Assembly (NCBI GenBank): GCA_023213395.1
Contig: CM041465.1
Location: 146,141,741 to 146,205,740 of the forward strand
Length of the DNA: 64,000 nt
Direction: 5' to 3'
From: Cycas panzhihuaensis
Taxonomy: Eukaryota; Plantae; Cycadophyta
Shown here: in pieces, positions 1 through 64,000 of the stretch
Numbering within the stretch: the stretch's first letter is position 1
Layout of the letters: every line of letters begins with the position of its first letter
Translations under genes and position numbers: made by a program
Notes under the pieces: generated by a model
Told to the model about the DNA's origin: nothing
Seen by the model: only the letters and a program-made list of their open reading frames with translations
Database searches by the model: none

Positions 1-1625
1 GAAGATCTACACGGGTCATGCATCCTCCTGAAAGGTACAACCTAACTATTTCTACTGCTTTGATATCTAATGATGGAGAACCTACATATTATTAGGAAGT
101 AATGAATGATGTCTATAGTATAAGATGAATAAGGGCCATGCAAGAAGAAATAGATGTCTTAGAGAAGAATAACTCATGGGACCTGGTAGAACCTCTACAA
201 GTTAGGAAAACTATTAGTTAAAGATGGGTCTACAAATGGAAAACATCTGTTGGTGGTAAAATTGAAAGATATAGGGAAAGATTAGTGGTAAAAGGTTTTA
301 TACAAAAAGTAGGTATAGATTTCCATGAAATCTTTTCACCAGTTTTTAAGCTTATTTCTATTCAAGTTGTGTTAGCATTAGTGGTTTCACTTGATTTAGA
401 GTTGGAGCAATTAGATGTTAAAATAACATTTACACATGGAGATTTAGAGGAGAAAAAATATATGGAATAGCCAAAAGGCTTTATATAGGATGGCAAGAAT
501 AAATTTGTTTATAGGCTCAAGAAATCTTTATATGGCCTAAAACAATCACCCAAGCAATGGTATAGGAAGTTTGATCCCTTCATGAAGAGCTAAAATTAAA
601 AAAAAAATGTATATGATTATTGTGTTTAGTTTAAAATCTTGGATAATGGCTTATTCATCATTTTAGTATTATTTGTTGATGACGTGCTTATGGCAAGCAA
701 ACATATAGCAAAAATCCATAGGTTAAAGGCTCAAATAACTAGGATGTTTGATATGAAAGATTTTGGAGTAGTAAAATAAATCTTGGGTATGGAGATACAT
801 AGAGATATGAAGAATGATAAGCTTTAGTTATCATAATAGAAATATGTGGAGAAGATATTAACTAGATTTGGTATAGGGAATGTGAAACTTATTAGTATCT
901 CAGATGCTTCCCATTTCAAGCTTTCTTTAAGTTTGAGTCCTAGTTATGCAGAAGAAAAGGAATATGTATCTCATGTACCTTATGTTAGTGTAGTGGGAAG
1001 CTTAATATGTATGCCATGTATAAGACTTGATATTTCACATGTAGTTGATGTGACTAGCATATATATGGTAAATTTAGGTAAAGAACATTAGGTAGTAGTG
1101 AAATGGATGCTTAAGTATTTAAGGGGCACAAGTAACTATTACATCACTTTTAGTGATACAAGTAATTTGATTTGTGGATATGTGGATTTAGATTTTATAG
1201 GAGACTTGGATAAAAAAAGATTAACACTAGGTTATGTGTTTACTCTTGTAAATGGTCCAATTAGTTGGATGTCTAAAATGTAAAGTACAATTACTTTATC
1301 TACTACAGAAGTAGAGTATATTATTGTAGCACATGCTTATAAGAAAATAATTTAGTTGTAAGGTCTATTGGGTGAGCTTGAAAAGGAATAGGATAAGGTA
1401 AAGGTATTTTGTGATAGTCAAAATGTCATTTACTTGGCCAAGAATCTAACTTATCACAGTAGGATAAAGTACATTACACTTAAATATCATTTTGTAAGAC
1501 AAGTTATTGAAGCAGGTGGAGTAACACTTGAGAAGGTTTATACTAAGCAAAATTGTGTAGATATTTACTAAACCAATATTACTAGAGAAGATCAAATTGT
1601 GTTTAGTTTTTCTTGGCTTACATGA
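1..1625 (+). pseudogene. Degenerate Ty1/copia pol (RT-RNase H), Tork/Tnt1-like; 5' part lies outside the window
   Basis: Fragments VKGFIQKVGIDFHEIFSPV, LEQLDVK..F.HGDLEE, LFVDDVL, VPYVSVVGSL, GYVDLDFIGDLDKKR, with many stops and frameshifts. PPT-like caaggtgaaga precedes the LTR. Confidence 0.92.
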
Positions 1626-1681
1626 AAGGTGATGAATGGTTCAAGGAAGGTATTAGGTAAAATTATTGTCAAGGTGAAGAT

Positions 1682-2297
1682 TGTTGGGTATATGATAATA
1701 ATGTGTAAGGAGACTAAAATTTTCACTTATTTCCTACGCAGTTTTTCCCACCACTTTTCTCGAGAGGATTTAAGTGGGATACCAACCCCTCTTGGTAGGG
1801 GGAGTGTAGGGGGAGCCATAACCGCACCCGCAAATGAGGGTTTAGGGGCAATAGCCCCTAAAGTAAAATTTTAGGATTCAAAACTTATCAAATAGTAAAG
1901 AGAATCAGGGAAGTTCATTAAAAACTCCTTAGATCCAACAATTGAGATTTTGTACCATCTTATGACACTTCATGTAACCCAAATTGGGTAATTTTTTTGC
2001 TAGTAGTTATTGTTGTTATTGTTATGAGAACTCTATGGTAGTTGTAGTACAAATTTCTATTCTTAATCAATAAAGCTTGATACCTTTCCTACATGGATGT
2101 TTCCTTAGTAACTTATTAGGGTTTTACCATGTTAAATCTAATGTACTTGGTAATGCTTATACTTTTCTTATGTATGTATTGAATATTCTCTAGTTTATAT
2201 ACTTTCATTTTATTACAATTTCAAATCTTATTCTTGTTACAAAATAGAATATATCTTGGTAGTAGTTTTAGATATTTAGAACTAGGTTTTCTCAATA
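1682..2297 (+). mobile_element. 3' LTR of the Tork-like copia element
   Basis: Starts tgttggg after the PPT and ends tcaata (CA>TA). Similar along its length to the solo LTR at 49342-49985. Followed directly by RT codons (EMNSI) of the host copia. Confidence 0.8.
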
Positions 2298-3760
2298 GAG
2301 ATGAACTCCATTATAAAAAATAACACTTAGGAGCCAACTAAATTGCCACTTAGGAAGAAAGAAATTGATCATAGATGGGTATATAAGATAAAATTTCATA
2401 CAGATGGCACCGTAGAATGTTACAAAGGTCGTCTTGTAGCAAGTGGTTTCAAGCAACAAGAGGGGATTGACTATGATGATACCTTTGCACTAGTAGCCAA
2501 TATGACCATATTTCATTTGGTTATGTCCTTAGCAAGCTTGTTTATCAAATGGATGTTAAAGAGTGATTTCCTCAATAAAGAGCTCAAAGAAGAGGTTTTC
2601 TTGAAGTAATCTCCTCACTATTCTATTATAAGCCAAGTAACACTTAGTCTATAAACTCAAGAATGCCCTTTATGGACTCAAATAGGTACCACATTCCTAG
2701 TATACGAAGATAGATGCCTTCCTTAACCAACATGGATTCAATCGTTTACCCTCTAATCTAGATTTATATATTCTAGTTAGAGACAATTTGATTATAATCA
2801 TTATTCTATGTATAGATGATCTTACAATCATTGACAACATAAATTATATTGCTTGGATTCAATTAGAATTAAAAAACAACTTTAAGCTGATAGATCTTAG
2901 GTTGCTCCACTACTTCCTTAGAATTAAAGTTTAGCAAGAACAATGACACATCTTCCTAAATCAAACAAAGTATGCTAATGAGCTCTTAGAAAGATTCAAG
3001 ATGACAGAATATAAGCTAATGCCAATTCCTATGGAGATAGGAACTAAGTCAAACTTCAATGAATAAAGAAAGCCTTTTGATCCCACTTTGTATCGATAAT
3101 TATTTAGGAGCCTCATTTATCTTATCCACACTCATTCAAATATTTCATATATAGTAGGGATCTACTTTAGGTACATGTCATAACTAGAAAGCATCTCATT
3201 GGAAAACTACTACCATGATTCTTAAATATATTTGTGGCACACATCAGTTTGGCCTTGAGTATAACCAAACTGACTCTTCTATCTTGAAAGGATATACATA
3301 TGCTAATTAAGTTGGTTGTTAGGATACTCGCCACTCAACTTTAGGTTATTACTTTGATATAAACTCAACTATAATCTCATAAAGCTATAAGAAGTAACTA
3401 AATATTGTCATTTCCTCCATCGAAGTAGAATACAAAGTAACTGTCCATGCTATAATCAGGTTAATTTGGCTTAGAAGGATTCTTGTTGAGCTTGGGCTTC
3501 ACCAACATGCACCCGCCATCTTTTATTATGATAATCAAAGTGTTTTGAAGATGATGAAGAATCTTATATTCCATGCTAGAACCAAGCACATTGAGGTCCA
3601 TCATCACTTCATCTATGAGCATGTTCAAAATGGAGAAATTAAATTTTCCTACCATCCAATTAAAGACAAGGTTGAGAACATCTTCACCAAAGCATTTGGC
3701 AAACCAAAGTTTGAATGGTTTCGACATGACATTGATATCTAAATAAATGAAGATACTATT
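2298..3760 (+). pseudogene. Degenerate copia RT-RNase H of an older host element
   Basis: RWVYKIKFHTDGTVECYKGRLVA, GIDYDDTFA, FHARTKHIEVHHHFI, IFTK. PPT aagggagga at 3761-3769. Confidence 0.9.
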
Positions 3761-3769
3761 AAGGGAGGA

Positions 3770-4162
3770 TATTAAAACTATGTAATAAAATCATTATTTC
3801 ATTGTATTTTATGTTTATTATGTGCATAATATAATCCTAAGGTGACCCTTTATTATAGTTTAAACTTATTGTATAATATGGTTGGGTTTGCCATATATGC
3901 TGCTTAGTTAGCCAATTATAATTCTCAAAATATTGATGGGATGCTTATAAATAGAGCCTTGCAATATTGCTTTGTACATTATATTAAAGGTTATATGGAA
4001 GCTCCACCAAAATTAAGCCTCATGTGGTGACAAATTCATTGGTTCTCTTTGTTCTACTATTATTCTTATATATTTTGCTTATTTCCTATATTATTTAATT
4101 AGTATAACTTATTTTTTAATCACATGCATATGATTTATTGATCTTGAAGTATTTTAGCAACA
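3770..4162 (+). mobile_element. Probable 3' LTR of the host copia
   Basis: Follows the PPT, starts tatt (TG>TA), has TATA-like ttataaatag, and has a plausible end gcaaca. The right boundary is uncertain because no partner LTR is in the window. Confidence 0.55.
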
Positions 4163-5213
4163 TATTGGTTTAGGAAGTGAATTGTGTAATAATGTGTATT
4201 TGAACTAAAAAGAATAATATACATTCAAATAAAATTTGCAATATGTTAGTGTTTTATTTTTTATTTTTTATGGTGGACCAAAATTATATGATTTATAATC
4301 AAAGGATGAAGAAAAACAAAAATAATCTTGAATATAATTTCAAGCCTCTAACCAATGAAACTTATTTGAGAGATTAGCCCATTACTAAAACTCAAAAACA
4401 TAGAAAATTTTCTTTTTATAGCTAAGAGTTTATCATTTTGATGATAAAATCAAAATAATACTAAACATAAACATGATGGACCAATAATGCAAGAATGATT
4501 GTGTGGATTAAATCAAGAACTTAATGTTCGTCTAGTTCTTAATTTAATCCATATCACTATTGATTTAATCATTAGATGTTATTTTCTCATATTAATGCTA
4601 ATGCACACAAAGAATATAATGTATGTAATTACTCAATAATTGTAAATAACTATTGATCAATCATTGATGAAATATGTTCTATCTCGTAACCTAATATTAT
4701 ATATATATATGTATGTATGTATGTATGTCACCCTTGGCCACACCCATTAGGTGAGTCTTTTTCTATCTTTTTCTCATACCCTTTCATTACACTAATCAAA
4801 ATTATATAACAACCAACTTATAGTCAACTTCTAATCATTCTTTAATATTGTTATTTTCTTGATGTTTGGTTGCACCATGCATAAAATTCAACTACACGAT
4901 GCTTAGCTTATTAGACAATGCTTCAAATATTAATTACATAGCAAATAAACACCAAGTACATAATGTTTAGATATTAATTAATGTTACATGTATTGATTAT
5001 ACAAACCTTGTTTTTCAATTATGTAGAGGCTATAACCATTGATTATATTATCATTCTTTATTAGTTATACTTTTATCTTTGATCAAATATATTATTATGA
5101 TTAGAATCTACTATACATCTTTCTATAGGAACTATATTACTAAGTATCTTCACTTAGCTAATTAATTGGCTAAGTTCAAAGTTAGGATTCTACTATATTC
5201 TTAGAGGAAGATG

Positions 5214-5312
5214 TTTGTGACCCTTGAGTAGAATACACTTTAAGATACCTAATTTGTTTTTATTTTTGTGACCCTTGAGTAGAACACACTTTAGGATACC
5301 TAATTTGTTTTT
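5214..5312. repeat. 51-bp tandem duplication
   Basis: tttgtgacccttgagtagaa(t/c)acacttta(a/g)gatacctaatttgttttt occurs twice, at 5214 and 5265. Confidence 0.9.
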
Positions 5313-5399
5313 GTTTTTTCTTTACCTAATTAATCTAGTCTAGTTCAATACTATTATGGCTGACTTCAATAATTTCATTATGATCAACATTCATAGCAT

Positions 5400-7436
5400 A
5401 GCCTCATTTCTTAAATTTTTTTCTCCTAAAAAATTTTAGATGATGCTAGTGTTTTTAGATGAAGCAGTTTATTTCCCATGTGTAGTCTTTTATTATGGTT
5501 GTATTGGTATAAGTGTTTTATTGGTAGGAGTCGATTTGGTAAGATTTCAACATAGCGTTCCATGTTTTTCTCTGGAGGGAGGCCTTTGGGTATGTCTTAG
5601 AATACTAGTTTATGATCTTGAAAGACCCATTTTACTTTGTCTACTTCCCCTTTTGGGCTTACTTCTTTGAGGATATCTTGTTTTTCTAAGTGTTGGATAA
5701 TCGCTCGATAAACCCGGTGTGGCTTTTTCTTAATATTATATCTACCTTGTAGGAGTCCATCATTTATGGTGGTGGAAACTTTATTTTACATGAGGTGTAT
5801 TTTGTCTTGTTTTAGTTGAATTGCATCACTATTTGTGTTGTAGGTGCTCAAGGTTCTTATCTATTATACTCCTAATACTAGATGTACTCCTCTAACGTGT
5901 AGTGAAAAAAAGTAAGATGCTAGTATATAATTACCTATATTTAGTTTGACATCTTTGATTTCTCCATCATATAGTAATATTTTACTTTCAAGGGTGGATA
6001 TTTAGGAATTAGAGTTTTGTTATATGTGTAGCTCTAATTTTCTTATCTTTTTGGAAGTAATGAAGTTGTGTTTATTTCTTGAATTGATGAGGACCACTAC
6101 TTTGCTCTTCCTATGTGCTCTACTATCTTTAGGGTGTCTAGTCTTTTTGTATTTTGGTAATTGATGCTATCAATATTTCAAGTTTCTATATCTCAAATAT
6201 ATTTATTATTATTTTTTAATTTTCTACACCTTCAATGTCTAATTCTGTTTGGTCCACATGACTTTTATCTTATTATAGTTTCTTGGATGCTTTAGTGTCC
6301 ATTTCCCACCATATTTTACCTTCCCTTCTTTGCATTTCTGATTGTACTAATTACGACCATTGACTTTCAATTAACCATGGTGCTTGTGTGTATTCGTTTT
6401 GTGTTTGGCATGTTTTTAAGTGCTTTATTTTAGTTGAATGTCTTCTTTGTAGGACAATGCACTTGTAAATACCCTAATGTCACACTTTTGATTATTGGGG
6501 TATTTAATGATATGTTCTAGTATTTTGGGTTTGCATTTGTGCAACTTGTATCTTCAACTTAACTCTTAGATTCCTAATATAGAAATCTAATGCTTGTTTT
6601 TGTTGTATATTTGTTTTAGGGAATGCTTCTCAGAGTTCTTTATGTACTTTGGGATTGTCAATTCTTTTTGGAAGGCATGGGCTGGTTAGATGTGATATGT
6701 TTATTTCATGTTCATTATTGTTTAGGTGAGGAATTCTTTATTAAATTGATTGGAGGTTAGGGTTCATTTTATTACAACCTAAAACCAATTACTTCCCTAA
6801 GTAAAAGTACGCTCTTTAAGTTTGTTTAACGCAAAGCATGCTTCGTCTAGGATTGATGCCATATTTCCATCCAAGAATGAGTCTCCCAATTTGGCTAGCT
6901 ATTCTTCTAGTTTAATTAGGTTATTAAACCTATATATATGTATATTCATATGAATTTTAAATTTTTATAGGCATGTATCATTCTTTCCTAGTGGTGGTGA
7001 TTGATCATGTAATCTTATGTTATGCTCATAAGGTTATCCTTCTATTGCTTTTATCAATCTCTATAGTTATTATTTAATTTTGCCTTACTTTTTCTATAAT
7101 CTTCTTGTTTTAGTTTTTAGGTCTCATAGGTTTATATATATTATGCTTTATGTAGTATGGATTCTTTGTATGTTCATTTCCACTATAGATATTTTAGTGG
7201 ATAACTTTTCTACTTATGAGTTTAATGGTGGATTTTCTGCTATCTTCTTAGGTAGCATTGTGATTTTGCTTATTTCTTTATAGATCAATAGACTGATGCT
7301 ATGACTTTTAGGATTGGGATCTTTACAGATGAGCTTCTTACTAGGATGCTTATGGATTAGTTGGGGCAATAAAGTAAGTCATGCAAAGTACCATTGTTGA
7401 AAACATAGTAATGTAAAGACAAGCCACTATGAAATT
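5400..7436 (+). mobile_element. Highly decayed L1-like LINE remnant (ORF1/endonuclease side)
   Basis: Traces of APE motifs IIGVFND (~6492, cf. GDFN) and SRID (~6848). It continues in the same orientation into RT traces right of the 7437-28232 insertion. Confidence 0.45.
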
Positions 7437-7483
7437 TGTTATAAACCTACTTAAAACTAATTAATCATAAAAAACATGAATAG

Positions 7484-7795
7484 TGTTGGACTATGACTAG
7501 TTTACTTGTCAAGAAGTCCTCTTCTTAAATCACCCACAGGTTTTTGGTATAGCAGCAAGTCACAAGTGGTATCAAAGGCTAGGTTCAAGGTTCAAATCCC
7601 ATGCATATGCCAGACAAAGCCCATTTCCTTAATGGGGTCCCCATGTATCCCTGATTCAGGTGGAATTGTAACATAGGCGATGCATGCTATGGTGGCCTCC
7701 TCATCATGAAGGAGTGTTGGACTATGGTTGGTTCACTTGTCAAGGAGTCTTCTTCCTAAATCACCCATGGGCTTTTGGTGTAATGATAAGTCACA
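7484..7795 (+). mobile_element. TRIM (terminal-repeat retrotransposon in miniature)
   Basis: 81-bp direct repeats TG...CA at 7484-7564 and 7715-7795. iMet-type PBS tggtatcaaagg at 7567, PPT gaaggag, ~150-bp non-coding interior. Confidence 0.92.
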
Positions 7796-8589
7796 AGATC
7801 ATGAAGAAAGGATGGATCTAGGGAATAAATCACTCACATACACATAATGGTAATGGACAATGAAAAAGAGATGAAATAAGATATGAGAGCAAAGCTTGAA
7901 GGTGAGAATGAATAATGACTCCCTCCTTAAGATTTCACCTTTTATTATTGAGGGTGAGCATTAGGGTTAGGATTTTTTTGCCTAATGACATGAACCCAAA
8001 ACTATATCTAAATGTACATAAAGTGTATTTTAATAAGAGAGTAACACTAACAATATATCCTAAGATCACTTAATTAATCTATACAAATGACCTTGATACA
8101 TTAACCTCTTTCAATTTCCCCATTTATGATAGAAGGTTATTTTGAGAAAATCTATTCTATGAGGTCTTTATTTGGGCCTCATTATTATATTAAAATTCTA
8201 AATGACACTTTTGTGGGAAAACCCTTATGGAAAATAAAATCCATAGGCTTTCTAAGATCTATAGCCCCTTTTCTAAATCAAAATAGCTAAGGTGGCTCTT
8301 GATGTAGCCTGATAGCCAACTAGGTTAAATATGCAGCTTGATTTGATGAGTATTCATATAACGTTTGGTCATCCCCTATGCCCTTTCAGGTTTTCATAGG
8401 TTCCAATTTTCTAAAACTAGTACAACCCTTACCCTTTTATACCCACATGGGATTTTCACAAATAAGATAGAGCGGAGACCTACTCTTATTCTTCTATACC
8501 CATAAGGGGTTTTCATGAATAGAATAGAGTATGATGATCCTATTACTATTTTCTTTAATCAGTTAAAGATGGGGGTCTTAAGGCTGAGT

Positions 8590-11500
8590 TGCCTTTATAA
8601 CTATTTAAGCTTCACCTTTTATAGTAGTTTAGTGAATATATTGACCACTTGATCTACTGTGGGGTAGTATTCCAGTTGAATTGTGCTATCATGAATAAGT
8701 TCTCTAATCCTGTAGAATTTCATACTTATATATTTGGTATGATTATGAAATATTAGATTTTTTACCATGTGGATTGCTAATTGATTATCTACACAAAGGC
8801 TGGTAGGACTTGTTTTGGTGATATTCAATATTTCTAATAATTTTCTAAGTCATATCACATCTTTTCTTATCTCAAAAGTAGTAATGTATTCAACTTTGGT
8901 AGTTGAATCAATAACTATCTTTTACCATCTAGATCTCTATGATATTGGTGATGTTCCAAGAAATGTGACATACCCAGATGTAGATCTTTTTATATCTTCA
9001 TCTCCTGCAAAGTTTGAGTCTGTGTATGCAGAAAGCTTAAATTCATTATTAGGTTCATACAATAGACCAAATTTACTAGTCGTCTTTAGGTATTTTAACA
9101 CTTAAACTATAATATGTCAGTGATTCTACTTAGGATTTGTCATGAATCATGCAAGAATATTGACAAAGTGTGTAATATCTAGCCTTGTATTGGTAGTGTA
9201 GATGAGTTTACTTATAAGTTTCCTATATAGTATTTCATCTACCTCTCTAGTATCATCATCAACTACGAGTTTAGTATTAGGGTCTATAGGTAAAGCTACT
9301 GGTCGAGTATCTTCTAACTAAAACTTGGTTAGAAGATTATTGATGCATTTTTCTTGTAAGAGAAAAAATTTTCTTTTCTTTTATGTTACTTCAATTCCCA
9401 AGTAATATTTCATCAAAGCGAGGTAACAATTTGAACATTTTACTAAGGTGCTTTTTAAACTAGCTTATTGCCTATTCAATGTTACCCATTACTAGCATGT
9501 CATCCACAAAGATTATGAGATAAATGACTTTTTCCTTTTGGCACTTGATGAATAATGTTGCATTAATATCATGGTAGTCACAAATCTCATATCTAAGTTG
9601 CCTCATTCTTTCAGACAACTTCGCAAACCAAGCACAAGGGGCTTGTTTAAGGTTGTACAAGTACTTTTTGAATCTGTAAACATTATTGTCTTGACCTTCG
9701 ATCTCATATCCTTCTAGCTGAGCCATATAAATTTCTTCTTTAAGATCCCTATTAAGAAACATGGTCTTAATATTGAGCTAGTAGATTTTCTAGCCTTATT
9801 GAGAATTTAAGGCCATAAGAATTCTAATTGTAGGCCACTTAGTTTTAGGTGCAAAGACTTTAGTATAGTTAATGCCTTCCCTTTGTGTGAATCCTTTAGC
9901 TACCAACCCTACTTTGTGTTTTTCAAAGGTGTTGTCTGATCTATACTTATTTTGAATACCCATCTATTTTAAACTATATTTCTGCCAAGTGGTAGATCAA
10001 CAAGCTCCCATATACCATTTTTTATAAGAGATTAATATATTATATTTGTCATATTTCTTCAAACTATATGTTTTACAGCTTCTGAGTATGAGAAGGGCTC
10101 TTCATTAAGAGTTAGGTGTAGTTATGTCAGTTCAAGCTTAGTATATAATGATTCATACATCCTTTCTCTATGAGCACTTCAAGTACTAATTTTACCTGCC
10201 TTATCTAGTTGTTTGTCCTTATTAAGTTAGCGGGCTCCACGAGATCCTCGAGTTAGGAATAAGATCCTTATTTCCTTAACTTCTTGGTTCTCATCTTATT
10301 CATTAAAATGATTATTTTATAAGGAGGATGTTGATGCACTTGAGGATGATGGTCATTCTACCACTATTTTACCTTTGTTAACTAAAGGTGGAGAGGATGA
10401 TTCTTCTATAATAGCTTTACCTTTGTTAACTCTACTATCTTCAAAGGATGGTATTAGATGCAAACTCATTAGTTTAGAGTCATAACTTATATTCTTTAAG
10501 GCTCTATTATCAACTTCCAATATTTGGAGTAATTTATATGTGTCCCTCCCCACAAATTTTAGAATCTGATCATTATACTTGATAACATCATTGTAGTAGT
10601 GTGAAGGTATTTTGAAGTCCAGTTTAAGCAACTAATCCTCTATCTCAACAATAATGACATCTCTGGTAATGATGATTTTTTATTATAAAGGTATAAAGAC
10701 CTTATACCCTTTCTTGTCCATAGGGTATCTGATAAAGATGCATTTAAGTGCTCTTGGCTAGAGTTTATTTTGATCTACATCCAGAATATAGGCATAGCAT
10801 GTAGAGCAAAAAAATTTAAAGTAGTGAACTATAGGGGCTTGTCCTAACCACTTTTCATTAGGTGATTGTCCTTCCTTTGATGGGCTAATAACATTAATAT
10901 AATAAATAGCTATCTAGGTGGCTTCAACCCATATGTAGGTAGGTATATTTTTATATACTAACATAGCTCGAGCCATGTTTATGATTATCCTATTCATGCA
11001 TTTGACAACTCTATTTTACTATGGGACACCTGCTACTATTGTTTGATGTTTGATGCCATTATCTCGAAGGTAACTTTTAAACTCATATAAGGTATATTCA
11101 CTACCATTATTAGTTTGAAGATAATTAAGTTGATAATCTAACTCTTTTTTAGTACAGGCTTTAAATTCTTTGAATACATGGAAGGTTTCATCTTTCTTAT
11201 GTAGAAAGTTGCCCAAACTTTTCTAGTGAGATCATCCATGAAAGAGATGTAATATAACTTACCTTTTAGTGAAGGAATATGTATTGGTCCACACAAATTA
11301 GACTATACCAATTACAATGGATGGCTTGATTTCCATTGACTTTTAGGAAAGGGTTATCGATGAAATTTGGCAATGATATAAACTTTACATTTGAAGGACT
11401 TGGAGGAGAACTTTAAAAGACTTAGAAGAGTGTTACAAAGATCTCTAAGTCTATCAATGTAAACATGGCCCATGCAAGTATGCCAATGAGCTTCTGCTGA

Positions 11501-13080
11501 CAACATTAGATGAGTTAGGCACAATGGGCTTCAGAAGATAGAGAGACATTCAGTTGGAAGAGTTTTCCAGTAAGATATCCAATCAAGACCACTCAATCAG
11601 TTGGAGGGTAAATGACCTAGAGAGTTTGGTCATTTGCAGTTACACTCAAATTAAATCCACGAGAGATAAGTGTGGATAAGGAGAGTAGGTTTTATTTGAG
11701 ATTTGATATGTATAGGATATCAAGCAATGTAAAATCTCTTAAGCCTAGGAGTTTCAAGCAAATGTTATTAATTCCTTCAATAGGTTGTTATGATTTATTA
11801 GCCATATGAATAACTCCTTGAATATTTGAGTCAAATGTTTGATACAAACTATGGTTGCATGTCATATGTTGAGTTTCTCCTATGCCCATAATCTATTATC
11901 CATTGATTGAAGCAACACTATTTATAATTCCAATAGGACTTGGCATTGGTGAAGGGAATTCATAAGTGATATATCTATATCAAGCTTCAAAGTATCTCTA
12001 TGGTTGGTTAATATCATTTGATATTAAAGATCTCTCAATTATTTAAAAGTATGCTTGTATAAAACTTGTACCACTAAATAATTCTTCACAAGCTTCTTCA
12101 ACATTATGAGCTCTATGTTTTGGTTAGAACTTAGCTAACTTATAAGTGGCAGTTCTACAATCTTTTGTAAAGTGTTCTTTACAGTTATACCAATCACACA
12201 TAATAATTTGATTGCTAGTCCCTAAAATGGTATTGGTTTGACCTGACTATCTTACGTTTTGTTGAGATGGTCCTTGGTCTTGAGACTATCAAGGCTATGA
12301 CTGAGGGTTTGATTGACCTTATGGATGATTTCCCATATTTCCTTCTCTTCCTCTTGCTCAGTTATTTCCTCTGCCATAAGAGGGACCTTGATTCTTTATG
12401 TAGAAAGCTTTTTCTTCCACCTCAAAGGCTATATCTAGAAAAGAGTCAGAGGCTACAAAGTTCATATCAAAGGTCCTGTCAAATTCTATGAACTTCTTGG
12501 TATGTGCTTCGAAGTTGAATGACTTCAACGTTCCACTAGATTGAAGACTTCAAAGTAAGTTTTTATAATCAGAGACATGTAGACATGATTAGATCAAAAA
12601 TGCCTAAGTGATGTATTGGGTCTTAAAATCTTTGTCAATTACCTATTTTATTAGTCGAAAGAGATTTATTATCTCATAAGCTCATCCCTTATGTATTTTT
12701 AATTTGTTCATTTTTAGAACAAGATGAACAAATTCTAAGTCTAACTTGGTATCAAAGTTCTTCTTGAGAACTTCAAGGACCTTCCAGGCTATATCATGTT
12801 GCTCTTTATTAATCAAGTTTTGCAATAAGTGATCAGTAACTAACAAAAGTTTTGCACAAATCATTTCATCATCTATCTCCCATTGTAGTTTGACCATGAT
12901 ATCTGTAGAAGTTATTAGAGCAGTTCTACTGGAAGTAGGTGTTATAGTTATTGTAAGTATAATAGGTGTAGGTTGTAAGTGGGCTCTCTAAAGGCCTTTA
13001 TACTTTGCAGTATTTTTAATTCCAGTGTATCACAAATTCTAATTTTTTTCCCCTTTCAATATGCAGTTGACGTTCTTCTT
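8590..13080 (-). pseudogene. Degenerate copia gag-pol (gag, PR, IN, RT, RH)
   Basis: IN: LQTNNGSEY, GIKHQTIV. RT: FLNRDLKEEIYMAQ, FVDDMLV. RH: DNQLAIHM..N.IFH.HTK, IFTK. Copia domain order. Confidence 0.9.
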
Positions 13081-13634
13081 AAATTGAGATGATAACGGAG
13101 TAGAAGAGATGATAGAAATATGTTCCACTAACACATGTAACTAGTACATTTGGCGCAATATAGATGTATAAATGAATATTATGATGAGAAGGCAAGTAAT
13201 GATTAAGTATTTTCAACAACTATGAGAAATGAATAAAAGTAATAATATTAGAATGAGCCCTAATATAGAGCTAGCAAAGAGTGGTGATGTGTCATGCCAC
13301 TAACCCCTAACTTATGTTTAAATATAGGTGAGGTTTTGATGCCTAAGGCTTCTAGTATACAATTAGAGCTTTTATTTACAATACCTGTACCTACGCTTAG
13401 TGATAAAATCTAAGTCATAGTGGAGCCTAGGTACTCTCAGTCCTCATCCAGTTCACCAATGAGCAACTATATACTTCCTCCAAAGAGTCAAATGGTACAG
13501 CATATCCCATGGCTATGACGAATATTAGACCGTGTTGATTTTAATCTTATATTAAGGTTTTAGTTATCCTAGCTAGTTATCAGGATAATCCCTAAAGGGA
13601 GCCCATAGGTATAGCTAAGCTATCACTTGACCAA

Positions 13635-13926
13635 TGTTGGGTGTAATACTCAATTCCATTAGCCATTTGTAAACTCTCTCTATCTTTTGTATATTGTATT
13701 AGAGTTGTGGGCCACCTTGATATGTGTGCCACCTCTAAGTAGTCCAATGGGGTTCTTTCTCTAGTGGTGAGGTTGTACTATAAGTATGTACTCTTACTTG
13801 TTCATAATGGAGTTTTGGCCAATTCTCCAACATGGTGTCTATTCTGTGCATACTTCATCTTTTGTTGCTCACCATTAGGGTTTGATATGCTTGTCAAATT
13901 ACTAATCCTAACATGGTATCAGAGCC
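13635..13926 (+). mobile_element. 5' LTR plus PBS of a truncated LTR element; its leader continues to ~16700
   Basis: tgttggg...cctaaca (13635-13913) followed immediately by the perfect PBS tggtatcagagcc. No partner LTR or gag was found, so the left boundary is tentative. Confidence 0.7.
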
Positions 13927-14529
13927 CAAGGTTCAACCCTTGGAGGCCTTTCTTGTAAATCCTAGTACATGTCATTCATGTTTTTGAGCTTTCAAGTCTT
14001 GTAAATTTTTTGATGTGCCTGTTTCATGACTTTGTCAAGTTGAAGATCATTTCAAGTTATATCTGATGCATATTTTGTTATGGAACTATTGTCAAGTTTT
14101 GAAGGACTATTTTGATGGTGATGAGAGGCTATTTTCAAGCCTGTTTTGAAGTTTTGTGGCTGTTTGAAGCCTGTTGATACTGCTCAGTGGACTTTTTCTC
14201 TACATGTGGTACCACAATAAATTTGCATGCAGGTGAAAGTCCACCAAATTTTTGTCTGGATCCAATTCTGTTTAATTGCTTCCTTCGCATGTCGATGGGC
14301 AGTGCTACGAGAGCGATTAACGGTTGAGTGAGTGCTTCTCGCTATCCGGAAGCTAGAAGAGACTCCATTTTCAAAAGATTTGCAGATTTTCAGGTTATAC
14401 ATATATTTTTGCTAATATGTATTTTTCTTATGCTCAAAAATTTTGTATTCAAGGCCTTCAAATCTGGCCTATATTCTTATGTATTTTTCAAAAAAAAAAA
14501 AAAAAAAGAAAGGAGAAAAAAACAAAAAT

Positions 14530-15093
14530 CTGTCAAATATGTTACCGGTGCTTGGATGTGGTGATGTTATACATCATACGAAAGACCAAATTTTTAACAA
14601 GGCAGCTACCGCTGTTAACTCAGGACTATTATTGATGGCTGTTATGGGCTTGCTTTTTCCAAGTCTTTGAAATTTACCGATGAGTCATTCTGGCCAATTT
14701 GGGAAGCATTTTTGTGGCTTGTGATCTTGACTGGATTTGTTTACTTTCTTTCAGGTTATCTTGTTAATGCAATACAAGGGGCATCTGAGAATTGGAATAT
14801 GCCAGTTGCTTTTATAAGTGTTATTTTACTCCCAATAGTTGGAAATGCTGCAGAGCATGCAAGTGCAGTGATGTTTGCTATGAAAGATAAACTGGACATT
14901 TCTTTGGGAGTTGCAATCGAATCTTCAACACAAATATCAATATTCTTTTATTCCTTTTTGCGTGGTGGTTGGTTGGATCATGGGAAAGCCCATGGATTTG
15001 AACTTTGAGTTTTTTGAGACTGCTACACCCTTTATTACAGTTTTAGTGGTGGCATTTATGCTTCAGGATAGAACATCAAACTATTTTTATGGA
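14530..15093 (+). pseudogene. CAX: Processed fragment of a vacuolar cation/H+ exchanger (type IB, CAX2/CAX5-like)
   Basis: [34 protein letters not shown], then WEA..WL..LT....[57 protein letters not shown], then [40 protein letters not shown]. Includes the alpha-2 GNAAEH motif; frameshifts, internal deletions, no introns. Confidence 0.95.
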
Positions 15094-15731
15094 AAGTGCA
15101 CCAGCTGCCATTTCCTGTGACAAAGGGTTTATACCGGTGAGACGACACTGCAAAACCACTACTTTCTGGAGCTCCTCGATCTGTTGTGGGTATTATACTT
15201 TCTTCTAGAAGTTGGCCAATCATGAGCAAACTGCAAGTCTAGCTGTGGGTCACTTGCCAATGTCTGGCGGACATGTTAATGTCGATTCTCGAGAACCACG
15301 CCCATTTACGCCCGCCACGGGGAAGAATTCCACTACTAATCTCGAGGATTTGCGTGTGGCGATTCGGATGGCAATGGCTGCCTCTTCTTGCATCCTTAGA
15401 ATCTCAGGAGTCCAATGTCCAAGACCTCACCTGACCGGGTCTTAACAATAACTATAACGTCAGTGTTGGATGTACACGTGGATTGTAGCTTCGACCGAAG
15501 GGCGTCTTGGTAATATCTGAGGTAGCAGGAATTGCTTATGTAGATGGGTACAAATCCAACGTATTACCATATTGAGTCTTTGCTGGACTGAAATAAGGGA
15601 GATGCTTTTTCATAACGCTAACGAGAATAGACAGACGAAGGATGATCTCAAGCTCCGAGCCAAGCAGAACTCAGTGCTACCGAACGAATGCTGCACGTGG
15701 ACGCCATCGTGTGCACTCCTTGAACTGCAAC

Positions 15732-15824
15732 TTCGACCCTATATCCATGGCGGTCGGCTCTGGTATTCGACCTGCATATCCATGGCGGTCGGCTCTGGTA
15801 TTCGACCTGCACATCCATGGCGGC
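15732..15824. repeat. 35-bp GC-rich tandem repeat, ~2.7 copies
   Basis: Unit ttcgacctgcatatccatggcggtcggctctggta, with a further degenerate copy near 15868. Confidence 0.9.
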
Positions 15825-16385
15825 GGCAGCCCTCTCAATACATTTGGCATCTCTTTGCAACATCATCATCGACCTACACTCATGGCGGCGAAGAAGAAAT
15901 TTTTTTTGAAACCCTAACAATTTAGGGCACTACGCATATTTTATTTTGGCGTTCGATTATTTTGGCGGACATGGATTTTGTTTTAAAAAGGGGTTATATT
16001 TTTTTTTGTGTTAAAATTTTAGATTTAACTATATTGGATAATTATTTCAGATCCATTAGCCCCTTTAGCCTTTAGCCCCGTTCACATGGTGGGCTTAATA
16101 CGACCTGCTGCTAGCTCATGAAGGGGGCTAGTCCCTATTTCATTATTTTCAGCATTGTTAAGGAGTACTTGTCACGTTTCTGACTGTATCTTGAGATTGG
16201 GAGGTCCGATTTGATTCGTCATTGCGTTGGATCCGTAACAGAGAGAGCTTTCATTTGACAGGTCATTTGACACATTTTGGAGCTGTTTTCATGGAGATTT
16301 TTAAATTCAAAGTCACAAGTTTCTATTTATCTTCATTTTTTCCCAGTTTCTTCAGGCACATATTGTATTTTCAAGGTTTTCTTGA

Positions 16386-16601
16386 TGTAATGTACCCCAA
16401 ATGGGGGGGATGACATGTACTATGGACTTCTTTTAGCTCTTGAAGAACCCATTGTGATCTTATTGTACTTCATTTATGAGAGAGCAGTTAAGACTAGACA
16501 CAATATAAAACTCACATCTCCTTTAGCGTCAGGACTTCGACCAACCATGGCCTATTTCAACCAAGGTGAGTGTGCGTATAAGTCAAGAACTAGGGGTATA
16601 A
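16386..16601. mobile_element. Possible ~215-bp solo LTR or small insertion
   Basis: Starts tgtaatgtacccc and ends ggggtataa (imperfect terminal inverted repeat). Flanks cttga/cttaa match at 4 of 5. Confidence 0.4.
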
Positions 16602-17951
16602 CTTAAATGTAATAGATTTATTTTAGAGAATATGAAAATATGTTTGCATTTATGTTATTGAATTGAATTTCTAATATGTTGATGCTTGCTTTTATGCTTT
16701 TATCTATCAATGTGCATGCACATGAACAAATATATAAATATGATAAATATAAACTCCAAATTTTACTATGATCTAGGTGTTTTACTATTACAATGAGTTT
16801 TTTTTTTTTTTTTTTTTTTTGAAAAAGCCCTTCTTTTTTTGTTAAGAAAAGGAAAAAAGTAAAAAAACTTAAAAATTTACTTCTAAACTTAAAATTTGAC
16901 CAAGAGAGTAAGTATTAGGAAAAGTGAGAGGAATCTAAATCCAAATCTTTTGTTAGAAACTTCTATAGGTCATGCAACCATATGAAATGACTAAAACATT
17001 TTACCTCGAAACTTCACTCTTCTAAATGATAGATCTCATTATGGTAAGTTAAAAAGTCTTATGGCGAAACTTTTAAAAATGAGTAGAAATAACTCAAAAC
17101 TTGTTGAAATTTTTATAAGATTTTCCTTGATAAAAATTTAAATTTTAAAGAAATATTTTTCTATAGTATATCAAATCTAATAAAACTTGATTTGTTAGAT
17201 TCATTGAGGCTAGATCTACTAAAACCCTCAAGAAATTTTGACATGCATTGAAATTTTTGAAAAAAATTCTAAAAAAAGTAGTAAGATTATGGTCAATTAA
17301 ACTTTTACTTTTTGATGTTGATCGATGCAGAATTTGGATATCATGTAGAAGACAAAAATATTCATCTTAGTTGGGTATCTCTCATTGCAAATTTTTAATC
17401 TAAACAGACAACTTTTAATTTTCACCTCTCGTAGGGCTAAACAATATTTTTTTGAATGGTTTAGGCTTATTTCTGCTATTTGTAAGCAGCTAAAAATTTG
17501 TCCTATAGCTTTTCAACATATATTTTATAACTAATAATTAATTTATAATGAAAAATTAATAGAATCTTGCTTAGTAAAGTTTAAAATTAGCTACAAAGAT
17601 TGATAAAAAGCTAATTTTTCCTAGGAGCTTAAAGCTAGGAAACCTTCTTTTAGCTAACAACTTTGATCCTCAATACACTTGTAAATAAATAAAATATATT
17701 AAAATATACTGTAGATAAAATACAAGCTTTGCATGATAAAAAAATTCTTACAATTTTAAAATAATGAGTGCACTCTCAATACTTCACATTGAATCTCAAG
17801 GAGAGGCAAAATGACTATATGCAAGTGGAATGAAGTGGATATTAAAATATAATATCTAATCATTTTGTATATTAATAACATGTGTCAATAACACATATCA
17901 ATATTCTATGTATTAGTTATAAAGTAGTTCCAGAGGGTTACAAACCCTAAT

Positions 17952-18433
<482 letters not shown>

Positions 18434-19581
18434 CTCTTATACTCTTAATAAGATCATCAAGTATTCTTCATCCACCATTGTAGCATTAATCCTACATGGT
18501 ATTAGAGCCATTTTAGGCCTAGATCTTGTTTGGAGAAGTATTTATGTACCAATGTATGGCTAAGTCCGTACACTTGTACGGTCAAAATTTTCTTTTTTAT
18601 TTCAAAATTTGATGAAATTTCACTAAGAGAGATGCCTCGAACTACTCTTCACTTCTCTCCAAAGGACTGAACTCAGATTTCATCATTTTGATGCCCTAAA
18701 GACTATCTAAAGCTGTACGACCACTATTAAAGATTTTTGTTTATTTCTCACTGTACCCACATCTATACTAGTGAAACTTAGTATCAACAGAAAGCCCTCG
18801 GCATAAGCTTTCCATTGATATATGATTTGAAGGCCTTCTCCTTTAGTTCTAGAAAAAATCAATAAAATCATAAAACAATCCTAATTGCCTATTGGAGTTT
18901 CATCTGGGTTTTTCTCCTCACTGAGAGGTCTATTAAAAAAATCAGTTGTAGATTGGGATTATGCACATCAAGATTGTTCTTTTAACACCTATTTTAGAGC
19001 ATTTTGAGAAAGTTAATTTTTGCCTTATTTATTGTACCGTACCATCATCTATATGCCTATCAGCAATAGTTTTTTTATCTCAGGAAAGTATCCAAAAACC
19101 TCCTTGTTGCATTTTCTTATTTTGACTAAGTATTTTAGTCTCTTTTATTTCTTAAAAAATATATATTAAAATAGGAGATATATTTGTTGTACTTACCTTC
19201 TTCTCCCACAGGTAGATAACACTACTTGGCATCTACCCATTCCTAGCCTTAAATACCTTATTCTCAGGGTCTATAAAAATTGAGTTGGATTTGTCATTCT
19301 TGGCTAAGCACGTTGGGAGTTTAGAACTATCGTGTAAAGTGAGAGGAACCAAAAAGACCCAATACCTAGGCCTTAAACAGAACTCACTCATAGATTTGAG
19401 CCTCTACATACTGAAAGGTATATAGGAGGACCCTATGGGACCTTGAGCCCAACTTAGATTAGGGAGCCTCACTAACCGTTGAAGCCTCATAGTGCAATGA
19501 TTAGCAATTAGTGCCATGAAGCTACCTATTTTAAATCTCCATTGGAGGTTTATCGATAGGCCCACGAGTCTAAATAATCCT

Positions 19582-22500
19582 ATGTCTAGACTTGATAGAA
19601 TTACTCACCTTCTCATAGCTTCCTCTCTTTGACTTTCTGAACCTGAAAAACTCATTGGTGATAACTATGAATCATGGAAGACCAAGATGAGATCCATACT
19701 AGTGGCTCAGTGTGTATGGGACTAGATGGAAAGCATCAAACTTGAGCCTGTAGACGCTGCTGAAAAGAAGGTGCACATAGAATAAAAAGGTCTTACACTT
19801 ACCTCCATAACTCTGTCAATTACAAACTCCATCCTACCTCACATAGTTAGCGTCACCACTCCTCATGAAATCTAGACCATATTGAAGACCTTGTATGCCT
19901 AGAAAAACACTGCTCGTGTCATGGCACTCAAGAGCCAAATGGATACCCTAAGGATGTCCGAATCAAAAGACTTCACCTCCTTTTTTAGATGATTCAAGCT
20001 ACTTCATAAAACCTTAGTGTTAGTTGGAGTGAGTTATTTAAATAGTGACCTCATTGATCTTATTATACACAAACTTCCTGCCTAATTCTAGAACTTTGTT
20101 ATATCTTATAGGTTGACAGCATAAATTACACATCCCTCATTCACTACTATTTATGGTCAACTTCTACATCATAAGCAAACTTAAACTAACCTTGAAAATA
20201 AATTAGAAAATGATTTTTTATCTAGAGTGGGTATTCGAGGCAGGGGCACCACTAATAGAGGAGTTTTTTATGGATTAGATTGAGGGAGTAGATGACCCAC
20301 AAACTATACTCCTAGTAGAGGATGATCTTCTCCTCGCACTCACCCCATTTAGTACTCAGGAGGATAACTTGGTCATCAAATCATCTACTATTATTATGGA
20401 AAAACTGGTCACTACACCACCGACTACCATCACAATAAAGTTGACATAGAAAGGGGAATCATAGCTTCAGGTAGCTACTCAAGACAACTTGACAGAAAGG
20501 AGTTAATTGAAGAAGAAGAAGAAGGGACCGCATTTGTAATAGCTCTTTCCTCAGCAGTAAAGAACAAAAATCATGATGATTGGTTTATAGACTCTGGAGC
20601 TTCTAGATACATGATCTATGAGTGAACTTGGTTCAACAACATAAATCCTTCTTAAAATTGTGGCTTAGTTGAACTTGGAGACAATACCACCCATCCAATA
20701 CAAGGGCATGGAATAGTTCCTATTACCTTACTATATGGAAATACTAAAACAGTTGGCCATGTGCTCTATGTACCAGGGATGACAAAAGAACTGCTATTTA
20801 TATCTTAGTTGACAGACAACAAGCTCCAAGTCCTATTTGATGGTGATGGATGTGTCATTTTTGATAAATATAAAGGGAATAAAGTAATTGGTGAGGGTAT
20901 TAAAACTAATGGATTGTACAAATTTCTTGCTACACTAGTTCACACTGTGCTTCATATAACTAAAAATGTTGATAATGGAAATCTTTAGCACTTATGCTAT
21001 GGTCATTTTTCTTATGATACTTTATCCTTATTAAGCAAATATGATATGTTATATAGCCTTCAATGGATTAAAAAATCTAGCTCTATTTGTAACACATACA
21101 TGATTGGTAAACAACATAAACTATAATTCTCTACCAACACTACTAGAGCACATTGTAAACTATAACTAATTCATAATGATCTTTGTAGTCCATTCACTCC
21201 CCCATCCTTACAAGGGGCGTGCTACTATTTGACCTTCATAGATAATTGTACCAGGAAGGTCTAGATCTATTTTCTTAAATTAAAATCTGATGTATTTGAC
21301 ACCTTTCTTAAATTCAAAGCTAAAGTTGAAAAAGAAAGTGAATGCAACGTCAAATGCTTGAGGACTGACAATGATGGGGAATTCACATCCAATGAATTCA
21401 CATAATGCTACAGGAAAAATGGTATACAGAGACAATTTATAACTCCCTACACTCCACAATCAAATAAAATGGATGAGAGGAAAAATAAGACCATAGCAAA
21501 GATTACTCATTCCTTGCTAAAACAAAAGGGGTAAGCAACAAATATTGAAAAGCAAGAATACAACTGTATACATTCTCAACAGAAGTTTAACTAAAGATTT
21601 GGAGAACATAACTCCTGAAGAAGCATGGTCAGGTCAGAAATCAGATGTCTTACATCTTCGAGTCATTAGATCAACCATCTACATGCACATTCCTACTAAA
21701 AAGAGAAAGAAATTAGATGATAAAAGTAAGAGATGTATTTTTATGGGATATAGTAAAATATCCAAAGTGTATCAATGCCTTAATCCTCTAACTAATAAGA
21801 TCTATCCTAATAGGAATGTTCACTTTGACGAATTAACTGATGAAGACCAAGTTGGTGGGAAAACTATACCTACTCAATCAATTGACATTATCATACTAAA
21901 TTGGACTCAATCTTACTCTAAGATAAATCATGGTGAACAATAAGGAGCAAAACTGTACCACCATTAGTTGTCACTACAAGTGTCTCTAATGAAGGTACAA
22001 ATCTAGGATCCCATTCATATGAACAAAACAAGGCTGTCGGCAACTCAATTTAACCTCAAAATCCCTCATAAAAAAAGGTGCCAAAATGGTACTTGAAAAT
22101 AATAGAGGAATTCAGAGTAAATCTAGATCTCATTCAAGAAGGGAAAAGAACCATAAGTCAAACATATCATGGGCTTGCTGCTCAAAATGATATATCATAT
22201 CAACAAGCCTAAAATGATACTCATTGGAAAGAAGTAATTAATGAAGAAATGGAATCACTCTATAGTAATAAAACCTAGGAACTCACTACTCCTCAAGGAA
22301 AACCCCTCATTGGATGTAGATGGTTGTATGAAATCAAAAAGAAATTTGATGGATTAATTGAGAAATACAAGGCCTAACTTATTGCAAAAGGTTATTCTCT
22401 AACTCAAGGAATGGATTATGATGAAATATTTGCTCATGTCAGTAACCCTTAGGAGAGTAATTACCCTAGTTGTACAAAAAAATTGGGCAGTGTATCAAAT

Positions 22501-23700
22501 GGATGTCAAAGAAGCCTTTCTCAATAGAGACCTTCATGAGGAAGTATACATGGAACAACCACCAGGATATGTCACACAAGGATAGGAACACCTTATTTGC
22601 AAACTCAATAAGGCTCTTTATGGACTAAAACATGCTCTTAGGGCTTGGTATGCAAAAATGGACTTCTATCTACAAAGTCTTAGAATGAAGTGATTGGAAG
22701 CTGATTTTGGCCTTTACATTCACATTGACAAGAATGACAAAGTCACCATCCTTGTACTGTATGTAGATGATCTGATATTCATTGGGAGTAACACCAACTG
22801 GATCAACTCTTTACGAATTCAATTATCCAAAACCTTCAAAATGATAGATCTGGGAGAAATCTACTACTACCTAGGAATAGAAATTCATAAGCTGAAGGGT
22901 GGAATCTTCATATATAAAAGTAAGTATATAGCACACATATTAAAAGACTTTGGTAGGATATACTACAAACTATCTCTTATACCCATATGCTCTAGAACCA
23001 AGCTCATTGTTGATTTTGATGGGGAACCAGTAAATAAAACTCATTACATAAAACTAGTTGGGAACCTCATATATCTCACTTTAACTAAACTAGACATTAT
23101 GTTTGTAGTAGGGATAATCTTAAGGTACATGTCTGCCTCAAAGGTATCACATTGAAAAGTAGCCAAGCATATTCTTCATTATCTACAAGGATCAAAGACA
23201 TGGTATTTATTGCAATAATCAAGGATCAAATCTATTAACTAGGTACGCTGACTTAGATTGGGTAGGAGACATTGACAATCAGAAATCCACCTCTGGATAC
23301 TATTTCAACATAGGAAATAGTATTGTATCTTGGAGAACCAAGAAATAATCCATTATATCATTATCTGCATCCAAAGTAGAATACCAAGTAATAGTTCAAT
23401 CCTCTTGTGAGGCTATCTGGCTAAGATGTCTTTTGGATGAATTATAGTTTTCTCAAAAAGCTACAACCATAATCAACTGTGATAATCAGAGCACCATTCA
23501 AATGATGAAGAACCTGATTTTTCATACCCAAATGAAACATATTGAAGTTCATCATCACTTCATCCAAGAGAAAGTAGACAAATGGGAAGTCAAATTATCT
23601 TATTATTCAAGTTCAGAACAAGCAGCTGACATCTTCACAAAACATCTTCCCAAGGAGAAATTCATGTATCTCAAAGATAAGATCAGCATGAAGGAAAAGG
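19582..23700 (+). pseudogene. Degenerate copia gag-pol
   Basis: gag KLIGDNYESWK, PR WFIDSGAS, IN LRTDNDGEF and KLDDKSKRCIFMGYS, RT LYVDDLI, RH KHIEVHHHFI..QAADIFTK. Confidence 0.93.
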
Positions 23701-24637
23701 ATTTGACATTAAGGGGGGATGTTAGAATATAATGTCTAATCCTTTTATATATTAATGACACATGTCAATATGCTATGTATCAGTTACAAAGTAGTTCTAG
23801 TGGGTTACAAACCCTAATTGTGTATATATACTCTTAAACTCTCAATAAGATCACCAAGTATTATTCATCCACCATTGTAGCATCAATCTTATAGTGAATA
23901 GATCCTCTTCTAGCTCTGATACCACATGAAAGAAGGATAGATCTAGGGAACAAATCATTCCCATATATATAATGGCAATGGAGAATGAAAATAAGATAAA
24001 ATAAGATATGAGAGAAAAGCTTGGAGGTGAGAATGAATAATGACTCCCTTCTTGAGATTTTGCTTTTTATTATTGAGGGTGAGCATTAGGGTTAGGATTG
24101 TCTCGCCTAATGATATGAATATGAAATTACATCTAAATGCATATAAAGCACATTTCAGTAAGAGACAAATGCTAACAATATATCCTATGGTCACTTAATT
24201 AATCTACACAAATGACCTTGATACATTAACCTCTTTCAAATAAATGCCTTGAATAGTTATAACCATTAATGAAAAGGGCTCTCTACATATAAATATGCAT
24301 CTAATTGTAACATTTATCATTACTTATTTTATTAAGAAACTTGTTTTACGTTTTTAACCATTAAATTCTTCATACACTCTTGTGTAATCAGTAAAACCTG
24401 GTTATTTCTTCAAGTTACAAAAAGGTCCATAATAAGTGGTATTAGAGCAACCTTCCTATCTTATGGGAAATTATTTTGGATTCTAGTTGTTCCTTGTAGT
24501 AGTCTAGTTACATAAAGGTGATGTGAGATCTTGCAGATCGATCTGTTGGGAGTCATTCAACCCTTGTTTCGACTAAAATTAGTAAATCATATAATCATAG
24601 AGAAAATAAAGATATAACATTATCGAAAGGCCTATTA

Positions 24638-24815
24638 TATAAATAAAAATAATAAAAACTAACTATGCATTTCTAGGAATAAAGTTAAAATATTACAGTC
24701 ATATATAACATAATATTTACCCATTCTATAAATACAAATAATAAAAACTAACTCTGCATTTCCAGGAATAAAGTTAAAATATTATAGTCCTAAATAACAT
24801 AATAATTTTTATTTT
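24638..24815. repeat. 89-bp tandem duplication in the gypsy leader
   Basis: tataaata(a/c)aaataataaaaactaact(a/c)tgcattt...ggaataaagttaaaatatta at 24638 and 24727. Confidence 0.85.
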
Positions 24816-26199
24816 CTACAATCAAGCACTTTTGAAAATAAAGAGAATATAATATATTACATCATAAGAAGGGAGACAACATAATATATTATGAAGTGGT
24901 AATAATCATAGATAACATATCTTGTAAATTATAATATATCCCTAGAGGTAGTCAAGATTGCATAACAACATGCGAAGGGTGACAAGGTAGCATTAGATCT
25001 CAAGTAATGCAACCCTTGTTATGTTAACATATATTATCATGGTTGTAATCAAATAGCCATCATCTCATCACCTGTGTATATAATAGTCACCTCATAGTTA
25101 ATATCCATATCAATCTAACCTTAAATCTTAATATTCCATTTGTGAGCCATGTAAAATAGTCGCCTCACATAGAATAACTGCTCTTTATTGGTTTATGACA
25201 CCACATATCTTTGTTTCTTCATTACACTTCTTTATCTATAGCTATATAACATTTTTTTGCTTAATCTCTAACAATTTCTACCCAAGTTGAGTGCTCGTTC
25301 CTCTTCATCTAGCATCAGTCGTCAGATTTGATCTCCATTGAATTTCAATATTATCGATTGGTCTGGGTATAATATTTTATAACTAAATGCTAGTCCATCA
25401 ACTTATGTCCTATTGCCATTTTAGCCATCATTGCATATATCTCTATCCTTTCCATTCATTCTAGTCTCCATTCCATCATTATTTTATCCATCGCTGCATA
25501 TGTAGCATTATATAGTTAGTACTACATTATATTAGGAATATATAGTGTATAGAGTGTATAAAAATTTCCAAAGTATATTTGCATGCCATATATCATATTA
25601 TATTATATAATACTATAGTAAGCTATATATTTTTATAATAGTTGACCATATTTGACCTTTATACTTGCTTTCTTAAGCAATCTTAATATCCCAATCATTA
25701 TGTATACACATACACACAATGATTATTATATTATTTGACCGTTTTAGTATTAATATTAATTTATAATCTTAAGAATAAAGTAATCATAGTTTATCCTTTA
25801 AAACATAAAGAAATCATATAAAATCAAGTGGAATTTTTTGGGAGATATATTTCATGAATTGGTTATAGTTTACATAAGTGGCTATTAATTTTTGATCTAT
25901 AATTTGATAAACTAAATGCACGGTAGGATTCATCTTGTAATCAAGATTCATCACAAACTATAACCCTTCAAGACATAGACTCTGGGAATACTTTTTAAAA
26001 AAGAAGGGGAGCATACACTATGAAGTAGGTGACTTTCCTCTAGTAGATACATAAGACATTTAAAGTGATAGAACCATAGTGGTTGAATCATACCTACATT
26101 ATCATTAAAATCATAAACACTAAAGAAATGACTAATAATGTAATACAAAAGGATATAGTTGAGATTATTATCCAAGCAATCCATAACATAATATAGACT

Positions 26200-27980
26200 T
26201 CGAACACTCTTTTAAACCACACCCTATATTAGATTTTAGATAAATTAATGATCATGGCAAATAGTAGAAAATAAGACATAATTATTCTTGACTCTGAGGA
26301 TGAAAGAATTAGTCATCAGTCATATGTTAGAACTTGCTCTATAAAAAATCATCTGAGCCCTTAGATAACTTAAGTTAATCTCAACAATAAACCTATCAAG
26401 AAATATCTCAATGACTACTAAAATCTAACTCTTGAAAAATATAAAGTGGTTAGATTTCAAGTATATTTTAACTATTTATAAACTATATAGCCACACACAA
26501 AAAAAGAAAAAGATATAACATTTCAATATTAAGAATAAATCACATGAACCAAGAATATGGATCCAACAAATGGAAAACTATTTTTATCTGGCTAAAATTG
26601 AGCCAACAGAATAAGTTGTTTTAGCTACCCTACATATGGATGGAAAGTGTATAAATGGTAGTAATGTCTAGAACATACTTCATTTTAAAATGAATTACCA
26701 ACCTAGAAAGATTTTTTCCATTTATTAATTAAATGATTTGAAATAGTAACTAATTGTGATTACTATTATGAATTATAAAATTTAAAACAAACTAAATCTA
26801 TAGAAGAATATAGTATAGCCTTCACTAAGTTATGTATAAGAAGACATCATGGCTAATAGACTTATTCAATTACACATCAATGGCTTGATAATGTTGATAC
26901 AAGCTAATGTTAAGATCCAAGAACCAAAAGATCTTAAGTGGAGTGAATAGGCATCTTAAATATTTGTATTATTTCTCTACATATTTGGTATGATTCATTA
27001 CTAAATGCTCAACATAAACTATTATTGATCAATTTAAATTGGCCCACTAAGCTAATCATTCAAAAGACAAGAACTGAGTAAGAAGAGTTAAGGAAAAAAG
27101 ACTTATGCTTTAGATGTAAAGAGAAGTGGGCTTGTGGACATAAATGTCAAAAAACTAATTATATAAAATTAGATTATTGTCTAATGATAATATTGACAAA
27201 GAAGAACAAGAACAAGGGTTAAAAATAATCAAGGATCCTGTCATAATGATGAACATTAGGGAAATTAATATAATCTCAAGGTTAACAATCTAAAAATATT
27301 ATTTTCATCTATGAGCAATTTCACTCAACCAAATATATTAAAACTACAAGGATCTATAAAAAATCAAGTTGTTACACTCTTGGTAGATTTAGGTAGCACT
27401 CATAATTTCATTGATAGGGATTGTGCTAAGCAATTGAGATTATTTCTTTTAAGGGGAGGAAGACATATAATATCAGGCTAAGACATAGTAAAAAACCTAT
27501 CTCATAGTAAGTAATATCAACATTATAGAAGATTGTTATGTCATTGATGTGGGAGGTGTAAATATTGTGGTAGAGAATCAATGGCTCAATACACTTGGGA
27601 CTTTTGAAATGAATCTAAATGAACTATTCATAAAATTCAAGAGGAAAGCAAGAACCATTATGTTTTTAGGAAGAAACCTAAGAAAAAATAAAGTAATATC
27701 ATGTAAGTGTATGGATAAAGAAATTGGAAAGCATCCTCAAGATATAAGAGCTCAATTTTTCATATTATAAGCAAAAATTAAACCAATAATTGAAAAAATT
27801 GAAATATGTAAAACATCTCAACATCATGAAAATTATTGCCAAGGTCTTCAAATATAATCATTTTCTAATAAAAGCTTGCAACATTTGAGATATATCCTAA
27901 TGGATGCAAACTCAATGAATGACAATGTTCATTTTAAAGAATGAAATTATTCAACTATGTTTCATGGGCAAAACATCTTA
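26200..27980 (+). pseudogene. Degenerate gypsy gag-protease plus vestigial C-terminal tail
   Basis: HEPRIWIQQMENYF, LCFRCKEKW..GHKC, LVDLGSTHNFID. Collinear with 30904-32745; no RT, RH or IN. Confidence 0.85.
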
Positions 27981-28237
27981 AAGGGGAGGAATTGTTATAT
28001 ACCTCTTTAAAACTAATTAATCATTAAGTGAAGTGAATAGGCACCTTGAATAGTTGCAACCATTTATGAAAGGGGCCCTATGCATATAAATATGCATCTA
28101 ATTGAAGCATTTATCATTACTTATTTTATCAATAAACTTATTTGGTCTTTTTTACTATTAAATCCTTCAAGTGCTCTTATGTAATCATTAAAACTTAGTT
28201 ATTTCTTCAAGTTATGAAAAAGGCCTATAACAAAATT

Positions 28238-28960
28238 AGATGAGAGCTTAATAAAATTAATGATTGAGATTATTATTTCATGAGAATCTCACATAGGCTA
28301 TACATAATCTCTAACAATTGTAATAATGGTCTAAAATTGTAAGAAACATAATACTGAAATAGTAGGTTTATATACTGAAAAAAAACCATTGTGTGAAGGA
28401 GATATGTACCACATTGAACAAATTCTAATTGAGTCTACTAGAAAATAGACCTACTTATTTGGGGAAGCTTATTGTTAGTTTAGAATTATGGGCAACAACT
28501 TTTGTTGTCATATGGTTCTTAAATATTTTCAATTTACACTATATAGCCGAATGTAATTGAGATGAGTTATTGATGCATTTATCGATTTTGGCAAATCTTA
28601 CCCTTTTAAATAATAAATATATTACAAATTAGGATGGAAACCTTTCCTTAGTGTTGTAATTATTATGTTTTAGGATATGAACCCTTTGTTGCCTATTTTT
28701 TATGTATTTAATCCTTATGGCTTATCTTAAATATAATTAATGGGGATTTAGTTTTGGGTTGTTTGTATTCTATTGGTTGTTCATTTAATAATAAATGAAC
28801 TCAATAACAATTTCAATGTATAAATATCTTCAAGTTTATTAAAGTAAAGCTTTTGGCAAGTGGTTTAAAGGGAGGGATTTTCTCCTCTTAGTAGTCTATT
28901 TTAAGGGTTGTTTAATTATTTTTCATATTGTTCATCCAAAATTTGCGTAGTCTTGAATGA
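28238..28960 (+). mobile_element. LINE RT remnant
   Basis: IDFGKSY (~28583, cf. LDFxKAYD) and a GLxxG..S..LF-like trace (~28862). Continuation of 5400-7436 across the gypsy TSD. Confidence 0.5.
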
Positions 28961-29153
28961 ACTAGCCCTCTTATGGTGAGAAGGGGTAAAAGTGAGGAAG
29001 GTGATAGAATGGGACCAAGGACTACTAAAAATAAAGCATTAGATGGCATGAAGAGATAAGGTAATTTAATAAAGACTTAACTAAAATCCCAAAAGACTAA
29101 AAAGAGAATGAGATAAAAGATCATGAGTGGTGTGTGGATGTTCAGATGTACCA

Positions 29154-32100
29154 TGTTATGAACCTCCTTAAGCAAAAAACTTTAATTAATTGATTAAATA
29201 TTAGGTGCTATTGAACAGGCACAACCCTCCATGAAAGGGCCTAATGTGCATATAAATTGAGCACCAATTGTAACATGGACATCAATTTTATCTCATCAAT
29301 CAAATATTTGGTCTATTGACTATAACTTACTTCACCAGCGTTCTGGCGTGCTCTCCTGCTCAATTCAGTTGTCTTCAAGTTACGAACTGGGTTCGTAACA
29401 AGTGGTATCAGAGCAATAATTCTTGCCTATGAAGAATTACATTGGATTTAGCTTTGGGTTGCATTGAATATTTACATCTCTGTCTCGTACAATAATTTAT
29501 CCACATCTGTAGACATCACCCTCTACTTGTCTGAGTTTGTTCATTCTCTGTTTAATCTTGTGCGTACTCATATTATAAAGAAAGTTACTGTTCATCTGTT
29601 GCATCTGTGTCAACCAATCTAGTTGTGGTTGATTTTCTCAGAGCAGATCGATCTTGCTTACACTCTAGTTGAATCTTAATTCCATATCTCTTATATGTGC
29701 TTATCGAGGCATAAATAACCATATATCAATCTTCCGTGGTGCCAAATATATTGACGCAATATTCAGACTGAGTCGTATAAACCTATTCGTATATGTCTGT
29801 GTCTTTTTGATCTGTTTCTGCCTTCGTCCTCACTCCCTCTGTTTCTGTTTATCTTGGTCTGTCGATTAGTCCAGTCTCGTGTTGTTCCGTTGTGTCCCAG
29901 TGCGCCACTGCTCTCCGCGTCACTTGTCTCTGTGCGTCTCTCGTCTGTTCTATTTGCAGGTCTGCGTCTCTGCGTCTGCGTTTGCGCCCTTCGTCCTACT
30001 CTTGCGTCCTTCCTCAGCGTCTTCCATTCCGTCCCATTCCCTGCGTCTTCCGTTCCGTGTGTCCCTGGCATCTACATACTCCATTCCCTGCGTCTTCCGT
30101 TCCCTCGTTTTTCTAATATCCGGCTAACTTCTTCTAGAAGCTTCTAGAATTTGGACAATACGAATTCGATTTTATAAATCGAACACTTTAATTATAGCGC
30201 AATACGATACGTAGTATCACATGATTGAATAGAAGCGCAAACCTATATTAAGTTCTATTTTGACATATTTAATTAGTTATATATATTACATAATTTTATC
30301 AACATATACTCATATTCTTAATATTTATTCAACTCATTAATATCGATTATATAAATTAATTTATAAGATTCACTTCAATACATTCTTAGTAGCGGCCAAA
30401 TCATAGTCACATTCATTAATATCTAATTTATAAATTAAATTATAACATTCACTTTAATACATTTGCTATCCATTCATTGTTACATAGTGTTGTAACATTA
30501 CATTAATTTGCAACCATCACGCAAATAGAAGGGGTTTGTATTTAAAACCTTGTAATTATCACATTTACTTCCTATTAAATATTATAGGAAAGTAAGCTCC
30601 CACATATCGCCATTCTATTGTTTATTAGTCCTAAACATTATCTCTTATTATAACAATTGAATTACTAACATACAACTTCAGTTGGACGAGTCATATTTAA
30701 GAGATTTTTATTATTAATAGTGGCAAATCAACATCAACATTTACAAAATATTATTCTGAGATATTGAAGTGTTAGTTAAGTTTTACATCAATAAAACAAG
30801 AAGGTTAACAGGAAAAGCATACACTTACAGTGGCACACTAATCACGACCATCAAAAAGTGGAATCGTATTTATACAATTGTTAAAATAATTAACACTGAA
30901 GACATGGCAGATAACACCGTTCAAAAAGAGATCGTTGAACCGATCGCTCAAGCAGTCCACGAAGCAGTCCATACATCAAATGCTCTATTAAATCATACAT
31001 TACACTAGATATTGGATAAATTAACAATCATAGCTACAAATACCAAAGAAGATATGACCGTTCCTAATTCTGAGGATGAAGCAATGAGCTGACAATCTCA
31101 TTTCAGAAATCGATCGTTAAAAATATTCGATCCTCGAGATAGCTCCCATTAATACTGAAAATGAAGCTATCAGAAAATACCTTAATGAGTATCACAATTT
31201 GACCCCTGAAGAACAGAAGATAGTGGGTTTTCAAGCACATTTCAATTGTTTACACAATATCCAAACACAGAAAAAGAAAAAATTAGAAAAAATAACTATA
31301 CAACGTTTTAATATGGAGCAAAGGTCGCATGAGCCAAGAGTATGGATCCAACAAATGGAAAACTATTTTCGCTTAATGGAGATTGAGTCAGCAGAGCAAG
31401 TTTCAGATGCCGTCTTGCATATGGATGGGATAGCATGCGAATGGTGGCGCTTCGAACGAACCTTCTTTTGAGATCAACTACCAACCTAGAAAGAATTCGT
31501 GTGTTTATTCATTGAGCGATTTGAAACCGTATCTAATCGCGATTATTACTGTGAGTTACGAAAATTAAAGCAAACTGGTTCTGTGGAAGAATACGGCAAA
31601 GATTCACGAGGTTAAGCTATGTGTTAGAAGATATTCCGACTAATCGACTTATTCAGTTATATATAGATGGTCTGATAATAAAGATCCAAGCTGACGTTAA
31701 AATTCAAGAACCAAAGGACCTTAATAAGGCAATACAGTTAGCTAAAATACATGAAGATAAACATAATACCTTATGCAAAATGGGCACAGATCTCTATGTT
31801 CCTCTCCCTAGTCGACATGATCTTCTACCAAGTGTTCAACATAGACACGTATCAGTCATTCCAAATCGACCCGCTAAACCAATCATTCAAAAAATAAAAA
31901 CAGAGCAAGAAGAGTTAAGAAGAAAAAACCTATGCTTCAGATGTAAGAAGAAGTGGGAACCTAGGCATCGATGTCAAAAGAACCAGTTATATACAATCCG
32001 ACTACTGCCAGATGACAATATTGATGAAGAAGAACAAGGATCAGAAAATAATCAAGAAAATTATTATAATGTAGAACATCAAGAGAGCTACAGTAATTCT

Positions 32101-32999
32101 GACCATCCGTAAATGTCACTATCATTTATGAACAGTTTTAATCAATCAAATACCCTAAAGCTACAAGGATCTATCAAAAATCAAGCTGTAACAATCTTGA
32201 TAGATTCAGGGAGCACACATAATTTTATTGATCGAAACTGTGCACAACAATTAAGGTTATTTCCATTAAGAACTCCTCGTTTCCAGGTCACTGTTGGAGG
32301 AAGACAGGTAATCTCTGGTCAAGGTGTAATGAAGAACCTTAGCCTCACGCTAAATGAAGTCAGTATTATAGAAGATTTCTATGTCGTCGATGTTGGAGGT
32401 GTAGATATGGTCTCAAGGCGTCAATGGCTCAAGACACCTTAACCTTTGAAATGAATATTAATGAACAATTTATACGATTTAAAAAGACTAAGAATTATCT
32501 CGTTATCAGGAAAATGATTGAATAAAACTAAAGCCCTACCACACAAGGATCAAAGTGAAGAAGTCAAGAAACAACCACCAGCATTTCAAAAACACAGTCA
32601 AGGTTTTCAACTGCATTTAATTTTCTAATAAATACCTGCAACATCCGTCTAATCACCTAATGGATTCTACTACAATGAAGGATAGCGTACGTTTAAAGGA
32701 CTGCAATCATTCGACTATGTTTTGTGGGCGAAACATCTCAAGAGGGAGGACTTGTTATGAACCTCTTTAAGCAAAAAACTTTAATTAATTGATTAAATAT
32801 TAGGTGCTATTGAACAGGCACAACCCTCCATGAAAGGGCCTAATGTGCATATAAATTGAGCACCAATTGTAACATGGACATCAATTTTATCTCATCAATC
32901 AAATATTTGGTCTATTGACTATAACTTGCTTCACCAGCGTTTTGGCGTGCTCTCCTGCTCAATTCAGTTGTCTTCAAGTTACGAACTGGGTTTGTAACA
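29154..32999 (+). mobile_element. Young non-autonomous Ty3/gypsy element (gag-protease only)
   Basis: 247-bp LTRs at 29154-29400 and 32753-32999 with ~4 differences. PBS tggtatcagagc at 29403, PPT agagggagga, perfect TSD tacca. Confidence 0.96.
30904..32745 (+). pseudogene. Gypsy gag plus aspartic protease, with a vestigial chromodomain-like tail
   Basis: EPRVWIQQMENYF, LKQTGSVEEY, LCFRCKKKWEPRHRC, ILIDSGSTHNFID. Several stops. The PPT follows ~550 bp after the protease active site. Confidence 0.9.
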
Positions 33000-34386
33000 T
33001 ACCATGTCACTACATGACCCCATAAACAAGATGTGTTATATCCATAGTCAACTTAGGCTCATAGGTTGGGTAGGTATGAAAGTAATCTATAGGGGTTAGG
33101 GGGAAGTATGGGAACAAGATATACTCTAACCTAAAAGGTAGACAAAAAAGGAATGCAATATGCCAAATTAACAAGCACACAAGTAACAATAACTATCTAT
33201 ACTCTTTATGAGAGGAACAAATAAAAAATAAAAGCTCTCAATATGTGGGAGATACACCAAGGAAAAAGAGCCCCTGACATTGTTGTTGATAAATGCATCC
33301 TAGATTCTTGTCCTTAAAAGGAAAACATCTTAGACTATCCCAACCTATAGGAGAGAACTACGTCGTGCTAACTAGGGAAGAACAGAAGGACAAGTGAGGA
33401 AAGAAACATAATAGATTAAGGCCTAAGATTATTAACCTGCTTGTGGGTTAATTAATAGGGAATCTTACATCTAATGGCAACCGACCTATGAGTGTCAGAG
33501 GTTTGCAGAAGCTTGTGCCCAATTCTAAATAGTTTCTCTTTGTAGAGGTGAAAATGGAGAGAAGAAAAAGAAAAATAACCACTCTCAAAAGGACTAATGC
33601 TACTCACTCAACTTTTTAAACCACATGTATGATCATACAATAAGGATAGTTTCCTACCATTGGCTTGTTCATAATACAACAAGAGGTATCTACTTTATCT
33701 TGGGTGTAAGGCTAACCACCAGGGGATCAGGTTTGACCAATCTAGTTGCTCCTCTAACATAGTGGGAACTAAATCTAAATGAAAGGAGTATAAACAAAGG
33801 GAAAATCCTAATGCAAGTAGCATGCATTTTTTATTAAATGAAGATAATAATTAAATTATCTATACATATCAAGTAGGTACATAAAAAATGAAATAAGTAA
33901 CTTTAATCTAGCAAATATATAATAAGTGTATAAATAAAGTGCAAACAAGAGCTACTAAGTCCTAAGTACACTTATACTTAACTTTGCTTAGTAAATTGCA
34001 TAAAAAGACAAAGGAAGAGGGCAAGAGATGAAAGGGGTTGCCCTTTAATTTTTTTTTTTTTTGGGTTTTATACTTCTTTTAAAGGTAATTTTCAAGTATA
34101 AAGGTACTCTAAGGTAACAAGCATATGCAATACACCACAAATAAAATAATGTTACACAAAGAGATGTTAGATGAACCTCTTGGACATATGTAACAATTGA
34201 ATGAAATGAACAAGAAAGTAAACCTACTTTTAATGCTTTAAAGAAATTAGACAAACCACCTAAATAGAGGTAGCTAATAACCAATAAAACTTGAGAGTAA
34301 GAAATGCTTAACAAATAAGAAAAATTCAAGTTGTGTAAAACATACTTAAAAAGAGGGGTGGGAACCTCAAATCCATGCTTAGAAGG

Positions 34387-37300
34387 TGTTAGAAAATGCA
34401 ACTGAAGCAAACAAGGTCGATAGGATCATTCACATCAGGCATATCATAAGCAGAAACAGATTGCACAGGATACCATATTGCCATGGGAAACCCTTAAGGG
34501 TGAAAACCCACAATTGAATAATATTCACATTATGACAAAATGATGTTACATCAAAGGTGGACTTTGATCTATATTTATAGATCTAAAGTTCCAAATATAG
34601 TTACAAATACATCCATTAGGTCACCACAATCTAGACTATTCCACCATATAATTAGGTATAAAAATAGGAGGCCCATATTATGTTAGGTGGTATGGTCACA
34701 TATCTTAACATCCTTTCTTAATGTAAATGTGGGGCAACAAGGATTATCATTGGGAATATATCCCCTCTCAAGGATAACCTTACTCAACCCAATATGCACA
34801 AACGTCAATGTAGCAATTATCACTCAGATGTAATGGTGCTATGCCTCGTATATTCTCAATTCTTTGGAAATACTCCAATAGACCTACAACCATACAACTC
34901 TCTTTGCACCTAACACTTCATCCATTCTAATCGGCCATATTCCTCTAACTAAACCAAGAGGATGAGCCACTTAAACCATGTGAATCACCTCTTCAAGTCT
35001 TCGTTAAGGAACACTAATATGATACGATACGATACCCCACTATCTGAAGCTACTGAAGTAAGGATCAAATGAACCAATGAACATAGAGACTAGTGCTAAA
35101 TATCTCATCATATCTTAATCCTTCTTCCTGTTATGAATCACATGTGCAACAAGTCTTTAAACTTGCAAATCAACCAGGTTCTTTGCTTTAATACAACTTT
35201 CCAATGTGAATCTGTACTAACTGGAATGTTGGTATCTATTATAAGTTTTGACTAACATGCTGATCCATGATCTTTCTTCATCCTACAAGTCTTCAACTGT
35301 CAATAGAACATGGGGTTACAATCCATGTCTCATCATTTAACAACTCATCATCATCAATCTTTCACTATGTCCTACTTTTGCCTCAAGCACAATGTTAGGC
35401 AAACAAACCTGCATACCTGCTGAATAACGACCCAAAAAAGTGAAGCAATGAAGGATAAAACCTGTAACCAAATGACACTCAGTATGATACGTTATAAACT
35501 CATCAAATCGATATCTAGACTAATCACAATGCATTTCCCCTACAGATCACACTGTTTGTAAGCTAAACAACCGATACACTTCAAATGCTTACAATCCAGC
35601 TACTGCTACTTTTGTCTAAGATGTGTGCACTCCAATGCACCAAGGGAAACAAATGGAAGGCTTCTAACTTGGTCCAAACACACAACATGAGGGGAAAATA
35701 TGCCACGAATAGTCACAATAGGAGTACCATACCTATCTGCTACAGTTCCTACCAATAAAACATGGGAGGCAAACTAAAACATGCACCAACCTCACCATCT
35801 GCATCATGATACTCACCTGCAATACAACCTTACATGCCAACTATGCATACCATGACAAAAGCATAACTAATTTTAAGGATTTTTTTCTTAGACCTTTCTA
35901 TTCACACTTTAATTTCATCAAGAATTTTACCTTGGTTCGACATTAGACTTGTTCAGATATGTACTCATGTTGAACCAACATAAATTGGGCCATAAACCTC
36001 ATGCTAACATTAGTCCAACAATTCATACAAGCAAATTCTAAACTTCATCACCTTATACACATCTGATGCAACTAAACTCGAATGTAATCATGAATAAGAA
36101 CACTCATTTATTTCACTGAATAATCATATAAATCATGAATTTTGTGCAATGATCAATGCCATACTCAAACAGTATCAGAGTTTGTATTAAATTTCAATTA
36201 AGGTACTCAAACATGCTCATCATCTTCTTTGCCTAAATTCGCCCATCAAACTTGCCCAAAATCACCCTCAACCAGCCCTTAAACTCGCTCTTAAAACCTA
36301 TCCAAAACTCTCGCTCCGAAAGCTCGCCTAATCTTGCCATGTAATACACATGTAACAAGAGTATATCATCGCTTCATCTAGACCTTCTTTGCCCATAAAC
36401 TCTTTCACATAAGACACATTCTAAGGAGTATCAAGTCTCCATATGTCACCTAACACATTCTCCCATGTAAAACATATACAAAAGAAACTATAGTCAGTTG
36501 ATATCGCCATATCACCATTAATGAAGCATGCTTAATGCACTCTCTTCTCCTTAAATTGCCATCATCACCCAACTTCTTCATACCATATTCTGCCTCATCA
36601 TCACATGCATGCCTTATATTGCTATTAAATTAATACAACCACTCAATATATCCAAGCCACTTATAACAATATGTGATGATCCACTATAGCAAAAATAATA
36701 TGATCATCATTCATCAATGCGTAAAGACAAACTTGATTGATATATTGGAACTAGCAAGTTGTATGCAAGAGGACATCAACATTATCAAAGGGCAATAATA
36801 TGACAATCACGAACATTATGCAATATCAACGAACATTAGAATGAAGTCATCAATATCCATAAATCAAAAAGGCGTCTTAGATCAATCTTTGATATATATC
36901 AAAGTAATATGATATAAATTGTGCCTTTTATAAATATCAATGATATGAGAAACTTAATAACCCAAACGACTATTCAAAATCTCAATGGTGATTTACTAAC
37001 AGGCAGTGACTACAAATCAAATACAGGGGCGACTCCATATATAGGAGCATCAACTATATTACAGCTAGAAATACAGACTGCAGACTGTGCATACTACAAC
37101 AACAATATTAAAAATGTCTCAGGTGAACTTAATAATCACAACGGCTCAATGTGATAGCGTGCAACTTTATATATCCACAGTTGCAAGATAATTAAAGCAA
37201 ACTGTATGCAAGACGACATTATGACATTGTGTAGTCTATAATTCATCACACAGGGTGCACATATATACATCACGCACGTAAACTTTAGATCATGCAGAGG

Positions 37301-38608
37301 AACATGCCAATAGATATTACCTAGCATCTTTACATAATATACATAGCCAAAGAAATATCAACAGATGAAGGCAACATAGTGTGTAATAACATCTGAAGAC
37401 GATAGACTTCATAGACATCAATCAACAGTGTAACATCATAATATCAACCATAAATATTAACAATGTATGCAGGTGACGTAAACTTGGTCATCTGGGCTGA
37501 AGATCAATGCGTATAATAAGTATGCAACCATAATAAATTTATTTCAGCTATACAACAGCTCTATAATAGAGGGAGGATGACAATACACATCGCTTGGGTG
37601 ACACCAATATCACTTAAGAAATTGATATAAAGACGGGCAACTTGAAATATATCACCGTGCAGATGCAACTATAACATCTCACAATGATTCAACAATAATA
37701 TACCCTTGGCCAGAAAGTAATATATTGATAAATATCAATGTATTTATCAAATATGTGACAGAAATATATTACTACTGATAAATATTGATGATACCTAGGG
37801 CATAATATAGTAGTAGGTTACAACATATATTATTCAAACTCTAAAACATCAAACATGTGAATATTTAATAAGAATACCTCTGTTTTGTTGACCATAATAA
37901 TGATTTCACAGCTGTGCAACTGGCCTTCTAGGTTTTTGGCACTCTCCCATTGGCAACAGAGGGGGTGGCAATCAACTCTACAACACACAAACTTAATGGC
38001 ATTGACAAACGAGGATCTGACACCTTCAGTAGTTTCAAATAACACTCGCATGGCTGGCAACAGAGTCAACACTCGTCCATACACCTCCATGTAGTTTAAA
38101 GTGCCTACAAATAATGGATAGAAGGCTCTCAGGTTCCTCAACAATCATCAACACTACTGTGGCTATTCTATAGGGTCATCAAGCACACTAATCTACTAAG
38201 GGTAAGCCAACATGACCTAGCACCATCGATTGGACCTCTGATAATATTCATCTACATGTGTACAACCTACATGCTTTGATCCCATGTTAGAAAATGCAAC
38301 TGAAGCAAACAAGGTTGATAGAATCTTTCACATCAGGCAGATCACAACCATAAATAGATCGCATGGGACATCATATTGCCATGGGAAACCATTACGGGTG
38401 AAAATCCACAATTGAATAATATTCACATTATGACAAAATGATGTTACATCAAAGGTGGACTTTAATCTATATTTATAGATCTAAAGTGCTAAATATAGTT
38501 ACAAATGCATCCATTAGGTCACCACAATCGAGACTATTCCACCACATAATCAGCCATAAAAATAGGAGGCCTACATTACATTAGGTGGTATGGTCACATA
38601 TTTTAATA
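34387..38608 (-). mobile_element. Non-autonomous copia derivative with a fragmented pol remnant
   Basis: 324-bp LTRs at 34387-34710 and 38285-38608, perfect TSD gaagg, degenerate PBS 38273-38284 and PPT. Only short pol traces (KNLVD, AK..VW). Confidence 0.9.
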
Positions 38609-38891
38609 GAAGGCTAAGAAATCTCTTCAAAATACTAATAGGTAAGTGGGGAGATGAGGTAATGTGCATGTAAACCAAATAATTAAAAGATACGATAGGG
38701 AGACCAGTCCCAAAGTAATGCCAAAATCAAACCCTTGATTTTAGGTCTAAATGTGAGCACAAAAAGAGGATGCAACAAACCTCATACCACAAAACAAAAA
38801 TAGGACCATGATAAGTAAACCTTAAGTAACTTTAAGAAGAAAATTAGTAAATCGACAATTAAACAAACATATGATTTAGCAAGGAAATCAC

Positions 38892-41800
38892 TATTAGAAA
38901 TCAATAAGCAACATATTGCTTATATACATAATAGACATAAAATGAGTAAGCATATATGATAGATTTAATATAAGAAACCTCACAATAAAAATCTACCACA
39001 GAAATATATATATTATATTGTTATAAATCTATAAGGTACAATGGACTTTAGATCCCTTTATATAAATCCATAAGTGCCTCAAATAGTACATTGATATTAC
39101 ATTCGTCGACTCATAATAATAACATATTATTACATCATATATATTCACACAATATTATACCACATTAATACTAGTTGAAATAAGTTATATAATGCCACTT
39201 TAACATCCCCCCTTAATGTAAATGTAGGGTTTTGAAGTCTTCCTAGGGGTTGGACTAACCTTTATTTTTATCCTTGTTGATAAATCCCCCCTCAAGGATA
39301 ACTTCTCTAAGTCCTAAATTTACACAAATCTTGATAAAGCGATCTTCAATAAGAGTTTTGGTAAATACGCCTACAAGTTCTTCTTTGCTTGGATAAAACT
39401 CAACCTGCAACTTCCTTGATCTGATCTACTCACAGATATAATAGTGTTGAATCTTGATATGCTTTACACATGTATGAAATTCTAGATCTTTAAAAGTTGA
39501 ATAGCACTTTAATTGTTAATATGTATAGTAGTTGTGCTAGAAGATGTTCCAAGAGTCTCAAAAAGTCATTACAACCATACAACTTCCATCGCACCAATAC
39601 TTAGTCTTTAGTACTCAGCCTTTTCTTTAATGAAACCAAGAGGTTGAACCATGTAGATCTCCTCTTTCAAGTCTCTGTTAAGGAATGCTAACTTCACAGC
39701 CATTTAATATAACTCTCAACTATATGTAGCTACTAAAGCAAGGATCAATCAAACTGTTAACATCTTAGAGACTAGTGCAAATGTCTCTTTATAGTCAAGT
39801 CCTTCTTTCTGTTTAAAACCCAGTATAATAAGTTTAGTCTTATACTTGTTTATCTCTCCATTAGAGTGATACTTTGTGTTATAGACCCACTTGAAATTGT
39901 CTAAGTTCTTAGAAGGAGGTAAGGGAAGTAAATCCCATATATCATTCTTTATAAGCAAATTATATTTCTCCTCCATGGTAGCTCTCTATTGCAAATCCTC
40001 TTTAGCTTCCTCATATGAAATGGGATCGCTATAATTGTTAGTGTCCACCACCAAAGTTTGACTAGTATGCTTACTCCTTATGCTTTGACCATCCTCTGGA
40101 TCTTCAACTGTTACATAGGAGTCCTCAATGGTCCTCCTAGCCCATAATAAAATATAAGGTGTTGTTTGTGCCTCAACTTGAAATAACTCCTTATCATTAC
40201 TTCCACTAATTCTTGTTTCTGTCTCTGACATAATGTTAGGCTCATTAACCTCTACAAATGTTCAACTATGGCTTGAAAAGGGAAGAAGTGGAGGCTAAAA
40301 CCTATCTTTAGATGATCTCTTAGCATAATATGTTATTGACTCATCAAACTTAACATTTCGACTAACTAAAAGTTTCTTCCTCTGTGGATCTTAAAGTCTG
40401 TAAGTCTTACTCTTATGAGTATCCCACAAAAATGTATTTTAAACTCTTACGATTAACTTCTCTTAATGTATGTCAGGAATATATGCATATGTAATGCACT
40501 TAAACATCTTGAAATAGTTAATGGAAAGTTTTTTACCAGTCCAACATTCTTTGGAGGTAATGCCATAAACAACCTTAGTATAGACTCTATTCAAAATATA
40601 AATAATTATTGCAATAGTTTTTATCTAAAATATAAGAGGTAGATTCTTACCATGCACCATACGCCTAGTCATCTTCATTATGATACGATTCTTCCTTTTT
40701 GTAATATCATTTTATTGTGGGGTATGTGGAACAATCAACTCTCGTTTGATACCATGATCAAGACAGAACCGATTAAAGGCATTATTGTCATACTCCTTTC
40801 TTTTATCACATTCATTTTCAATACAAACTTTCCATTTACAAAATCTATCAAACACATTAGTCTTAATCATATATGTATTAATGTTGAAGAGATCTCTAAC
40901 ATGCCATATTTCCCATACTACCATACGTTTAACCACCAAAAGTATAAAGGTTCACTAAGACTAATAACCACTTATAAAATAGACCAATATACTACTAAAA
41001 GAACAAATCTAAACACTCCACAAGTTTGATGTCAAAAATCACTAATATAAATAAATAAAATGCCATTGCATAGAATAAATTACCACTTTATAATAACTAT
41101 GATAATCAACACAACATTGTTTACTTAGCTTGACTACAAATACATTTCTCATCTCAATAACACACCCTTTTATCAACACATTAAAGTAGATATTTCACGC
41201 AACAATCATCAATATTTCAATAAAGTATGACCAAAACAAATCACTTGCCACTTTACTTAATCACGGTGATATGCTCAAGATATACACTCACTTGTACTAA
41301 GAGCTATATCACACCTTGGAATATAGAAAAAAATGACTTAATATATTAAAAACCATTTAAAATAATTTAAAAAAATAACTTAATATATAATATTTAACCC
41401 TAATATTCAATATAATGTTTCGAATACATAAATGACTCTATATTCAAAAGGCGACACAAAGGTGACTTTATCAAACCAACGAGGGGCGAATCAATAATCA
41501 TATGATTTCAATATAAATCAAAGGGCAAAAATATATGGTGAAATGCCTTTGAGAAATAACTTTGTTTTGCTGTAATATTCACATTCACGGCCGCTTGCGT
41601 ATGTGACTCCGGCGTATCCACGGCTCTACAAGCCCGTAAATATATTGCACCCAACCAGTGGCATCTACGGCTGCTCCGTTCGCACTAAGTATTGCTATAC
41701 ACCTCGACTTCAAACCCTCTCAACGATGACGATAAACTGCGATCTCTCCATGGAACGCAAAGCTGTATATCATGGGCGACTTACAGATCCACGACTGCTG

Positions 41801-42868
41801 CGACTGTGATTTGTGTGTGCTCTCATTGGTGGCACCTTCTTCTGCTTCTTATCTACGACTACAGTTGCCTACTACGGCTGTGATCTCCGTGAGAATTGCA
41901 AACATATGCCTCAATGCAAGGCTACAACTCTGGCGTCTACGGCTACAACTGCTCAATGGCCAGGACTGCTACTACAACTGCCTACAATATGAGACGTCTC
42001 ACCTATTTCTTCACTGGCTACAGCTATGTCTGGACAACTACGACTTCTACGATTGCTAATAGACTCACCAACTTTGGGTGACTCACCTACAAATGTGACG
42101 ATCATCCACTATTCCCTGCAAATATTTCGAGTCTACAATCTATGCGAAAGACTTGAATCTGATTGTAGCTATCTCTTCAATGTACTACTATCACATAGGG
42201 CATCTCCACCACGGTTGTGAATTTACACGGCAGGGACATCTCCTCCTACTGACTCTTCAAAGTTTGGCTCTCTATCCAACTGGCAACTGGCTGGCTACGT
42301 TTCACCGATGTGATCATAGTACGAAGATAATGTTTTATATGATTTAGTTTACTAAGTCTCCAACACCATTGATGGAGCTGACGCCATCGAATTCTAGCTT
42401 CTACCATGTTCTCTTCTCTTTTCACACTAAGAAGACTGATGTGTAGAGAATCTTACAGTTATAGATTTAACAAAAGAAGACAATTGAGCTATAGTATTAC
42501 CTAGCAATTAGCGATCCGAACAATTTGCCTAACACTCGCCTACTAGTGCACAATCGCTGGTTTGAGACCATGTTAGAAATTAACAAGTAACAACAAATTA
42601 TTTATGTACACAATATATATGAAAGGAGCTTGGCATGGAAAACATTGGAATAAGCCCATCATAAAAACATATTATTATATTGTTATAAATCCGTAAGGTA
42701 CAATAGATTTTGGATCCTTTTATATAGATCTATAAATGCTTCAAATAGTATATTGATATTATACTTATCAAGATCATAATAATAACATATTATTACATTA
42801 TATGTATTTGTATAATATTTCATAACATTGACATTAGTTGGGATAAGTGATATAATGTCACTTTAACA
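38892..42868 (-). mobile_element. Internally deleted copia element
   Basis: LTRs 38892-39205 and 42571-42868, perfect TSD atcac, PPT tccccccttaa, degenerate PBS. Partial IN (GIKRELIVPHTPQ), RT N-terminus and RH C-terminus are present; no recognisable gag. Confidence 0.9.
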
Positions 42869-45800
42869 ATCACTCATATGAGAATGAGTCAAGTGAGGGA
42901 AAATTAGTAATGCTATGGGAAAACGCAATGAAAAAAATTGAGAAAGAGTGAAGAGAATAAAGAGAAAACAAAGAGAAGATCCAAATCCTACTTGCAACAA
43001 ATAATAGGAGGTGTTTGTCCATGGTAATAAAAAGAGATATATACAAGAAGGTTAAAAATCTTGCATGTAGACTAGGAATACAAACACTTTAATGGAGAAA
43101 AAAATTAATAAAATAAAAAGGAATGGAAACCAAAGCAAATCAATAATAAAAATCATCAAGAAACCAAGAGAAACTTATTAATGAAGAGATCAATCAACTA
43201 TTGGAGTGGATTAGATGGTAATCCCATAGAAAGAATGACCTTTTAGAGGTAAAATCACTAAGAAATTTTTATTAAAGTCATGAATCCAAATCCAAAATCA
43301 CCAAAACCATGCATTTTCTCACATTCCTAACCTTAGGGAGCAAAAAAACCAAATAAAGGTAACATAATCATTCTACAAAGGCCAAAATGTAGAAAATAGA
43401 GCTCAAAAGATTAACAAAAGAGAAAAAGATTGATAAAAGATCCAAACCAAATGAGGCTTTTGAATTAAATAGGCCACTTTAGATTATGGTTTTTGATTAA
43501 AAAAATCGTTGTATTTTTAATATGTGGTATTATGACCACATTGGGTTTGGGAAAAAGTAGGAATAGAAAAGAGAAAGCTGAAAAAAGTTAGTTTTCTTTT
43601 TTTTTTTCTTTTCATTAGGAGATGTGACAGAGGATACTGCAAAACAAATGGTCTAATGTTGTAAAAGTGTTACAAATTTTTTAGTATCAGTTGAAATTTT
43701 ACCTATGTACCACACAATTAAAAAAAGTAAAGAAAACATGTTTTTTTTTCTCAATGTTAAAAAGTAGACTAGCCATTAACTTTAAGTAGATAGACAACTA
43801 GAGAGAATGGAATGAAAGAGAGTTAACATTATGAGTAAGAAATAGGCCTTTAGTCCCTACGTGATGATGTTTCTATTTGTAATCATAGGTGCCTTAAAAT
43901 TAGGGGTTCAAAGTGCAAATTGATATCATGCCAAACAAAATATATATCACAAAGTGAAATGAAATAGAAATCAATATGAAATTGCTAGGAAGGCAAAATT
44001 TACAAGAAATATTTGCCACCTTAGCAATTGAATAGGGTTGTCAACCACCTTTAGGTACAAGTATTGCATGAGGATATAATAAACAAGGTCATCTAGTTTG
44101 GCATTCTAAGCTTTAGGGATATGACAAATTTGGACATGGACAAATTACTATCATAGGAATTGATAATTTTATTAACATAAGAGCATGTATTTGACTTGTG
44201 TTTGCATAACAATGTCAAACATGATATTGTCGCTGAAGGGGATCTGTAAACTGTAACTAGGATATAAAGTTATTGAATGACCCATACAACTAGGACCTAA
44301 ACTACTAAATAGTAGGTGGGGATGAGACCATCATGTAACCTACCCCAGATGCTAAGGCAGTGGTCTATGATGATGAACACTTAGGAATTGGGGATGGGTT
44401 GTTACATTGTGAATGGTTTGTTCATTAGGATAAATTTTAATAGAGTGAAAGGATTGTATGAACCCCCAACTAACCCTGGGAGACAAGAAAGGCATCTAGA
44501 ACTAATAGACTTTGAGTTAATAATGCATTAATGTGAGAATATGCATGATTTAATACATGGAAGAGTCAATATAATGAGAGAAAGAGAGGGAAATGAGAAG
44601 TCTAAACTGCCACAACTAGATTTAATGAGTGCAAGAGGTATTTCCATGAGTGTGGGGTTATCCTTCATGAGGATCAAGAAACTAGGCCCAAATAGACTGA
44701 AGGCAAGCAAGAGAACAAGTAGAAAAAGGACGTTGGTTAACCAAAGATAAGGATAGATCACATGAGATCAAAATGAGAGAGGCAAGAAATGGAATATTTA
44801 AAGGGTCTTAAAAGAGCAAACAATGTTCATCATGCATGAATAAATTGGAGAAAGGTAAGGGAAAAGCCATAAAAATGTTAGACAAGGGTAATTGCGATAC
44901 AAATATTGAAAAAAAAAATGAAAAAATGAGGACAAACAAAGTCAAGTGGAAGAAACTATGTCTAAAATAAATGATAAATGACCATAAAATGATGAGAAAA
45001 GATTATAAAATAGGGGGGAAATAATTCATTTTTACTAGACCATTTATGAGATGAGAAACCCCCTATGTTGGAGATTTGACCATTGTAAGAGAATTAGGCA
45101 TTTGTTTGACACGTTGTAAGTTGTAGTGAAGAGCCAACATGATAATGGACCCATAGCTAGCATATTCGGTAAGTTTTAGTAGTCATTTTAATTATTTTTT
45201 TTAATGAAATATGACAGGTTTACGAGTGAGGGGTTTTCTAATGGGGGAATTTATTAAATTCAGTTGATCAAAGGGCAAATCTCTCCTAATTTCTTACAAA
45301 CCAGGGGCAAGGTCACTTAATTAGACTATATAATGAATTTCTAACATTAAAAAAGCCTATTTACTATGAAATTTATTTTTTTAGGTTTTGTTTTACATTT
45401 TGCAGGGTAATACTATAAAAATTACACAGATACCATAAAATTTATAAGATACTACAAAATAATTTTATAGTATGTCACTGGATTTTTTGGTATTCATTAT
45501 ATTTTTATGCTATAATACCACAAAATTAGGATAATAATGGAATAAAGACATTTCTAATTTAAAAAGTCATGGTTTTCAATGATTTTTCTATTGGAGAGAG
45601 GATTGGATGATGGAATATACAAGCACTAATAGTATCTTGTTATATAAAGTTGCAAAGATTAATTCATGTCTCATCCACATATAATAATAGAAGGATGCTA
45701 CAAGAGATCGGAGATGGACCATGGATAGGGATTAAGTGACATTATAATAATGTGGGGTATTGCTTGCTTATTATGCTAGCGATTTGGCCACATATATAAG

Positions 45801-45898
45801 ATTACTAGCTAACCTAATTAGCCATTAGCTACTAGGGGCTAAAGTGTTCAAATTTAGAGGGTTTGGTGACCTCTAAATTACCCTAGTTGATGTGAGGA

Positions 45899-45900
<2 letters not shown>

Positions 45901-45951
<51 letters not shown>

Positions 45952-45986
45952 AGTGGACCACTATGTATATATGTGTATGTATGTAT

Positions 45987-46020
<34 letters not shown>

Positions 46021-46152
46021 GTATGTCTATATATCTATACATACATACATACATATATATATATACATACATAGATATATATATACATATATGTATACAT
46101 ATATATACATACATACCTACATATATATATATATATATATCTACACACATAA

Positions 46153-46186
<34 letters not shown>

Positions 46187-46195
46187 GTATGTATG

Positions 46196-46240
<45 letters not shown>

Positions 46241-46270
46241 ACATATATGTATATATATATATACATATAC

Positions 46271-46304
<34 letters not shown>

Positions 46305-46575
46305 ATATATACATATACATATACATACATATATACATATATACATATACATACATATATATATATATACATATATATATATGTATGTATGTATATATAT
46401 ATATGTATGTATATATAGATATGTATGTATATATATGTATATATGTATGTATATGTATATATATATGTATATATGTATGTATATGTATATATATATATAT
46501 ATATGTATGTGTATATATGTATATGTATATATGTATGTATATGTATATATATATATATATGTATGTGTATATATG

Positions 46576-46621
<46 letters not shown>

Positions 46622-46654
46622 TATATATGTATATATATGTATATGTATATATGT

Positions 46655-46694
<40 letters not shown>

Positions 46695-46751
46695 GTACAT
46701 ATATATATATGTATATGTATATATATATGTATATGTATATATATACGTATA

Positions 46752-46804
<53 letters not shown>

Positions 46805-46809
46805 GTATA

Positions 46810-46845
<36 letters not shown>

Positions 46846-46868
46846 TATATATATATATATATATATAT
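45901..46868. repeat. Compound (TA)n/(CA)n/(TG)n microsatellite, ~970 bp
   Basis: Read directly; abuts the LTR at 46869. Confidence 0.97.
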
Positions 46869-47384
46869 TGTAAGAATAGGTACAGGCACAATGTCACAGG
46901 ATCACATAGACAAAAAAAATATAGGAAAAAGACATTGCATAAGTACACATAATTTGCCAGGTGGAAAACCTCTTCTGGAGAAGAAAAACCACCTCTTAAT
47001 CTAAAATTTTATTAAGATAAAAGGATATACATAAAACCATAAACAAACCACCTACGTATGACAAAACCATCCTTTGAAAAAGGCTTTGGACAACCTCCTA
47101 GATTCTCGGAACCCCCTCCTTGAATCTAGGAGAAGATATTAATAACAAGAAAGGTTCATTGAAATGGCGAGTTGCACATTTCAATGACCTTTCACATAAT
47201 GATTAAATAAAGGCTAAACTTTAAATATTAGAATCACTTAAATATAAATTTACAGATGTGACTTAAATAAAATATAATAATAATATAAAAGTAACATTAA
47301 TAATGCTAACATCCCCCTTTAATGTTAACTTTTATAAAGAAGATCTTCATCACATTGATCTCTCTTTGATGGAGACTTCTTTTA

Positions 47385-50300
47385 TTTTCAATAAATCTCA
47401 CAGGTTTAGAAACTTGACTTCAGTTAAAGACTTTGTGAGTATATTAGCAACCTATAGATTTATAGGATAACAAGACAAATGAATAATATTATTAATAACA
47501 AGATTATGAATAAAATACTGATATAATTCTATATGTTTAGTTCTAAAATTCGTTACTAGATTTATAACAATAGCAATGGCACATTGATTATCGACTTTAA
47601 GTTCAATAGAAGAGTTAGAAGATAGACCAATTTCATTTAGAAGAGATTTGACCCAAAGTACTTCTTTGCTGGCTTAAACGAGTGCGCGATATTTAGTTTC
47701 AATTATTGATAGAGCTATTGCTTATATTTTCTTACTAGACCAAGTAATAGGTGATGAATCTATAAAAAATACATAACCTAATATAGATTTTCGATCATTT
47801 GTATCACCTGCCCAATCTAAATTAGTATATCCTGTTAAAGTTAGAGGTTTACTGTAAAAATTATAAGTTAGTCCATAAAAAATAGTGTTATGAAAATATC
47901 GTAATATATATTTAGCAGCTTTCCAATATGATTCGTGTGGTTGTTGCATATAACGTGAACATAAAATAATAACATAGGATATATCAAGGTGGGTATGAGT
48001 TAAATAAATAAGACTACCGATTAGTTATCTATATAATATATGATCACATAAAGGTGATAAACAATCAGTAGATAATTTTACTCATGATTATAACAGATTA
48101 GAGACAGGTTTAACATTTTCTATGTTAAACCGTTTAATTAAGTCTAAAATATATTTATGTTGAGATATAGTTATTTTTGAATCATGTTGATAAATTTATA
48201 ATCTAAGAAAATAATGTAGGAGACCTAAATTAGTCATTTCAAATTTATTCATTAAAGCATATTTTAAATGATAAATGTTATTAGTTGATGATCTAGTGAT
48301 TATGATATCATTAACATACATGATTAAAATAGTAATATTTTTATTTTCATAGTTGAAATAAAGATTTGGATCACTAATACATCTGGTGTATCAAATTTTA
48401 ATTAGATAATCGTTAACTTTAGTGTACCAAGCTCAAGGAGCTTGTTTTAATACATAAATTGATTTCTTTAGTTTTTAAACTAAATTAGGATTACCAATAA
48501 AGCCAAGTGGCTACGACATGTATATCTCTTCTTTGAGATCACTATTCAGAAATGCACTTTTTACATCCATTTAATGGATTTACCAACTAAACTTGGCTGC
48601 GAGAGTAATAATTATTTTAATCATATTTATTTTTACAACATGGGCAAAGGTTTCATTATAATCTATACATTAATTTAAGAAAATCCTTTTGTAACTAGGT
48701 GAGCTTTATATTTTTCAACAGCACTTGTTGAGTTGTATTTTATTCTATAAACCCATTTACAGTCAACTACATTTTTCCCAAGTGGGAGTGGTACAAGATC
48801 CTAAGTTAAATTTTTAATTAAAACATCAAATTCAACTTGTATAGCTTCCTACTATACATGATTGTTACTAGTTTGTTTAAAGGTTTTAGGATCATTATTG
48901 TCCATTATTTTAGCCACTAAGGCATAGTTAGCATGTAATTTTTTGGCACATGTTTGCCTAGTATCTGAATAATTACCAATATTAGATCCAGCGTTAGCAA
49001 ACGTTTTCTTTGGCTAGATAAGCTATTTGTTGGTACCTATTTCTATAGTTACAGGTTAATTTGAAGAGCTAGATTGAGAAGAAGAGTCTATTTCAGTAAG
49101 TTAAGATAGAGTCTACTTCTGGACTTGAGTAGATAAGGATTCTATGATTTCAAGGTCAACTTGTTTGTCGGAGGGATCAACCAAATCAGTGTTGGTTAAC
49201 AGATTTTTAACCAAAAGTTCTACATAAGTAGAGGTTGAAGAAGATCAATTTTCATCAAATATTATGTCACACAAAATTAAAATTTGATACGTGATTGGAT
49301 CTAAAAGTCTATAAGCTTTACTTTCTTCGATGTATCCAACATGTTGGGTATTATGACAATAATTATAGGCCTAAAATTATGGCATATTTTCAGTGTGATT
49401 TCCCCCCTCTAATCTTTCTTGGGGGGTTCCAAGGGGGGCGGGAGCCACCCTTGACCGGGGGGTGCAGGGGTGTGGAACACCCCCCGCTAAGAGGGGGTTC
49501 GGGGATGATAGCCCCCAACCTAAAAAATTGACCATGTAAACCTTATCAAAGTGTAAAAAGAATCAGGGTTATTTAATACAAATACCCTAGATTCTACGGT
49601 TGAGATTTTGGTCTTGGATGTCCTCTCATGTAGCCTGTTTTAGGGCTTTTTCTTATTATGTTGTAATGTTGTGCAATGTACTGTGAAGAGGGTGGCAGAT
49701 GATTATTGTTCCAGAGAGCACTCTATATCTGTAATGTACTATTTCTCCATTCTGTAGCAATAAAGATCGATACCTTTCTTGTGTGGATGTTTCCCTAACA
49801 CACTACTAGGGTTTTACCATGTTATATCGAGTGTACATGTGATGTTTAGCTTTCATTATCTTGTTACAGTATAATCTCTGATTTTAGAACTTGCATGTAA
49901 TTTTATATTTCTATTTCTATAACTAATTGTAAGAAAGTAATAGATCTTGATGGCAGTTATAGGGTTGGACCTTCTATTTTCAACACAACGAAGATATATT
50001 TTTTACTCTTAGGATCTAATTTCTTGCCATGCAATACTTCTAAATATTTGTAAATGATTGACTAAAGGTTTTCTTCCAGACTATTTTTTATTTTGGAGTA
50101 ACGTTTTGTAGGCATTAGCTAGGTAGACAATTTAGAAGATAGTTGGAGCAGTTAATTACTTCTACCGATAACTTTAAGTCAAGGTTCTTTACATGTAACA
50201 TGCAACGAGTCATTTCAACAAAAGTGCGATTCTTGCATTCAGCAACACCATTTTGTTAAGGAGTGTATGTAACAGAATGTTGAAATTAAATTCTGTACTT

Positions 50301-52192
50301 TTTACAGAAGGAAATAAATTTACTACTTAAGTATTTCTTGGCATTATCAGATCTAAAAATTTAAATTTTTGAGTTTCATTGGTTTTCAACAAGCATTTTA
50401 AATTTGATAAAAGTGTCAAACAGTTGACTACACATTTTGAGTGTGTAAACCTAACATTTTCTTGAAAAATCATCAATAAACATAATAAAATAACGAGATC
50501 TAGAATATGATGTTACATGAAAAGGTCCACATATGTCAGAGTAAACAAGTTCAAGTGGAACTTTCGCTCTGAATTGAGTTTTAAATAGAAATGAGTCCAT
50601 GTGTTGTTTACCTGTTACATAGGCTTCGCAGATACCATAAACAGTATTTAAGGGTGGAAGACCATGAACCATGTCATGTTTTTTTAGATATTGAAGTTTT
50701 CCATAACTTGTATGGCCAAATTGTGCATGCCAAAGTTTATTGACTGTGATAGATTTAGCGATAAAGGCACTGAAGGATTATGTTTTGTTATTTTATAAAC
50801 TAGTTAAACTATAGAGACATGTGTTATGATCAACAGGTCCTGAGGCAATATGTTTAAATTTGTTTAATGGCTCTTTGATAATAAATTTATCTTTCCAGAA
50901 TTCGACGACAAGGTCTTTCTGGCAGATTTGATAAACTAAGAGTAGGTTTGGTAATAAACCTAGTACGTAGAAGACGTCCATTATTGAACCGTCTTTTAAA
51001 GTAACATCACCTGATCCTTTTATTTTAAGTTGAGTTCCACTTCCAAAAGAAATCTCTTCTTCAGAGTTAGTTTCAGATTGATAAGTGGATAAGTTTTTTT
51101 GGTGTCTTGTCATGTGTTGGGATGCATCAGAGTCAAGGATCCATTGTGGTAGTTGATTAGTTGGGGCAACAAATATAGAAGTTATTTCCGTTAGAGAACG
51201 ATTATGAGTTTATCAGTTTTATGGTCGGGATTGAAGTCAGTTTTGTAATCCCTTGGAAGCTTTCCATGCTTTCGAAGCTATTATACTTCTACAAACATCA
51301 ATAGTGTGGCCTCTTTTATGATAATAGGCACAACTAGTGTTCTGAGAAGAATTTTCATTCTTCCGATTAAGTAAGGACTGATTAGAAGTATTCTGATGTT
51401 TAGTTGGACCAAAATACTTAATATTGTTTTGGGAATTAGATTTTGAAGCTCTATGAGGTTTCTAAAATTTTGGATTACTTTTAGAATTGTTCTGATGTTT
51501 GTTTTTGTTTTGTGGCTTAGTTTTGGAAAACAAAGCATGGGAAGGATCTTTTAATATGCCTGTTTGAATTAACATTGTTTGATGTTCAATCAGTTAGTTT
51601 ATCAACTGATTGAATGTTATAAAAGGATTGCGAGATTGTTGTCTGGCGGTTTTGAAAAAATTAAAATATTTTGGTAATTTGTTTATTACAAGATGTACAA
51701 GTGTATCATCATCTTTAGTATGCATGATTATTTTTTCAATATCACCTACTTTGGTTTTGGATTTAATACAATTACCTAGGTCTTTATTAATTAGTTAAAT
51801 TTTACATAAAAATCCTTAACTTTAGAAAAATCATCATAAGTAAGGTCATACAATTCCTGTTCTGAAACAACCAATTGATGTATATCGACCTTATCATATT
51901 TTTCCTACAGAGTGTTCTAAACAGTGGCAAGATCGTCTGTTTCAAAAAATTACCAACTGATTTCTAGTGAAAGTGAGTTTATGATAGTGCCTAGGGTTGA
52001 ATCTGAGTTCATCAGATATACCATATAACTGTCTGAAGTTTCATCAGTTGGTTTTTTAAATTCACCTATCACATATCACCATATCTTTTGTCATTTAAGC
52101 TGATAGGATATGTGATTCCTCTAGTCAGCATAGTTTGAACTGGTTAAAATTGAAATTGAAATGCAGGTGGTTGATCTTGGCATTCAAGTCAT
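47385..52192 (-). pseudogene. Degenerate copia gag-pol
   Basis: PR WILDSDAS, IN LELVYSDICGP..FIDDFSRK, RT, RH GYTNLDWAGDTNDRKS..SPITWSSKK. Interrupted by the solo LTR. Confidence 0.92.
49342..49985 (+). mobile_element. Solo LTR of the Tork-like family seen at 1682-2297
   Basis: tgttggg...tttcaaca with TSD caaca/caacg. Removing it restores the host frame KYIFVGYIEESKAYRL. Confidence 0.93.
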
Positions 52193-52371
52193 ATTAGAAA
52201 TTTTAGAATTTGATTGAAGATTGAAAAAATATAAGAGTAGGTGAAAAAATAATCACTTAGTAAGGTTTTGAAACATTAGATTAACATTTCATAGTCATTA
52301 TTAAAGATTGAAAAACATAATAGGATAAATAAATACCTTTCCCTTTAAAAAAAATTACATGTTCCTAAATA

Positions 52372-52474
52372 AATAGTCCTCCTTAAAAAATAGTCCCCCT
52401 TAAAAAATAAATAGTCCCCCTTAAACTTTAAAAATAAATAGTCCCCCTTAATCTTAAAAAATAGTCTCTCTTAA
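52372..52474 (-). repeat. Five copies of a 15-bp PPT-like motif in the copia leader
   Basis: aatagtcccccttaa-type unit x5 (ttaagggggactatt on the element strand). Confidence 0.85.
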
Positions 52475-53290
52475 CAAAGTAAGTGATTACTTAAAAAGGT
52501 ATTTATATTCTAATTTATAAAAAGTTTTTATTGATTTAGAAAGAATATTAATATATTAAGGTAGTTTATTTAATTTCTCTAAAAAATGATGTTGAAGAAA
52601 TTTTGGCCTAAAGCTAATTTGGCTTTATCTAAGGGATTTAATTTTAACAATAAAAATATAATTAAGGAAATGTGTATTGATTAAAAAAATAATGAAGGTA
52701 GAAGGTTAATTTTAAAAGTATAAAAGAGAGGTTAATGGCAACATTAAAAGACATATAAAGATGATTAATTTGTCATTAAATAGTGTAGTTAGAGAGGGTG
52801 TTTTTAAAAAAAAGTATTAGGATATAATAAGAGTATTGTATGATATTAAGAGAGCGTTAATTTAGCCTAGGTTTTATTTGAGAAAGTATATATTTAAATA
52901 TATACATATAAATAATACTGAGAGAGGATTAAAGGTTATAATTACCTTATTATAATAAAAAGAAGATTAATTTTAAGAATAAGTGAAGGGGGAATGGTTT
53001 GTTTGTAACCAATTATAATGTAGAGGGGAAGGGTTATTTTAATGTTGAGAAAAAAAATAAAAAAGAGAGGTTTTTATTTATATATCACTTATAAAAAAAA
53101 TGTGGATATGAATTTAACAAAAAAGAAGTTATGAATATAAAGGAGGAAGGATTAATAAGGTGTTGGGGGGGAGGAATGTAACAAGAATAAAATGAAGTAA
53201 AGAAGGAAGGAAGGGGTTAATTTAATTTTTAAACTAAGTGTGATAGAAGGGAGGGTTACACATTTAAATCTACCCTAAGGTTGATTACAT

Positions 53291-53335
<45 letters not shown>

Positions 53336-53618
53336 TAATCTAAATAGTAATAACACGGATCCGACAAATGTTTTCAACTTAGAAAAGTAAATAAAATTTA
53401 AAATTAGTTGGGGTCTGAGGGGGATAAAGCATCGAAACCCTACCTGGTACACAGTTCGTGGTGGCAGCGATCTTCGTTTCTTCTTTGCAGATCTATCGAG
53501 GAGGAACAATGGAACTCGAACGCTAATGTCTTTACCCAGGTAAGGGATTCTGAACACTTTTAGTGTCACAATAATGGTTCAATTCAAGGAAGTGACCAAG
53601 GCAGGCTAGTTGTAGGTT

Positions 53619-54527
53619 CTTAAGAATCAGAAGATTGGTGGAATCTACCTTCCAAACACTCACTGGTTTGTAGGAGAGGAAGACAAAGGCAAAAATTTCG
53701 AAAGATTTGTGGTTTAGCTGTCTGCCCTAGCTAATGTATTTATGAATGATGCATTCGGTTCGTGATAACCTCATGGTTCAACTTATCGTATTGCCAAGTA
53801 CCCACCCTCGTATGTAGGGTTGTGCATGCAGAATGAGCTTTACCATGTACAAGCAATCTTGAATCCCAATAGACTATTTCTTGCTATTGTTGCTGGGGCT
53901 AAGTATGATACTAAGATTGGTCGACTCAATCAGATATACAAGAAAGTTGATAAATTGGTTCTTGGTGGTCTCATATACAATACTTACCTCTGTGCCAAGT
54001 ATAGAGTTAAGATTGCTAGTGTTGATGATTTAGATATTGAACTTGCAAAAGAATTCGTAGAACATGATAAGTCATAGAAGAAAATTGTGGAGTTGCAATT
54101 CTTGGTTAAAACAGATACATTGGAGGGAAGATTTGAAGGCCAATATATAATGGTCAATGTTAAGGATTTTGATCATGGTCAAACATACAAATATATTGTG
54201 GATGCTGATCCAATCTCATTTGAATTAGAGGAGGCAATACAAGCATTGAATTCAGTTAAGACAATATTTGTCAATGTTGTTATAGGACTTATGCCCTATT
54301 TCTGGCACGGTATAAGCAAAATGGATGAGGTAATTGATAAAAATCGCATAGCTCAAAAGTTCTTTGGAGGTGGTGACACCCTCCAAACATTTAAAAGCCT
54401 TCATCCTATTCTGTATCAGGCAGTATTGGATAATATCAAATACTACTTGTTCACCGGGGTTGATACCGTTTTAAAGGTTATTGAGGAAGGAGACTCAATG
54501 GGGTTAAAAATTGTGAAAGCTCTAATA
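53619..54527 (+). pseudogene. pgk: C-terminal ~300 codons of a divergent phosphoglycerate kinase, intronless, antisense within the copia leader
   Basis: One frame with four in-frame stops: GGIYLPNTHWFVGEE, VFMNDAFGS**PHGS, AIVAGAKYDTKIG, LVLGGLIYNTY, TIFVNVVIG, FFGGGDT, YYLFTG, LKIVKALI. NDAFG, GAK, GGGDT and TG are PGK hallmarks in the correct order. Confidence 0.92.
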
Positions 54528-54970
54528 CCATGTAAGAATAAGTATAGGCACAATGTCACATGATCACATAGATAGAAAAAATACGGGAAAAAGACATTGC
54601 ACAAATACACATAATTTGCTAGGTGGAAAACCCCTTATGGGGAAGAAAAACCACCCTCTAATCTAAAATTTTATTAAGAGCAAAGGCTATATATAAAACC
54701 ATAAGCAAACCACCTACGTATGACAAAACCAGCCTTTCAAAAAGGCTTTGGACAACCTCCTAGATTCTGGAAACCCCCTCCTTGAATCTATGAGAAGATA
54801 TTAATAACAAGAAAGGTTCATTGAAATGGGTAGTTGTGCATTTCAATGACCTTTTACATAATGATTAAATAAAGGATAAACTTTAAATATTATAATTACT
54901 TAAATATAAATTTACACATGTGACTTAAATAAAACATAATAATAACATTAAAGTAACATTAATAACCCTA

Positions 54971-56214
<1,244 letters not shown>

Positions 56215-57066
56215 GCATACACACAAATATCTTTCATACATAATTTGGCACGCATGTATGACTGCTTTTTACTCTATTCACTCCCATATCCCCCCTATGA
56301 TGGATGACGTACCATAGTGAATGAAAGTGGTGTAAGTGGTAAAGACATGATGTTTAGACAAGGAGTAGATTTTTGGGAGGAGATGAGGATTGACAAGGAG
56401 TGGAGGTAATGCATTTAGGAGAAAGGATAACTACTAAGAGAATCCATAAGACCTGTTCCTCCTAAATTATGAGTTAACTACCACAAATGATGACTAAAAT
56501 GATAAACCATAGTAGGCAACATATAATCTAGCAAGAGACCCTTGGACCTTACTTATCTTCTTAGGGAGAGAATGGGCAAAGTTCCATTTTCAATGTTTGG
56601 GAAATCTCATATAGGAGTCCATTAAGCTTGTGCATATCCTAACCGATGATCGCCCAAACGATGGTTCATCAAAAGGGATCATATTCGTTGCTAAAAGAGT
56701 CATGAGACTCCTTCGATAAGAGAAACAATCCAAAACAAAATAGTGATTGGGGTTCTTCAACCATAGAAACAATAGGAAAATTGTTGACTTGACCTTTCAT
56801 CAGTTTTTGAAAGCAATCAACTCCTTTCCTAAGATACATAGTGGTTTGGAACTTATCACTTCAACCCTTACCCCCAAAATCTCAAAGGATAAAGATAAGA
56901 GTGAAAGTGCCTCTAAATGATATATATGAAGAAAGAGAGGAACGTGTAATTTATTCTCATTTTGGAGTACCCCAAAGCACTGAGCTCAAGGAATGAGTCA
57001 ATAGTTTATACTCATGTTAGAGTATGTCATAGTTTAATCTCATTGTAGAGTAAAGAAGGTGATCTG

Positions 57067-59570
57067 TTATATGTAATAAAGACAAATAAACCAAGAGTTA
57101 ATAGGACTCTCAAACTCACTATTATCCAACATAGAAATACAATAGGCTCTATTGTTTAAGTCTAAAATTATGAGGAAAAGGCCTATCAATTTAGGTGCAA
57201 ATTTATATTTCTTTTTATGAAGATATTTAAGTTTAAGCACCTTATCTCCCACTTTGAACTTGTGTGGCTATAGGCTCCTATCATAGGTAGATTAGGGTTT
57301 CTTCTTGAAGGAGAGATTATTTTGGTAGGCTTGGAGTTACATCTTATCAAGACACTCTAACTCATGGAGGTAGGCTTGGTGCACTTACTCCATGTTAGTG
57401 AACTCCTTGAATGAGATACAAAGTGATGATATCTCAAACTCTAATAAGAACATAACTTCTGTGTTATAAATAAGGGAAAAATGAACCGTCCTAATAACAT
57501 TATGGATGGAAGTATGATACACCCAAAGCATTGGGAAAAGTTGGGTGTGCCAGTCTCTTTGAGAGGTGGAAACTATTTTGGCCAAAACTTTACCTGGTGA
57601 CTTATTAAATACATCTATTTACCCATTTGCTTGGGGATAATAAGGTGATGACATATTGAGGGTTATGGAAAATTTATCGCATAACTCATCAACATCATTG
57701 TTAAAAAAAGGGATCCCATTATTTGTAATAATGATATTTGGGACCCCAAATCAGTAGATAATATAGTGAAATAGGAAGGTCATTATGACCTTAGCAGTTG
57801 CGGTGGTAAGTGGAACTACTTCTCCACTTGGTAAAATATTTTATGGCTATGAGAATGAACTCATGGCAAGGGGAGGAAGGAGGGTGAATTTTCCTAATGA
57901 GGTCTAAACCCCACTATGAAAAAGGTCAGGGGTGAAATGATACCCCTTATAGACATGGAGGATTGATGAATGAGATGGCCATGGACTTGGCATTTATCAC
58001 ACTTTTAAATATAAGCATGGGCATCATAAAGAAGGGTAAGGTAATAATGGCCCACTTGCAAGATATACTGGGCCTTGGCTTAGCCACCATAATGCCCCCA
58101 ATAAATGTCATATGGCACTCACTTAGGATAGTTTGAGTTTCAGGAAGCATGAAGCAGTTTAGCATGATTCCCATTGAAGGCAATGCTTGTAGAGTATATC
58201 CCCAAGGATAGCATAATGGCATGTTATTACCCTAATCCTCTTTTTATCCTTATACTTGGTATGAACAAGATAGGATTGGGCTTCTAAGAAGCAGATGATA
58301 TCTACATACCAACCTAAGTCATCATTAGTGATGTCAACATGAAATACATGCTTATAAAGAAGGGAATCATCTAACTCCTTGCCAGATTTGTTAGGTAAAG
58401 GCGAGGCTACCAACTGTTCAACAATAACCATGCCTTTCTTAGACTCATGGTTGATCATTTCAAGGTTGAGTTCTTATAAGAGTAGGGCCCATTTACTCAT
58501 TCATTTAGTAAAATCAATTTTTATAAGGAGGAGATGGGGTTTGTCTGAGTAATGACCATTGTGGTGTTGCCCAAGAGATAATGGTATAGTTTTTTTGTCA
58601 CGTAGAGGCACTTATCCTTAGCAAAAGCGTAATTGAGTTCAATGCTAACTAAAGTTTTCTTGATGAAATAGATGGCACACTTATACCTAAAGGCACCCTC
58701 TTGGGCCAACATGCCTCCAAGGGTCTCTTTAATGATGGAAGTATTTAGGATGAAGGATCTATTAAAATGAGATAGTGCTAGAATGGAAGCATAGATTAGT
58801 CCCTCTTTAACCTTATCAAAAGAGTGCTAAACTTTAGGAGTCTAGTAAAGTGGAACACTCTTATTAAGATAGTTTGTGAGGGTTTTAGTATTAAGTATAA
58901 AGTTAGTGAGGACTCTTCTAAGAAACTCAAATGCCCTAGGAAAGACTTGACCTACTTTTACATGGTAAGTGGGGGAATCTAAACAATGGATTTAGTTTTG
59001 TTTGGGTCTATATGAATGTCCTCTTTGGAAATTATATTGCTTAGAATCATATTGAAGGTAATGACAAATACATATTTGAGAGGGCTAAGGCACAACTAGT
59101 ATTTCTTACACTTCTCAAATATGAATCGAAGGTCATGGATGTGGTCTTTGTGGCTCTTAGAGTGTCTTAATATATCATCTAGGTAAATGCCATCCTTATA
59201 GCCTATCAAATCATGAAATATATAATGCAATGCCATTTGGTAGGTGACATTGACATTCTTGAGGCCAAAGGGCATGACCTTGTAAGTAGAGATCTCCCAT
59301 GGAGTAGTAAATGCAATCTTGTGGCAATCTTCACATGTAACAAGAATCTAATTATAACCTAAGAAACTATCCATGAGGGACATGATACTCAAAGTTGATG
59401 GATTGATCAAGAATTTGGTTGATAAAGGGAAAAAGGAAGTTTTCATTTAGGCAAACATCATTAATATCCCTAAAACCAATGCAGATGGAAATAGAACCAT
59501 TCTTTTTAGCGACTAGAATAATGTTAGAAGCCTATTGGGGTTAATCTATAGATTCAACAAATTTGGCCTA
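57067..59570 (-). pseudogene. Degenerate Ty3/gypsy pol (RT-RH-IN), non-chromovirus (Athila/Tat group)
   Basis: RT: MDSFLGYN, AFTTPWE, VMPFGLKN, YLDDI. RH: KLYHYLLG. IN: PYYPQANG, RDWHTQLFPMLWVYHTS, KFAPKLIGLF. Gypsy order; truncated upstream of RT. Confidence 0.9.
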
Positions 59571-59599
59571 TTACTCCTATTATTTGCCATTGCACAAAA

Positions 59600-60800
59600 A
59601 TGAGATATAAATAAATATCAACAATTATGGTCTTTAATAAAAGATGTAGAGAAAGGAAATAATGAAGTAAGAACCAATGCGTTTAGAAGGAATTAAATAA
59701 TATGACAAAAAAGAAAGGTACCTAGGATTACTAAAGAAAAGTTAGAAATAAATCATTATGTGGGAAGTGTCGATATACAAAATATTCTTATAGGAAAGGG
59801 ACTAATTCATATAATTCTCATAGATTATTCTTTTGTGAGAAGATTTTATCTTGAAACATCACTCTACAAAACAGATAGTGATATAGTAAAAGTTGATGTG
59901 GTAAGTCGTCATGTGAGAAGTTAAGATATAGGAAAGTAACTTATAGGAAATAAAGCCATATGTGAAAAAGACCATAGGGACCCATGACGTAGTAGTTAAC
60001 CAAAGCTCCATTCTTGCAACAATAGACATTTATAAAAGGAGATACGAAATGATGAAGTAAAGGTTGATATAGGAAGAAATACTGTAAGAAGACAAGGATG
60101 GAATAGTAAGGTCCCACATGATTATTTCTTGCACGGATATGCCTTTATCAAATAAGCTTATGAAAAACACATGATGTGGGAAAAGAGTCAGAGCTTCATC
60201 ACATAATATAAAAGACCAATAGACTCAATGTCATAGAAAAAAATATTATTACATAAGATGAACCCAAGTAGGTTATATTTCTGTGATCTTAAGATTTAGA
60301 AAAGCAAATACCCAAAGTGAACTATTATGTAGACATATAAAAGATAATAACATAATGTAATCTGGGCCCTTGATTTTAAAGTTCTTTTAATTTATAGTTG
60401 TTGATTCCCGGTATCTACCATGATTAAAATTTGGCTGATTAACATAAAGTGCCTTAATGATTCTCTCACCTATGAAGTATTTTTGATGCAATTGTATGCT
60501 TGACCTATAAGAAACAAGTGCATAATTAAAAAGACTATGAAACAATGAGTGGTCATGATCCAAGTATTAATTTGTATTATATAACCCTATGCTATCTTAA
60601 TGATTATAAAACAAGTTTTTAGGGCAAGGAAAGTTATATAGTTTGTATAGCCTACAAGACAAAGGATTAGAAGTATGAGTTGAATTATCAGGTTTTGCAT
60701 GCAAGGGATCAAAGGAAATGTTGTGGTGGGCATGCTTATGAAACAATTATAGAATGTAGTATGCCCATAGTGACAAGATGACCATGAGGGACACAAAGCA
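59600..60800 (-). mobile_element. Possible LINE RT remnant
   Basis: Minus-strand traces TYLG (~60270), a KAYD-like segment (~60495) and LYK (~60650), in LINE RT order. Confidence 0.35.
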
Positions 60801-62810
60801 TGCAGTGTTTTAAACCCTATATTGAGAAAATATTAAGTTGTAGAAAAAGCAACATAGCACATGCTAAATTCTTATCTAATGTACAAGCAATCCCTTATCC
60901 TAAGTTACAATATAAAAACTTTACCAAATCTAACATAGAGTAGTCAGATATATACGTCTACGAGGTTAGCTTTAAAAATGGAGCTTTAGTCACTAAGATG
61001 GCTATAGATGGGTATAACAAGTATCATGGTGTTACAATTTCACTCATCCATTCAAAATCAACTATTGGTTCTACAACATGTTGTTAGTACATGACCTCCT
61101 ACTAATGTAGGGTTAGTACACTTGACTCTAATGCTTGTATCTAGGTAGAAGATAAAGAATCATGTGTAACATGGGCCAATATCAATAGGTAACCTAATAA
61201 TCTTCGTCATGATAAACATCTTAATAGCAGTACAGATCCATATTTAATTATATCACAAAGATCATAACTACTTCAATGACAAAACTAACTGAACTATTCC
61301 AATAGAAGCACTCATTTACAAGGGATTCATGTAATACTTTTAACCAATTAATCACACCCTTGCAACATAGCAATAAGATGGGAAATTCTATCAATATGCA
61401 ATAATAAGACTAGAAAAAAGGTGGTAAGGAGGGGGAGTGGAACGGTTGAAGCTGGACTTTTTTTTCTTTCTCTTCTTAGAATTTTCTTTTCTCCTCATCT
61501 ATTAATATATGTCTACACATGTAATCTTTTTTAATTGTATATTTGGTAAGAGATAATACTTCATGCGACTAAATTCATGAGTTTGAGAGTACCTGGTAAG
61601 TGAATTTTGCTACCAGAGGCCCTTAGTTCATCACAATTATAATTATTTGTATTAATTGGTTTACTAGGTAGTGTTTTCATACTCAAACACTCTATTGTAT
61701 ACAAAGTTTCTTTATAATAAAGCACATATTATTTTAAGAAATATTTATTTCTTTGGCTTATTAAGCACATTATCTGATGTCTTGTTGTAAGCAATTCATT
61801 CTATAGAACAAAGATATGTATCTTACTAAGTTTCTATTCCCTATGGTTGACCCTTTTATATTTTCCTCTAATTTTAAAATTGAAAGTCATTTGAATACAT
61901 GATAGGGATCTCTAACTATACTCATTACTTGAACTTAGAATTATCAAGGAGATGCATACTCTACATTTTTAATGATATATTTTGGGCAATAATAAGAGGA
62001 TTTGGTGAGAGGTTAGTGAGCACAATCTTGAGCTATATCTTTTATGATTCTATTTGAAGGTTTATGCATGTTGGTTTAGCCCAGCAGGATCAAGACATTG
62101 GCCTCATATTCCTTTAGTAGACATATATCATTAGTCGATTGAAGTGTTTCCTTTTCATCTTTTCATAGTACTTTTCCATATTTTTTCTTTTCTTTTCACA
62201 TGTATCTTTTCTCTTTTTACCTATTACTTTCATACCCAAAAAATGTTTTTACTAACTCTACTTGATGACCATTTGTTCCTTGTCTTTATATAATATGTAA
62301 AGTATGTATTTTATGTATTATACATACCAATGCTATCATTCTATAGAGTTTAGATATTTTACAATTGCCTCTCTATTGTTTGTACTTATGTATTTGAACA
62401 TGCAGACTAGACCTTATTATAGTTAAGCTTTTAGGGGTGTAGTGACATAAAGAGTTAACATAACATTAAGAAAAAAAAAAGGAATTCTAGTTTAATAATC
62501 TCTAAAAATTGAGAGTGAAAGGGTCATTGATATTAGTGCTTAGGCTTAGCTCCTAGGAAAGTAGTGATGTGGTGAATAACCACGTTAGGGTGGAGTCCCT
62601 TCATATATGAGTAATTCCAAGTAAAAGCAAATAAAAACTCAATGCAAAGTTCCTTAATCTATCAAATCTCTTCTAAGGAGCAATCAACCATAACTTTAAT
62701 AATATAAGGTTCATTAGTGATGTTAAGGTCAATGTTAATAGTATTAGAAATTTTAAACACACTAATACTATATTAAGTTATTTGAATGTAGTTGAAGCTT
62801 AGATATATAA

Positions 62811-64000
62811 TGTTAGAATTATAATAACAAATTAATAAAACATAATAATAAATCATAAGGAATATATACATAAATTATAAGATAAGATAAACATATATCA
62901 ATATCAAACATCATCAAAGATTACCATGAGGTATAACAAAATATATATGTGAAAAACCCAAGAGGAAAAATTCTACAGGAGAAAGTTTGGAGTATTATTC
63001 CTATTCATTAGATTTTTAAATGCTTCAATCTCCCCTATCATTTCTTAAGTTCTCAAGCGGTATATGTATAATTACCTCATAATGAGTCTATTACATATAA
63101 AAGCCTTTTTATTTTCTAATAGGTAATTACATGAATAATTATATTTTTTACACAATTTAATAATAATTTGTGATGCTTTGTGTAGGACATGAACATTATA
63201 TTAAATATTACATATTTGAAACTTCAAATATTACAATACTTCCCCTTAATGTTTACTGTCTTTAATTTTTAATCTTTATGTCTTCATCATCAATATAAAA
63301 CAATAAACATTTATTAAAATGCATGGGTAACTAGCCTCTACAATCACTAGTTTTATAGGAAGTGTTTCTTATATGCAATTCTTCAGTTGAATAAAATAAA
63401 ATAATAAACAACATTAGATGTTATGTCAATATGTTGTATAATAACTATACCTCTCCATCTCTTATAATAACCAGAAATAATTCAACCATTCTCATAACCA
63501 AACTTTCATTAAATAATAATAACAACAACAATAATAGGCCCTTCTTTGAAATAAATTTAAAATAGGTGGTGTTTCCTTAACATCATTCAATACATCAAGT
63601 GATCTTATCAACTTTCTATATCAAACTTCATTTGATTAGTGTTACAATTCACTATATCAAATGTGTAAATACTTGAGGGGGATAAATATCATCATGTCCA
63701 ACATGTCTTATCAAATTCAATATTAAATAGGTTCCCATAACTTCAGGTTTGAGCTTTAAATGTCATAAATAAGGCTTAAAAATATCATTTTTTATCAATT
63801 TTAAATTTAGCTTCATCATTAATCATCCATTTATATCAACATGCACTCATGGGCATTTAAAATCTTCAAAAAAATGCCAAATCATATCTTAAATTGCTAA
63901 AAAGTTATAACTTTTATCATATCAAAATTAACTTAATCAAATTTACTTATTAAATTCTTAATGATGTAATCTCCAAAATATGTCTTATGACCATTTATTT
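62811..64000 (-). mobile_element. 3' LTR (62811-~63238), PPT and heavily deleted RH/RT remnant of a copia element running out of the window
   Basis: tgttagaa... LTR followed by cttccccttaatg (same PPT type as 39206 and 47312), then RH/RT traces. Confidence 0.65.

Follow-up and report, generated by a model that had tools for sequence, protein, structure and literature searches.

The question raised by this locus is whether two unrelated LTR retrotransposons that lie end to end, sharing one target-site duplication, arrived separately or as a single unit. Within the stretch of Cycas panzhihuaensis DNA that was analysed (the window, 64 kb), a TRIM of 312 bp (7484-7795, +) abuts a Ty1/copia element, here called copia-A (7802-24238, -), and the two make contact through the U5 ends of their 3' LTRs.

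Target site and partners

Neither element possesses a target-site duplication of its own, as the TRIM is bordered by aatag and agatc and copia-A by gatca and aataa. Jointly, they are bounded by aatag (7479-7483) and aataa (24239-24243), copies that match at four of five positions with a single G-to-A change in the right one. The insertion point lies 47 bp into the 5' LTR of an older host LTR element (7437-28232), in whose 3' LTR aatag is present once (28036-28040), ahead of gcacc and ttgaatag; in an alignment of the host LTRs, the pair is gap-free at the insertion site once the composite and one 5-mer are taken out. The empty site is paralogous rather than orthologous, being the second LTR of the host element. 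Ordinary duplications (aaatt, tacca, gaagg and gtgga/gtgaa) flank each of four other LTR elements in the window, and in no case does a spacer remain beyond the 3' LTR. All coordinates and letters given in a preliminary description of this DNA were reproduced in the sequence, including the absence of individual duplications, the shared aatag/aataa and the exact restoration of spacing by the paralogous host LTR. Its assignment of the host to gypsy was not borne out, the sole domain signal being a weak, sub-threshold retropepsin match. The region as a whole is densely nested with repeats.

The smaller partner has the features of the TRIM class, namely a length below about 1 kb, short direct TG..CA LTRs and no coding capacity, together with a primer-binding site (PBS) that departs from the canonical tRNA-iMet site at two positions and a purine tract before the 3' LTR. 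In contigs of the family the canonical PBS letters are restored at 7575, 7578 and 7580. The lack of an individual duplication is the anomaly under study and was not counted against this identity. Its LTRs differ at 16 of 81 sites (80% identity), by transitions only, and a tRNA scan and an Rfam scan of the element gave zero matches. The family is multi-copy and dispersed, with a summed contig depth of 10^3-10^4 as against about 5 for unique flank, and many of its contigs are diverged, including internal-deletion and tandem forms. The contigs used throughout are Logan assemblies of related samples, any one run of which held at most 39% of the sampled words.

The larger partner has TG..CA LTRs, a tRNA-iMet PBS and a purine tract, and encodes a decayed pol in which RVT_2 (E = 7.9e-21; 9475-9777, -) and an integrase core (rve, E = 2e-4, which as a fragment falls below the Pfam cut-off; 11022-11222, -) can be recognised; on the element strand, integrase lies upstream of reverse transcriptase, which is the copia order. 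Its length of 16.4 kb is due to a nested second copia (copia-B) and to further inserts at about 13,000-17,839. Copia-B, whose 5' LTR contains a microsatellite, takes no part in the joint. The copia-A LTRs differ at 44 of 312 sites with zero gaps, and the family is extremely abundant in the contigs; within the 64-kb window, no further LTR copy of either the TRIM or copia-A was found.

Table 1. Features of the composite locus, in window coordinates.
Feature	Position	Strand	Remarks
Host's own duplication aaatt	7432-7436 and 28233-28237
Host 5' LTR, left part	7437-7483	+	last five bases, aatag (7479-7483), are the left duplication copy
TRIM 5' LTR	7484-7564	+	81 bp, TG..CA
TRIM spacer ag	7565-7566	+	followed by tRNA-iMet PBS, 7567-7578
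TRIM internal region	7579-7714	+	non-coding, 136 bp; terminal purine tract 7708-7714 adjoins 3' LTR
TRIM 3' LTR	7715-7795	+	complete through terminal CA
U5/U5 joint agatca	7796-7801		ag, TRIM spacer; at, filler; ca, copia-A spacer
Copia-A 3' LTR	7802-8113	-	U5 end at 7802; purine tract 8115-8125 (-)
Copia-A decayed pol	8622-11222	-	RNase H end 8622-8849; RVT_2 9475-9777; integrase core 11022-11222
Copia-B, nested in copia-A	17840-23893	+	gtgga (17835-17839) / gtgaa (23894-23898); RVT_2 on +
Copia-A PBS	23913-23924	-	spacer ca 23925-23926 (tg on copia strand)
Copia-A 5' LTR	23927-24238	-	U3 end 24238 joins host
Right duplication copy aataa	24239-24243		4/5 match
Host 5' LTR, right part	24244-24436	+	followed by spacer ag and host PBS at 24437-24448
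Host 3' LTR, paralogous empty site	27993-28232	+	aatag once

The joint between the U5 ends

Integrase normally trims two spacer bases from the ends of unintegrated cDNA, and for this reason such ends are almost never preserved in genomes. At the joint, ag stands directly after the CA of the TRIM and ca directly before the TG of copia-A, each beside its owner. Both inner 3' LTRs run intact to their CA, after which comes the spacer of their own 5' LTR; similarity ends there, and the letters of the PBS are absent. The ag-at-ca reading of the preliminary description, with both spacers present, is upheld, the ca being a property of the copia-A family and the ag deriving from this TRIM copy and a few contigs. 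In each of four public runs, 66-85 copia-A contigs read PBS complement, ca and LTR, and in another 89-127 per run unrelated flanking sequence ends at 7802, so that the family terminus does not extend into agatca. The TRIM terminus with its ag spacer is supported by the element's own two LTRs and by a few indirect contigs. From window composition, the chance of both spacer dinucleotides matching is about 0.003-0.004, for a reading of the joint that was made post hoc.

Unique contigs from three runs lead from host flank into the TRIM 5' LTR and end at 7544, and no contig bridging the joint was present among those listed. In a metagenome collection without the source plant, the string TRIM LTR-ag-PBS had no match, and a degenerate TRIM-end/copia-end pattern matched 77 times, approximately the chance estimate, with no composite-like sequence among the 77 by BLAST.

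With one duplication around both elements and the spacers of both partners at the joint, the earlier view of the TRIM and copia-A as a single unit of insertion is supported. Most likely the two were already joined when they entered the chromosome, an event that is rare and has precedents, and probably a single integrase event inserted a U5-to-U5 heterodimer of the two cDNAs. This model proposes that linear cDNAs of the TRIM and of the copia were joined through still-unprocessed U5 ends, each of which would have kept the two bases between the CA of the LTR and the PBS, possibly by host end-joining, by a reverse-transcriptase jump between template ends or by after-the-fact repair. A copia-type integrase may then have taken the two outward U3 ends as the ends of one element and inserted the pair into aatag of the older element's 5' LTR, whereupon one 5-bp duplication would arise. 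The central at could represent one untemplated A per 3' end (CAAG+A facing T+CATG). We infer both that integrase made the two outer joints and the order of joining relative to integration.

Alternative origins and the age of the locus

Separate insertion of the two elements into one and the same 5-bp target, with the middle copy of the duplication since mutated to agatca, would be an unlikely source of this arrangement. Such double insertion is documented for an inverted Rover pair in Drosophila, the 6-nt junction of which has been so interpreted (PMC5932611), and the extreme abundance of copia-A would favour it, as would the nominal divergence of the TRIM, which exceeds that of copia-A and would permit the TRIM to have come first. 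However, it predicts aatag or aataa at the joint, where agatca is found and no target-site copy lies inside; agatca would require one insertion and one or two substitutions within five bases, whereas the 312-bp copia LTR pair has accumulated zero indels and only 9 transversions. The mutated product would, in addition, have to spell both spacers by accident, and an identical 5-bp stagger is itself rare.

The LTR pairs themselves do not separate the two elements in time, as 16/81 and 44/312 differing sites give indistinguishable ages (Fisher p = 0.23, and p = 0.46 with CG/CHG sites masked). The preliminary claim that the ages are compatible with one event accordingly stands in that no difference is seen, but as a test of a single event the comparison is weak and underpowered, since the TRIM LTR is only 81 bp long and its divergence has a confidence interval of 11-29%. 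The case consists of a single locus, and an old one, at 14-20% LTR divergence. Nominal LTR distances, which are rough only, do not simply track nesting order, that of the TRIM being greater than that of its host.

It is improbable that a post-insertion rearrangement, whether illegitimate deletion, inversion or ectopic recombination, joined two separate elements and removed their inner flanks. Inter-element recombination is the usual source of LTR elements without matching duplications, and the dense nesting of the region would offer opportunity for it. However, the bases that border the composite on either side are neighbours in a single host LTR, with a clean 5-bp duplication, both inner LTR ends are intact to the last base, and a deletion would have had to stop exactly two bases past each CA. 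That the assembly wrongly connected a TRIM LTR to a copia LTR amid repeats is highly improbable: the joint is spanned by none of the listed contigs and both families are high-copy, yet such an error would not bring back the host LTR at a distance of 16.4 kb, with the 5-mer matching and the spacing exact, and the host-TRIM left junction is present in three independent runs at about 98% identity.

Other ideas concerning the joining step were set aside. Paired microhomology at the PBS, or a hairpin deletion between inverted PBS copies, is excluded by the anatomy of the joint, as a PBS would be required after both inner LTRs. A retained terminal tRNA base was rejected, since it predicts agtaca and the joint reads agatca. 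A bridge of paired primer tRNAs holding the U5 ends together was dropped, as an early proposal of primer-tRNA pairing in Ty1 was not confirmed by later work (PMC6844567).

The helper question and known systems

The preliminary description went further and took the joint as physical evidence for this copia family as helper of the TRIM. That step is not supported, since the pair has no sequence in common, the termini and spacers differ (TGTT..ACA with ag for the TRIM, TGAAAG..TTCA with tg for copia-A), and a Ty1-type integrase accepts any fragment ending in TG..CA and integrates it with a 5-bp duplication (PMC2939329). TRIM and copia-A LTRs showed no similarity above shuffled controls, and a BLAST search of the TRIM against the whole window, copia-A interior included, matched only the TRIM's own LTRs. 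In appearance, the TRIM termini and spacer are closer to the host-type family of the same window. Gao et al. (2016) identify a helper as an autonomous element that has LTR or adjacent sequence in common with the TRIM, and copia-A has neither. All that co-integration would show is that both cDNAs were present simultaneously in one cell.

If the present reading is right, the joint is a fossil of two unintegrated cDNA ends, each still bearing the two bases of its spacer and perhaps a single untemplated A, and an integrase in a plant paired the U3 ends of unrelated elements. This would bear on the strictness of end recognition in vivo, on the origin of composite and chimeric LTR elements, and on whether non-autonomous and autonomous elements meet at the cDNA stage. 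It is conceivable, though doubtful, that in this genome cDNAs of two different retrotransposons have repeatedly been joined and then integrated as a pair. In that event, some TRIMs would reach the chromosomes while linked physically to the cDNA of an autonomous element, and one co-packaged or co-localised pair would be able to give rise to tail-to-tail, head-to-head or PBS-swapped forms.

The junctions of 2-LTR circles, in retroviruses and LTR retrotransposons alike, keep unprocessed cDNA termini and sometimes extra bases. The joint described here likewise holds bases beyond CA that integrase would remove; however, in a 2-LTR circle, which is a dead end, the U5 and U3 ends of a single molecule meet, whereas here U5 meets U5 of a second molecule and the product is integrated. 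Short junctions between abutting elements, including inverted LTR pairs, are also seen in double insertions (McGurk and Barbash, 2018; PMC5932611), but their defining mark, a copy of the target site in the junction, is absent here. In yeast, Ty1 integrase is described as inserting composites of plasmid and Ty DNA, with duplications of 5 bp (Kiechle et al., 2000, as cited by Friedl et al., 2010; PMC2939329), a parallel in that joined DNA is inserted by an integrase of the copia superfamily, with end requirements that the same account gives as minimal apart from terminal TG..CA. Those composites, however, were experimental and arose from transformed plasmid or PCR DNA, and most of their junctions, for which template switching was held responsible, fell at replication pause sites (PMC2939329), unlike the two complete natural cDNAs joined U5 to U5 at this locus. 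A further likeness is with maize, in which two inverted Zma-SMART TRIMs under one duplication were figured by Gao et al. (2016; PMC4717578, Fig. 2C) and validated by PCR; there, too, inverted LTR elements that include a TRIM share a single 5-bp duplication. The maize partners belong to the same TRIM family, whereas here a TRIM is joined to an unrelated, autonomous-type copia, and the joint is legible at single-base resolution, an analysis of junction or mechanism being absent from the section and legend that deal with the maize dimer. The composite is thus a member of an already known kind, of which an inverted TRIM dimer under one duplication had been figured in maize in 2016.

Insertion of the pair and its empty site

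Within the 5' LTR of an older LTR element (the host), 47 bp from its edge, the TRIM, a 312-bp miniature LTR retrotransposon, and copia-A, a Ty1/copia element on the opposite strand, abut by the U5 ends of their 3' LTRs. Taken alone, the TRIM is flanked by aatag and agatc and copia-A by gatca and aataa; only the pair has matching flanks, aatag (7479-7483) and aataa (24239-24243), which bears out the earlier proposal of insertion as a single unit. As the two LTRs of one element are identical at insertion, the host's 3' LTR can be read as the empty site for its 5' LTR: it reads gtgaatag-gcacc-ttgaatag, with aatag present once (28036-28040), and taking out the composite together with one 5-mer leaves a host LTR pair that aligns gap-free across the site, its spacing exact. 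By BLAST, host LTR homology resumes at 24247, a few bases beyond the composite's right end. Each of four other LTR elements in the window, used as internal controls, has its own duplication of the ordinary kind, and in none of the four does the spacer follow the 3' LTR.

Features of the composite and its host element (PBS, primer-binding site)
Feature	Position	Strand	Remark
TRIM 5' LTR	7484-7564	+	followed by spacer ag
TRIM tRNA-iMet PBS	7567-7578	+	
TRIM internal region		+	136 non-coding bases, purine tract at end
TRIM 3' LTR	7715-7795	+	
copia-A 3' LTR	7802-8113	-	preceded by purine tract on element strand
Extra tRNA-iMet PBS inside copia-A	12747-12758 and 13914-13925	+	
copia-B	17840-23893	+	own duplication gtgga/gtgaa; RVT_2 on + strand
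copia-A PBS	23913-23924	-	
copia-A spacer	23925-23926 (as ca)	-	tg on own strand
copia-A 5' LTR	23927-24238	-	
Host LTR element	7437-28232		own duplication aaatt at 7432-7436 and 28233-28237
Host PBS	24437-24448		
Host 3' LTR	27993-28232		purine tract just before

The window has a G+C content of 31.6% and is AT-rich repeat sequence of plant type. Of 237 aligned sites in the host LTRs, 42 differ, and because the interior yields just a weak, sub-threshold retropepsin match, the gypsy label of the preliminary description has not been kept. Shortly downstream of its PBS the host carries an 88-bp tandem duplication (24631-24718 and 24720-24807, 90% identical). A young LTR element at 29154-32999, with an LTR identity of 98% and tacca as its perfect duplication, carries sequence related to the interior of the host (67% across 1.6 kb).

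On the minus strand, copia-A retains fragments with a match to the copia type of reverse transcriptase (RVT_2, E = 7.9e-21) and, upstream of it, an integrase core, the order of genes in copia elements. The length of 16.4 kb has three sources: the nested copia-B, further inserts from about 13,000 to 17,839, to which the two extra + strand PBS belong, and an exchanger gene fragment in that stretch. Copia-B sits some 14 bp from the copia-A PBS, and its 5' LTR contains an expanded TA/TACA-type microsatellite of about 500 bp (~17950-18440) that is missing from its 3' LTR. The second extra PBS inside copia-A is preceded by an LTR-like end (..ctaatcctaaca) resembling that of copia-B, for which no partner LTR was found within the window. 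Inside the insert stretch, an open frame (14619-15005, +) has a match to Na_Ca_ex, the domain of sodium/calcium exchangers (E = 1.2e-9), and may be part of a host gene that was captured or interrupted. The inserts nowhere touch the joint, and the copia-A PBS and 5' LTR are contiguous.

The joint and its element families

Both inner LTRs are intact to their terminal CA, and between them lie six bases, agatca. The first two equal the TRIM spacer between LTR and PBS and the last two that of copia-A, each beside its own LTR, as had been read initially. The likeness of each inner LTR's flank to its own 5'-LTR context ends after exactly two bases, with no PBS letters beyond. Unintegrated linear DNA of retroviruses carries the bases between CA and PBS as extra bases at its U5 end until integrase removes them, and we infer that this rule may extend to plant elements with a two-base spacer. 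A chance match of both dinucleotides has a probability of 0.003-0.004 (window base or dinucleotide frequencies), a figure to be discounted because the joint was read post hoc.

Assembled contigs from organisms A, B and C (four runs, each containing at most 39% of the stretch's sampled words) were aligned to 7100-8500 at 80% likeness. Copia-A is extremely abundant. In each run, 66-85 contigs pass from the PBS complement into an alignment from 7800, so the 5' LTRs of other copies also carry 'ca'; another 89-127 per run break at 7802 with unrelated, AT-rich flanks, representing 3' or solo LTR ends. The terminus and spacer of copia-A are thus shared across its family, and the terminus stops short of agatca, contrary to a possibility raised at the outset. 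The TRIM is multi-copy (summed depth 10^3-10^4 versus ~5 for unique flank) and its family PBS is canonical; a few contigs run from the LTR end to the PBS, indirectly supporting terminus and spacer, and the alignment of one contig ends at 7793, followed by 200 unrelated bases. Unique contigs from three runs lead from host flank into the TRIM 5' LTR at ~98% identity, ending at 7544, so the left junction exists outside this assembly. Among the matches listed for the four runs, none bridges the joint. Among contigs of other TRIM copies (7570-7616) there are internal deletions of 69-116 bp as well as joints that go back, which suggests shorter TRIM variants and tandem TRIM arrays in related genomes.

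Proposed mechanism and alternatives

The simplest account has three parts: two linear cDNAs would have kept unprocessed U5 ends, these ends would have been joined together, and integrase would have inserted the two outward U3 ends with a 5-bp stagger. The outer joints, exact at TG/CA and with a 5-bp duplication, favour integrase over capture at a chromosome break. As for the order of events, three versions are equally compatible with the data. The cDNAs may have been end-joined first and the dimer integrated afterwards, or one U3 end of each may have been integrated in concert and the free U5 ends then repaired together; both orders had been envisaged and both stand, alongside a third in which reverse transcriptase would have jumped from the end of one template to the other within a particle. 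More speculatively, the central 'at' may represent one untemplated A per 3' end (CAAG+A facing T+CATG). Mules et al. (1998) reportedly dealt with untidy ends of Ty1 cDNA.

Separate insertion of TRIM and copia-A into the same target would draw on a real phenomenon (PMC5932611), but the joint should then read aatag or aataa; agatca would need an insertion and 1-2 substitutions within five bases, whereas the 312-bp LTR pair of copia-A is without any indel, and the product must also spell both spacers. A later rearrangement bringing the two together must stop exactly two bases beyond each CA, yet leave a clean outer duplication. With a false assembly join, the host LTR would not resume 16 kb further on.

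The ages are compatible with joint insertion, as anticipated, although this is a weak test. Between the TRIM LTRs 16 of 81 sites differ (0.198 +/- 0.087), and between those of copia-A 44 of 312 (0.141 +/- 0.039; 35 transitions, 9 transversions), giving Fisher p = 0.23, or 0.46 with CG/CHG sites masked; for transversions only (0/81 versus 9/312), p = 0.21. The TRIM differences are exclusively transitions, suggesting heavy cytosine-methylation decay of this element.

The further claim that copia-A is the TRIM's helper is rejected as stated, with similarity, termini and spacer all against it. No similarity between the two exceeds shuffled controls, and the TRIM's termini (TGTT..ACA) and spacer ag match the host-type family in the window, including the young copy, whereas copia-A has TGAAAG..TTCA and tg. 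Termini of the TGTT..ACA type are common in short families generally (PMC13570524), and Ty1 integrase requires little besides TG..CA (PMC2939329).

Comparison with known systems

In maize, Gao et al. (2016; PMC4717578, Fig. 2C) figured a 'tandem' TRIM in which two copies lie inverted to each other within a single duplication; the corresponding section and legend give neither junction analysis nor mechanism. In yeast, Ty1 integrase integrates composite plasmid-Ty molecules (PMC2939329). A U5-to-U5 junction between complete cDNAs of two different LTR elements, with their unprocessed ends still readable, did not turn up in a literature search.
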